The notes under the pieces were generated by a model. The model ran no database searches. It saw nothing but the letters and a program-made list of their open reading frames with translations, and had not been told where the DNA came from. This document shows positions 1 through 64,000 of a stretch of 64,000 nt of DNA, piece by piece. Position 1 is the first letter of the stretch, and each line of letters starts with the position of its first letter. The stretch is from Torpedo marmorata (Eukaryota): positions 72,168,001 through 72,232,000 of the forward strand of contig OZ360238.1 in the NCBI GenBank assembly GCA_977017645.1. The letters are read 5' to 3'. The translations under genes and the position numbers were made by a program.

Positions 1-147
1 CCTCCGAGATAGTGACTCCCAAGAACTTCAACTTGCTCACCCTCTCCACCTCTGATCCCCCAATTACCACTGGATCATACACATCTGGTTTTCCCTTCCT
101 GAAGTCAACAATCAGCTCCTTGGTTTTGGTGACATTGAGTGTGAGGT
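1..147 (-). mobile_element. Rex1/Babar-like LINE fragment (RT C-terminal part), cut by window edge
   Basis: Close match to 50714-50860; minus strand reads NVTKTKELIVDFRKGK...VERVSKLKFLGVTISE. Confidence 0.8.
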
Positions 148-329
148 TCCCTAAACTTGCCAGCCTTACCCTTCACCCTCACATGCAATGCCTGAACTCT
201 TGCCATCTCACTGTTAAAACTCTCCCACTTTCCAGCCACACTTTTACTTGCAAACATCATCTCTCAATCAACTACTGAGAGTTTCCACCTCAATATTGGC
301 CTTGCTTCAATTTAGGACTGTAAATTGTG

Positions 330-650
330 GACCTGACCGATCTTTCTCCATAACAATTTTAAAACTAATGGAGCTATGGTCACTGGTTCCCTATCCTGTT
401 CCCTAAGAGGATGTCCAGTGTTGCACCCTCTCCATCAGCACCCAAATATATTGCTTTAGAATGCTTTCTTGGACAGTCTTAACAAATTCCATCCCATCTA
501 AGCAAATGGATGATCCAGTAAATATCAGGGAAGTTAAATCTCCCAGCAATACTACCTTATTATTCTTACAGCTATCTGCAATCTTGTTACACAATTAATC
601 CTTCAAATCCTACTGACTATTGGGGGGGGGGGTGGGGGGGGGAACTATAG
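330..650 (-). mobile_element. Degraded CR1 endonuclease-region fragment
   Basis: Minus ORF NNKVVLLGD...MEFVKTVQESILKQYI parallels HKVVIIGDFN...MEFVKCVQESFLNQYI of the CR1 at 40.3-44.8 kb. Confidence 0.7.
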
Positions 651-965
651 TACATTCCCATCAAAACTTTCATTTCTTTCTTGTGTCTATGTTCTACTCA
701 TATGAACTCACTGGACGATCTCCCAAGAAGATCCTCTCTCATCAAAAGAGGAACATTTCCCACCAACCACCCCCCCCCCCCTTCCCCCTACCTCCTCTCT
801 TCCCTGCATCTCTGTCAAGTCTGTAGCATCTGCAGCCTGGAACACTGAGCACTTCTTGCACTTTCTCAGCCATGTTTATGTCCATAGTAACCCAGTCCCC
901 CATTAGATTTGGGTGTCGCCATGAGAGGGAAAATGTTATCTAATTCTTGTTAGTGTGAAGAAAGG

Positions 966-1252
966 GGGGGAAACATGATAGGCTACAGACGCTGTGATTG
1001 TAGTAAAAACACCGAAAAGCTGGAGGAACTCAGCTGGTCTATTCAGCATCTATAGGAGACAAAGATATATTGATGACGTTTCAGGCCTGAGCCCTTCTTC
1101 AAGGAAAAATCAGAAAAGGCAGAAATCAGAAAATGCCTTCTCTGATTTTTCCTTGAAGAAGGGCTCAGGCCCGAAATGTCGGCAATATATCTTTGTCTCC
1201 TATGGATGCTGAATAGACCAGCTGAGTTCCTCCAGCATTTCGGTGTTTTTAC
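966..1252. mobile_element. Palindromic Penelope pLTR-derived insertion
   Basis: 121-bp inverted arms (1001-1121 / 1134-1254) homologous to the Penelope 3' end at 48065-48190; 15-bp direct repeat tagtgtgaagaaagg at 951-965 and 1253-1267. Confidence 0.8.
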
Positions 1253-4200
1253 TAGTGTGAAGAAAGGAACCAGAGGAAAAAAAACACATAGGGCAGCAAT
1301 GTCCAACATGTCATTCAATTTAGAAAGTCAAGAAAAAAATGCAAGGAAGCAAATAATAATATTTAAAGAATTTTCTTCACGTTTTAATGATGAGGAAATG
1401 GGTTTGATTAATTTGTTCATATTGTTAGGCCCTGTTGTTAACAAAAGAATAATGGGTTATGATCTGAGTGTAACACAGGTTGTTACCTACCCTCTCAAGT
1501 GGCATTTTAGTGACTTTTTGATAACATATGTTCATTAAAATTATAGCTTTTTCCTGAGAAAATTATAATTTTTGAGCTGTAAAATAAAGTGATGTGACAA
1601 TTTTAAACTCAGGACTGTATAATTACACGCCGAGAGACATAATGAAAATAGCATTTACAGCTCTTCACCTGTCTGAAAAGAAGAACAAAATATTCAAACT
1701 TTTATCAAACTCAAGCTTCCTTTATATCACTTTTAATTCAGTTTCTTGCTTTCTAATCATCATAAGAGCATCCTGCAGCCAAGAAGTTTGGAGAGCTAGC
1801 ACTCTGAGCCGCTCCATGGCCACAGACAATGCACCTCTCTCTAATCTGAAAGGAGATTTTTATTACAGGGAATGGCTTGATTACACTCACAGGGAGACAC
1901 CTTTGCCATCATAGAGAACTCTATCCAGTGGATTTCCTACAAATCCATTAACCTGGTCCATTGGGTGAGAACAATGAACAGCAAGTGAGACTTAAAATCA
2001 TCTTCAGTAAAGATGTTTTATGTCAATAATTTCCCACTATCTAAACAGCAAAAATGTAATAAATAAATACAGTTTTGATTTTTTTGGTAAATTTTCCATT
2101 GTACACCAAATATAACTCCTCATTATAATTTCAAAGAATATTGTTCTCACAGTATTTTTGGGAGAACGTTACCAGCAACAGGAAATGCCATTTTCCATTC
2201 AAGAAGATTTTTCCAAAAAGTGGAAGATCTGTGTTCAATTCTTGTTTGGTGACTTGAGAATCTGTGAAGGCTACTAAAATGGTCATAGTAGGAAGACCAT
2301 TAGGTACATGAGGAGAAGTATAGACAGGCTTGCTTTCCTTGACGATGATATGGTCAGGCCTGCCTGAAGTATGAATGTGTGAATGGATGGTCTCGGTTAT
2401 AACGTTTGACCAGCCTGACCTTGCCTCCCCATTCCTCCGGCCATGATTTAAAAACTTTCTACCATCTCTTAGAACTTTCAAACTAATCACAATCATTTGG
2501 AAGAGGAACAAGAAATATTAACCATCTGAACAACCGATACCATTATGGGTTGGGGTATTCTGAGAACTGTGTTGGGCCATTCTGTTATTGGTTCTGCCTT
2601 AACATCTTGTTCTACATTGAGAGTGTGCTGTCTTGTATTTCTTTTGGAGGCTGGGATTTGAGGATGTGTGGATTAGAGGAGAGGGGTGGGAGATTTACAC
2701 ATAACATACATTTACACACACATATTCAGGTTGGTTGTATGGCCATGGTGGGATGATTGGGAGATGGATATGGAAGTGGTTTGAGGAGGGAGGTCAGTTA
2801 TCAGAGCTCTGCAATTTCAAAGGTGGGGTTTGGAAATAGATCAGGAAGAAATGGGGAGGGGGGAATATTGGTGGGGACAGTTCTGAGGAAATGTTAATGG
2901 GGATGGAATCAGTACAGATAATTCCTTTTGGATGGAGGGTTAAGAGTTGGAGATGGGGGTTTGGATATGTGATTCAGATAATTAAAGGCTTGAGCATTGG
3001 GTTGGAGATGACAGAGATGGTTTAGTAGGGTGTCAGTGCAAGATGGGGAGGTGGGCACAACAGATCAGAGTAAGTATTTCACTGAGCTGATAGGCAATGA
3101 TTGAAGAGATCAGGTTGTTGCAAGAGTTACTAACTACAAACTATCCAAGGACAGCACAGTCCAAGTTCCTCCAGTTATCCAAAAGCAACGTGGCATAGGG
3201 AAAGATCTCATCTCATGTATCCAATACAGACATTCAGATGCAAGAGTGACTTGTATCTTAAGCATTTAGTCAAATTATGAAAGTGCATGACAAAGATAGT
3301 GTTATGCAATTGATTTCCAGACATTGATGCTTTCAGGAATGGCAGCAAAAATTGATGTACAAGCAACTTTGATAAATCCTGAGGGAAAATAGACAGTTCT
3401 TAAGGGGTTAACTGTCATGTTCTGGATTTAACTGTTACTTATTATTGTAGTCTCTCATTACAAATTCATAGCAGATAACATTTTAATGAAAACAATATAT
3501 AATCAATCTTTATTGCCAGGGTCTATACAAGTTTTATGGCATACATCTTAAATTACCCTGATTCATTCAGAGTCCACTTATAAATGTTCACTGTGAACTC
3601 TTCCCCTTTGAATGTAAAAGTATCCTGATCATAAAGACTGGGTGTAAGTTTGTGTTTAGAATGTTGCTCAATGTTTCTTAAAACCAAGATGAAATGCAAC
3701 AAAAAATGGTGAACTTAGTCATCGGTATTTACATTACTAAGTTTTGTTCCTTGGCCCTAAAAAATCCAAATAATGATATAATACCACAGAAATTTATTTC
3801 AATTGATTAAATTTAACTGTATGATGAGTGAAAATGTGTATCAAATAGTTAACTAAAAGCTGTCTGTTGACTGGTGCTCAACTTGATTTGCAGTCCAATT
3901 GTTGCTGACACTCAAACCACTAAACAGCATATGTGTCAAGTTTCATCAGTTCCTAGCCAGGCCACTAAGTGAGAAAACTGGCACTGCTCCTCATATCTTC
4001 GTACCTTTACATCATGCTGGCAAAATGACAGAGCTGTGCCAGTGCTTGCAGCCCATATGTCCATCTTCCCAAATCATAGCAGAATGGGGCTAAGAGGTGT
4101 TAAAAGAAACAGATTTTCAATAAAATTGCAGGCAGCATTTATTTTTTTTTGTAGAAGTAGAATCAAATCCTCAGAATAGTGTTGCCTGCCATGTATGATT

Positions 4201-5748
4201 TGATTTGAAGTCGCTAACTATCAGAAGTAACTGGATAAATGCAAAAGCGAGATTAGATTAAACTTGGCATTTCAGTTCCTTGTTTTCGATTTCCAACCAG
4301 AATTTCCTAGTTTAACTTCAACATTCCTTCTTGCACAGGCCATGGCCAATTAAATTATAACACTCTGAACCTTATTTGGTGCAATATATTGTGTGACAGA
4401 ATCAACTTCACAGAGATGCTCCATATTTGTGGTTAAATTTTTTGAAACATTGTAACATCCATGATGTTGACTTTAGCAGGCAAAAAATAAAATTTCCTTG
4501 TTCAGTATCCTGACCCTCTTGACCAATTTACAAACTGAAATCCTTGGTCTATTTTTGTTCAGATGTTTTCAGCAATTAGATGACCCTGAGCAGAGGTTTA
4601 TCATTATATCAGATGCCCAGTACAAGAATATATTTAATCTTTAATATGTTCTTTCTATCTTTTTTAATGTGAAGAAACCTCTTTAGAACATGGGTATGTA
4701 AGGATATGATCCTATCCAACACTGTTGAGGAATTTCAATATCACTGCGAAAGTGGTGTTTGTGGAAATGTTTTAACCTAATGTGGCCTGGTTGACCATAA
4801 TGAAAGAACAGAAGGATAAGATGCACATTAGTCTTTTAGCTTAATGCATTGCAGCTGTGTTCTTGCATATATTACTGACTTATTTTCTGCTTCCAAAATG
4901 ATGGTGTGCTCCTTTAAGGAGGATTGGTTTTTTCCTTTTAGCTGATGTCCATTAAAATCTGAAAAGCCATGTGTTAACATATAATGTAAAATATTTGTGC
5001 ATTATTAAACATTAGTAAGCTTAGCTTAGATCTTTGATCTTCTTATATTTACAATATCTTTTTGAAGCATAGCTACAATAAATAGTTACAACAGTCAATA
5101 CATTTCTAAAGCAGCAAAACAAATCAGATTTAAAAAGTATTGTTTCAATTAACCTAAAAAAAAACTGCCTTTCTTTTGCCAAAAGCCTTAGTTTTTGTTG
5201 AAATTTTTAGATACTCTATCTTGATTAGAAGGTCACTAACAATTCATTCATTTATCATTTCAATATTATACCTGGCATACTCCTGACAAAAATCATAAAT
5301 TAACACATAGATATTCACATTGGATAAATGTTTTAAATTGTATTAGCTAAGCATAAACTGATATAAAATGATGTAAAACTGACACAGGCATCGGGAATAA
5401 TTTAGTGTGGCTTCTTTGTTCAGAATTGCAAATATTAATAATCAACAGAAAAAGAAGCAAAAGCCCAAGTGTTAAACTTCTGTTTTCTGCAGTGTTGACA
5501 AAAAGGTGAACGTTTTTATTTGATGGTTGGAAATTAAGGCCAGGCTGTTTTATCTGTGTGTGTGTAAAACTGGTATTTAATCATTTTATTCTTTTTATTT
5601 CCATAGTCAAGAAATAGAGCTGTGAAGCCAATGGAATATTAAATCTAAAGAGTTGTTGTTATTTTGTAATGAAATTATATTTACATTTCTGTGCATTGCT
5701 AAAATCCTATACAGACTTAACAGAACCTTTTTGTTTTGTACATTAGGA

Positions 5749-7918
5749 ATGGAGGAAGCAAGTTTGTGCCTTGGTGTATCTTCAGCAGTGCCTGAAGCTG
5801 ATGTCCAGCTTAACAAACCAGTACTAAATGGCCAGTATCCAATAACCCAGAAACTGCATCAGTTGACAACACAACTGGGACATGCCTTTCCAGATCTCCA
5901 GAGCAGACAAAATCCAGAGGAGAAAGCAGCAATTGGACTAGAGGAAAAACGTCACCCAACAGTGGCCAACCAGCCAATCAGTAATCAAATGACCCTGCTG
6001 GCAAATCAGCTGAATACAGACATTGATGCTAATTTAGGTATGAATGGGAGAGTTGATTTACAGCACTTCTTAAATGGACAGAACCTGGGGATAATTTCAC
6101 AGATGAATGGCACAGAAGACGATGCAAAAAAATCGAGGAAGTACCCGTGCCCCATTTGTGGTAAGCGCTTTCGGTTTAACAGCATTTTGTCTCTCCACAT
6201 GCGCACTCACACTGGGGAGAAGCCATTCAAATGTCCTTACTGTGATCACAGGGCAGCTCAGAAAGGTAACTTGAAGATTCATCTCCGCACTCACAAACTT
6301 GGGAATCTTGGAAAAGGTCGTGGGCGGGTCAGAGAAGAAAATAGGCTTCTGCACGAGCTGGAGGAGAGGGCCATCCTGAGGGACAAACAGATGAAGGGCG
6401 GCCTTGGCCAGCCAAGGCCTGATGGGAAACAACATCAGGCTGTGATTAGCTCCAGCAGCTTGCCTTTACCAGCCAGTCAGAGCATCTCTGATGCCTCCAA
6501 TGCAATTAGCAGCTCCAAGCCAGCAGGTACACAGGAAGAACCAGCAGTGACTGCCGTGGGATTCAGGTGCACCTTTTGCAAGGGGAAGTTTAAGAAACGT
6601 GAGGAGCTGGACCGTCATATCCGAATCCTCCACAAACCTTACAAGTGCACTCTTTGCGAGTTTGCTGCCTCACAGGAGGAAGACTTGATCAGTCACGTGG
6701 AAAAAGCACACATAACCGCTGAGTCCGTGCCAGGTCAAGGGTCAAGTGGAAATGGAGAGCAAACCAGCAATGAATTTCGCTGTGAGGTCTGTGGCCAGGT
6801 CTTTAGCCAGGCTTGGTTCCTGAAAGGTCACATGCGAAAGCACAAGGATTCTTTTGAACACAGCTGTCAGATCTGTGGACGACGATTCAAGGAGCCCTGG
6901 TTTCTCAAAAACCACATGAAAGTCCATCTCAACAAACTGGCTGTAAAGAACAAGTCTCAGAATGACCCAGAAGTTCCCGAGAGTCTAAACAATATGGTGC
7001 AAAACTCCCACTCGAATGTGTATTCAGCATATGTATCTTGTTTACAGAGTGGTTTTTTATCACCTGATAAATTGAGCTTAAACGAACAAAGCCAACTTCA
7101 TTATAATAAAGCAGAAATGGCGAGGAAGGAAAAGGAAATGCTTGGAAAGCTATTAGTGCCTGTGAGCAGTGGAACACGCGGTTTAGTGGAAGGAGACAAG
7201 CGCTCCTTGCTGGGATGTTTGACCCTGGCACCTCCTTTAAAGGCGAGCTGCATGGAACGTTTGCAGGCAGTAGCCCGTGTGGCCGAGTTTGATCCGGTAA
7301 ACAGCTACCAGGCCTGGCAGCTGGTGACAAGAGGAATGGTCATGGAGCAGGCTGCTCTACCTAAGAAGCACCTGCATCCAGGTCAGGAAGAAAATCTGCC
7401 CAGTGCAGTTGCCAGTGTTGACAAGGACAAAGGAGAATTTGTCTTTGCAGCTGGAGACAAATCAAAACAGGAACTAGATGGGGACCTGATTCAAAGCCCT
7501 AAAAGAACCAACATTAATGACATTTCTGGTAAAGATGATCTAATGGGAAGCAGGGAATTCATGGCACAAGGAATGAATCAAGGCCTGGAATATAAAATTG
7601 CTGGATTAGGACAAAACCATGGAACAATGAAAGAAAAGCCCACTGAATGCCCAGACTGCGGTCGAGTGTTTCGAACCTATCATCAAGTCGTTGTTCATTC
7701 CAGAGTGCATAAGAAGGGAAGGAAACCTGGAGATGAAGTTGTCCAGGGTGCTTTAGATGAACGGCGTGGCTCTGGAAGTGACCAAGATTCCCAGTCTGTG
7801 AGCAGATCAACCACACCTGGATCAGCCAATGTAACAGAGGATAACATGACTGCAGGCAGCTTCTCTGTGACAGGAAGTACACAGGAAGATAGTCCAAACC
7901 CATCATCTCCGTCTTCAG
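5749..7918 (+). CDS. ZNF536: Zinc finger protein 536, first coding exon (partial CDS, 723 codons + 1 nt)
   Basis: Starts MEEASLCLGVSSA, the recognisable ZNF536 N-terminus; seven C2H2 fingers (CPICGKRFRFNSILSLHMRTH, CPYCDHRAAQKGNLKIHLRTH, CTFC, CTLC, CEVC, CQIC, CPDCGRVFRTYHQVVVHSRVH); acceptor ...tacattAG at 5745-5746; donor CAG|GTAACA after 7918. ORF-track extensions 5653-5748 and 7919-8013 are read as mostly intronic. Confidence 0.96.
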
Positions 7919-10900
7919 GTAACAGAAGCATGCTTTTCCCCATTCCCATTTTAAACACTAAAATTACTAGTCTAGGAAAATGTTCAAATATATTTGAGAT
8001 TGGAGTTTTGTGACTAAATATTTATCAAGTAAGCTTAAAGCATACTGTTTTTCTAATAACATATAATCTGTGAGCTGCTGGCACTCGTCCATGCACACAG
8101 ACAATTCAGAATTTCTTCAACACTTCTTCACGGAGCTTAGTCAACCATTCAAGAGAATTATCTACCTTGATTATTTTGTTTCCTTCTTACCCCATTTCCT
8201 TTCTCATGCAATTTAAAATAAAATCACCAATGGCCAATTATCTTACAAAACTGGGGAGCTGAATTTCTTGAAGAAAGTATAAGATGTGCATGTGTTTCTC
8301 TTGAGTATAATAAATGTTCAGATTTCTATTTGATTTAAAAGATATTGAATTCTTGTATATTTACAGCAGGCAGCATTTATAATTCATAATATAGATTTTC
8401 TATATATTTTCTTAAACTCATTATCCATTCAGACATCAGTGAAAAAGTATGGGAACTTAAGTTAAAGGTTTTCTTTTAAGTCAAAGTATTTACCCAAGTC
8501 AGAGACTAATAGATGTTTTTGGTTATGTGAATATGTCACTGTAAATATAGAAATCAAAATGGAGACCTTGCTTAGGTTGAGCATTTTGTTTATAATGCAG
8601 CATTTCTTGTGATCTTTATGCTGCTTTTCTGTTCCTCAATGTGTCCTGTGATGTCATGAAAGGAAAGGCTTGCGGTTGCGGTGGAACATAATATAGGAAC
8701 ATTTTATTTTTTTTATGCTGCCTTACATTCTGGCAGAGCCAAGAATTAGTACAAACGATTCTTGCCATGCAGTAAGTGCTGAAATTGATCTGCCAAAGTG
8801 CAGTGGAACCCAGACTATACCACTCTCAACCTTGTTGGTTGATCACAGTGGGAAAGAAAATTGGGTGCAATGTAAGTAAAGTTGCTGATTCACCTTCATG
8901 CTGTCAACAAAAAACAATTTCATGAAAATATATTTACACACATTTATTCTGAAGTTATGAGCTTGTCTACTTTTGTGTTGTGTGCCGAGATGGTTCGATG
9001 AGGTTTCATTGGGCGTGTGAGCACGATGGTGGGGGGTGGGGGGGGGGGGGGGTGTGGTTGGTCAAGTCTGGAACAGTTGCGATGTGGAATTCTTCACATT
9101 TACGTGCCCCATAATCGATGGGCAGGGGCTGCTGCTTTGCAGGATGTGACAAGCCCTGCAAATGCTATCTCCTTGGCTCTGTTTTATGGCTATCCTGTCT
9201 CCACTTCTCTTATTAGGTCTTTGTATGGTAATTTAGCTTTGCCCATGCAGCATTTTGGTTAGAGTCTGTAGCTATAAGTGGATTTTCTGTCACACTGACA
9301 TAATTCTTATCCAGGTGATAGTGGTGAAGAAAAATGTCACTGGTGGCACCACTGATGGTGCTATATAGAGATAGAAGTTCTTGTTGACAATACTTATCTG
9401 AAAAAATTTAGCCAAATGTCATGGCAATGCAGGAGACCTAATTAGGCCACTACTGTGATCACAAAATGAAGAAAACATTGCACAAAGAAATAGGAGATAA
9501 TGACAGAATAACACAATAAGTGCATGGAATTCATCACTTTTGTTTAGTTCCTCCTTAAACTAACATAATATCTGCATAATATCTGCATGAAGTGTTTTCC
9601 TGCTTGAATGAATATGGCACCAGTTTATATAGAAATCTTGACAAAGAAATAGTTTAAAAAAATCCAGTGTGCACATTCCACAGATGCTTACAGTACTTAA
9701 TGCTGTTGTTCAAATACCCATGAAATATGCCGGTTAGTCCCTGGGTTGTGGTCCAATTTGCAACTGATTACTTGTAAGTCATTTTATGAAATGCTAGCTG
9801 AAAGAAAACTGGAGCAGAGCAAATGAATAAACTGTTCAACATAAGACAGTGTCCTTGATCAAACATGGCTGGAAGGAGTAATGCTGTCTTGTGATTCAGT
9901 TTGACAGTATTTTATGTTAATTATTAACCTGCATATTCTGTTAATAAAAAGGATAATAGTGTAAATTGTCACTGATTGGTGTGTTGTCTGCTGAAACATA
10001 TACCAATTTTCACATTTGATTTAAACATGCTTTGTTAATGTAATAGTTTTGAATGGTTTATATTTAGCTTTTTAGGTAAGCTTTAGAATCAACTCTAAAA
10101 TCCTAGTTTTTTTTTTACCTTGATTCCACAACAGAAAACTAGATTCGGGAGTTATTTTAATTTGATGATTTAGGATGAGATAGGATGACATCAATGCAGT
10201 GTTGATGTCATTACATTCTGTGAAATGCTGGAGGACAGAGTTATAAAAAACGATTCCATTGTTATTGGAGGATGATTTCCTTATTTTGGTTTCTTCCAGT
10301 TGTGGGTAACTCTGCAGTTACAAGGAATTGAAGGTAAGGATGTGAATGTGCTTGACTCCTTGGGCCTGATGTCCCAGTCAGCTGTTACCCTTTTCTCTCC
10401 ACTTCATTCCAGACAAACGCTTCCTAATTTTGCCACATTCCCCCCAAGTTCCTGCAGCAAGTAGATATCATCAGTACACGCTGAAGACAACATTAGTGCT
10501 AATGCAATTTCTTATCATTTCACAGGTGTTTGTCATGGAAACTATTGCCCTATGTTTGAGTGGGGCTGGATGTGAAGCATGCTCAATGGACCATGCCCAA
10601 TGAAAAGGGAGATATAAGGCACAGTCCTGGGATTGATCTGGATAATTGGTGGGATGGCAGGGAAGGTGGAGGGGTAATATAAAACAAATGAAAATATGCA
10701 GAATTCAGATTCAATCATTGTGGAGGTACTCAAGATAAACTCCAATCTCTTTCGTAGTTAGAAGGAAGCTACCAGAAAGTCTTGTGGTTGCTCATCATGA
10801 ACCATTCACTCCTTATCCCTTCCACTGCCCCACCCCATGTTATCAGCCTGAGGCTAAGACCCAGTCTTTTCCTAGTTTCTCACTCAACCAGATACCTTCT

Positions 10901-12030
10901 GCATTCAGTTCTCCAAATGGGTCTGAAGGATCCCAGTGTTGCTAAAATCATTGGTAGCAGAGGTTGTCCACTAGTTCAAAGGTTCTGAGAATCCAAGCTT
11001 CAATGGGACTCAAAGGTGCAGCTAACAATTCTCTTGAATGGTGCAGGAGGTGGTGGGAAGGTCGGAGATTGCCATACCTCTCCCCTAGTATGGCCATCTT
11101 CCAACCAGAAAACCAAGTAAATTCTGAAAACACAAGCCGATTACTAGGTCAGATGAACTGGCCTATCACGAACAGGAACAATGATCCTCTCCTTGCTGCT
11201 TCTCAGAGTTTCATTTTAATAGTGCAGGAAGTTGGATGTATGCTGATCCATTAATACCTTTCAGAAGCACGGGTAACAACTTGAAAATGATGAAGTAATT
11301 ATATCAAGCCGTACAAATATCTAAGAGACTGCGAAAGAAGGTGTACACTCTTTCTTGTACACACACTTTTGGACACCACAGCAGGTAGTTTCATTTACAT
11401 TGTGAGCATGTTGCAGAAGTATTGGAAGCATTGCCACATTTGAGACAGTTCAAGATATTTGTTGTTATGAGATGAACAGTACAGTGAATAGAACAAATAA
11501 AACCATCAGTTCTTCAGCTCTGTTTATTTGTAACTTTCCTTTCCTAAATGTGGCCACTGAACAGTTTAACAAAACTTAATTCATTTTAAAATACCCTTTT
11601 TTGACATTGATGTTTAAGCATAGAAGAATACCTATTAAAATAGACTGCTTTGATTGAGGATAACTGGGGTTAGAGATAGAATCAAATAGTTATGAGTAAA
11701 ATTGTGTATGCAACATGCAGGAAAAGCAGCTTGCTCTGAAGGTGAAAAGGATGAATGGATCAATGTGCATGTAAAATGGCATCAATATACAAGACTACAT
11801 CTGTACTGGGATTTTTTTTAGCTGAAAATTATGACTTTGAGTTTGAATAGTAGTGGATTTCATGTGGTAGCAATAAGGGAAAAACTTGGATTATCGTGGA
11901 TACCAAAGTTGCAAGAGATATTTCAGTTAGATGATCACATTACTAATGATCTATTTCAGTTTCTTCTTTAGCTCCATAATGTTTCTCACTCAACCCAGGC
12001 AATACATTGAGCAATCAAAGTTCCACAATT

Positions 12031-14219
12031 TTTTTTTATTTTTTTATTTTTTTTAAATAATTTTATTTAACTTTTAAAATCACAGAATACATAAATCAAA
12101 AATAGTATATCATCAAAAATACATGTGATATATTACCTCCCCCCCTCCCACCCTCCCCTCCCCAACCCTCCCACACTATTCTAATAAAAAAAAAAGAAAG
12201 AGAAAAATAAAGAGGTATTAGTTAAAAGAAAAAAAGAATAGAATGAATAATAAAGTTTTAAGAGTTAGTATGAGGAGAAAACCATTACAAGCTAACTCTA
12301 CTTATATATTGGAGGTTACATTTGTCAGCGTTACCAACTTTTAGAGAATTAATTCATACCCATGATTCTCATATATGGGCTCCAAATTTTCAAAAAGAAA
12401 TGATATTTATCTCGTAAATTATATGTAATTTTTTCCAATGGTATACAAGAACGTAATTCTGCATGTAATCTGTCTTAAATTCAAATCTAAATCTGATTTC
12501 CAAGTAATAGCGATACATTTTTTCGAAATCGCTAACACAATTCGTAAAAATTCTATTTGATACATATTTAATCTATTTCTAATACTAATCTTTTTAATAT
12601 CTCCAAATAAAAATATCATAGGATCCATTGGAATCATAGTATTGAAAATTCTATCTAAAAAATCCTTAACTTTAGACCAAAAATTGTGAATTTTTAAACA
12701 TGACCATGTACAGTGTACAAAAGAACCTATTTCATCTTTACACCTAAAACACATATCTGATAATACCGGATTAAATTTCTTTAATTTTTTAGGTGTTATA
12801 TATAATTGATGAAAAAAATTATATTGTACTAATCTATATCTAACATTAATAATTTTAATCATACTCAATTTACATAATTCTTTCCAATGTTGTTCATCTA
12901 TACTAATATTTAAATCTGACTCCCAATTTAATCTAGATTTATGTAATCCTACTTTAGGCATCTTTTTTTGAAGTAGTTTATACATTTGTGATATAAATTT
13001 ATTAACATTTCCATTAGTAATTAATAACTCTAATCCATCTTGTCTAGGAGATATTAATTGATTCCCCAATTTCTCAACTAAAAATCCTTTAACCTGATAA
13101 TAAGCCAAAATCGTATTATCCATTATTCCAAATTTTTCTTTCAACCTAGAAAAAGTAACAAATCTTCCCGCCTCAAAGCAATCTTTAATCTTCTTAATTC
13201 CTTTTTGATACCATAATTTTAAAAATTGATTATCAATGGAAAAAGGTAACAATAAATTCTGATATAATGGCATATTTAAAGATATTAATCCTTTTCGTCC
13301 TATTTCATTATCTAACTGAGTCCAAATTTCCAATAAATGTTTAATAATTGGCGATTTTTTCTTTTTAATTAATAATAATTTAGAATTCCATTTATAAATA
13401 ATATCTTCCTTATATCTTTCCCCTATATTACTCAATTCTATATTAATCCAAGCAGTATTTTTAGTTAAATCAAAAAATTCATTAATAAATTTTAATTGTG
13501 CTGCCTTATAGTAATATTCAAAATTGGGAAGCTGTAATCCACCCATTTCGTATTCCCAAGTTAATTTATCTATACTTACCCTTGCTAACTTTCCTTTCCA
13601 TAAAAACTTTCTAATAATGATTTTTAAATCTTTGAAAAATTTTTGAGGAATACCAAAAGGTATAGATTGAAAAAGATATTGAACTCTTGGAAAAATATTC
13701 ATTTTAATACAATTCACTCTTCCCATTAGAGTTATAGGTAAATCTTTCCAGTTTTCCAAATCTTTCTTTATTTTCTGGAATAAAGGTATATAGTTTAATT
13801 TATATAAATTTTCCAATTTTGTATCTACTTTAACTCCCAAATATTTAATTGCTTCTTTAGCCCATTTAAAATTTGTAACTTCTTTACATTTAGTATAATC
13901 TCCTTGAGATAACGCCATTATCTCACTCTTATCCGAATTTATTTTATATCCAGATATCTCACCATACTCCCTCAATATCTTATCTAATTGTTGAAGCGAT
14001 TCAATAGATTTCGTCATATATATTAATACATCATCTGCAAACAAACTAATTCTGTGTTCTTCTGCACCTACTTTAATCCCGTTTATATTAGTATCTTTCC
14101 TAATCATTTCAGCCAGCGGTTCTATTGCCAATACAAACAAAGCAGGTGACAAAGGACATCCTTGTCTTGTTGATCGTGTCAAACAAAATTTAGATGATAT
14201 TTGACCATTTGTAATTACT
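12031..14219 (-). mobile_element. 5'-truncated L1-clade LINE (ORF2 RT to CCHC end, 3' UTR, poly(A))
   Basis: ORF 12419-14242 with TRQGCPLSP, FADD, YLGV, GGLQLPN, CFRC..HCTWSC; T-rich tail from 12031; TSD aaagttccacaatt at 12017-12030 and 14220-14233. Confidence 0.93.
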
Positions 14220-14564
14220 AAAGTTCCACAATTGATACCCATTTAACAAAATCTATTGGGATGGTAATGAAATCTCTCGTCTTAAGGGCGAGATGAAGGG
14301 AAGGGTGGTGGTGTGAAGAAGGAGAATAGACAGAAGAGAAACTCTCCAGATTTCCACTTCATGCTCAGCAGCACCTATTCCACCAACATTCCATATTGAG
14401 GGAGAACAGAATCAACCTCATAATCGGGGACATACAAATAGAGAGCATGGGAAGAATTTCTTTACTACCCAATTTGAAGCTCGTGTTCAATGTTTAAAGC
14501 AGTACAATTTATTTTCATTAACTACCCACCCCTTCCCCCACCCCTGCCAGATTCTACTATTGAT

Positions 14565-15620
14565 CTACTCATCCTACGGCCAATTTACAGTGGACAATTA
14601 ATCAATCAACCCACACAATTTTGGGATGTGGGAGGAAGTCATGGCGGCATTGCCGGAGCCGCTGTAGTGGCAGCGCTGCCGCTGGTGCGAACCCGCAGGG
14701 AGCGAGGGAGCGGAGATGCAGCGCTCCCGCGGGGTCCAGCCGCCCAGTTGACTGCCGTCGGTTCCGCACGGGCTTTGAACGGCCCATTAAAGGAGCTGAC
14801 GGTGGTTTTATTTAAGATCCCGCGACCACGGGGTCTGTGCCCAAGATGGCAGCGCCTTTTAACCGGCAGCAGCCACGAGGGGCTGCAGATTCCGGGGAAG
14901 CAGAGGACTGGAGCAGGGCACCAGAGGACGGGAAGATCACACCCCCGTCTGAGAAGGAGAAGCGGAGGAGTCGACCAACAGGACGGTGACCACGGCGGCG
15001 GACCGGTGAGGGGCTCTGAGGCTGAAGGACCAGTGCATGCGGCGGGCTGCTGGCGACTCGAGGCGAGGAACCCCCGGAAGCTGTGGGCTGCTGGAGACTG
15101 CTGTCGGGGGACTCACGCCGGGCTGCAGATGGCTGGAGGCTGGCTCGAACTGGCTGGAGGAGTACCAGGTATCGGAACCGGGAAGCGAAGGGGTGCCGAG
15201 GGCGACCTGAGCGTGTCGGAGGTTCGGATCTGGAGCTCGGGATGCCGATCGTTTGGACTGGACTCTGTGTGGCTGCGGAAGCTGCGGAAGCGCTGGAGGT
15301 GAATCTATGGACACTCGATGACTCTGGGGGGACTCTTTTGCTTCTCTTTCTCTGACTGTTAGGAATGTTAGAGGCGCTTAGGCAATTTCTGCTGGTGGCG
15401 AATCTGTTTGCCTTGCAGCAGGCAAAAAGAAATTTCATGGAATATGACACTGTCTTATTACTATGACAATAAATTGAATCTTGAATCTTGAAGTCAGAGC
15501 AGCCTGAGGAAATCCATCCGATTACAAAGAGGACATGCAAACTCCACACAAATATCACTGGAAGTCAGGACTGAACATTGGAGCTGTGAAGCAGCAACTC
15601 CACTATCGGTGGCACTGCAC
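14565..15620 (-). mobile_element. Old V-SINE (HE1-like) split by a younger insertion (pieces 14565-14641 and 15497-15620)
   Basis: tttgggatgtgggaggaa...gaggaaatccatccgattacaaagaggacatgcaaactccacaca resembles the V-SINE core seen intact at 26085-26346. Confidence 0.7.
14642..15489 (+). mobile_element. CpG-rich non-autonomous retroposon, copy 1
   Basis: Full-length homology to 20516-21322 in inverted orientation; ends AATAAA + (ttgaatc)n; candidate TSD gaagtca at 14635-14641 and 15490-15496. Confidence 0.85.
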
Positions 15621-17499
15621 TCTTCTTGTTCCGGCAGTCTTTTCAGTCTTTTCTTTTGAAATGATAACTATCACCTTGCCTCTACATGAAGGATGATATT
15701 TAAAATGTATCTTCTTAGCAAATGTGCTTTCAAAGGTTTTCTGTACGTTCAAGATTTTTGCTTAATAAGAAGAGTTAATGATAATAATATGATGATTTTA
15801 TAAAGTAAAAGTGTTTAAAGCTTCTTATCTTCTGACTAACACCCATGTCATACTACTGATCAGTTTACTGTGTCTAAATTGTACACGCCATTTATTTCAC
15901 AGCGCTAAAAGATCAAGGTCTAACTTTAATCTCTGAACTTCCATATTTCACTGCTAATCTCAAAACTTTGCAAAGAGGGGATTTTGATTTACCAAGTGCT
16001 CAGAAGTGCACAGAGGCAAGATGTCTTTCTCCCATTACAGTGGCTCAGAACTTTAACAAGGAGAGGTATTGTTAGGCAATTCAATTCAATTGTATGTGAT
16101 AGAAATGCTGGTTTTGAAATTTAATTTTACATCACAGTGCAAGGAACGTAACAAGTGACTTCTGAAGTAACTATCGCTGAGGGCTACGTCAAGCATGTGG
16201 GTGTGAAGCAAGTCAGTCCCTGAACAAACACAGAAACCTTTCTTGCACACTAACTGCTGTAATATTGAGCCAAAGCACTATCAAATCTGCGTGAAGTAAT
16301 TTTTGCTTTATTACCAATTGAGCACTCAATAAAATGGCTTAAAGTGACCGATAGTCATAATGTATTTTTTTTAAAGAATTTTGTTGTCATGTCAAACCGC
16401 ACAGGAGGTCTGTAAGCAGAGGGTTATTTTCTGAGTAGTTTCATTGTTCCAGATGTCATATTTTTAGTTGGAGCATAAGGTATTTTTCATTCCTTTGACA
16501 GATCACCTGAGTGTCCATGGGCTTTTCTCCATTTTGACAGCATGCTCTACCAGCTCGCTGAGGGCCTGGTTCTAGCTCTTGGGCATCTTTTGATAAATGA
16601 TTAAAGATGTGATTTAGAACCTTGCTCTTATATACTGCCCTAGAAATGAAGCCTGGGATATTTTAACTCCATTTACGCTATACTGCCTGACTTCACATCC
16701 CAATGGTAGGAAGCACTGTTTCACCCACAGATCTCCCCCAAGACCAGGCAAGTGGCATGATCAGCTATCAGAAATGTTTTGCAATGGGGTAGACTGGCTT
16801 GTCTTGGACAGAAGTGCTCCAAGTTGCCTGCTCCTTTTGTACCCTTTAGCAAAGCAGAAGGAAAAAAAACATTTAAGGCTTACCTGTACACACGTGGAAG
16901 ACTAAAAATTGCAGTCTGATCCCAAAAATAATGGTGGGAACCCACTGATGTCATTAAGACTTATGATTACTTATCAGACTTATGTAATACACCAAGAGTT
17001 ATGTGTTAGTCTTACATTAGAGTTTATTTATGGCCCCCTTATTTCAGCCAATTAAAAGTGCAATAGGTTCCTAGAAGCTTTAAAATGAATAAATAATTTG
17101 GGAAACTTTAAAGTCCAGCGGCCAAGTGGAGTGAAGATCTGCCTCTGCATATCCATCTCCATTATTTTTATATAACAATATTTTTATCTCTGTAGTTTTC
17201 ACTTCATATATCAGTTATAATTTTGTGGGCTGATAATGGGGCATTTCATATTTTTTTTAAATTATTAACTTACTATTCCTAGATACCCTTATAACTTTTA
17301 TACATAAATGAAATAGGTCAATCCTTTATTAAAAACAACGTAATTGAGAAGCAAAAAGCTATATAACTACTGGAAGAAGTAAATGTGGAGAGGTGATGAT
17401 TGGCTGGAAGATCTGACAGGGTGGAATTGCATTATATTAAGTATTTCAGCATGCTTATAATGTCTAAAATTTATAGAGGTACAACTTGCAGTTTTGAGA

Positions 17500-18120
17500 C
17501 ATTGAGGAAAATAGCTTTTTAATTAACACAATTTACATATGTAAATGTAATTTAATTAGGATAGCTAATTAAAACATGATCTTTTATGGCATAAAGATAG
17601 TATTTGGAGTTTTTGAGTTGCAGGTGAAAATCCATTTTCTAATTAATGCAGTTAATATGCAAATCACATTTAATTAGTGTACCTCATCAGGATATTATCC
17701 AGATTCCAATAATAATCATATGTTCCAAGTTTTATAAAGATGGAATTGTGCCTTCAGAGTTGCAGGCGGAAGGATAGTTTCTAATTAACCTGCTTTGCAT
17801 ATGTAAAGTAGTCACAATTATCATAATTCAGTAATATGTTATCCTTAAGACGTATCAATTATACCCTGCGAGCAATGTAAATGAAGACCCCATAGCTTAT
17901 GAATTAATATTAGTAAGAAAACAGTAAAATGAATTTTTAATTTTTCTGACTTGGATATTGTATCTTTTTTTAACTGCAGAACACATATAATTGAGAATAA
18001 TTTAAAGTAATTTAAAGTAGGAAATTTTGTCATTTTCGCTGTCTTGAGGAAATGTAAATCCAAGATTACTCTGATAAGTTAGTGGGAACAGTAGGAGCAT
18101 TTCTGTGTTATGAAAATGAC
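17500..18120. promoter_or_regulatory. Candidate conserved non-coding enhancer rich in POU/homeodomain sites
   Basis: ATGCAAAT 17657-17664; palindrome atttacatatgtaaat 17531-17546; tttgcatatgtaaa 17794-17807; many TAATTA; no recognisable TE. Conservation not tested. Confidence 0.45.
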
Positions 18121-18639
18121 ATTTTCTATGATTTATACAACTTAAAGTATTTTGACATTTCACAGTGATAACTGTACAACAGTCTATTGTTCAATAACTA
18201 TGGATTTACACACTAGTTTCAATAACATCAGGCTGAACTATTACTTCAGGCAAAGCCTGGAAGCGCAGAACTTAGCTTACTTCTTGATCCTCGCACCAAA
18301 TTTACTCCATGCATCCAATCTATTATCAAATTGCTTATGTTAACCTATCATTTTCCTTCTCCTGCTTTTAATTCAGAAGGTTGCAGGTTTAAATTCCACT
18401 CCTGAACCTGCAACCTAACCTGACCCAACCTCATCTGGCTCCTTTATACCAACCAGAGTCATCTTCAGCCTCACCTTCAGGTGCCTTTACTTCTTTCTCT
18501 TATTCAAGCAATCTTCTTACGCTGCACTGTCCTAAGTGGGAGCACCTTTGCTCCCTGGGCCCTTGCTCTAGCACCTTTCTCTTGTTATTTCTCTCTCTCT
18601 TTTCATGATAACCTGTTTATTGCTCCATCACGTTGAAAA

Positions 18640-18860
18640 ATTGAAATCAAAAGTGTCTGGTAACTTGTTGTATGGAAGCAGAAAATGACAATGAAAGTTT
18701 CTCATGTCAGAGAAACCCAACTGGTTCGCTTACTATCTTCAGGAAATGGATTCAGTCACCCTGCCTTACAACATCTGTCTGATTTTGCCAGTGCTCAGAG
18801 GCAAATAGGAATGTGCAATAAATGTTGTTCCACTGTGTCACTAACGTCCTAAAAATAATT
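18640..18860 (+). mobile_element. Degraded ancient SINE/LINE tail (LF-SINE-like)
   Basis: ctggttcgcttactatcttcaggaaatgga and aataggaatgtgcaataaatg resemble the LF-SINE core and tail as I recall them. Confidence 0.4.
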
Positions 18861-19026
18861 ACCGGTAACTGTTCTGCCAACTCCTCAAACTTCTGCTCTT
18901 CTATTCTCCCTCTATTTGCTTTCTATATTTTTTTCCACAATCTATAAAGACTTTGTAATGTTTTACAACCCAAGAAGTGTGCTACATAAATGTGACCAGT
19001 TGATAAATATTGAGAAGGCTCTCACC

Positions 19027-19226
19027 TTTCAGATTTCAGATTCAGATTTCAGATTTATTGTCAGAGTACATACATGACATCACATACAACCCTGAGATTC
19101 TTTTTCCTGAGGGCGAGGCAGAATTACCACTTATTGGCAGTGCAAAAAAAAATGGACTCAATGTATACATGTAAACAAACAAAGAAAAGAAACAAACTGA
19201 CTGTGCAATACAGAGATAGAAAAAAA
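19027..19226 (-). mobile_element. Rex1-like LINE extreme 3' end
   Basis: (ttcaga)n-type tail followed by tttatt; 19176-19226 matches the Rex1 3' UTR at 50189-50242. Confidence 0.7.
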
Positions 19227-19352
19227 TGCCTTCCTGTTTTTTGCTTATACCTTGAAGAAGGGCTCAGGCCCAAAACGTTGGTAATATATCTTTACCTCCT
19301 ATGGACGCTATGAGACCGACTGAGTTCCTCCAGCATTTCTGTGTGTTTTTAC
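19227..19352 (+). mobile_element. Penelope pLTR fragment
   Basis: Close match to arm 1134-1254. Confidence 0.8.
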
Positions 19353-19871
19353 TCATAATAAAACTTGCTCTGCTAACTGGCCAAGAATGGAAATGTTTAA
19401 AAACGTGTGCTGTCTGTGTTCCTTTCCATGTTGCTGCAGATTCCACTTACTTATTCACCAAGCTGTTAGCATCCACCCACCACTAAGAATGCTGTAATTT
19501 ATATCAAAAGAACCTTCTGATATCACAGAGATAAAATTATCTTCCTTCAGGAAAATAACTATCATTTTAACAGGTACACAACACAGTAATAATAAATGCT
19601 GGTAGGTGGGCAGTAAATTTAAGGCAGCGATAACAACCAAAGCTGTGCTAATAGAGCAGACAGAGACCATCCCCTCACCCCACCACCCCCCCCCCCCCAC
19701 CCCGCCCCCAACCAGGAGATCAATGCCAATCAATCCAGTACTCCATTGTTTGTTGATTTCCATAAGCAGTTTGAAACTCATTCTTATTGAGTTAAACTCA
19801 AAACAGACTTCAAACAGAGTTTGAAATTTAGTGAAAGTTGGTCACACCAGCACAATTTCTTCATGGAGAAT

Positions 19872-20430
19872 AGTCAAGTCAAGTCAAGTCACCTTTATTT
19901 GTCATTCATTACCATATACACAGTAAGACGAGATAGCGTTTCTCCAGGACCATGGGCTGATGTACATAAATATCATAATACAATAGAAAAAACTATAGCA
20001 CGCTAATACACATATACATCTAGGAATTGAGGAGCCTGATGGCTTGGGGGAAAAAACTGTTGCACAGTCTGGACGTACGAGCCCGAGTGCTTCGGTACCT
20101 CCTTCCAGATGGCAAAGGGGAAAACAGTTTACCAAAGGGGTGTGAGAAGTCCTTCACAATGTTTTTAGCCTTCCTCATGCATCGTGTGTTGTAGATGTCT
20201 GTCATGGTGGGGAGAGAGACTCCAATAATTTTCTCCGCTGCCCTCACTATCCTCTGCAGGGTCTTTCGGTCCGAGGTGGTACAGTTACCAAACCAAGCGG
20301 TGATGTAATTGCTCAAAATACTCTCAATACATCCCCTGTAGAATGTAGTAAGCATAGGGGGTGGGAGATGAACTTTCCTCAGTCTTCGCAGGAAGTAAAG
20401 ACGCTGCTGGGCTTTCTTGACTATGGAACT
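19872..20430 (-). mobile_element. Rex1/Babar-like LINE 3' fragment
   Basis: ORF 20020-20460: KKAQQRLYFLRRLRK...FYRGCIESIL...LPSGRRYRS...NSFFPQAIRLLN; (caagt)n tail at 19872-19890. Confidence 0.88.
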
Positions 20431-20515
20431 ATGGAATATCATTGAAAGTAATGTTTTCATCTAGTGAGTGACTAAATTATAAATCGTTTTTACAGTACCA
20501 TGATGGTCAGTCATA

Positions 20516-21322
20516 TCAAGATTCAAGATTCAATTTATTGTCATAGTAATAAGACAGTGTCATATTCCATGAAATTTATTTTTGCCTGCTGCAAGGCAGA
20601 CAGATTCGCCACCGGCAGAAATTGCCTAAGCGCCTCTAACATTCCTTACAGTCAGAGAAAGAGAAGCAAAAGAGAGTCCCCCCAGAGTCACCGAGTGTCC
20701 GTAGATTCGCCTCCAGCGCTTCCGCAGCCTCCGCAGCCACACAGAGTCCAGTCCAAACCATGGCAACCCGAGCTCCAGATCCGAACCTCCGACACGGTCA
20801 GGGCGCCCTCGGCACCCCCTCGCTTCCCGGTTCTGATACCTGGTACTCCTCCAGCCAGTTCGAGCCAGCCTCCAGCAGTCCCCCGAAAGCAGTGTCTGCG
20901 GGTTTCTCACCTCGAGTCGCCAGCAGCCCGCCGCATGCACTGGTCCTTCAGCCTCAGAGCCCCTCACTGGTCCGCCACCGTGGTCACCATCCCGTGGGTC
21001 GTCTCTTCCGCTTCTCCTTCTCAGACGCGGGTGATCTTCCCGTCCTCTGGTGCCCTGCTCCAGTCCTCCGCTTCCCCGGAGTCTGCAGTCCCTCGTGGCT
21101 GCTGCTGGTTAAAAGGTGCTGCCATCTTGGGCGCAGACCCCGCGGTCGCGGGATCGTAAATAAAACCACCGTCGGCTCCCTCAAAGCCCGTGCGGAACCG
21201 ACGGCAGTCGACTGGGCAGTTGGACCCCGCGGGAGCGCTGTATCTCCGCTCCCTCGCTCCCCGCGGGTCCGCACCAGCGGCAGCGCTGCCGCCACAGCGG
21301 CTCCGGCAGCGCCGCCATCTCC
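20516..21322 (-). mobile_element. CpG-rich non-autonomous retroposon, copy 2
   Basis: Inverted homologue of 14642-15489; begins AGATGGCGGC on the minus strand; candidate TSD ccatgatgg at 20498-20506 and 21323-21331 (9 extra nt at the tail). Confidence 0.85.
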
Positions 21323-22631
21323 CCATGATGGAAGAATGATTGATGCACAATGATCTAGTGGGAATAGAAACCTTGGTGCACACTTCCAACTTTCTCCCAT
21401 TGCACCTCACTCTAAACTTGAAAATTTAACACCTTGACAAATTTGACACCCACTCACACATATGGTGCAAGGAAAACACAATATAAGGTTGATTTTCCAC
21501 ATTCTCTCTCATGGTGAGGTACTGTGAAATGCCAATATGTATTCATGCAATCAAGGAACCTAACCAGAGATGAAGAGTCAGCAAATCATTCCTGATAGAA
21601 ATTTATGAGAGTAACATTACATTTTGTGATAGATGAGAAATAAATTCATTGAAGATAAAATACTGGGATTTTAATTTGTGTCTGGAAGGTTATTAAATAA
21701 AAGCTCCAAGGTATCAATCTGAGAATAGATTCTATGTTGTTAAATGTATTAATTGCTCTCTAGAAAGTTTCCATCCTGTCAGTATAGGACCAATGGACTA
21801 ATGCTGTTAACCTTCATTCTTACTTTCAGCCAAGTACTCATTCAATTTTGTTTTTGAAGGAACTATTTGACACAATTTTATCAAGCATCAATGGGAGTCT
21901 ACTTCACATCATCCATTTCTCTCTAGGATAAAGTGAAAACTTCTCATCTCTAGCTTCACTGAAGGCTAGCCAGTTCTGGACCAGCATCTCCAGTCTTGTA
22001 ATCAGCTCCATCTCCATTAGTCATTTGTGATGGACAGCAACTTTAAAAGCATATTCATTCTTCAATTTTGTCCGGATACATGAAAAACACCTTTGTTAAT
22101 GCTTTAAAATTCAGTTTTAACCCGCAGAGTTATTCTAATGTTTTTAAATGAGCTGTGCCAACCATCTTAATATTTTATTCAAAGTTGTGCGTACAAAACT
22201 GCCCTATTCCAATTGTGAATTTTCACACGAGTTACATGGAGTTAAAATAATGTTTGACGGTTAAAGGAAAAATATTGAGTGCTGCAAGATCGCAGTCTTG
22301 CTGGATGAAAATGAACATTGTAAATTAGGCTCTAATAGTGGACTTAGCATCCCATTAATGAATCAGTCTGACTCGTCAGGTATTAACATTATGGTAAAGG
22401 ACTTTGGGGTCACCTAGCAGAAGTAGTAAAAAAAATTTCAGCCTACTGCAGATGAGCCAATCAAATCCAGTGTCTCAGTGGCTGGTATGTCACATTGGAA
22501 AAAAAAATATTATAGATTTTCCATTTCCCAAGTTTGGGATCTGTTTTTAATGGAGCTAGACTCACAACCATCACTAAGATGTGGCTCAAGCATCATTGAT
22601 CTCCCAATCTCAGGGCTATTAACATAAAGGG

Positions 22632-22790
22632 CAAACAATGGGCTGCTGGAGGAAGTCAGCGGTTTCGATAAAGCGCCCTGACCCGAAATGTTGACTGATC
22701 ATTTCTACCCATGGACACTGCCTGACCCATTGAGTCCATCCAGCAGCTCATCGTTTTCTCAAGATTCCAGAATCTGCAGTTTTTATGTCT
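22632..22790 (+). mobile_element. Older Penelope pLTR remnant with short fold-back
   Basis: ccctgacccgaaatgttgac...gcctgacccattgagtccatccagcag; leading ctgctggaggaagtca is roughly inverted to the downstream part. Confidence 0.6.
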
Positions 22791-23228
22791 CTCTATTAAC
22801 ATATTGGATTCATTTTATGATCTTCTGCAGGGAGTGAAGCCAGAGTGGTAAAAGAGTTTAATAGTAATGGGTCTTGGAGCTCAGTTAAAGGCCAGTGGTG
22901 CCAAAAACCTCCAATTTACCATAAAAATATTTTTTTTAATGTTCAAGCACCTTCCTTCCACTTTGTCCTTGACTATCTCAGACTCTGATGTGTAAGGTGC
23001 AGTAGAATAGGCATACTCTTCTTCCATTTCAATGTGGCTGTCTATTATTGAGCATTTGTATTGAATGCCATCACCTGTTGAAACATAGCTGGAGTGGAGC
23101 CCAAAGCAGGTTTCCACCCGAACCTTTGTTAATAGGGTAAACATTGGAACAGAAGGGCACCCCCTTCCGTTCCAATGTTAAAATGTCCTAAACAAATTTG
23201 CTTATTGTTTCTTTTCCCTTCTCAATAT

Positions 23229-24091
23229 TGTTATGGACCATGACTGACCATTTGGACTGCGGACGGTCAGCAGGAAGGATGAAGTATTTTGGAGTACACA
23301 CTGGGGCCAGGTACTGAAAGAGTTAACTTGCCCAGGACTTGGTGTACCCAGAGAGAGAGAGAGAGCAGAGAGAGAGAGACTGTGGAAAAGATACATTGTT
23401 GCACTTTTGCAAAAAGCAGGGGCAGATCTCTGCAAAGCAGACAGTTGTAAGTTGCAAAGGCTACAGAACACAGCCAAATCCAGGTTTGTGCATAGTCAGA
23501 GAAAAGACTGACAGGATAGCACATGGCCTCCTGTCTCAGAGAGAAATTCTGAGAAAAAGCAACTTCTGTGGAGAACAGGCGTGAGATCAGCGAGACTAGC
23601 TGTGAGATTCAAGCATACGCCTAAATCAGTGGTATACTGATCTGGAACTTGCAATCCTTATGAACCCAAGAAGGGGATGTCATCAGAGAAGAAAACAAGT
23701 ATTTGTAAGCATAAACAGTCATTGTCTCTCTCCAACGTTCATTCAGAAGTACTTCTACCAGACACAGAGTTGAATTGAAGCCTGAACTTAGAGAGTGAAT
23801 CTTGTGGACTGTATTATTCTCTTTTTTTTGACTGACTTGTTTTTTATGACTGACCTGGGGTTTTTTTGGGGGAAAGTTTTTCCATTTTTACATAAGGGTT
23901 GGGCACAGACTGTAATGGTCTGGGCTTTACACACACACACACACCTTTTAGATAAGAATAGTGTTTATAGACGTTTATAGTGGGGTTAATTGTTGTGAAA
24001 TTATATGTTTAATTGTGTTTAATAAATAGTAATTTCAATTTTACCCCTTTTGCATTGCGTCTTCTGTCGTTGCTGGTTTGATTTTGTAACA
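23229..24091 (+). mobile_element. Solo LTR (863 bp, Gypsy/ERV type)
   Basis: Termini TGTTA...TAACA; 4-bp TSD ATAT at 23225-23228 and 24092-24095; AATAAA at 24021-24026. Confidence 0.78.
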
Positions 24092-24329
24092 ATATATTAG
24101 TTGCCAGATTTGGAATACCATCTCAGAATATCACTTCTGAGTACTGTAGTATAGTAAGCATGTGAATGTGTAAGTGCATTTGGCGAGTGATTACCATCTG
24201 TCAGAGCCCACTAGAGAAGCAACCTATTTTAATGGCTTCACCTGCTGGAGGTAAGAAGATGAAGCAACAAAAAGATATCTCTCCATAACCAAGTCAGCAA
24301 AGTCTCTGATCCCATATATACAAGCACAA

Positions 24330-24700
24330 TTCAGAATCAGAATTTATTGTCATGAACAAGTCATGAAATTCGGTGTTTTGCGGCAGCATCATAGTGCAGA
24401 CATTCATATTATAACCATCTTACGACATTGCTGTAAAAAATATAAATAATAGTGCACGAAATGTAAGGCAGTGTCTTTGGTTCATTGATTATTCAGGAAT
24501 CTGATGGCAGCAGGGAAGAAGCTGTCCTTGAGCCATTGAGTGTTCGTCTTTAGGCTCCTGTACCTTTTTCCCGATGGTAGCAGAGTGAAGAGGGCATGGC
24601 CTGGGTGGTGGGGGTCTTTGAGGATAGAGGCTGCTTTTTTAAGACACCGCCTCATGTAGATGTCCTCGATGGAGTGAAGTCTGGTGCCTGTGATGTCACA
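24330..24700 (-). mobile_element. Rex1-like LINE 3' fragment
   Basis: (cagaat)n tail + tttatt; tacctttttcccgatggtagcagagtgaagagg encodes LFTLLPSGKRY on the minus strand. Confidence 0.8.
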
Positions 24701-24923
24701 TTCTCATTCTCATGAAATCATTATATGAGCTTCTTCCCTAAGATTTAAAAACAAGCTGTCCCAGGTAACAAATGGGTTCCATTTTTATTGATATCCTAAG
24801 GTCGATTTTCTCAGTAAGTCAGAAAATACACAAAAATTGCTTGATACATTAAGCCATACCCCCACAGCATTGTAATGAATGGCATCAAAATCACATGAAG
24901 AACAATGACTAAAAGTGGTGTGT

Positions 24924-24924
<1 letters not shown>

Positions 24925-24958
<34 letters not shown>
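24925..24958. repeat. (TG)n(AG)n compound microsatellite
   Basis: Read directly. Confidence 0.9.
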
Positions 24959-24959
<1 letters not shown>

Positions 24960-25489
24960 ACAGTTTGCTGTTTGCAGAAACTAATTATGTACAGATGTCA
25001 AACTTTTGTATTTATTAATATGGGGAAGCATCTTATACTGACATGATAAATGCACTGGAAGATACAACAAGTGGAAATCAAGTGAAAGGCACTGAAGAAG
25101 TGAATGACGACACATAATGAGGCTAAAATCACAATAGAATGAAATAGTGTGATTGAAACTGAGATGAAACATTAAGTACTGAGAATGGGCATAAGACAGG
25201 GGAGGATGAATAGAGAGAGAATTTTGGACAGCTAGACTGGCAAAGGAAGTCGAAGGTATACTGAAAGCAAAAAGTCAGATATAGTGAAAGCAGACTAGAG
25301 ATGCTGAGGGACGAGAGAGGGCGAAAGGAATGGTGGATAGTGAGAGGAGAAACAATATGCTGTAAAGAGGACATAGCAGGCTACAAAGGAATGTAGATGG
25401 GTTGAGCTCGTGGCAAAGATCTGACGAATAAAGTACAACATGAGAAAATGTGCAATTGGTAATTTTGGCAGGAAAAATAAATAAAACAT

Positions 25490-26610
25490 TGCTCTGGCAG
25501 CTCATTCCATATACCCACCACCCTCTGTGTGAAAAAAGTTGCATTGCAGGTCCCATTTAAATCTTTCCTCTTTCACCTTCATCTACTTTTAGATTCCCCT
25601 ACTGTGGGACTATGACCATCCATTTTATCTGTGCCGCACATAATTTTATATCCCTCTATAAGGTCGCACGTCAGCCTCCCATGCTCCAGGGAAAACAGTC
25701 CCAGCCTACCCAGTCGCTCCTTAAAACTCAATCCCTCCAGTCCTGGCAACATATTTTCCTTGCCCAATAGTGCTGGCGAAATTCAGCAGGTCGCTCTGAG
25801 TCAGGGACCTGTTGAGTTTCTCCAGCACTTTTGTGTATTTACTACAACCACTGCAGACTTTCTTGTTGCACTCTTTTCCTTGTCAATCCTTTCTGCACCT
25901 TTTCCAGCTTTATAACATTCTTCCTATAGCTCACTGACCAAAACTATACACAATACTCCAAGTGTGGTCTCACCAGCATCTTTTACAGCTGGAACATGAC
26001 ACACCAGTAGTCAATGCTATGACTGATGCAGGCAATTGTGCCAAACGCCTTCTTTACGACCCTGTCTACCTGTGTTGCAACTTTTTTAATTAAAATTTTT
26101 AAAATGTAGACATACAGCACGGTAACAGGCCCTTTCGGCCCATGAGCCCGTGCCGCCCAATTACACCTAATTGACCTACAACCCCTGGCACATTTTGAAG
26201 GGTGGGAGGAAACCGGAACATCTGGAGGAAATCCATGCAGACACGGAGATAATGTACAAACTCCTTACAGACAGCGCCAGATTCGAACCCGTGTCGCTGG
26301 CGTTGTAAGAGTGTTGCGCTAACTGCCACGCCTACTGTGCCACCCCAGACTTTCAGAGAACTGTGTACCCATACCTCTTGGTCTCTTCGCTTTACAACTT
26401 TTTCCAGGTGGGTTCACTTCCCAAAATGCAACACTTCACACATATCCAAGTTAAATTCCATCTGCAATACCTTGACCCACTTACCCAGTTGATCGAGATC
26501 CTGTTATAATCAGATAACCTTTATCACTGCACCACCAATTTTGGTGTCATCCGCAAACTTATTATCTATGCCACCTACATTCTCATTCAAATTATTAATA
26601 TAGATGACAG
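25490..26610 (-). mobile_element. CR1 3' fragment interrupted by a Penelope remnant (~25765-25872) and a V-SINE
   Basis: Minus ORF MLPGLEGLSFKERLGRLGLFSLEHGRLTCDLIEGYKIM; ttttggtgtcatccgcaaactt = KFADDTK on the minus strand. Confidence 0.82.
26085..26346 (-). mobile_element. tRNA-derived V-SINE (HE1-like), near complete
   Basis: Minus strand: ggggtggcacagtaggcgtggcagttagcg head, B box GGTTCGAATC, core gtttcctcccac, CR1-type tail gggccgaaagggcctgttaccgtgctgta, A-rich end. Confidence 0.88.
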
Positions 26611-26807
26611 ACAAGGCTAGATTTGCATCTGCTGGAATTTAGAAGAATGGCAGGGGATTTAATTAGGATGCTGATGGTATTGACAGAGTTGAGGTGAAGA
26701 GTATATTTTCCCCTGTAGGAAAATCTAGAACTGGGATGGGGAGGGATGGGGGTGTCACATTTAATAGCATTCATTCTCTCTATATTTGACTTCCTGCATT
26801 CAGTATT

Positions 26808-29800
26808 TGTTACGAACTAACAGACCTTGCTAGTACTAACAAAGGAACAGCAATGGAAAATTCACCATACAATGGTAAATTAAAAATAATAGTTTTTATT
26901 AAACTATGAATAACATAACATTTCTTACTTATCTCTAAACTTAACTAACTTAAACCCCACTATGTGCAAATGTAAATGTGTGAGTGTTAAAGTCCAAACT
27001 ATTTCAGTTTAAACTTGAGTCTGAAAAGTCAATTTTAAAGTCCAGTTTCAAACTTCTTGTTGAACTTCAGGATCCCTTTAAATTGTGGTTCAGAAGTAAT
27101 TATAAAGCAAGCGTGAAGCCCCCGATTTCTTTCAAACTCACACGTCTTTTGATGAGTTGTCTTTCAGAGAGATATTATTCTTCATGCGAGTGATTTCACA
27201 AACTCCCTCTTATCTTGCCTAAGAGTTCTGGAGTCTGTTTTCCACGATGATTTCTTTCTTAATCAAAAGAAACACACGAGGCTGCCCTCTTTTCTTAGAG
27301 GCAGTCGGAAGTGGTCTTACTTATTTAAAAGCCACTTATGTTGTGTACCTCCTATGATAAGGATGATACAAGACAGAACAATTCTGTCTTTCCAGGATGT
27401 CAAATTTTCTTAAACTGATTCCTTTGTCTCTGAGTTTGATAATATATTTCTTGCACATCTCACATGTCACATGGTATGTGACATCATTTCTGTCTTTGAA
27501 GTTCATAATGTCTTCTTCACACTTATGTGCTAAAATCATCTCATTCCACTTCGACTCCGTAATGTCTATCCACATGGACATAGAATGGATCTGCGTTTAC
27601 ACAGGTGCTTCTGAGCCAACACCTATTGTTTTCAGTATCTCAAGAACCATCATAAAGATTGGGAAGTTGTAAACCACCCATTTCGTAATCCCAGGTTAAT
27701 TTCTCCATACCTACTCTAGCCAACTTTCCTTTCCATAAAAAATTCCTAATAATTAAATTTAAATCTTAATTTTTTTTTAGGAATTTCATAAGGAATTGAT
27801 AGAAAAAGATATTGAATTCTTAGAAAAACATTCATTTTTATACAATTTACCCTTCCTATTAAAGTTATAGGTAAATCCTTCCAACTTTCTAGATCATTTT
27901 TAATGTTCCTAAATAATGGTAAATAATTTAATTTATATAAATTAACTAATTTTGTATCTGTTTTTATTCCCAAATATTTAATTCCATCATTTGACCATTT
28001 AAATCGTGTAATTTCTTTACATTTATTATAATCTCCTTTTGTCAATGCCATAATTTCACTTTTATCAGAATTAATCTTATAACCAGATATTTCCTCATAT
28101 TCTCTCAATAAAACATTCAGTTGTGTAAAAGAAGCAATAGGATTTGTCATGTAAATCAATACATCATCTGCAAATAAACTAATTTTATGCTCTTCTTTTC
28201 AAACTTTAATACCTACAATCTTAATATCTTGTCTAATTAATTCTGCTAAAGGTTCTATTGCTAAAATAAACAATGCTGGTGACAAAGGGCATCCTTGTCT
28301 AGTTGACCTAGTCAACAAAAACTTTGAAGAAATTTGTCCATTTGTCACCACTCTGGCAGAAGTTTCTTTATATATAGTTTTAATCCAATTAATAAATGTA
28401 GTTCCAAAACCAAATTTTTCCAAAACTTTAAATAAATAATTCCACTCTAATCTATCAAAAGCATTTTCGGCATCTAACGTTAATACTAATGCTAATCCCT
28501 CTTTCTTTTGTGCCACATTTATTAAACTAATCAAAATTATTATAAAGCAGCTCAATTAAAATTTATTAACAAAATGTTTGATTTAGGAAAATCTTCTGCT
28601 TGGATTAGAATAGAACTAAATAATATAGGAGAAGATTTGAAAGAAGAAGTTATTTATAAATGAAATTCTAAATTATTATAAAGATGAGGTAAAAATTCTC
28701 CTATTTTAAAACATTTGTTAGAAATATGGAATAAAGTGGATAGGGAGATAGGAGGGAAATGGTTAATTTCTCGAAAAATGCCTTTATGTCAAAATAAACT
28801 TATTCCACCTACTATTGATAATCAATTATTTAAAATTTGGTTTCAAAAAGGAATTAAAAAAATAGATGATTGTTTTGAAGCTAGTAAATTTATTACTTTT
28901 CAAAGAATGAAAGAGAAGTTTAATGTATTAAGTAATACACTTTTTGCTTATTATCAAATTAGAGCATTTCTAGTTGAAAGGTTGGGTTATAGTTTGACTT
29001 TACCAAGACAAAGTGAATTGGAATTATTAGTTACTAATGGAGGTGTAAACAAATTTATTTCTCAAATGTATAAACTGTTACAGAGGAAAATGCTTAAATT
29101 AGGAATTCATAAATCAAGATTAAAATGGAAATCAGATTTGAAATGTAATGATGGATGAGGAAGATTGGAAAGAACTATGTAAACAAAGTATGGCGAAGAT
29201 TATTAATGTTAGATATAGGTTGGTGCAATATAATTTTTTACATCAATTATATTTAACACCTAAGAAATTAAAGAAATGTAGTAGAGAGGAAGTTTCTTTT
29301 GTACACTCTGTGTGGCTTTGTCCAAAGATAAATGATTTCTGGTTGAAAGTTTTTAGACAAAGTATTAAGAATTACACTCCCAATGGATCCTATGATATTT
29401 TTGTTTGGTGATATTAAAAAATTTAGTATTAAGATGAGATTAAGTATGTATCAAATAGAATTTTTGCGAATTGCTTTAGCTGTTTCTAAGAAATTTATTG
29501 CTATTACATGGAAATCTGACGTAGATTTAGGGTTAAAGAAATGGCATGCAGAATTTCGTTCAGCTATACCACTTGAAAAAATTACTTATAATTTACGTAA
29601 TAAATATCATTTCTTTTTGAAAATATGGAGCCCATATGTAAAAACTGTCGGTTTAAGGACTTGAAGATCTCTGCATATCAGATCTGACTGGCGAACCTGT
29701 GTTCCACAATAAAATTAGCTTATACTTGTTTTTTTTTAGATTGACATTCTCCTTACTTAATCTTTTTCCTTCTTTCTTTTTTTTTCTTTCTATTTTATTA

Positions 29801-30172
29801 GAATAGTAAGGGTGGGAGGGTTAGGGAGGGGAGGGAGGGAGGGGGGGGCGAAAATATATCACATGTATTTTCATAATTTTGCATTTTACAATATGTATTA
29901 CCGAGTGATTAAAAAATTTTAAATAAAATATTTTGAAAAAAATAACCATCATAAAGCCTTTCATCTCTTGGCTTCAACTGTTCAACTGCAATCAGCAGAC
30001 ATTCTGTCTCTGCAAATGGCCATCTGCCATCTCAAAGAACCATGTGTGTTTAAAATGCAAATATGTTGTCTTTGTGCCCCTGAAACCACCCAAAACTAAC
30101 TTACTAAGCCATCTCGAGATGAAATATAGTTTTAACATTAAAATAAAGATTAATCATAGCACATTCGTCACA
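26808..30172 (-). mobile_element. Solo LTR (~1.07 kb) split by an L1 insertion
   Basis: Termini tgttacgaa ... ttcgtcaca (8/9 inverted match); 4-bp TSD TATT at 26804-26807 and 30173-30176; minus-strand AATAAA near 26896. Confidence 0.72.
27658..29940 (+). mobile_element. L1-clade LINE with inverted 5' segment (27658-~28534 minus, ~28532-29940 plus)
   Basis: Minus ORFs carry LDAENAFDR, TRQGCPLSP and run to GGLQLPN; plus part resumes YYKAAQLKFIN through to the 3' UTR and A tail; TSD aa(g/t)aaccatcataaag at 27642-27657 and 29941-29956. Confidence 0.92.
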
Positions 30173-33100
30173 TATTTCACTATTATACTTGATTAAACAT
30201 TAAGGGCTTCTATTTAAGACAAAAATGAGCTGATTATTTTTTCTCTTAGATTGTTGCGAATCTTTGGAATTCTCTTCAATTGCTGCCTGATTTGATGGAC
30301 ATTTTTAGGACTTTCAGTTTTCATTGTTGTGATCTTTTTGCTAAGTTAAAGAAGTGTTTAGAAACATTCATAGGTGTTTAATTGTTTTACTAAGGGCATG
30401 TTTCCACCTTATAACCAGACACAATTCCACGCAACTGATCAGATTTTGATTTGATGGGGAAGAGATTCCACTGGCTTTGATAGAATGGTTCTAATATACA
30501 CTGAATTTATGACAGAAAATACCCTGGATTTCACCTTCTATCCAAATGCAAACTTAATGAGAATGTAAAGTTGTTGAAAAACAATTCTAGCAGTGATTGC
30601 AGAAGTGTGAATAATTACGTCTAATGAAGCTTTCATTCTGACTCAAGATGCCCATTACCGGTGTTTTGTCCTCAAAATATTCTGCGAAATACGTGTCTTG
30701 ATAATTGAAAAGCAAGAATATTTCCAAGAAATTGTTTTTTACTAACACTCTTTGGAACAATTTAGCCATATTTGGTTTAGAACTGCGCTTAATCAGTTGT
30801 CCAATACCCTGCTAACTGTCCACCACTTCTAAATTGTTTGCATTGAGTGCAAAAAAATTGTAACTGTTTAAAAAGAGGAAAGAGTCTAACATAGTGGAAA
30901 CAGTTTCCTTTCTGCCTACTTCTGTGTGAAATGCAATAGATTGGAAGTCATTTATAACCTTGAAAAAAATTGCAATAATTAACTAAAATATATTTTAAAG
31001 CATGCATTTTTCCTCATTTCTATGCCGTCTTGCATAATTGAGGACATTTCCATCTGCGAGCTTGTTAACCACGTGACCCTAGGTCAGTGTCTGGCAGGCC
31101 CTGTTACTCTAAACCACAACTGCACTCAGCACATGGAATGCCAGTGCACTGGTGAAAGCAAGTGAGCCGAGATTAAATGTAATCATGAGTTTAATTTCAA
31201 TTTGCCTTTTGTTTGGTTTCTACAGTATTGATATTTGCAGAAGGTGTTTGGTCAGCTGCTTCACTATCTTCACAGACATTGGAGTTGTCTTTTTGTTTAC
31301 ATCCACAGTCACACCCTGGTTCTGTGCTTTCACACCTGATATAATGCGGCTTCCACTTACAGGGCATCGAACATACTTTTTGTTCTCAGTATTAGCATGG
31401 GGCAGACATGATCAGAAAGATTTGTTTCAAGCTTGTTTCTGCTGTCTGGAACTGAACGAACAATATCAGGCAAAAATAAAATTGAAAAGTATGAGGATTA
31501 AAGTCTCTTTTTTGTTGCTTCTGCATTCCAATTGTTCTTAAAATATTTGGCAATGTCAATTAGTAACTGAGCAGAGCTAGCTGGCTAACACAATTTTCCA
31601 CTCCACTGAGTGCCCTATTGTTGTCAAACTAACAGCAGATTTCTGAGGTCATTATCATTCCCTTGTAGCTGAGCCCAGCTGCTCTGAGCTACTGCATCTA
31701 AACTTCACACTAAACTCTAGGACTGCATCTCGCAACAGGGGGTTGGGAAGCAGGGAGGAAGTTTTTGGCTAAACTAAAGATGAAAGTTGTGCCATGTTGA
31801 AGTGTGCAACACATGAAATGTAGTTGAAAGATTTTAAAGAAGCATGGCTTCTGCCATCTGTCTGACCTGCTTCTCTGAGTAACTTCTTTATGTCACTGGA
31901 GTGAATGGAGAATAAATCTATAACAAGGCATAAACATGCAAATATCTGGCTGAAAAATGCAAAGAAAAAATCAGATTTGAAGCATGAAGGTCAACATGGG
32001 AAAGTTGTTTTTCTCCCATTTCAGTTTAAGTTCAAAACTTTATGTCCTCGTGAGTTTGGCGGGTAAATTTAATTTTACTAATCTAATTTTTCCAATTAAT
32101 GTGCTTCCTTTCTTCTGCATAGAGAAAACTGTGGGAAATATCTGTAATTTGGGTAAAAGGATGGGAACAGATGTATAGATTGAAAATTTGTACAATAACA
32201 GAGTTGGCAACCTGCAGTTTTGATGTACTTTATATTACAGCTCTACAGGGTTCAGTAGTTTTAGTTGAATGCCATATGTGGCTTCTCATCACTGTTGTGT
32301 AGATGAAGCTGTTATGGTTTCAAAAGATTACAGAAACTGATGCTATTTTGCAATGTTAAAAGTTGTAAAGCTAAGCATTTGGAGAAAGTATTTATGCTGA
32401 AGCTGATGTAGATACAAGCCTATCTAATAACCTGGCAGGGATTCAAAATGTTATTAAATAATGTAACAAATCACTAGCTTTGTTAAAAGGTTATTACAGC
32501 TACTGCAAATGGTCACCATTTTTCTGCCAGATGCAGTGCAAACTGCTTTAATGAAAATAGTTTCCACCTTGTGATTTGTAATAAATATCCTGTTTCTAAT
32601 CTCAAGAAATATAATTCTGTTTAAAATATAATTGTGAAAGATGTCATTGAGCAAATGGCAATTGTAGAGAGCAGTTCATGCGCGTAGAATGTTGTGTATA
32701 TCTGGAACATTTATCAATTCAGCATTTGTGAGCTTTTATGAAGAACTCAAACCAAATTTTTTTTTGCTGGACCAGATTCAGTGTTTATATGGATCTATTT
32801 AATAAACCATGTACTGTATTAACACAAGTTCTCCCCCTGCTGGCATTTCTATTTTCAGCAACTTTAGTTTGTCGATAGATTATATTAGGAGAGAACAAAG
32901 ATGATGCAGAAAGTTGACACCTTTCACTAAAGTCTTGTGTATGTTAAATAGTCAATTGAAACCCCTTCCACGATCGAAAATGAACTTTTCTCTTATTGGC
33001 TGTCAGAGTTCTGCTCCTCAGAGACTGACTTGATTCAAATTTACACAGGTTGTCTGCCTGACTAGTAGAATCTGGGAACACCACTGAATGTTTTTTTTAT

Positions 33101-33218
33101 GTTGACATGAGACACAGGAAATCACCTGTTTTAGTTGATAAATGTTCAAAAGACCAGTTCACAATCCATCACAGGAGATCATTTTTATTGCATGGGATGA
33201 TTTTTGGATGGATTACAT

Positions 33219-33220
<2 letters not shown>

Positions 33221-33249
<29 letters not shown>
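33221..33249. repeat. (AT)n microsatellite
   Basis: Read directly. Confidence 0.9.
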
Positions 33250-35838
33250 ACTGCTTGCTTTCAGTTGCATGACATTAATTTTACAAGACATGCGTAGACA
33301 TGTTGGTCTGGCTGAGAATTACCAGCATCTAATAATATAATGATAAGATATATGAAGAACCTGAGAAAATGCCATTTAAGAGTTTAGTTTTATTTTTTTC
33401 ACCTACCTTGCCCTGTTTTTTCATATGTTGTCCAATGTTCTGATTTAAGCAAGCAGGTTGTCTACTGGGGAATAGATTTCTTCACAGCTACTTTGAATAT
33501 GTTTCCCTCCCTTCCTATGATATTTACTTTTCTTCAGTATCTTACTCAATTTTGTGTATTGATTGAGTTCTAGTTAAACCAACTCATTGTATTCGAATGT
33601 CAATTGAAGCTAAATTCGATCCCAAAGATGTCAACATAGGGTTGCATTCTTTTCAATGATCTTTTCAATTATTTTCAATTATTCAGCATTTTTGTGTTTT
33701 ACTGCAATCTCAGTGTCTGCAGACGTTTGTGTTTCACCCCCTTTTCAATTTTCAATGATTTTCATTTTGACTGGTGCATTCTGAACAAGGCCAGTTCCAA
33801 ACTGATGTAAGTTCATGTATGTATGTGCTTCCTTAAAAAAAAAATGTTTCTTTCAAAGAAAGGGCTTTCATTTCAACTGAGCAAAACCTTCATTGAATAG
33901 TGTCTCTGAAAGCATGGTGCCAATTATATGCCAATCACTGTCATCAGTGGCAATCTGCTGAAATGGGATTAATTTCTTACGCGCACACACTTTGGGTTTA
34001 ATTATAATAATAGCCTTCACCAGGTTCATCATTAATATTAGCATTGGTAAATATTCTATTGTAATTTACTTTATTTTGTATACGGTAATATTGTATAACA
34101 ATGCTTGAATCAACAATCATTTTCATGCACACACTGGGTTGAGGGATAGAGTTTATAGACAGATCATCTAAAGGTAAAGGTAAAGGTTCCATTATTGTCA
34201 CGTAATACTACATTTAGAATGTAACATACATGAAATTCTTTAATTTTTGTCATGTGAAGGGGAGTCCCTATGCCAGATTAACATTTAGGACCACTCCAAG
34301 AATGACTGATTTCAGCTACATTTCATAAGTTCTAATTACTAGTTCATTGTTACTAGTTTATTTTTCCTCAACCTTTACCACCAATATTATTTAGAGATGG
34401 TACTCTGCTGTGTATAGCGAGCTGTTCCTCAGCCTGTATTACTCCATCCTGGCAATCCTGCATCGAAGCACTGGATACAAAGACTCGTGCTGGATTCCAC
34501 TACCTGTGGCCACTGATCCACCTGCTGAAGCCACATTAAAGACACAAATGCCCAGAGATTGTGGGAAAAGTTCAACCAGACCTCAGTTATTTCCATGTAA
34601 GGGAGAGCATTGTCTATATTTCCAGGAACACACCTTCAAATATAGATGATCCAAAGTCAGAGGTGCACTAGATGGGAACTAAAAGTTGTACCAATACCTC
34701 ACCATTTAACATGATCTAACTGCACAACCAATAAAACTGAGGTCAGACCTGCAGCATGAACATCTCCTCTTTTGATTACAACAGAATGAGCAGCTGCAGG
34801 GTATATAGTTAATATATATTTTCTTAATTTTTTGAGTGAATATCAATGTTTTTAAGTGTTTTTTTAACATCCTGGTTCCTGATTTGATTATTTTTATATC
34901 ATTATTTAACAGCCTGAATCATTTTTTTTTTTTTTAAATGTTTTTTTGGAATGTTTCTGAATGACAGAATTATTCACAGTGTTTTAACAGTATTGATAGT
35001 CCTGCCTAAACTGGCAGTGTGGCTTTGCTAATAGTCAAATAATCGTTTTTCCATATGATGGAAGCTTTACAGACCACCCATGAGATTGGGTTATGTCGCA
35101 GCTGATCCTCTTACTTCCCAGGGCTTTGACAGGGTTGATGGAGGTGGCTCCTGACCACTAGTTTGGGGGGAGAGAACCTTGCAAGGCAAGTGTGAAATGT
35201 CTTTAGAAGTTATCAGGACTGGAAGATGTACTACCCAACGTTAGACAGGAATTTGAGTTGACCAACGTAAGTGGAAGAGCAAAAGGGCAATGCTCACAGC
35301 CATGCTTGAATTAATCTGTCCAATAATCATGCATTTCTCTCTCTGGTAAGGAATTTTCCCTCCAATGATGTGGGCAACTATTTACAACAGCAGCCAAGTT
35401 GATTGAAAGATTCTGGCAGACAACAAAGCAGGGAGTAAAAAGTTTTGCAAACATCTTGACAGAAAGCAGAATAACAATTGAGTGACCTAGAAGCTGAAAC
35501 ATTGAGCCAGATTATATCTGGTTTGGGCAGCACCCGATAGTGCAAGGGCTCCCACCCCTTGCACTATCCCCATGATCCCAGGAATCCTTCGTGGCCTCAT
35601 AGACAAATCACCTTGCAGACCTCACTTTTGGAGCTGACCCTGTTGTTCTCTGACAACTCAAGCTGTCAAAGGGCATTGTAACTGTTTCCAAATGTCTCCA
35701 ATTAATTTAAATAAATAAGAAAAGACACAAAATGATAAATTTACTTAAGATATTATTAAGTTATAAAAACAATTAATTGAAGATTTCCTGCTGAAAGAGA
35801 ATCAGTATTTATCTTTTTAATCAAGACCACATTCAAAT

Positions 35839-37016
35839 AATATCCCCCAAGACACCTCTGTTTCAAAATGAACTTATATCTGTGATTTTAGGTAATAAAA
35901 TATGGAACGTTTGGTATCAGAAGGGTGTTCGATATATTGAAGACTGCTACGACAAAGCTTATGTCCTTTGAACAACTCAAAGATAAATATGATTTGTCTA
36001 ATAGAACCTTTCACTGTTTTCTCCAATTAAGATCCTTCTTGCGAGAAAGGTGGGGTCCTGCAATGACCCCACCTATAAGCAACGAGGTAGAACAGTTACT
36101 TCGACTGGGAAATGCACTCAAAATTATATCCAGAATGTATTTTGTGCTCCAAAGTGAAAGCCCTAAGCCGGGTATACATAGATCGAGGGAGAGGTGGGAG
36201 TCGGACTTAGGTACGACAATTCAGGAACGTTGCTGGTCAGATTGGTGTAGGAATAGTATGACGATGGTTATTAACGCTAGATATAGATTGGTCCAATATA
36301 ATTTCTTGCACCAACTATATCTCACACCACAAAAGTTACACAAATCAAAATCCGAAATATCAGAAATGTGTTTCAGATGTGGTGGGGAAATTGGAACTTT
36401 CCTGCACTCCACTTGGTCCTGTGCAAAGGTACGACCCTTTTGGTATGATATATCTAATATACTAACCAGAATTACAGGGGTAGCCTTTCCACTGGACCCG
36501 GAGTTGTATCTCCTAGGAAATCTAATGGACATAAGCTACAAATTATCCAAATTCCAAATTCAATTTGTGCTAGTTGCTTTGTCCGTAGCAAAAAAAATGC
36601 ATAGCAGTCACTTGGAAGTCCGACTCCCCCCTTCAAATCACTCGATGGTCAGCAGAAATGCACTGCTGTATTCCCATGGAGAAAATTACATATAATCTCA
36701 GGAATAGATACGGTACATTTATAAAGGTGTGGCAACCATACCTGGAATATATTGGGGTCCAGTTGTAATTCAAACCCTAACGTACAATACAATATAGCAT
36801 AGAAATATTTAACGGTGTGGCGCCTCCAAAAAGATTGAAAAATCAATGTAAGCACTGACGGTACGTTTAGTTTTTCATTTTCTTTTGTATGTTTTATTTT
36901 CTTTTTTCAGTTGGGGGAGGGAGGGAGAGTTTAATAATAATGTATATAGTTGTAATTTGTATATTTTCTGTTTATATTGTGGACTTGAAAAATAAAAAAA
37001 TAAAATATTTAAAAAA
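35839..37016 (+). mobile_element. 5'-truncated L1-clade LINE, second subfamily
   Basis: ORF 35925-36695 with RYRLVQYNFLHQLYLTP and CFRCGGEIGTFLHSTWSC; A-rich tail; perfect TSD aagaccacattcaaat at 35823-35838 and 37017-37032. Confidence 0.92.
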
Positions 37017-40000
37017 AAGACCACATTCAAATGCCTGGGGCCACGTTGCATATTCCCTCAGTTCCCAGATTCTGTGCTGAGCCCGGTGGTGGAGTGGATG
37101 GTCAGGTGCACCACTCTCTGACCTCCAGCTCATTGGAATGGTCAGTGGCAGAATTCAGGAATTTGCAGACCCACCCACTGCAGCTAGCTGCCAGTTCTCC
37201 ACAGCATCATCGGCTTTCCATCAGCACAATCTCGCCTCTTATAAACAAATGATTAAAGAAATACAAACATTTAAATGGAAAAATGTATGGGGAATTGGGA
37301 ACATTACCAAGGCACAACCTTTATTCATTCTTGTGATCAGCACTGATTATTGCATAGCACCGCATTAAGAAACTCGAAACACCTCATTTAATCAGTTTAA
37401 CTGATTTAATAAACTGATTTAATAACTTTCACAGTGATGATAATGCATAAAAAGTTGAACTTTGTGTCAAATCACTGATCATCTGGATGAATGCAATAGT
37501 TTCCTACAGAGAAGAAAGGCATCATTAATAGCAACGTCCATCTTTCTACATTTAACCATGCATGTGTGAACCTAAAACCACTATCAGTTTCACAGCAAAA
37601 CGATGGCAAGCACTAAATGCTTATTCTGTCTTTACAATCACAATCTCCAGCTCATGTGTCTTTTATTTTATAAATAACTGCAGATTGCTTCATCGGCCTG
37701 CTGTTTTCCTGACAAGGACAAAAATGAAATGTTGATTAACATTATTTACCAATGAGGTAGCAAAAAAGTCCTTCAAAAGAACATTTGGAAAGCAAATTTC
37801 ACATCACTGTCAAATTTGTTTAATTTTACCATATATGACATTATTTCAGCTAAAGCTTGCTCACTGCTCAGATCTTTGAGATTCTTTTTTCTTTAACTTT
37901 AGCAATAGTAATTTTCTTTCAACAGAGTTTAGAATTGATGTATTCTGTGATTTTCAAAGTTGGGCTTCTTTGATCTGTAAAAGAATCTGAGAAAAATGCT
38001 GAAGCAATACAGTAGTTCAGGCTCTCTTCCAGAAATTTTGCATGACATAAAAGCAGAATCAAAGAGTCGCTGGTTGATTTTATCTATTAACCTCTTCATA
38101 CTTCTTCCCTAGTTGTTAAAAATACAGCTGTTCTGAAAATGTGGTGAGATGGAGGGGAGCACAACTTGCTCATTCACCAGTTAATGGATGTATTCTTATC
38201 TAGTTAAAATGATTATTGGTGAATTATCAATGGCTTGAGCTCTAATTTCACAAAAAGCTGATTACCATGATATTTAATGTTTAGCAGGCGACCAGATAAA
38301 TGATTACAGGGCAGCCAATGACAAATACAAATCATTAAAATCAGTTATCCATTCAGACTCGCTTCCTGACATAAATCTTTTATATAAACCTATAAAATGG
38401 GATGGAGCACCCTCGCAACCACAACAGATTGTTCTTGTTGCTAGGCTGGTTTTTTGCTCGTGTGTCAACTGTACCCCTTGGCACAGACTGTGGCACTGAT
38501 GACCAATCATATATGCAAGGAGTAAAGCATTGCTGAAAGGACTTTGTTTTCAAATTGTGACCTTGAATGCAAAATGTATTAATTAATGAGGATTCAATTA
38601 AAATTGGAGATTGCCATTTTTTAACCACTTAGGATTCATGTCATAAATTTTGATCTTTAATCAAAAATGATGATGAATTCTTATTTAAATAATACTTCCA
38701 CATTAGGAGATCCAAATATAAGTTGAAAAATAGAATTCTTTTCTAAAATAACAGATGTTAAGAGATAGGAAGAGCCTAAATCTAAACTGAATGGACAAAA
38801 CCAGCCTGATACATACAGTTAAGTATATTACTGAATTTTGGAGATTATTGTTTAGATCACGATTCAAAGTTTGTGTGTTTTTCTTCCTCCATTTCTTCTG
38901 CCATTTTCCTACCTAATCGCAAGAGACTTTATCACGTTTGTTCTCATTTTCGAGCAGCATTCACTTGCAAATATCCTAAGCTAGAGTCTGCCTGTGATTA
39001 AGGATACATTTAAAGTTACTCTGCAGTGGCAAAGAATGAGTTGCTGGATATAGTTGTTATAATTACTTAGAGTATTAAAGACGAATACAATTGATTACAT
39101 TTGTACAAACGGTCTTCCTGGTTCAAAAGGCCGTTCATTCCATGTTCTGTTTAAAGATAAGATATGAGAAGGTAAATGATTTTTCCCAACTTACCAAGTT
39201 TCTGAAAGGATCTCAGATCAATGCCCATATGCAAACTGTACAAGTATTCCAAAGTCATGCTTTCATGTGTGTAATGCAAGCCTGTTATTGGGGTGATGAA
39301 TCCATGCAAACCGAAAGAGTGCGTTACCAACTGAAATGACAATCCTGTCCTATTTCCCTGTGATTTATGATTATATCTTGCTAACAACTTTGGAATTATC
39401 ACATTCAGTATGAAAACGCCAAATAACGCTGAATATTTATCTCAAAATCACATAGCAGTATGAATCTAGTCTAGTTATGAAGAAATGATCTACTATTATT
39501 ATTAAAGTCATATAGGTGATAAATATCTTAAATTTATGGCTTCTTTAATTAAAACAAACTCAGGTTATATCAGGTTTGCGTGCAATGCTTATTTATTTTC
39601 TGCAATAAGCATTACAAGAAATCTTTTGAGGCTCTTAAGTTTTCATTCCATAACTGTGACTAAGCGTCTGCAACACATCCTAATATAATGGCCTTGGTAA
39701 AGAATGTAAGCACATAAAAGGAGGGATTGTTTACTGACATCATTGAAGGGTTTCTATTAAAATATACATTGTATACATTAAATATAATTCAAATTGCTAT
39801 GAGTGATCTCCAGAGAATGCTTTCAGAAGCTATCTGAACATTTTTAATTTGAATTGAAGCTCCCACATTGAGACAGTCACTGGTCAGTGGCTGATTTGTG
39901 TCCAGAATTAATATATGTTGAGTGATGCTTTCTTGGTTTTTTTTCTGATTCTGTTTCCATAATGTTTGCATTTTATCATTTAAGGAACAGCTTTTTAAAA

Positions 40001-40304
40001 ATTATTTTCTGCATTTAAATATTATGTTTTGCATCAGACTTTCCATTAAAATATATAATATACCGGTAAATATAAAAGTGTTACTCTTAAAACCAAGTGA
40101 AAAATTCTCCTTTAATTGAAATAATTAGATGCATTCATAGTTTCACTTAATTATAAAGCCTTCATTAAAGACCTCAAGGACATTGGAAGGATAGCTGAAA
40201 TCGAGGGTTATTAGTGGCAGTCCCATAGATTGCTTGCAAAGTTATAACAGCAACTAGTCTTCACAGTTAACTGCCAACAAACTGGCGTTTAGATCTTGTA
40301 TAAC

Positions 40305-43300
40305 ACTTACAGCACAGAAACAGGCCAGTTCGACCCTTCTAGTCCATGCCGAACACATTCTCCCACCTAGTCCCACTGACCTGCACCCGGCCCATAACCC
40401 TCCACACCTCTCTCGTCCATATACCTATCCAACTTTTCCCTAAACATTAAAATTGAACCTGCATCTACCACTTCGGCCGGAAGCTCGTTCCACCCTCCCA
40501 CCACCCTGAGTGAAGAAATTCCCCCTCATGTTTCCTCTAAACTTTTGCCCCTTCAATCTCAATCCATGCCCTCTTGTTTGAATCTTCCCCTCTCTCAATG
40601 GAAAAAGCCTGTCCACATTGACACTATCTATCCCCTTCATAATTTTAAATACCTCTATCAAATCACCCCTCAACCTTCTACGCTCCAGGGAATAAAGTCC
40701 CAGCCTGTTCAACCTTTCCCTGTAACTCAAACCCAGAAACCCAGGCAACATTCTTGTAAATCTCCTCTGCACGCTCTCTATTCTGTTTATATCCTTCCTA
40801 TAATTCGGCGAACAAAACTGCACACAATATTCCAAATTTGGCCTCACCAATGCCTTATACAACTTCAACATGACATCCCAACTCCTATATTCAATACTCT
40901 GATTTATGAAGGCCAACATACCAAATGATTTCTTCACCACCCTATCTACGTGTGACTCAATTTTCAGGGAATTATGTACCAGAATTCTTAAATCCCTCTG
41001 TTCTACTGCACTTCTCAATTGTCTTCCATTTAACATGTATGACCTTTGCTGATTAATCCTACCAAAATGTAGCACCTCACATTTATCAGTATTAAACTCC
41101 ATCTGCCATGTTTCCGCCCACTCTTCTAACAGTCCAATATCCCCCTGCAAGCTTTGATATCCCTCTTCACTGTCCACAACACCACCAATCTTCGTATCAT
41201 CTGCATACTTACTAATCCAATTTACCACCCTATCATCCAGATCATTAATATATATGACACACAGCAATGGACCCAGTACCGATCCCTGAGGCACTCCACT
41301 AGTCACCGGCCTCCAATTTGACAAACAATTTTCCACCACGACTCTCTGGCATCTCCTATCCAACCATTGTTGAATCCATTTCACTACTTCGTCGTTAATA
41401 CCTAATGCTTGAACCTTCCTAACTAGCCTCTTATGCGGAACCTTGTCAAATGCCTTACTAACAACATGCCTTATAGACAACATCCACAGCCTTCCCCTCG
41501 TCAACCTTCTTAGTAACCTCATTGAAAAACTCTTATGAGATTTGTCAAACATGATCTACCACAAACAAAACCGTGTTGACTACTCCTAATCAATGCTTGT
41601 CTTTCCAAATAACTGTATACACCATCTCTAAGAACACTCTCCATTAATTTACCTACCACCGATGTCAAACTCACAGGCGTATAATTTCCAGGTTTACTTT
41701 TGGAGCCCTTCTTAAACAGCAGGACAACATGAGCTACCCTCCAGTCCTCAGGCACCTCCCCCGTGGCCAGTGACATTTTAAATATTTCTGTCAGAGCCCC
41801 CACTATTTGTACACTAACCTCCCTCAGGGTCCTTGGGAATATCCTGTCAGGACCTGGAGATTTATCCACCTTTATACTCTTTAAAATAGCCAATACTACC
41901 TCCTCATTAATCTTTATATTATCCATGACCTCCCTGCCAGATTGCCTTACTTCACCTGGCTCAATATTCATTTCCTTTGTAAATACTGAAGAAAAAAATT
42001 CATTTAAAATCTCCCCCATCTCCTCTGACTTCTCACATAGCCTACCTGTCTGATCCTCAATGGGCCCAATTTTATCCCTCATTATTCTTTTGCTTTTAAT
42101 GTACCTGTAGAAACCCTTTGGATTTATTTTTACCTTGCCTGCCAAAGCAGCCTCATATATCCTTTTAGCCTTTCTAATTTCTTTCTTAAGATTTTTTTTT
42201 TTTTACACTCCTTACATTCCTCAAGGACCTCATCTATTCCCTGCTGTCTATACCTGTTGTACACATCCCTCTTCCTCCGAACCAAATTCCCAATATCCTT
42301 TGAAAACCAAGGCTCCCTATATTTTCTAACTCTTCCTTTAATCCTCACAGGGACGAACCGACTCTGTACTCTCAAAGTTTCCCCTTTGAATATCCTCCAT
42401 TTATCTGTGACATCCTTCCCTAAAAATAAATTATCCCAATCCACACCCTCTAAATCCTTCCTCATCTCCTCGAAATTTGCCTTATTCCAATCAAGAATCT
42501 CAACCTTAGGCCCAGCCCTATCCTTCTCCATTATCAACCTAAAACTAATGGTATTATGATCACTAGACCGAAAGTGTTCCCCAACACAAACCTCTGTCAC
42601 CTGACCTATCTCGTTCCCAAATAGGAGATCCAATACTGCCCCCTCTCTCGTCGGTTCTTCTATGTATTGATTGAGAAAACTTTCCTGAACACATTTGACA
42701 AACTCCAACCCATCCAGCCCTATTTATGGGCGTCCCAGTCAATGTATGGAAAGTTAAAATCACCTATAATCACCACCTTATGTTTATTACACATATATTC
42801 TATCTCCTTACAAATGTCCTCCTCTAATTCCCTCTGCCCATTCGGTGGTCTATAATACACTCCCATTAGTGTTTTCATGCCTTTCCCATTCCTCAATTCC
42901 ACCCAAATAGCCTCACTGGACGAGCCCTCCAATCTATCCTGCCATAGCACCGCTGTAATGGTTTCTCTAACAAGCACTGCGACTCCTCCACCTTTTATCC
43001 ACCCTGTTCTATCACGCCTGAAACAACGGAATCCAGGAATATTTAGCTGCCAATCATGCCCCTCCTGCAACCAAGTTTCACTGATGGCTACAATATCATA
43101 TTTCCATGTATCAATCCATACTCTAAGCTCATCCACCTTTCTTACAATGCTCCTTGCATTGAAATATATACACTTGAGAGAATGTCCCCCACATACACTC
43201 TTTGATTACTCTCTCCTTCATTAACATTAACATTCTGGTTCCTCTCTTCCTTCAAATCTAGGTGTTCTTCTACCCTACTCTCCGCATTCTCATTCTGATT

Positions 43301-44775
43301 CCCACCCCCCTGCCAAACTAGTTTAAACCCTCCCCAACAGCTCTAGCAAACCTGCCTGCCAGGATATTGGTCCCCCTCCAGTTCAAGTGCAGCCCGTCCC
43401 TTTTGTACAGGTCAGACCTTCCCCAGAAGAGATCCCAATGATCCACAAATGTGAACCCCTGCCCCCAGCACCAACTCTTTAGCCATGCATTCATCCTCCA
43501 CATCTTCCTATTCCTACCCTCTTTAGCGCGTGGCACAGGCAGCAATCCTGAGATTACCACCCTCGAGGTCCTGCTTTTTAACTTTCTTCCTAACTCCTTA
43601 TATTCTTTCTTCAGGACCTCATCCCCACTTCTTTCTATGTCATTGGTCCCCACGTGGACCATGACACCTGGCTGCTCGCCCTCCCCCTCCAGAATGCTGT
43701 GCACTCGATCAGTGACATCCCTAACCCTGGCACCTGGAAGGCAACGTACCATCCGGGAGTTCCGATCTCGTCCAGCAAACCTCCTATCTGTTCCTCTAAC
43801 CAGCAAGTCCCCAATTACAAAAGCTCTCCTCTTTTCCCCCCTTCCCTTCTGAGCCGAGGGGCCAGCCCCCGTGCCAGAGACCTGACCCCCGCGACTTGTC
43901 CCTGGTAGGTCCCCCCTCCAACAGTATCTAAAGCAGTATACTTATTATGGAGGGGAACGGCCATAGGGGTTCCCTGCACTGTCTGTCTCCCCCCCCCCTT
44001 CCCTTTCCTCACAGTCACCCAGTTAGCTGACTCCTGTCTATTTGGGGTGACTGTCTCCCTGAAACTCCTTTCTATGACTACCTCTGCCTCCCTCATGATC
44101 CGAAGTTCATCCAGCTGCAACTCCAGGTCCCTAACTTGGTCTCCCAGGAGTTGCATCTGGATGCACCTTTTGCAGGTGTGGTCATCAGGAACATTTGTGA
44201 TGTCCCTGACCTCCCACATCCTGCATTCGGTACACATGACTGCCCCAACTGCCGCCATAACCCCCTCTTAACTAAAACTAGATTAAATAGGAATAAACTT
44301 ACCAACCTTACCGGCAGCACTACCTCAGCTTCTTCTCTCCGAAGCCTCTTGAGCCAAAGCCTCAGAGCTCCACTCCTTCCCTGTGCCACTCACTCACTGG
44401 CCACTCCCTCAACTTCCCTTCCTGTTATAGGTCACTGCTAATTGACTCAAATAACCAATTTCTTACTACTACTGATCACCACTTAACCTAGCCCTTTGCC
44501 CTCCATGCCATTTTTAAACTAAATTAACAATTCCAAAATTACTCACCAAGCACCAGTCACCAGTCGCTCCTCCCACTCCAACACTCCAACGCAACTGAAT
44601 AGACCGAGGCCCGAAAAAGCGCCCTTTTTAAACTAAATTAACAATTCCAAAATTACTCACCAAGCACCAGTCACCAGTCGCTCCTCCCACTCCAACACTC
44701 CAACGCAACTGAATAGACTGAGGCCCGAAAAAGCGCCCTTTTTAAACTAAATTAACAATTCCAAAATTACTCACC
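40305..44775 (-). mobile_element. Near full-length CR1 (HER1-like) LINE, frameshifted
   Basis: ORF1: CTECRMW..CKRC, coiled coil, SGNH esterase (CLPGARV, HVGTND, DGLHLN); ORF2: APE (ISETWL, YYRPP, GDFN, SDH) and RT (PGPD, QHGF, KAFD, GVPQGSVLGP, YADD); broken over several frames. Confidence 0.95.
44511..44775 (-). repeat. 114-bp tandem repeat (2.3 units) at the CR1 5' end
   Basis: Units start at 44511, 44625 and 44739; I see one mismatch between the two complete units. Confidence 0.92.
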
Positions 44776-44799
44776 TAGTTGGCACCTGTAGACATTTAC

Positions 44800-45365
44800 A
44801 CTTCAAGGATAGCAACGGCATCAAGTTCTCAAGGCCAATAGTAGAGGCATCAGCACAAAAAGTCAGTAAGATAACAAACTTGAGACATGGGGCTCGTCAA
44901 GCACAAAACATCATCATTTTGGTTGAGACCAAAGGGTGAATATCTCGTAACAGGGGATATCTGGCCAGCCTGTCTCCTTACCTCACTCCAAAACCTGTGA
45001 ACAAGAGAACAATCACACTGTCAAGTGCAGCATCCATGAGTGTCCAGAAGCTTCTTCCATTCCCTCTCAGCCTCTTGCAGGGTATTGCAAAGCATCATTG
45101 TCTGTCGTTCCTTTAACAACGTTCCAATGTTATTGGCTTAGTCCTTGTATACTGGAATATTGGCAAGCTCTTTCTGGCCAGACCACGAGGAAATGACTGA
45201 TAAGGGTACCGTCTCAATGAAAATAATCCCAACAGAAGTGAATGCCGAGATTGTCAGCACATTAGTAATCGTTCCCAAAACTGACATTTAATGTTTCAAA
45301 AATCAGTTATAAAATTTCTGGAGATAGTTGGGCCAGGAAACTGCCCTGAGGAACTCCTACATAGA
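44800..45365 (-). mobile_element. Ancient LINE RT remnant (clade uncertain)
   Basis: gggccaggaaactgccctgaggaactcc reads GVPQGSFLA on the minus strand. Confidence 0.5.
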
Positions 45366-46739
45366 TGTCCAATGGGGGGTGGGGGGTGGGGGGGGGGGGG
45401 TGGGTGGGAAGCACACTGATATCCTGAGTGCTCATTGGGTCGTAGGTGGGCAAAGATTCAGTGACAACTCCAATGCTGACCAGCACTGTCGTACAGGAGG
45501 GTGAATCATTGGAACAGCGATCGTCCCATGCCCCATTCTGTTCTGCTGCCCCAACTACATCATATTGTCCTACTTGAGGGAAAGAAGTGCATTAATTGAG
45601 GGTGATGCAATCTGATTTGGTGATGTTCAATGTGCAGATGCTGTGAAAATTGTGTTTGTGGTACTTCTAGATCTGTGAATATTAGGTGCTATACCTGACT
45701 GTTAGTGATTATTGGGACCAGTGTGAGAGAAGAGTGTGTATTGTTTTGAACAAATAGAAGGCTTACCGTGCACTTATTGGGAGATAGAATTTGATGACCT
45801 TCTCACTGACATTACCTGTGCTTTTGAGATCTGTGAATATATTGGATTACTGCAGTGGATCTTTACCCTTTGCAGTTGCCTAATTCCTTCCTATGCACAT
45901 TGCCACTTAGAAATTTGCCTTTGAAGGGCTTCCTATCTTATTCCACCCCAACTCATGGATTGAGAATTTCTCTCCTTCCTTCCACCTTGTCCATAAGAAG
46001 CACACCAGAAGTGTCAGTAAATTGGAATGTCCTCTCTCATTCACACCCATCTCTTCAGCAAGCTGCCTGGACAGCTCTAATCATTGTCACTGCTGCTTTC
46101 AGGCACAAACTACCTCAATTTTAGGAGGTGCAAGCCTGCTTAGCTCACCAATAGTTAGCTTAAGCCAGTGCTAGGCACTCATAAATTTGAAGCTTGTGGA
46201 TGTAAACTAAAACAATCCATGGCACAGTTCCCACTGGTCTGCCAATGAAATCATATTAATGAGGCTTCAGCTTATGTCTTGCATGTACTCTGTATGGGCT
46301 AAGTGGGAATGGATTACTCACACATTGCAGTTCCTGCACCTGTTTCTTGTAATTTCCAATTTAGTACCATTGACACTTAAATAATAAACTTATTTATTAA
46401 AACATGTTTATAGTCTTTCAGCTTCTGGCTTAATCCATATGCATAGCACAGCCTTTAGAATTAACTAAGTTAGGTTTAGAGCTGTTTATTTCCTGGTTTG
46501 GCCAGAGGTTTTCAGTTTGATTAGCTACTCAGTCGGTTTGATGCTTTACTGCTGATACCTCCTTGCAACCCACACAGGAAAGGGGAAAGGTACTCCACAG
46601 AGCCTGCTAGACAGGTGGGGAGGCTTCTTAGGAGCCAGCAGAGTGCTATCACTGCTGGGTTCAAAATCCAGACCCACATTCATCATGATGGAAATGATAA
46701 GTGACTCTTTTCTATCTCTGTGGATAAATGCACTGTAGC

Positions 46740-48370
46740 TTTAACAATAACAACAAATTGCTTTTATCTTACATCTTTAATGTAAGTGACTCATTATGCA
46801 TCGCAAAAACATTATTCTACAAAGTTAGGACAAGTAACCAAAATCTTCAATAAAGAGATGGGTCTTAGAGAGCATTTTACAGAGTTAGAATGTGTTGAGA
46901 GATACAAAGGCACAACCATGGATTGAGTGAAGAAAGGTAGCAGGCACACATAAAAAAGGCCAAGGTTGGAAGTGCACAGGATTCTCGGAGGATTGAGGAA
47001 CTGGAAGAAATTACATGGTGAGACATGGAAGGCTTTGAACACAAAGATGAACATTGGAAAATCAAGTTGTTGCCAAACTGAGAGCCAGTGCAAGTCAGCA
47101 TGAAGGGAAAATGGTGCAAATCACAGCAGCAGAGTCTTGGATAAATGAAGGCATATAGAAGGCAGGGGAAACAGAAGGCTGGCCACAGATATATTGGAAT
47201 AGCTGAGTGTGTAGCAGATGGGCTGTGGCAAGGATGGAGTAAATATTATACTGGTGGATTTGTTGATTTGTTGAGAAAAGGTGAGGAACAGGACTGACCT
47301 AAAGATGGATCTTCATGGATCTTAGGAGGTGATGGGGAGGGTAGCCATCATGGTATGATCTGACGTTGGTAAATGCAGTCCCTGTCGATGAAGGAGGATG
47401 TTTGAGGTGGATGGTGTGATCAATTATACCAAAGGCTGAAGTCTAGTTGGAAGGATAATGAAGTTTAATCACATCTTTGCAAGTAACTCTTAACTTTGAA
47501 AAGGGGTGTTTCAGTGTTGTGGCAGAAGTGGAAACCTGACTGTAGAATCAAGAAGGAAATTGCAGAAGAACCTATAGAGAAATTACACTTCACTTTTACA
47601 CCCAGAGAACTTATTTACTGCATCCGGTGCTCCCTTTGTGGCATTCTCTACATCGGAGAGACCGGTCGTAGATTGGGAGATCGCTTTGCTGAGCACCTCC
47701 TCTCTGTCCGCAACAACAGCGACCTCCCAGTAGCCAGCAATTTCAATTCCGAGTCACACTCCCACACTCACATGTCTGTCCATGGCCTTATGTACTATCC
47801 CACCCAGACCACCCGCAAATTGGAGGAACAACATCTCATTTTCCGTCTGGGCACTCTCCAGCCAGATGGCATTAACATTGACTTTTCTGCTTTCCACTAA
47901 ACCTGCTTGTCGTTTCCTTCCCCTCCCCCCTCACCTGTCCTTCCAGTTCTTCGACCCACTCAGCCATCCCTCCTCCCTCTCTTTGCTGCTGTCCCCTCCC
48001 TCCTTTCTCCACCTATCATCTCCTGCCTTTGCCACTTCCCCCCCCTCACTCTTTTGTTCGGACGCCTGCGGCATTTTCTCATACTTTGATGAAGGGCTCA
48101 AGCCCGAAACGTCGGTTATGTATTTCTACCTTTGCTACATAAAAGACACTGTTTGACCTGCTGAGTTTCTCCAGCATTTGTGTTTTTTACTTCAACCACG
48201 GTGTCTACAGATTTTTGTGTTTTACTATAGAGTTCAGAGGTGACATACATTAAAGATCTTTGAGGAGGAAAGGAATATTGGAGATGGGTCAGTGGTTTGG
48301 AAAGACAGAGGTGTCAGGGAGGGCTTTTTGGGGAAGGAGCTAATGCTGGTAGACTTGATCATGAACATGA
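46740..48370 (-). mobile_element. Old L2-like LINE remnant split by a Penelope copy
   Basis: Minus ORF HWLSVWQQLDFPMFIFVFKAFH resembles the L2 ORF2 C-terminal HWLP..RI.FK...VFKALH motif. Confidence 0.55.
47580..48224 (+). mobile_element. 5'-truncated Penelope-like element (GIY-YIG end + pLTR)
   Basis: LIYCIRCSLCGILYIGETGRRLGDRFAEH...RKLEEQHLIFRLGTLQPDGINIDF; candidate TSD ctatagag at 47572-47579 and 48225-48232. Confidence 0.92.
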
Positions 48371-48964
48371 ACCATACTTCAAAGGTTAATTTTTTTTGCA
48401 ACTCACCATGTCATCTGCTGCAGCCTCTTCTCAGAGTACGTAGTTCTATTTTCAAAACAGGCATGGCTCTTTGGTTACGTAATTGTAATATTTTAATGAC
48501 ACTGGTGAGGTCATATTAAAGTAGCTGATGTATTGGGCATCTGTACTGTTGCATTTAGTTTCACATTCATTGTTATATTTTGGAAAGAACTTAATATCAC
48601 AAACTCAAAATGTCCCTTTGGTCTGTCATCCATTTGTTTCTTTACTCTAAATGGCAGATTAATTAACAGATTCAGAGACAGTTGGCTTCTGTTCAAATTA
48701 TAGTTTAGGTCGATGTTACATGGATATTTTCATTGTGACCAGTAAATATTATCCACTAAAGCTTTAACTTAATGACTGATCTTTTGATCTACAGAGATTT
48801 TATAATTTACAATTGAATATTATGTGGTCATAGTTTAATTTTTTTTCTAATTTCATTTACAGTTGTATTTCTATTAATTAATGGTCTGATGATACTCTCA
48901 GTTTACTCCCTTTTTTAATCTTTCTATAAATTTAAAAGCTTTTCAGCACAATTACATCACAGTA

Positions 48965-49090
48965 AGACATCTGATCAAGGTCATTGTCCTGAAAAATATG
49001 AACTCATGTTCTCTTTCCCAAATGCTGCCTAACCTGCTGAGTGTTTCCAGCATTTTCTGTTCCTAATTCAATTTTTCTTGCATTTTCATT
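48965..49090 (+). mobile_element. Old Penelope pLTR remnant
   Basis: ctgatcaagg...cctgaaa...gctgcctaacctgctgagtgtttccagcattttctg. Confidence 0.55.
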
Positions 49091-49450
49091 GTTTTGGTTT
49101 TCTATATTAAAATGGTTAGACAATTAATCCCATTTTCCTGTCCCTTTTCATTTAAAATGTTTGTACTTCAATTATTCCTTTATTATAAAAATAACACTAA
49201 TGAATTCTACTTCCGCTCACTTTTTATTCATTTGGAGGATGTATGCATTGTCAAGAAGTCCAGATTTTAGTGTCCATCCTTGGTTTCCCTTGAGAAAGTG
49301 CTGGTGAAATGCCTGCTTGAACAGTTGCCCTTTGACAATGACGGCAATCCCATTGATAAACCATTACAGGAATTTGGGTTAATGGTTATGAAAGAACAGT
49401 AGTATGTTTTCAAGTCGAGATTTTGTATGATTGAGGGTAATCTATAGAGG

Positions 49451-50185
49451 TAAAAAACACAAATTCTGGAGAAACTCAGCAGGTCAAACAGTGTCTTTTA
49501 TGTAGCAAAGGTAGAAATACATAACCGACGTTTCGGGCTTGAGCCCTTCACCAAAGTATGAGAAAATGCTGGCAGGCGTCCAAACAAAAGAGTGAGGGGG
49601 GGGAAGGGGGTGGCAAAGGCAGGAGATGATAGGTGGAGAAAGGAGGGAGGGGACAGCAGCAAAGAGGGGGAGGAGGGATGGCTGGGTGGGTGGAAAAAAA
49701 CAGGAAGGACAGGTGAGGGGGGAGGGGAAGGAAAAGACAAGCAGGTTTAGTGGAAAGCAGAAAAGTCAATGTTAATGCCATCTGGCTGGAGAGTGCCCAG
49801 ACGGAAAATGAGATGTTGTTCATCCAATTTGCAGGTAGTCTGGGTGGGATAGTACATAAGGGCCATGGACAGACATGTGAGTGTGGGAGTGTGACTCAGA
49901 ATTGAAATAGCTGGATACTGGGAGGTCGCTGTTGTTGCGGACAAAGAGGAGGTGCTCAGCAAAGCGATCTCCCAATCTACGACCGGTCTCTCCGATGTAG
50001 AGAAAGCCACAAAGGGAGCACCGGATGCAGTAAATAAGTTCTCTGGATGTACAAGTGAAGTGTAGCTTCACTTGAAAGGCCTGTTTGGGGCCCCGGACCG
50101 TGGTGAGGGGGGAGGTGTGGGCGCAGTTGTTGCACCTCCTGCGGGCACAGGGGAAGATGCTGGGGGTGCGATGGGTGGGGAGGGA
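49451..50185 (-). mobile_element. 5'-truncated Penelope-like element
   Basis: CARRRCNNCAH...LIYCIRCSLCGFLYIGETGRRLGDRFAEH; inverted close homologue of 47580-48190. Confidence 0.92.
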
Positions 50186-51236
50186 TGACAAATAAAGAAA
50201 TGTAAACAAACTGACAGTGCATTACAGAGAGAGAGAAAAAAATCAATAAAGTGCAAATGTAAGAGTCTTTAAATAAGTCCCTGATTGAGTTTGTTGTTGA
50301 GGAGTCTGATGGTGGAGGTGTAGCAGCTGTTCCTGAACCTGGTGGTGCAAGTCTATACCTCTTTCCTGATGGTAGCCACGAGAACAGAAAGTGTCGTGGG
50401 AGATGTGGATCCTTGATGATTGCTGTTGCTCTCTGACGGCAGTGTTCCCCATAGATGTTCTCGATGGTGGGGAGGGTTTTACCCATGATGTCCTGGGCTG
50501 TGTCTGCTACCTTTTGCAGAGTTTACGCTCAGGGGTATTGGTGTCCCCATACCAGACCGTGATGCAGCCGGTCAGCACACTTTCCACCACTCATCTGTAG
50601 AAATTTGCCAGGGTTTCCGATGTCATACAAAACTTCCGCAAACTCCTGAGGAAGTAGAGGTGCTGACGTGCTTTCTTCACTCTGCCATTTGTGTGTTGGG
50701 TCTAGGAAAGATCCTTCGAGATAGTGACTCCCAAGAACTTAAATTTGCTCACCCTCTCCACTTCTGATCCCCCAATGATCACTGGATCATACACCTCGGG
50801 TTTTCCATTCCTGAAGTCATCAATCAGCTCCTTGGTTTTGGTGACATTGAGTGTGAGGTTGTTGTTGGTGCACCATTTGGCCAGATTTCCAATATCCCTC
50901 CTGTATGCTGACTCATCACCCCTTTTTATGCAACCCACTACCATGGTATCGTCAGCGAATTTGTAGATGTTTTCGTACCGAGCCACACAGTCATAGGTGT
51001 ATAGCGAGTAGAGCAGGGGGCTAAGAACGCAGCCCTGTGGTGCTCTGGTACTGATGGAGATTGTGGAGGAGATGTTCTTACCAATCCTCACTGATTGTGG
51101 TCTGGTTGTGGGGAAATCAAGGAACAAGTGCGGTGTGGAATCCCAGGTCTTGGAGTTTGCTGATCCATTTGGAGGGGTTGATGGTGTTAAATGCTGAACT
51201 GTAGTCGATAAAGAGCTTCCTGATGTATGCATCTTG
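50186..51236 (-). mobile_element. Rex1/Babar-like LINE fragment (RT to 3' UTR, lacking terminal tail)
   Basis: LFIDYSSAFNTI, APQGCVLSPLLYSLYTYDC, KFADD, KTKELIDDFR, LPSGKRYR. Confidence 0.9.
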
Positions 51237-52703
51237 TGCATAACACAACCACTTCAAAAAACGAAGATAGCAGGCATATGGAAACATGCAAGTTCCCTTC
51301 CAGGCCACTACACTCATGTAAATAATTCAACTAACACTCTGGTTAACAGTGGTCCTGAAGAAGTTGAAAGCTGTGTGTTCAGTTCTGTAAATCTGTAGAA
51401 AATTAAGTGATTGTAATTAGATTCTCTCTTGTTAGAGATGGCTGTTGCATGCTACTTCCATGGCATGAATAACAATTGACACTTATCAAACCAACTCTGA
51501 TCATTTTTCAAGTCTTGCTGGATGTGGTATGGACTTCTTCATTTTCTGAGAAGTTACAATTAGAACTGAACATTGCGCAAACATCCACATTCCTGACTTT
51601 ATAATGGAGAAAAGATCATTAATGAACCAAGTAAATATGGTGACGACAAGGCCACTGCTTTTAGAACTCCTGCATTAATATCCTGGGACTGAGATGAATG
51701 GCTTCCTTTGTACTGTGTTTGATTCCAGCCCATGTAGTTTTCTTCCTTATATTCACCATTTTTTCTTGAGATCCTTAATTTACTTTTCTATAAATTGCTA
51801 ACTCGATGTGAAGGGTAGTTACTCTTGCATCATCATTGGAATTTAGCTCATCTATCTGTGTTAGGATCAAGATTATAATGGGATCTAGAGCATAAAGAAG
51901 GGCCTGTACTGTGCTGTAATGTTCTATGTTCTAAATGTTCTATAATGAGCCTGGCTTGAACCAAAATCAACTATCAGTGAGTAGGTGCTGATTGGTACCA
52001 GTGTCTATGACACCTTCCATCACTTTGCTGGTGATTGAGAGAAAATTGATGGGCTATAAATAGGTGTAATAGACTTTTTTGTTGACAGAACACACCTGGG
52101 CACTTTTTCACACTGCCATGTAGATGTCAGAGTTGTAATTACTGGAAGAGTGCTAGTCCAGCAGGTATAGGGCAAAAATCTAGTCCTACAGATGGGATGC
52201 GTCACAATGTCTGGCTATTTCTTCATTAGTTGCTGATGTGGTTCAGATCCTAATAAAGTTCCACCTAACAAACAATATTCTTAGCTTACCCTCCCTTGGT
52301 TTTTAACTGATGTTTCTCACAACTGTTCTCCTTGCCTCTGAAACCTGTCAAAGTAACTTTCACCTATTTATCTTACTAAATTTGTTGATTTTTTGGTCAA
52401 ATTTACACATGACCTGTTTTGCTGAGTTGAAAACATCACTTTGGATTTCTTACCATCCTGTGTACATTCAGAATTATTGGTTAACTGGATCACTTCCACC
52501 ATGCTTGTAATTGTTGGTTTTAAAACTTGCCTGAATTTCTGTGTGGAATGAATGAATTGGCATGGGGTACAGAATTTATTTCAAGACAGCAACGCTTCTT
52601 TCGGACTGATACATGTATATACCGTATATTTCGGCGTATAAGTCGACCGGCGGATAAGTCGACCCCCCTTTTTCAGCCTCATTTTAATGGTTTTATGGTA
52701 TAT

Positions 52704-53135
52704 CCGGCGTATAAGTCGACCCCAAAAATCTCGATGCCTGAGATGTTGCGCATTGACCGGCGTATAAGTCGACCCTAAAAAACGCGATGCCTGAGATGTT
52801 GCGCATTGACCGGCGTATAAGTCGACCCTAAAAAAACGCGATGATTGAGCTGCTAGGCGTTGACCGGCGTATAGGTCGACCCCTAAAAAAACGCGATGAT
52901 TGAGCTGCTGGCCGTTGAATGACGTATAGATCGACCCACACCGCTCGAGATCATTGAGCTGCTGGGCGTTGACTGGCGTATAGATCGACCCATAACGATC
53001 GCGATCATTGAGCTGCTGGGCGGTGACCGGCGTATAGGTCGACCCATAACGATCGCGATCATTGAGCTGCTGGGCGGTGACCGGCGTATAGGTCGACCCA
53101 TAACGATCGCGATCATTGAGCTGCTGGGCGTTGGC
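52704..53135 (+). repeat. Left subterminal array, ~8 units of 53-54 bp containing the TIR core
   Basis: ccggcgtata(a/g)gtcgacc variants at 52704, 52757, 52810, 52864, ~52918, 52973, 53027, 53081. Confidence 0.9.
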
Positions 53136-53152
53136 TGGAGGTGATTGTTATC

Positions 53153-54490
53153 ATGGAGGCTCCATTGAAGGCTCAATTGAAACGACGAAAGTATGAGGCG
53201 AGTTTTAAATTGAAAGTAATAGAAATGGCAAAGAAAACCAACAACTGTGCTGCTGCAAGAAAATTTGGTATATATGAGAAGTTGGTAAGAGATTGGAGGA
53301 AGAAAGAAGAGACTTTAAGAAAAATACCAAAAAGGCAATGTTCCATGAGAAGAGGAATCACTCGTTGGCCAGAGTTGGAAAATCATGTAGCAGCATGGGT
53401 ACGTGAACAGAGGCAAGATTGCTACATAGTCACCCGAAATAAAATAAGGACATTTGCACTGAACTGGGCAAAGTCGCACCCAGAACTCAGCAATGATTTT
53501 GAAGCTTCAGTAGGCTGGTGCAACCGTTTTATGAACAGGAAAAATCTGGTATTACGACAAAAAACTAAAATTGCTCAGAAACTACCAAAAGATCTTGATC
53601 ATAAAGTTGTAAGTTTTCACCAGTTTATTTTACGTAACTGGCAGAAACACAAGTTTGCATTGGCAAATATTGGAAACATGGACGAAACCCCCATGAATTT
53701 TGACATGATAGGCAATAGAACAGTGGAATGGAAAGGTGTGAAAACTGTGCAAACGAGGAGTACAGGACATGAAAGGACCAGGTTTACCGTGGTGTTATCG
53801 TGCATGGCCGACGGGACAAAGTTAAGACCCATGGTAATCTTCAAACGCAAATTTAAACCTAAAATAAAATTCCCTGCAGGTATTTTTGTACATTTTCATG
53901 AAAAAGGATGGATGGATGAAAATGGTGTAAAACTATGGATAGACAATGTGTGGAACAGGCGGCCAGGCGGTTTACGCAAGGAACGGAGTTTGCTGGTCTG
54001 GGATATGTTTCGTAGCCACTTAACTGAGAAGACTAAAAGTACATTAGCACAACATAATACTCACATGGCGGTTATCCCGGGTGGTTTGACGTCTATATTG
54101 CAACCTCTCGATGTCTGCTTGAACAAGCCATTCAAAGACCACGTGCGTGAAGAGTGGAATACATGGATGTCGAGTGCAGAAAAATCATTTACAAAAGGCG
54201 GGGCAATGCGTGCTGCATCGCTTGATGTGCTGTGTGACTTCGTGCTCAAGGCATGGGACAAAGTGAAAGTAGAGACTGTAATAAAATCGTTTAAAAAGTG
54301 CGGTATCTCTTGTGCAATTGATGGTACGGAAGATGATTTATTGTGGGACACTGACGACGAAGCTGAAGCCGCCTCATCAGATACAGACTGGGACCCGTAC
54401 GATGACTGTTTAAACAGTGAGACCCCGGATGTGCTTGCCGAGATCTTTGCCTCAGACGATGATAGCGAAAGTGATTTTGAAGGGTTCTAA
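53153..54490 (+). CDS. pogo-type DDD transposase, 445 aa (Brinker-like DBD, CENP-B/Tc5 HTH, DDE_1, acidic tail)
   Basis: Uninterrupted ORF from atcATGg; KRRKYEASFKLKVI, FEASVGWCNRF; triad NMDET / VWDMF / QPLDV with 35 residues between D2 and D3. Confidence 0.93.
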   Translation: MEAPLKAQLKRRKYEASFKLKVIEMAKKTNNCAAARKFGIYEKLVRDWRKKEETLRKIPKRQCSMRRGITRWPELENHVAAWVREQRQDCYIVTRNKIRTFALNWAKSHPELSNDFEASVGWCNRFMNRKNLVLRQKTKIAQKLPKDLDHKVVSFHQFILRNWQKHKFALANIGNMDETPMNFDMIGNRTVEWKGVKTVQTRSTGHERTRFTVVLSCMADGTKLRPMVIFKRKFKPKIKFPAGIFVHFHEKGWMDENGVKLWIDNVWNRRPGGLRKERSLLVWDMFRSHLTEKTKSTLAQHNTHMAVIPGGLTSILQPLDVCLNKPFKDHVREEWNTWMSSAEKSFTKGGAMRAASLDVLCDFVLKAWDKVKVETVIKSFKKCGISCAIDGTEDDLLWDTDDEAEAASSDTDWDPYDDCLNSETPDVLAEIFASDDDSESDFEGF

Positions 54491-54552
54491 ATGTCTTGTT
54501 GTTTTCAATTAAAATGTCAATGAAAATTTGTTGCAGTCGGGTTTTTTTTTGG

Positions 54553-54675
54553 TTTTTCAGGGGTCGACTTATACGCCGAATCGTGTTTTCAGGGGTCGAC
54601 TTATACGCCGAATCGTGTTTTCAGGGGTCGACTTATACGTGGAATCGTGTTTTCAGGGGTCGACTTATACGCCGG
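54553..54675 (-). repeat. Right subterminal array, 4 units of 32 bp
   Basis: ttttcaggggtcgacttatacgccgaatcgtg repeated. Confidence 0.9.
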
Positions 54676-54872
54676 ATCGGCGTGAACTCGATTTTGAGCT
54701 GAATTTAAGGTCTCAAAAGTATATCCGGCGTATAAGTCGACCCCCATTTTTTGAGACATTTTTGAGGGTTTCAAGGGTCGACTTATACGCCGAAATATAC
54801 GGTATATATATATATATATATATATAAAAATATGTGATACACATTCCTTTCAAGACAGCAACACTTGCAACA

Positions 54873-55033
54873 NNNNNNNNNNNNNNNNNNNNNNNNNNNN
54901 NNNNNNNNNNNNNNNNNNNNNNNNNNNNNNNNNNNNNNNNNNNNNNNNNNNNNNNNNNNNNNNNNNNNNNNNNNNNNNNNNNNNNNNNNNNNNNNNNNNN
55001 NNNNNNNNNNNNNNNNNNNNNNNNNNNNNNNNN
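54873..55033. other. Assembly gap or masked run (161 N)
   Basis: Run of N; flanks ...caaca and atgtatgtatg suggest a simple repeat. Confidence 0.98.
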
Positions 55034-55404
55034 ATGTATGTATGTATGCCCATAAACAAGCTTATTGGCTGATGAAAGTGTTCTTGCAGCAAATAATCGT
55101 GGGGAGACTGTTTCAAATACTATTTAAAGAGAATCTCAGTTGAACTCAGGTGATGCTGTAAAATGTTTTTTAAACATTTTTGTTGTATACTTTTTGTAGT
55201 AGTTGTCATCATAACTCCAGGTTTTAAACTTTTATTCTAGTTATTTTGTTGTGTGATTTCGTGAAGCAAAGGTAGAGGAGGACGAAGAAAACTGATGCAT
55301 TTTCTGTCTCCATATACCTTCTGCGATTTTGACGAGAAAAAAATCTACCGGGGATTTGCAGTAAATCTCACTTTCCTGCCTCTTAGTTGATGAACTGTTT
55401 AGAT

Positions 55405-55571
55405 CAGTGGTTCTCAAACTTTCTTTTTCCACTCACATACCACCTTAAGTACCGGTAATCCCTTACTAACCACAGAGTACCTATGGCATCCTATGCCCTA
55501 GGCGCTCTGTGGTTAATAAGAGGTTACTTTAGGTGGTCTGTGAGTGGGAAAAAAAAGGCTGAGAACCACTA
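55405..55571. mobile_element. hAT-Charlie-type palindromic MITE (167 bp)
   Basis: cagtggttctca ... tgagaaccacta termini; whole element folds back; 8-bp TSD gtttagat at 55397-55404 and 55572-55579. Confidence 0.9.
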
Positions 55572-58500
55572 GTTTAGATGAAGCCCATTTCTCACTTTTA
55601 GATGGTCTCAACCTTCATGCTGACTCAAAAGAATGAGGGTGATCCAGATATTGGGCTGACTCCTCGGCAGACCTTCCAAAATTGACCTTGCTGTGACCTT
55701 CCAATGGTCATCCAAACACAAGTTCAAGATCCATGAGGAGACAAGTATTTCAAAGTCTCTGGTAGTGGATCATGGCCTTTTCCCTCTTCCACTGTTAGAG
55801 AAATGTAACTGTACCAAAAAATACTTAAATTAGTCGTATTATGGAATGAAAAGTTCATAACTCAAAGTTACACTTTCTAATAAGAAGTAGTTTAATAAGC
55901 TTGGAGTGGGTTTGATGATTGGGTCCAGGATTAGTAGGAAAATAGGTAAGAAGACGGAAACATATGCAGCTTTCTTTGCTTTTGCTAGAACCTCACACCA
56001 CTTGTTCATTTTGTTTGTGTTCATTTGGGGAAATTGACCCATGATTCAAAACTGATCAAAAACACGCTATTTTTGAAGTATTATTTACCAGAAAATCTTT
56101 TTCTTTTTATTACACTCACCACTGGATGGAGAAGGTGAGCAGAGGCACATGAACCTAAACCTCAAGCAGGATTTCCTTATCCTTTTAACGTGGACTGATT
56201 TCAGCATTCCCTTGTCATTGACATTATTGCTTTAATTCTCAACTTGGAAATAGATCTTGCTCTTGGATGATAGGTTCCTGAATCAATTACTGGACACACA
56301 AGGTGTAGGAAATAGCACATGTAAGATCCTGCCAGGCAAAGCATTTTGGTTCATCAGTGGTGATGATTTTTGTCTGTTGAAGTGAGGAGATATTTGATCA
56401 ATAAACCTACCCAATCCATGCAGGCAGGGAACTATTACCGTTGAGTACTGATGATAAATTATTCTGAAGGAATATTGAATGCACATTTCAAAACAGGCTT
56501 TCTTTTCTGGGAAGAGATATCATTAGTCAAATGTGCTTGACTTGTTTAAAGAGTTAAAAGAGATGTTAAATGGAAATAAAGAATATATTTTAAAGGAAAA
56601 CCAATCTGCTCTGATTGAAAGCAACCTAATCAAACTATAAGTATAAATATTCAATTGAAACTGTTGGCTTCAAGGAAACATATTTTTCTGTCAAATTAAA
56701 TAATCAAATGAGCTAGGTTTGACATCATGAAGCCAGGAAGTGATACCTCCTCACCACAGCACATCTTGGTGTCAATATTATTGGGCTTGTCTTTGTCAGA
56801 GCCAAGGCCATTAAACTAGAAACATTTTATGTCTATACATCACATTGAAATTTAGCAGACTGACAGAAATTATTTTCCGACACTTAAAATTAATGATCTT
56901 AAATAATTCTATATTCCTGTGTTGAACAAAATCTGAAGTATGAAAGGAAAAGTGAAGGACAATGGTCAAAGAACTAAATTAGCCAGCTGTGACACAAACT
57001 ACAATAGATTATTGTTTATTCTTTCTTAGATACATATATTATCTGTAATGATTTTTATACCACAAAACAATCCTTTCAGTCACCACATAGAAACACTGAC
57101 AAAATGTGCTGGAAATCTGACCATAATATTTCAGAATCCTTGTTTTATTTATTTATGATCAGTTATGTAGCTTCTTCCTTTCCATGTCAGCAAAAGTAGA
57201 ATAGCTGGCAGGACAAATCAATGAATTGCCTATTGGAACGGCGTTATGTGCATCATTTGACTTGGGGATAATTAGAATGCATTTTTCATATGCTGAGCTT
57301 CCCAAACAAAGACAAACACTTGGAAAAAAACTTTATCTACAATGACCTTTACAGATTTAAATTTAGAATCAAAATATATTTTTTTGCAGAAGGAACATTT
57401 GAAAACTCATCTGAAATGGATTTTTTTGTAATTTGTCAATACCAGTTTCTGTGATCAATGGCTTCAAACCAAGTTGTTTAAAATCAGAATTAAAATGATG
57501 TCACCCAAGCGTATAGTATTAAAAATGAATTTGGATTATCTTTCTGGCAGCTCAGGTGCTTGTGTGTTGTGTGAGAGGCATGTTCATTAATTTTCAGCAG
57601 TGAAAAGTGCACTGTAGCATAAATATACCATCCAAGGCATGTTGTTGATAAATAATTGTACAGCTTGTTAATGTACCAGAGTATGGTACTGCCTCTGCTG
57701 AAAGTAGAAAACAAAGAAGATTTAATCGTCTTGCTACATAAAATATGAATAAATGTTTACATTCCTGGGTTCAGCCATAGCACTTAACTAACCATAGTGC
57801 TAGCAATGATTGTGATTTCTAAATCTACAAAATTGTCTTTTTCGGGACTGCAGAACACCTGCCTTAAAATGTCGCTCAGACTATCTCCCGAATGTCGTTT
57901 TGGTTAATTGACTTGGAAATGGCCCAAACGTATTTCTGAATGCAGTCTAATTAATATTAATAATAAATGCCATTATTAACATCAAAGAACATCTGGTGCT
58001 CCTGTTTACTCTGAAGCTTTATATGTAACATACTTTACATGCATTTCATCTTCCAAATATTGGACATTAAACTGTTTTGCTATACGGGTCAGAAAAAAAT
58101 CCTGCCACAGTGTAGAGTGTACTGCTCTGTTTAAAAAAAAAATCAAATGTTTTCTTTGGGATACATTGGTTGCTGTGATACCACTGAGGGCTAAAGATCC
58201 CTTGTGTAAACCATTTGAAAAGTGCAGCTACCAGCATCTGTACATGGGTTACATTAGAGTTCCACAGAATAAATCAACTGCTGAAGAGCATGATTCTGAG
58301 ATTTTGTTGAATAATATTCATCCATAAGTAAGGTGATGCAACATGTCAGTTTTCACGGGTAATAGATATTCGGTTAAAATGTTTTATAAGTTATAAATAC
58401 TTTCTACCAATTTACAGAATGCAAGCCTCAGCAGTGTAACTAAACCTCAAATTGATTAACTTGCATGAACCAGGCGCTCACAAAGATGGCTTCATTCCAA

Positions 58501-59484
58501 AAGCAAGAGAACAGCACATCAGCCGGATGGTGTTATGTTGCTCTAGAGTAAGGGAATAAAACCCCTCAGGGTGCATTTCTAAGAGCTTACTCATTTGGAA
58601 TGATGTCATCATTTTTAACATTTTTTTGCATTTTCCCATATTCTATGTGTGCACAAAAGCTTGAACATGTTACCAGTGGTTGGCAGATCATGTGCAAACA
58701 TCAGAATAATGGAATGCTTTTTAAATCACAGCATTAAAACCACAAAACTATCCAGCAGCAACACATGATTGCAGGGCGCCACTGGAAAAGAGCTGCTGCT
58801 CTTTAGCAATTAATACAAAAAGGGTGTGGCTGATTGAAGGTTTCATTGTTTCCTTCCTGCATATAGTTTCAAAAAGCATTGAGAGGAGCACATGCTTTTG
58901 CCAAAAGTAAGATCCATTATAACTGTCTGTGGTCTTAGCATAATTAAAATTGTCCTTCACTGAATGCGTTTTGTTTAAACTTCATATTTTTTAACTGAAA
59001 ATTTTTTTTGGCGAGAAACTACAGATCCCCAAGTGGTACTGCAGTGATATCTCAGACAAGCAAGTCAACTATTGTTTATCTTGTTTCCCAGATGGCTTGT
59101 TTAACTTGATGAAATTTGAGTTTCCTCTTTTTAAATTTCAAGTTTTTTTTTCCTGAAATGCACGTCTCCCCAGTTTGTTCTCTAGAAAGTTGCTAAAAAA
59201 TCCAATTCTACATGACTTTATCCAAAAGACCCTGATTATAGTCCCTGCAAGAAACATTAATTTTGAAAATATATTTAAATAGATTTCTATTAATGTAATA
59301 ATGTACTGTAATTTATTCGTATGTTATAAAACCCCAGCTATAACTACTGCATTGATATCATTTATTTAAAAATAGAGGCTGTAGATTGAACAAAATACAA
59401 TCATTGTTCACGTTTATTTAACAATGTTTACAGCTGATGGAGCCTGCACACAATGATTCCAACTATCTAAAGGAAGAGTTTGTT

Positions 59485-59990
59485 TAGAAGCAGAAACTGC
59501 GGGAAATATTGTACAGGACATGCAACGTCTATAGAGGGTGAAACAGAATTCACATTTTAGGCCATTTCAGAACTGGAAAAAGTTGGAAATAAGAATAACA
59601 AAGTTTTAAACTGTAGGGAAAGGAAGGAGATTCAGAGAGAGGAAGGGATGGAATGTGACAATCTGGAGATGACGAGATTAACTGGAAAGAGGATGATAAA
59701 AGTAAGTGAATAACGAATGGCATTTCTGACATTGGTGTCAACTAGAAGTAAATACAAATCTTAAATTACTAGAGGAGGATTGGGGAGGAAATATGAGACA
59801 CAAAGATGGAATGTTTGATGCTTAAATTTATTGTTGACTAGAGAAGGTTTTAACATGGAAGATCTGCTGTTTCATTACGCTTTATTTGAACAGTGTTAGA
59901 GGTCAGGGTAGAATGGGATGGAGAATAAAATTCATAGGTAACTGAAAGTTGGTGGCCCTCCTTCTGGATTGAACACTTGATGTGTTTGCT
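59485..59990 (-). mobile_element. Old Penelope remnant
   Basis: agaaactgcgggaaata...catttcagaactgg and a purine-rich tract resemble the reverse pLTR; heavily degraded. Confidence 0.45.
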
Positions 59991-60835
59991 ATGTTGTACA
60001 CACAGCATAGGTTCCTAATCAAAAGATTGAGTTGCTGAGATTTCTAAGATGGTCATCATTGATTGCATCCAGTTTGGCTGGGAGATATGTGTGATATTGT
60101 GGGATCTTGGGATTCATGTCTTAATTCATAATTGGATGTGAGGTTTTCTGGTTTGAGTTTTCCACCACTTTAATGTCCACTCCTAAAATGTCCTTGAGTA
60201 AATGATATTCACTTATTAATGGCAGTTTTTACTCCAGCTACAATGAAGAAATAGCATTGTATGTCCAAGTCAGGATGTTGTGTAGAGCTGGTAGTGTTAC
60301 TCTTTTCATGCATCTCTTGCTCTTCAAAGTGATAGAGTTCATAGGTTTGGGAGGTGATTTCAAGGAAGCTGCAACAAGTTGCTGCTGTGAACTTTGCAGC
60401 TGGTACAAACAAGGGACTTAATATTCAGTGGTCAGGTTAAAGGGTGGTTCAAGTAGTTTGAGCCAAGTGGTCAGCTGTGTCCCAGCAGGTGTTGGTCTTC
60501 TCGAGTGTTGTTAGAGCTTCTCACATTTGTGGAAGTTGAGGAAATTCACCCAGACTCCTGAAACGTGCCTTGCAGATGTGGAAAGACTTGATAGAATTTT
60601 AAAAAAAGATGAGAAATTCACTGAAAATATCTGGCCTCTGACCTGCTCTTGTAGCCTTAGTCATTATGTGTCTGGCCCATTTAAGTTTCTGGTCCATAGT
60701 GAGTTTGGGATGTTGAAGGTGGAAGATTGAATGAGAGTGATGCCATTTCCTGTCAAGATGAAGTGATTAGAATCTTTTATTAGAGATGGTCAATGCTTGG
60801 CAATTATTTGATACAATTGTTATTTTGACTGATTA

Positions 60836-61452
60836 CACTGGATAATGAAGATTTTGCTTCCTGAACACTTTTGGGTGTATTTTATGGATTTTGGGCTGTT
60901 AATCACAAAAATCAGCTTAGAATTTTCCTATCACATACCTTTTCTTTTTAGATATAACCTATTTTTCTGACTTCCTGTCATATTTTAAGCCTACTTCAAG
61001 CATACAAAACCATGAAGTGCAACGTGTCATTGAAAATTCATTTTCTGCATTCGCACTTGGACTTCTTCCCTGCTGATCTTGGTGCAGTCAGTGACGAACA
61101 TGGTGAAAAGTTTCACCAGGACATTGCGACATGGAAAAGCGGTATCAGGGCAACTGGAATCTATCAATGCTGGCTAACTACTGTTGGACACTGACACGAG
61201 AGGCATCAGATGCTGAGTACAAACGAAAATCAGCGGCAAAACATTTTTAGGTTAGTTGAACAAACGCAATGTGTCAGCATCATTATGCGATTAAACATGC
61301 TAAATTCAATAAAGTTAATGTGATGTTTCTCCAACTTCCTATGTGATACAGCAAATCTGAAATTATCTTTGTGTTCATCTTGAAGTTGTCTATCATAATC
61401 TCCAATTTTTTTCTCAGGAAGCAAACCTTTTGAAAAAATCTGTTGTCCAGTG
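60836..61452 (+). mobile_element. Internally deleted Chapaev3-like (CMC) DNA transposon
   Basis: Termini cactgga...tccagtg with shared subterminal tttgcttcctga; flanks tta / ata (imperfect 3-bp TSD); peptide SLKIHFLHSHLDFFPADLGAVSDEHGEKFHQDI. Confidence 0.72.
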
Positions 61453-62058
61453 ATATCAATTCTGGGCATTATCCAGGGAGATGATTCAGCTGAGAACATT
61501 GGCCTGAGCAACTTCAACAGCAACATCCTGGAGCTGGGATGATCAGTGCCCAACAATCGCAACCATTTGGCTTTGTGCTGGATATGACTCAAGCCAGTGG
61601 ACAGCTGTTACTCTGATGTTTATTGATTTCAATGTAACTTTATTTGGTCAGGATTTGTTAAAGTATTGCTTTGACAATAAGGGAAGTACTCTCATTCTCA
61701 TCTCTGGGATTGACCACTTTGGTTTATGTTTGTGTCAAACCTTTAATGGGGTCTGCAGCCAGACAATCGTCGCAGAACCCAAATTGAGTGTGGGTGAACA
61801 GGTCATTGTTGAGAAAATGGTGGCAATTCCCATGATGAATGATGGATCATAGACTGCTGAGGCAGTAATTCATCAGACTGGATTTGGATTGGATCCTACT
61901 TTTAGTGAACGTGTTAAATTTGGGAAAATTCACATTTGTTAGGCGAGCATCTGCATTGTAGCTACATTAGAGCATCTTGTCTATAGGTACAAATTGTTGT
62001 GGATCCCTGAGACTTTGTTCTTAACTGGAGGTGACAGAAGAGCAAAACATTGACCATA

Positions 62059-62422
62059 CAGTAGAAGTCCGAAAATCCGGACTGCTCGGGGATTGGGTCA
62101 GTCCGGATTTTCGGATTTTCCGGTTTCTCAGGCAGTAATTTTAAAATTCAAATTTAAGGAGGAATAAAGAAGAGATGAACAGGTGAATTTTGATAGTTTA
62201 TTCATTAGCAAATACAGTATGATTCATTTATCAAAATGAGCAGTTTTAAAGAAAAATAAAGTCAACAAGCGTGGTCGCTTGTTGCCGCTGTGCATCTGTG
62301 GCGCTTACGCATGCACGCACACACACAAAAGCCTGCTAAATTTTAAAAGTTTGAGAGTTTTTGAAAAGTCCGTTTGTTGGGTAATCCGGATTTCTGCCAT
62401 CCAGACTTTTGGACTTCTACTG
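62059..62422. mobile_element. Tc1/mariner (Tigger/pogo-like) MITE, 364 bp
   Basis: 23-bp imperfect TIRs starting cagtagaagtcc; TA at 62057-62058 and 62423-62424. Confidence 0.88.
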
Positions 62423-62974
62423 TACTATTTGTTAGCTCCATCAATAGCAGTGATTCCATGATTTAGCATGTGTGCAGCCTTATAGAGTTAGAATGGCATC
62501 TCAGTTTTAGGTATGTCTGGTGTGGTCCTAGCTTTGCTTTCCTCAATGAATCAGAGTTGTCTCCAGATATTATGATAATGGCAGAGAAAGGAATTTATCG
62601 GGCCTTAAAGAGTACACGTTTATTTACCTTGTTAAAGAGCACACATCCCCAGTAGTGCCACATGAAACTGGCTATTTTAGATTACAAGTGTATAAGAAAA
62701 TCTAAACTAACATTTCTATTCAGTAATGCATCGACGAGTGGATCATGTAGTCAAATCTCTGGGTTGTGCATGAACCCATAACATTTTGATTCAGAGGCAA
62801 GAGTGCCAACAAGAAACCAAGAATAGATCCTTGAGAGAAGCCAAAGACAAGATAAAGAGAAGTACATCAGAGAAACAAAGGAAATTGAATCTGAAGAAGT
62901 CGGACAAATGTCGGACAAAAGGAACCACAAATATAAATAGATGAACGTCATAACATAACTAATTTACATATAAA

Positions 62975-63065
62975 AAAACAAATGCTGGAAGAACTCAACC
63001 AGTCAAGCAACATCTATGGAAAGAAAAACTAGTCAATGTTTTGAGTTAGTGACCCTTTCTCAGAA
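62975..63065 (-). mobile_element. Penelope pLTR remnant
   Basis: aaatgctggaagaactcaaccagtcaagcaacatctatgg matches the reverse pLTR. Confidence 0.55.
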
Positions 63066-63079
63066 TGTATTAATATAAT

Positions 63080-63440
63080 CCTTTTACAGGATATCCCAAA
63101 GGGTTATATAGTCAATAACATACTTTTGTAATATTGAAAATGTACACAGTGCACTGTAATGCCATGCAATCAGCAATTAGATAATGACTGATAAATGCTT
63201 CTGTGAATTTGATTGAGGTATAAATATTGGATAGGACACCAGCAGAACTTTGCTGCTCTGCTTCCAGTGGTACTGTGGAACGTCACAAAGGTATTTATTA
63301 CTTCACCAAAAGAGGGCACTACCGACAGTCAGCAGTACTTTTGTGCGAGACTTGCATGGATTTTGTTCTTACATGGCTGGAGAGGAACCAGAACTCACAA
63401 CTCTCTGACATAGAAATTAATATACTACCATTTGAGCCAA
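63080..63440 (-). mobile_element. Degraded DeuSINE-like (SacSINE/AmnSINE type) element
   Basis: gaggtataaatattggataggacaccagcagaact...aaagagggcactaccgacagt...gaactcacaactctctgac resembles the reverse Deu domain and tRNA head as I recall them. Confidence 0.45.
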
Positions 63441-64000
63441 TATTGACGCAAACAAAAACACACATTCTTCAGTGTTTTGTGTGCAATGCCAAGAAAGATG
63501 AATTGCTCATGTATTTAAACAAATCTCATTTTTGAATGCACCTTCTTTCAACGTCCATCACAAGTTCCCACATCCACATTAATAAAGAGAACCATCTCCA
63601 TAAATGTCTTATACTTTACCAATAAATGTACTTCTGGTGTTGATATTACTACTCGAGTGTCTACTTATGGTTTCAAAGGTTAACACAAAGGTTTTTATTC
63701 TTGATGTGGGAAAAACAATGAATGCATTAAAAAAAATTATGAATTTTGGATATAGAAGTTTTTCCTTACAATTTTTGGACAATCCATTGTTTTGCTTGAA
63801 AATGACAAGTCTTTACCTGAAAGTTTGGGAACTCGGATTGGACTTGATATGTGATTTCTAGAGACCGAAATATGATCTTTCTCTCTTGCCTGCAATCCAA
63901 GTTTTAACTCCACATGCTCAAATGACCTGATTCAACTATCCCATTCATCTTTTCTGGCTTCCGGTGTTAAAGCCATATGCTTAACAGTAGCTGAAATGAG

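Follow-up and report, generated by a model that had tools for sequence, protein, structure and literature searches.

The window analysed here, a 64-kb stretch of the Torpedo marmorata genome, contains a Passer/pogo DNA transposon of 2,181 bp (52622-54802) in an intron of ZNF536. The large coding exon upstream of this intron, whose donor site is at 7918/7919, matches ZNF536 of Pristis and Hemitrygon at 94–95%, and the next exon lies outside the window, 52 kb beyond the element. The two flanking ZNF536 exons (G000:C51:72173725-72175920 and 72274768-72274929) are on the same strand as the element, in accordance with the sense insertion proposed in a preliminary description of this DNA. The features of the locus are the following.

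5725..7918, plus strand: large coding exon of the host gene ZNF536, preceding the host intron (96% identical to ZNF536 of Narcine bancroftii)
52620..52621, no strand: left TA target-site duplication (single-TA paralogous empty sites in sister copies)
52622..52648, plus strand: left terminal inverted repeat (TIR), 27 bp, with a CCGTA end (25 of 27 letters shared with the TIR of Latimeria PasserC; Table S1, PMC9976928)
52622..52775, plus strand: left arm, in common with a dmrt1-carrying non-autonomous derivative (98% over 156 bp to derivative L040)
52632..53152, plus strand: CpG-rich left subterminal array (17-bp TIR motif seven times, with at most 2 mismatches, mostly in 53/54-bp units)
53153..54490, plus strand: transposase open reading frame (ORF), 445 aa, no stop (Foldseek of the predicted model to the Mos1 transpososome, E 2e-9)
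53183..53320, plus strand: Brinker DNA-binding domain (BrkDBD), aa 11-56 (PF09607, E 1.6e-15)
53366..53557, plus strand: HTH_Tnp_Tc5 DNA-binding domain, aa 72-135 (PF03221, E 5.5e-12)
53639..53641, plus strand: codon of the private change R163W, a CpG transition affecting an almost invariant arginine (comparison with genome copies and homologs)
53681..54112, plus strand: catalytic triad DD35D, D177 (53681), D284 (54002) and D320 (54110) (DDE_1, E 4e-29)
54554..54744, minus strand: right subterminal array (the TIR motif in 32-bp units; one further copy of it points the other way)
54625..54802, plus strand: right arm, in common with the dmrt1-carrying derivative (96% over 180 bp to L040)
54776..54802, minus strand: right TIR, 27 bp, complementary to the left TIR
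54803..54804, no strand: right TA duplication, the first unit of a (TA)n tract

The perfect TIRs and the TA duplication described earlier were found at exactly the given coordinates, with 27 of 27 letters complementary between the two ends (E 1e-7 within the window) and a TA on both sides. The abundance of undecayed CpG is equally evident, the observed-to-expected ratio being 1.18 in the element versus 0.32 in the rest of the window. The copies of the 17-bp motif in the subterminal arrays are likely to be extra, putative transposase-binding sites, and sister copies vary in length (2021-2215) because the number of array units varies. Two signal-like stretches were also seen, namely, a splice-acceptor-like site in the left arm (52662-52676), soon followed by a stop, and a poly(A)-like hexamer downstream of the ORF (54507-54513), which is canonical in related organisms (54510 T>A); a gene-trap effect of the element on ZNF536 is conceivable.

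The transposase gene is the only intact transposon ORF in the window, as had been stated, other such ORFs of at least 120 aa being partial or frame-split. Among the other repeats, a near full-length CR1/L2-type LINE (40440-44267, minus strand) is split into at least six frame pieces, with an esterase-like part of ORF1, an endonuclease and a reverse transcriptase (RT) as read off the translations, and L1-like RT fragments are located at 12419-14242, 27746-29158, and 35892-36695. An AT-rich L1-like LINE of this kind is also the insertion site of many among the 30 best Passer copies found elsewhere in the genome.

The 445-aa ORF is unbroken and starts in the good Kozak context claimed for it (A at -3, G at +4), with a basic stretch near the N-terminus of the translation. 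BrkDBD, HTH_Tnp_Tc5, and DDE_1 all exceed the Pfam cut-offs, and the catalytic triad is complete, as described; D284 and D320 are separated by 35 residues, and the same spacing is seen in 106 of the 116 homologs having both residues. The AlphaFold model (mean pLDDT 76) has its best fold matches in the Mos1 transposase (PDB 4u7b, 5hoo, 3hot), with which it shares the DDD-type catalytic fold and the TA target, whereas the identity is 12–13% and the DNA-binding domains and the D-D spacing are different; a sequence search of PDB with the transposase gave no match. The closest outside protein in the protein database is 75% identical. In a tree of 120 homologs, built without outgroup families, the transposase groups with unnamed proteins near those of Pelodiscus, Pleurodeles, and Crotalus.

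The domains, the DD35D spacing and the TIR and TA features bear out the assignment to Passer-like DD35D pogo elements. Like the ray element, Passer and PasserC transposons (PMC9976928, PMC7386202) are 1.6–4 kb long, with a single ORF of 400–500 aa, Brk and HTH DNA-binding motifs, DD35D, TIRs shorter than 30 bp with a CCGTA end, and a TA duplication. Latimeria and Pelodiscus are among the PasserC hosts in Table S1 of PMC9976928, and the Latimeria protein is 67% identical to that of the ray. In contrast, no genome in Table 1 of the same paper exceeds 294 copies in total and 83 intact ones, as compared with 17,063 exact ends in the ray, and the long subterminal motif arrays and the host-gene-carrying derivative are absent from the Passer description in the part of PMC9976928 available to us. 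In its supplement, cartilaginous fishes were found only in the rows of two skates, of which one lacks ends and the other has a 243-aa ORF, and the names Torped, Narcine, and Myliobat gave 0 matches. Rays are rich in Tc1/mariner-type DNA (PMC12361510), and among the papers listed on Passer/DD35D, Pack-TIRs, ray transposons, and dmrt1 duplication no description of a ray Passer family was found. The ray element is a new member of the known Passer family, unusual in its copy number and its dmrt1 derivative.

The target preference was derived from 30 copies, two pairs of which are segmental twins. The consensus is A-N-N-TA-N-N-T, with A at -3 in 28 and T at +3 in 27 copies, as in the Passer PS consensus (PMC9976928). 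A paralogous empty site with a single TA was found for 21 of 29 sister copies and one with two TAs for none; hence, the TA is a true duplication. The window copy's own site is ambiguous because its right TA runs into the (TA)n tract. One copy, L015, is inserted into the internal TA of another copy's TIR.

Copy number and identity, proposed earlier as a check on the element, came out in favor of a young insertion from a family with many intact copies. The exact TA+TIR pattern has 17,063 matches in the genome (control 0), and therefore at least about 8,500 elements are present; based on the ratio of paired to single ends among the first 100 matches listed, we estimate the total at 12,000–14,000. 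An ORF 30-mer spanning three variants has 2,562 matches, and the marker of the window copy's own variant, 194. Of 20 copies with this marker, chosen by position on contig C1, 14 retain both ends, the triad and at least 440 aa of ORF, and six are broken; this yields an estimated 135 intact copies in the window copy's subfamily alone. The best 40 scored matches are all full length (97–100% identity), and the triad-containing ORF is 445 aa long in all 30 best copies that were fetched, which encode 26 distinct proteins. Sister copies of the window element are 0.2–0.5% apart. Among 33 marker copies, the ORFs differ pairwise by 0.47% on average, with seven identical pairs of 528, and identical ORFs occur at unlinked sites (L002, L024, and L060; L012 and L014).

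The distribution of marker copies is uneven, with 29 of the 194 on C1 (5.6% of the assembly; about 11 expected), possible readings being local hopping or chromosome bias. Two pairs of insertions, L002/L004 and L006/L008, are twins on different contigs with 1.5-kb flanks 99.6–99.9% identical, i.e., segmental duplicates or haplotigs.

Compared with its own subfamily, the window copy has R163W, one synonymous change, and K164Q. Tryptophan at position 163 is found in one of 65 genome copies, the window copy itself, and in none of 120 homologs, of which 116 have arginine. The residue lies outside the catalytic triad and, in the AlphaFold model, closes the helix preceding the first catalytic strand. 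The change arose after insertion by a CpG transition and, given the conservation of the arginine, likely reduces the transposase activity of this copy, which makes the sister copies better candidates for activity. Residue conservation is an imperfect guide, since the family spread even though all of it deviates from strongly conserved residues, relative to the 120 homologs, at G90C, T234F, and N387C. Thus, the possibility of an inactivating substitution, raised in the preliminary description, holds in part, through R163W, whereas the ORF, the ends, and the triad are whole. At codons 164 and 241, old-type letters are scattered among young copies (L001, L006, L008, L034), which may reflect gene conversion among them or mutations that recurred.

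The age of the insertion was assessed using three related organisms, A, C, and G, whose single-copy flank contigs differ from the window at 41/2256, 128/2216, and 139/1871 positions (1.8, 5.8, and 7.4%, respectively). These contigs depart from the window at 52621, 52611, and 52617, with 99, 54, and 89 unaligned letters. As these letters do not align to the element, the insertion site appears empty in all three organisms, a reading of the left flank, the right one being masked as a repeat. Together with the small distances between sister copies, this agrees with the claim of a very recent insertion.

An insertion into an intron of a zinc-finger gene might suggest a domesticated or otherwise host-useful gene, similar to POGK or formed by a ZNF536-transposase fusion. 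The sense orientation downstream of the zinc-finger exon and the domain order, which is that of POGK (PMC7386202), are consistent with it, and still we give this explanation almost no credence. Both TIRs and the duplication are present, near-identical copies number in the hundreds, the site appears empty in relatives, and the copy has private damage, whereas a domesticated gene is expected to be single-copy, without TIRs or a duplication, and conserved at an orthologous site. Moreover, the best acceptor-like site (52675) would lead to a stop at most three codons after the ZNF536 exon. Unlike POGK and POGZ (PMC7386202), the ray element is mobile and multicopy, has its ends, and has no KRAB or zinc-finger fusion.

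The transposase ORFs differ from the window copy by 0.2–3.0% and form a graded ladder, in which young and intermediate copies are 1.0–1.6% apart and grade into copies at 2–3% within the same genome; the arms of 20 older derivatives are 76–97% identical. Organisms A, C, and G hold the Passer family with progressively older identity profiles. The closest related organism almost lacks the markers of the young subfamilies (e.g., 53268, 53449, and 53491 differ in more than 99% of the depth of run X1), and hence these subfamilies postdate the split from it. A young insertion thus belongs to an old family passed on by inheritance; an ancient transfer into the ray lineage is still compatible with these data.

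Selection on the transposase was assessed in 63 ORFs, the set with two segmental twins removed, by comparing shared with private changes rather than by placing changes on tree branches. Private changes comprise 101 nonsynonymous and 34 synonymous ones (ratio 0.74), as opposed to 19 and 21 (ratio 0.23) among those common to at least three copies (Fisher p 0.002), and 35 position-sampled copies repeat the contrast. The signal comes from 12 older copies; within the 51 young copies there is no purifying signal, changes shared by at least three copies being five nonsynonymous and no synonymous (p 0.32). On these sequence counts, the shared ORF changes show purifying selection among the older copies only. 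Such a pattern has been argued to need gene products favoring their own element (PMC9073684). Class II elements are reported to be neutral within a genome, and a pattern such as that of the shared ORF changes here (dN/dS about 0.2) is reported for them after transfer (PMC12001565, citing Zhang et al.). Repeated invasions by close variants can produce a similar ladder and purifying pattern.

The recent horizontal invader proposed in the preliminary description is thus disfavored. In its remaining form, the young subfamilies would have come from an unsampled donor and settled atop older related families in the host, and we consider this improbable. The near-absence of young-subfamily markers from the closest related organism, the low dN/dS of the shared ORF changes, which is the kind of pattern described following class II transfer (PMC12001565), and 98–99% identical traces in runs that lack ray flanks (X2, X9, X15) are in line with such an event. 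On the other hand, the young and intermediate copies grade into older ones in the same genome, the three relatives hold older copies of the same family, and no near-identical element with its own flanks was found in a distant taxon (best protein 75% identical; protein database and eight of 23 runs). The low-depth fragments in X2, X9, X15, and X16 (depth 2–17), examined as candidates for horizontal transfer, are likely carry-over, since the alleles in the non-ray fragments are of ray type, the share of element words is 0.00 in a third run of the X2 sample, and in X16, an elasmobranch run, the host SINE has a depth of 55,000 compared with about 5 for the Passer element. Given the X16 trace, the family may be confined to some elasmobranchs. 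Run X8 also covers the ORF; as it can be taken for RNA only by a guess, this cover was given no weight.

The family also includes a derivative that carries a host gene fragment. Forty elements were sampled by exact ends on C1 (30 pairs and the first 10 of 40 single ends), a sample that leans young. Transposase DNA is present in 17 of them, whereas the other 23 all match the 5' UTR of dmrt1 (G000:C2), 22 with both ends and the TA. These derivatives retain about 155 bp of the left and 180–240 bp of the right end around 6–55 units of a 27-bp repeat, which matches the 30-bp repeat (minisatellite) of dmrt1 intron 1; older derivatives L068 and L070 match dmrt1 exon 1 into the DM domain. For a GC-rich inner piece of about 100 bp no source was found, the search for a host source returning only 20 older derivative copies. 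A 26-mer marker of the cargo has 8,065 exact matches in the genome. The nearest derivative pairs differ by 1–4 of about 570 bp, and the left arms of the youngest differ from the window element at 3–4 of 154 positions; with differences so small, the movement of these youngest derivatives is as recent as that of the intact copies. The similarity of the arms suggests that the transposase of the Passer family likely moved them in trans, although some older ones could have been moved by another transposase with similar ends.

With transposon arms on both sides, a target-site duplication, and identifiable parental dmrt1, the derivative has the features of a Pack-TIR. Animal Pack-TIRs (PMC8277862) likewise have TIR arms around captured host sequence, a GC-rich 5' part of a gene, and copies at distinct sites through later transposition. 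The 370 cases reported in 100 genomes are mostly single-copy, and the multicopy families have few copies (PMC8277862); in contrast, the ray derivative exceeds 8,000 copies, shares its genome with an intact autonomous partner, and carries a minisatellite cargo that is expanding.

In L048, L053, L042, and L032, the 27-bp repeat continues the reading frame of the dmrt1 ATG, yielding ORFs of 249–559 aa. A second gene was considered and rejected for these, as they arise from the dmrt1 ATG reading into the stop-free repeat and are likely a by-product. The DM family search gave 87 DM matches among 150 scored, including scattered, mutated DM-domain copies (L075, L076, L079-L082) that resemble the gene at L074; at 12 DM-domain loci, no match to Passer ends was found within the fetched flanks.

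The family may now be extinct, its copies looking fresh through slow mutation in cartilaginous fishes and the window insertion being fixed. Elasmobranch substitution rates are slow, and 0.2% per copy could equal a million years or more. The mean distance between marker copies, the rarity of identical pairs, the six broken copies among 20, and the 26 distinct proteins among the 30 best matches point in this direction. Against it stand the identical ORFs at unlinked sites, the 14 of 20 marker copies keeping ends, ORF, and triad, and a burst later than the split from the closest related organism. We give this scenario slightly less than an even chance; it is compatible with the history preferred below, from which it differs only on present activity.

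The explanation that we consider highly probable is that the window holds a young full-length copy from a long-resident ray family of Passer elements, that this copy is likely impaired, and that the family's transposase likely moved thousands of dmrt1 carriers. Judging by its domains and the repeats, the protein would use its Brinker and Tc5 HTH domains to bind the TIR motif, both at the element ends and within the subterminal arrays. The DD35D domain would then excise the element and insert it at the TA of A-N-N-TA-N-N-T, duplicating the TA; here, site preference and duplication are observed, and catalysis is presumed from family and fold. Successive master lineages replaced one another as the host lineage split, which shows in the 0–3% ladder and the near-absence of the markers in the closest organism. 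The derivative would have kept the two arms, gained from dmrt1 the 5' UTR, a portion of exon 1, and the minisatellite of intron 1, and been copied in trans, a step presumed from the shared arms, the same target site, and equal youth, all of which are observed.

A more far-reaching reading, which we regard as doubtful, is that of a still-active native ray Passer with hundreds of intact transposases, inherited vertically over tens of millions of years under purifying selection and multiplying a dmrt1 cassette at more than 8,000 sites. If it were true, purifying selection would imply that a DNA transposase favors its own element, and effects on the testis-determining gene dmrt1 and on genome size would be possible. 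The synonymous excess in the older, shared variants is relevant to the question whether DNA transposons evolve neutrally in their host. Few active DNA transposases are native to vertebrates, and such enzymes are in demand for gene transfer; the ray family offers many natural intact variants, at most 75% identical to any protein-database entry, of which the window copy is not the one to pick. Finally, an intact enzyme and its ends are at hand for studying how a vertebrate dmrt1 Pack-TIR reached thousands of copies.
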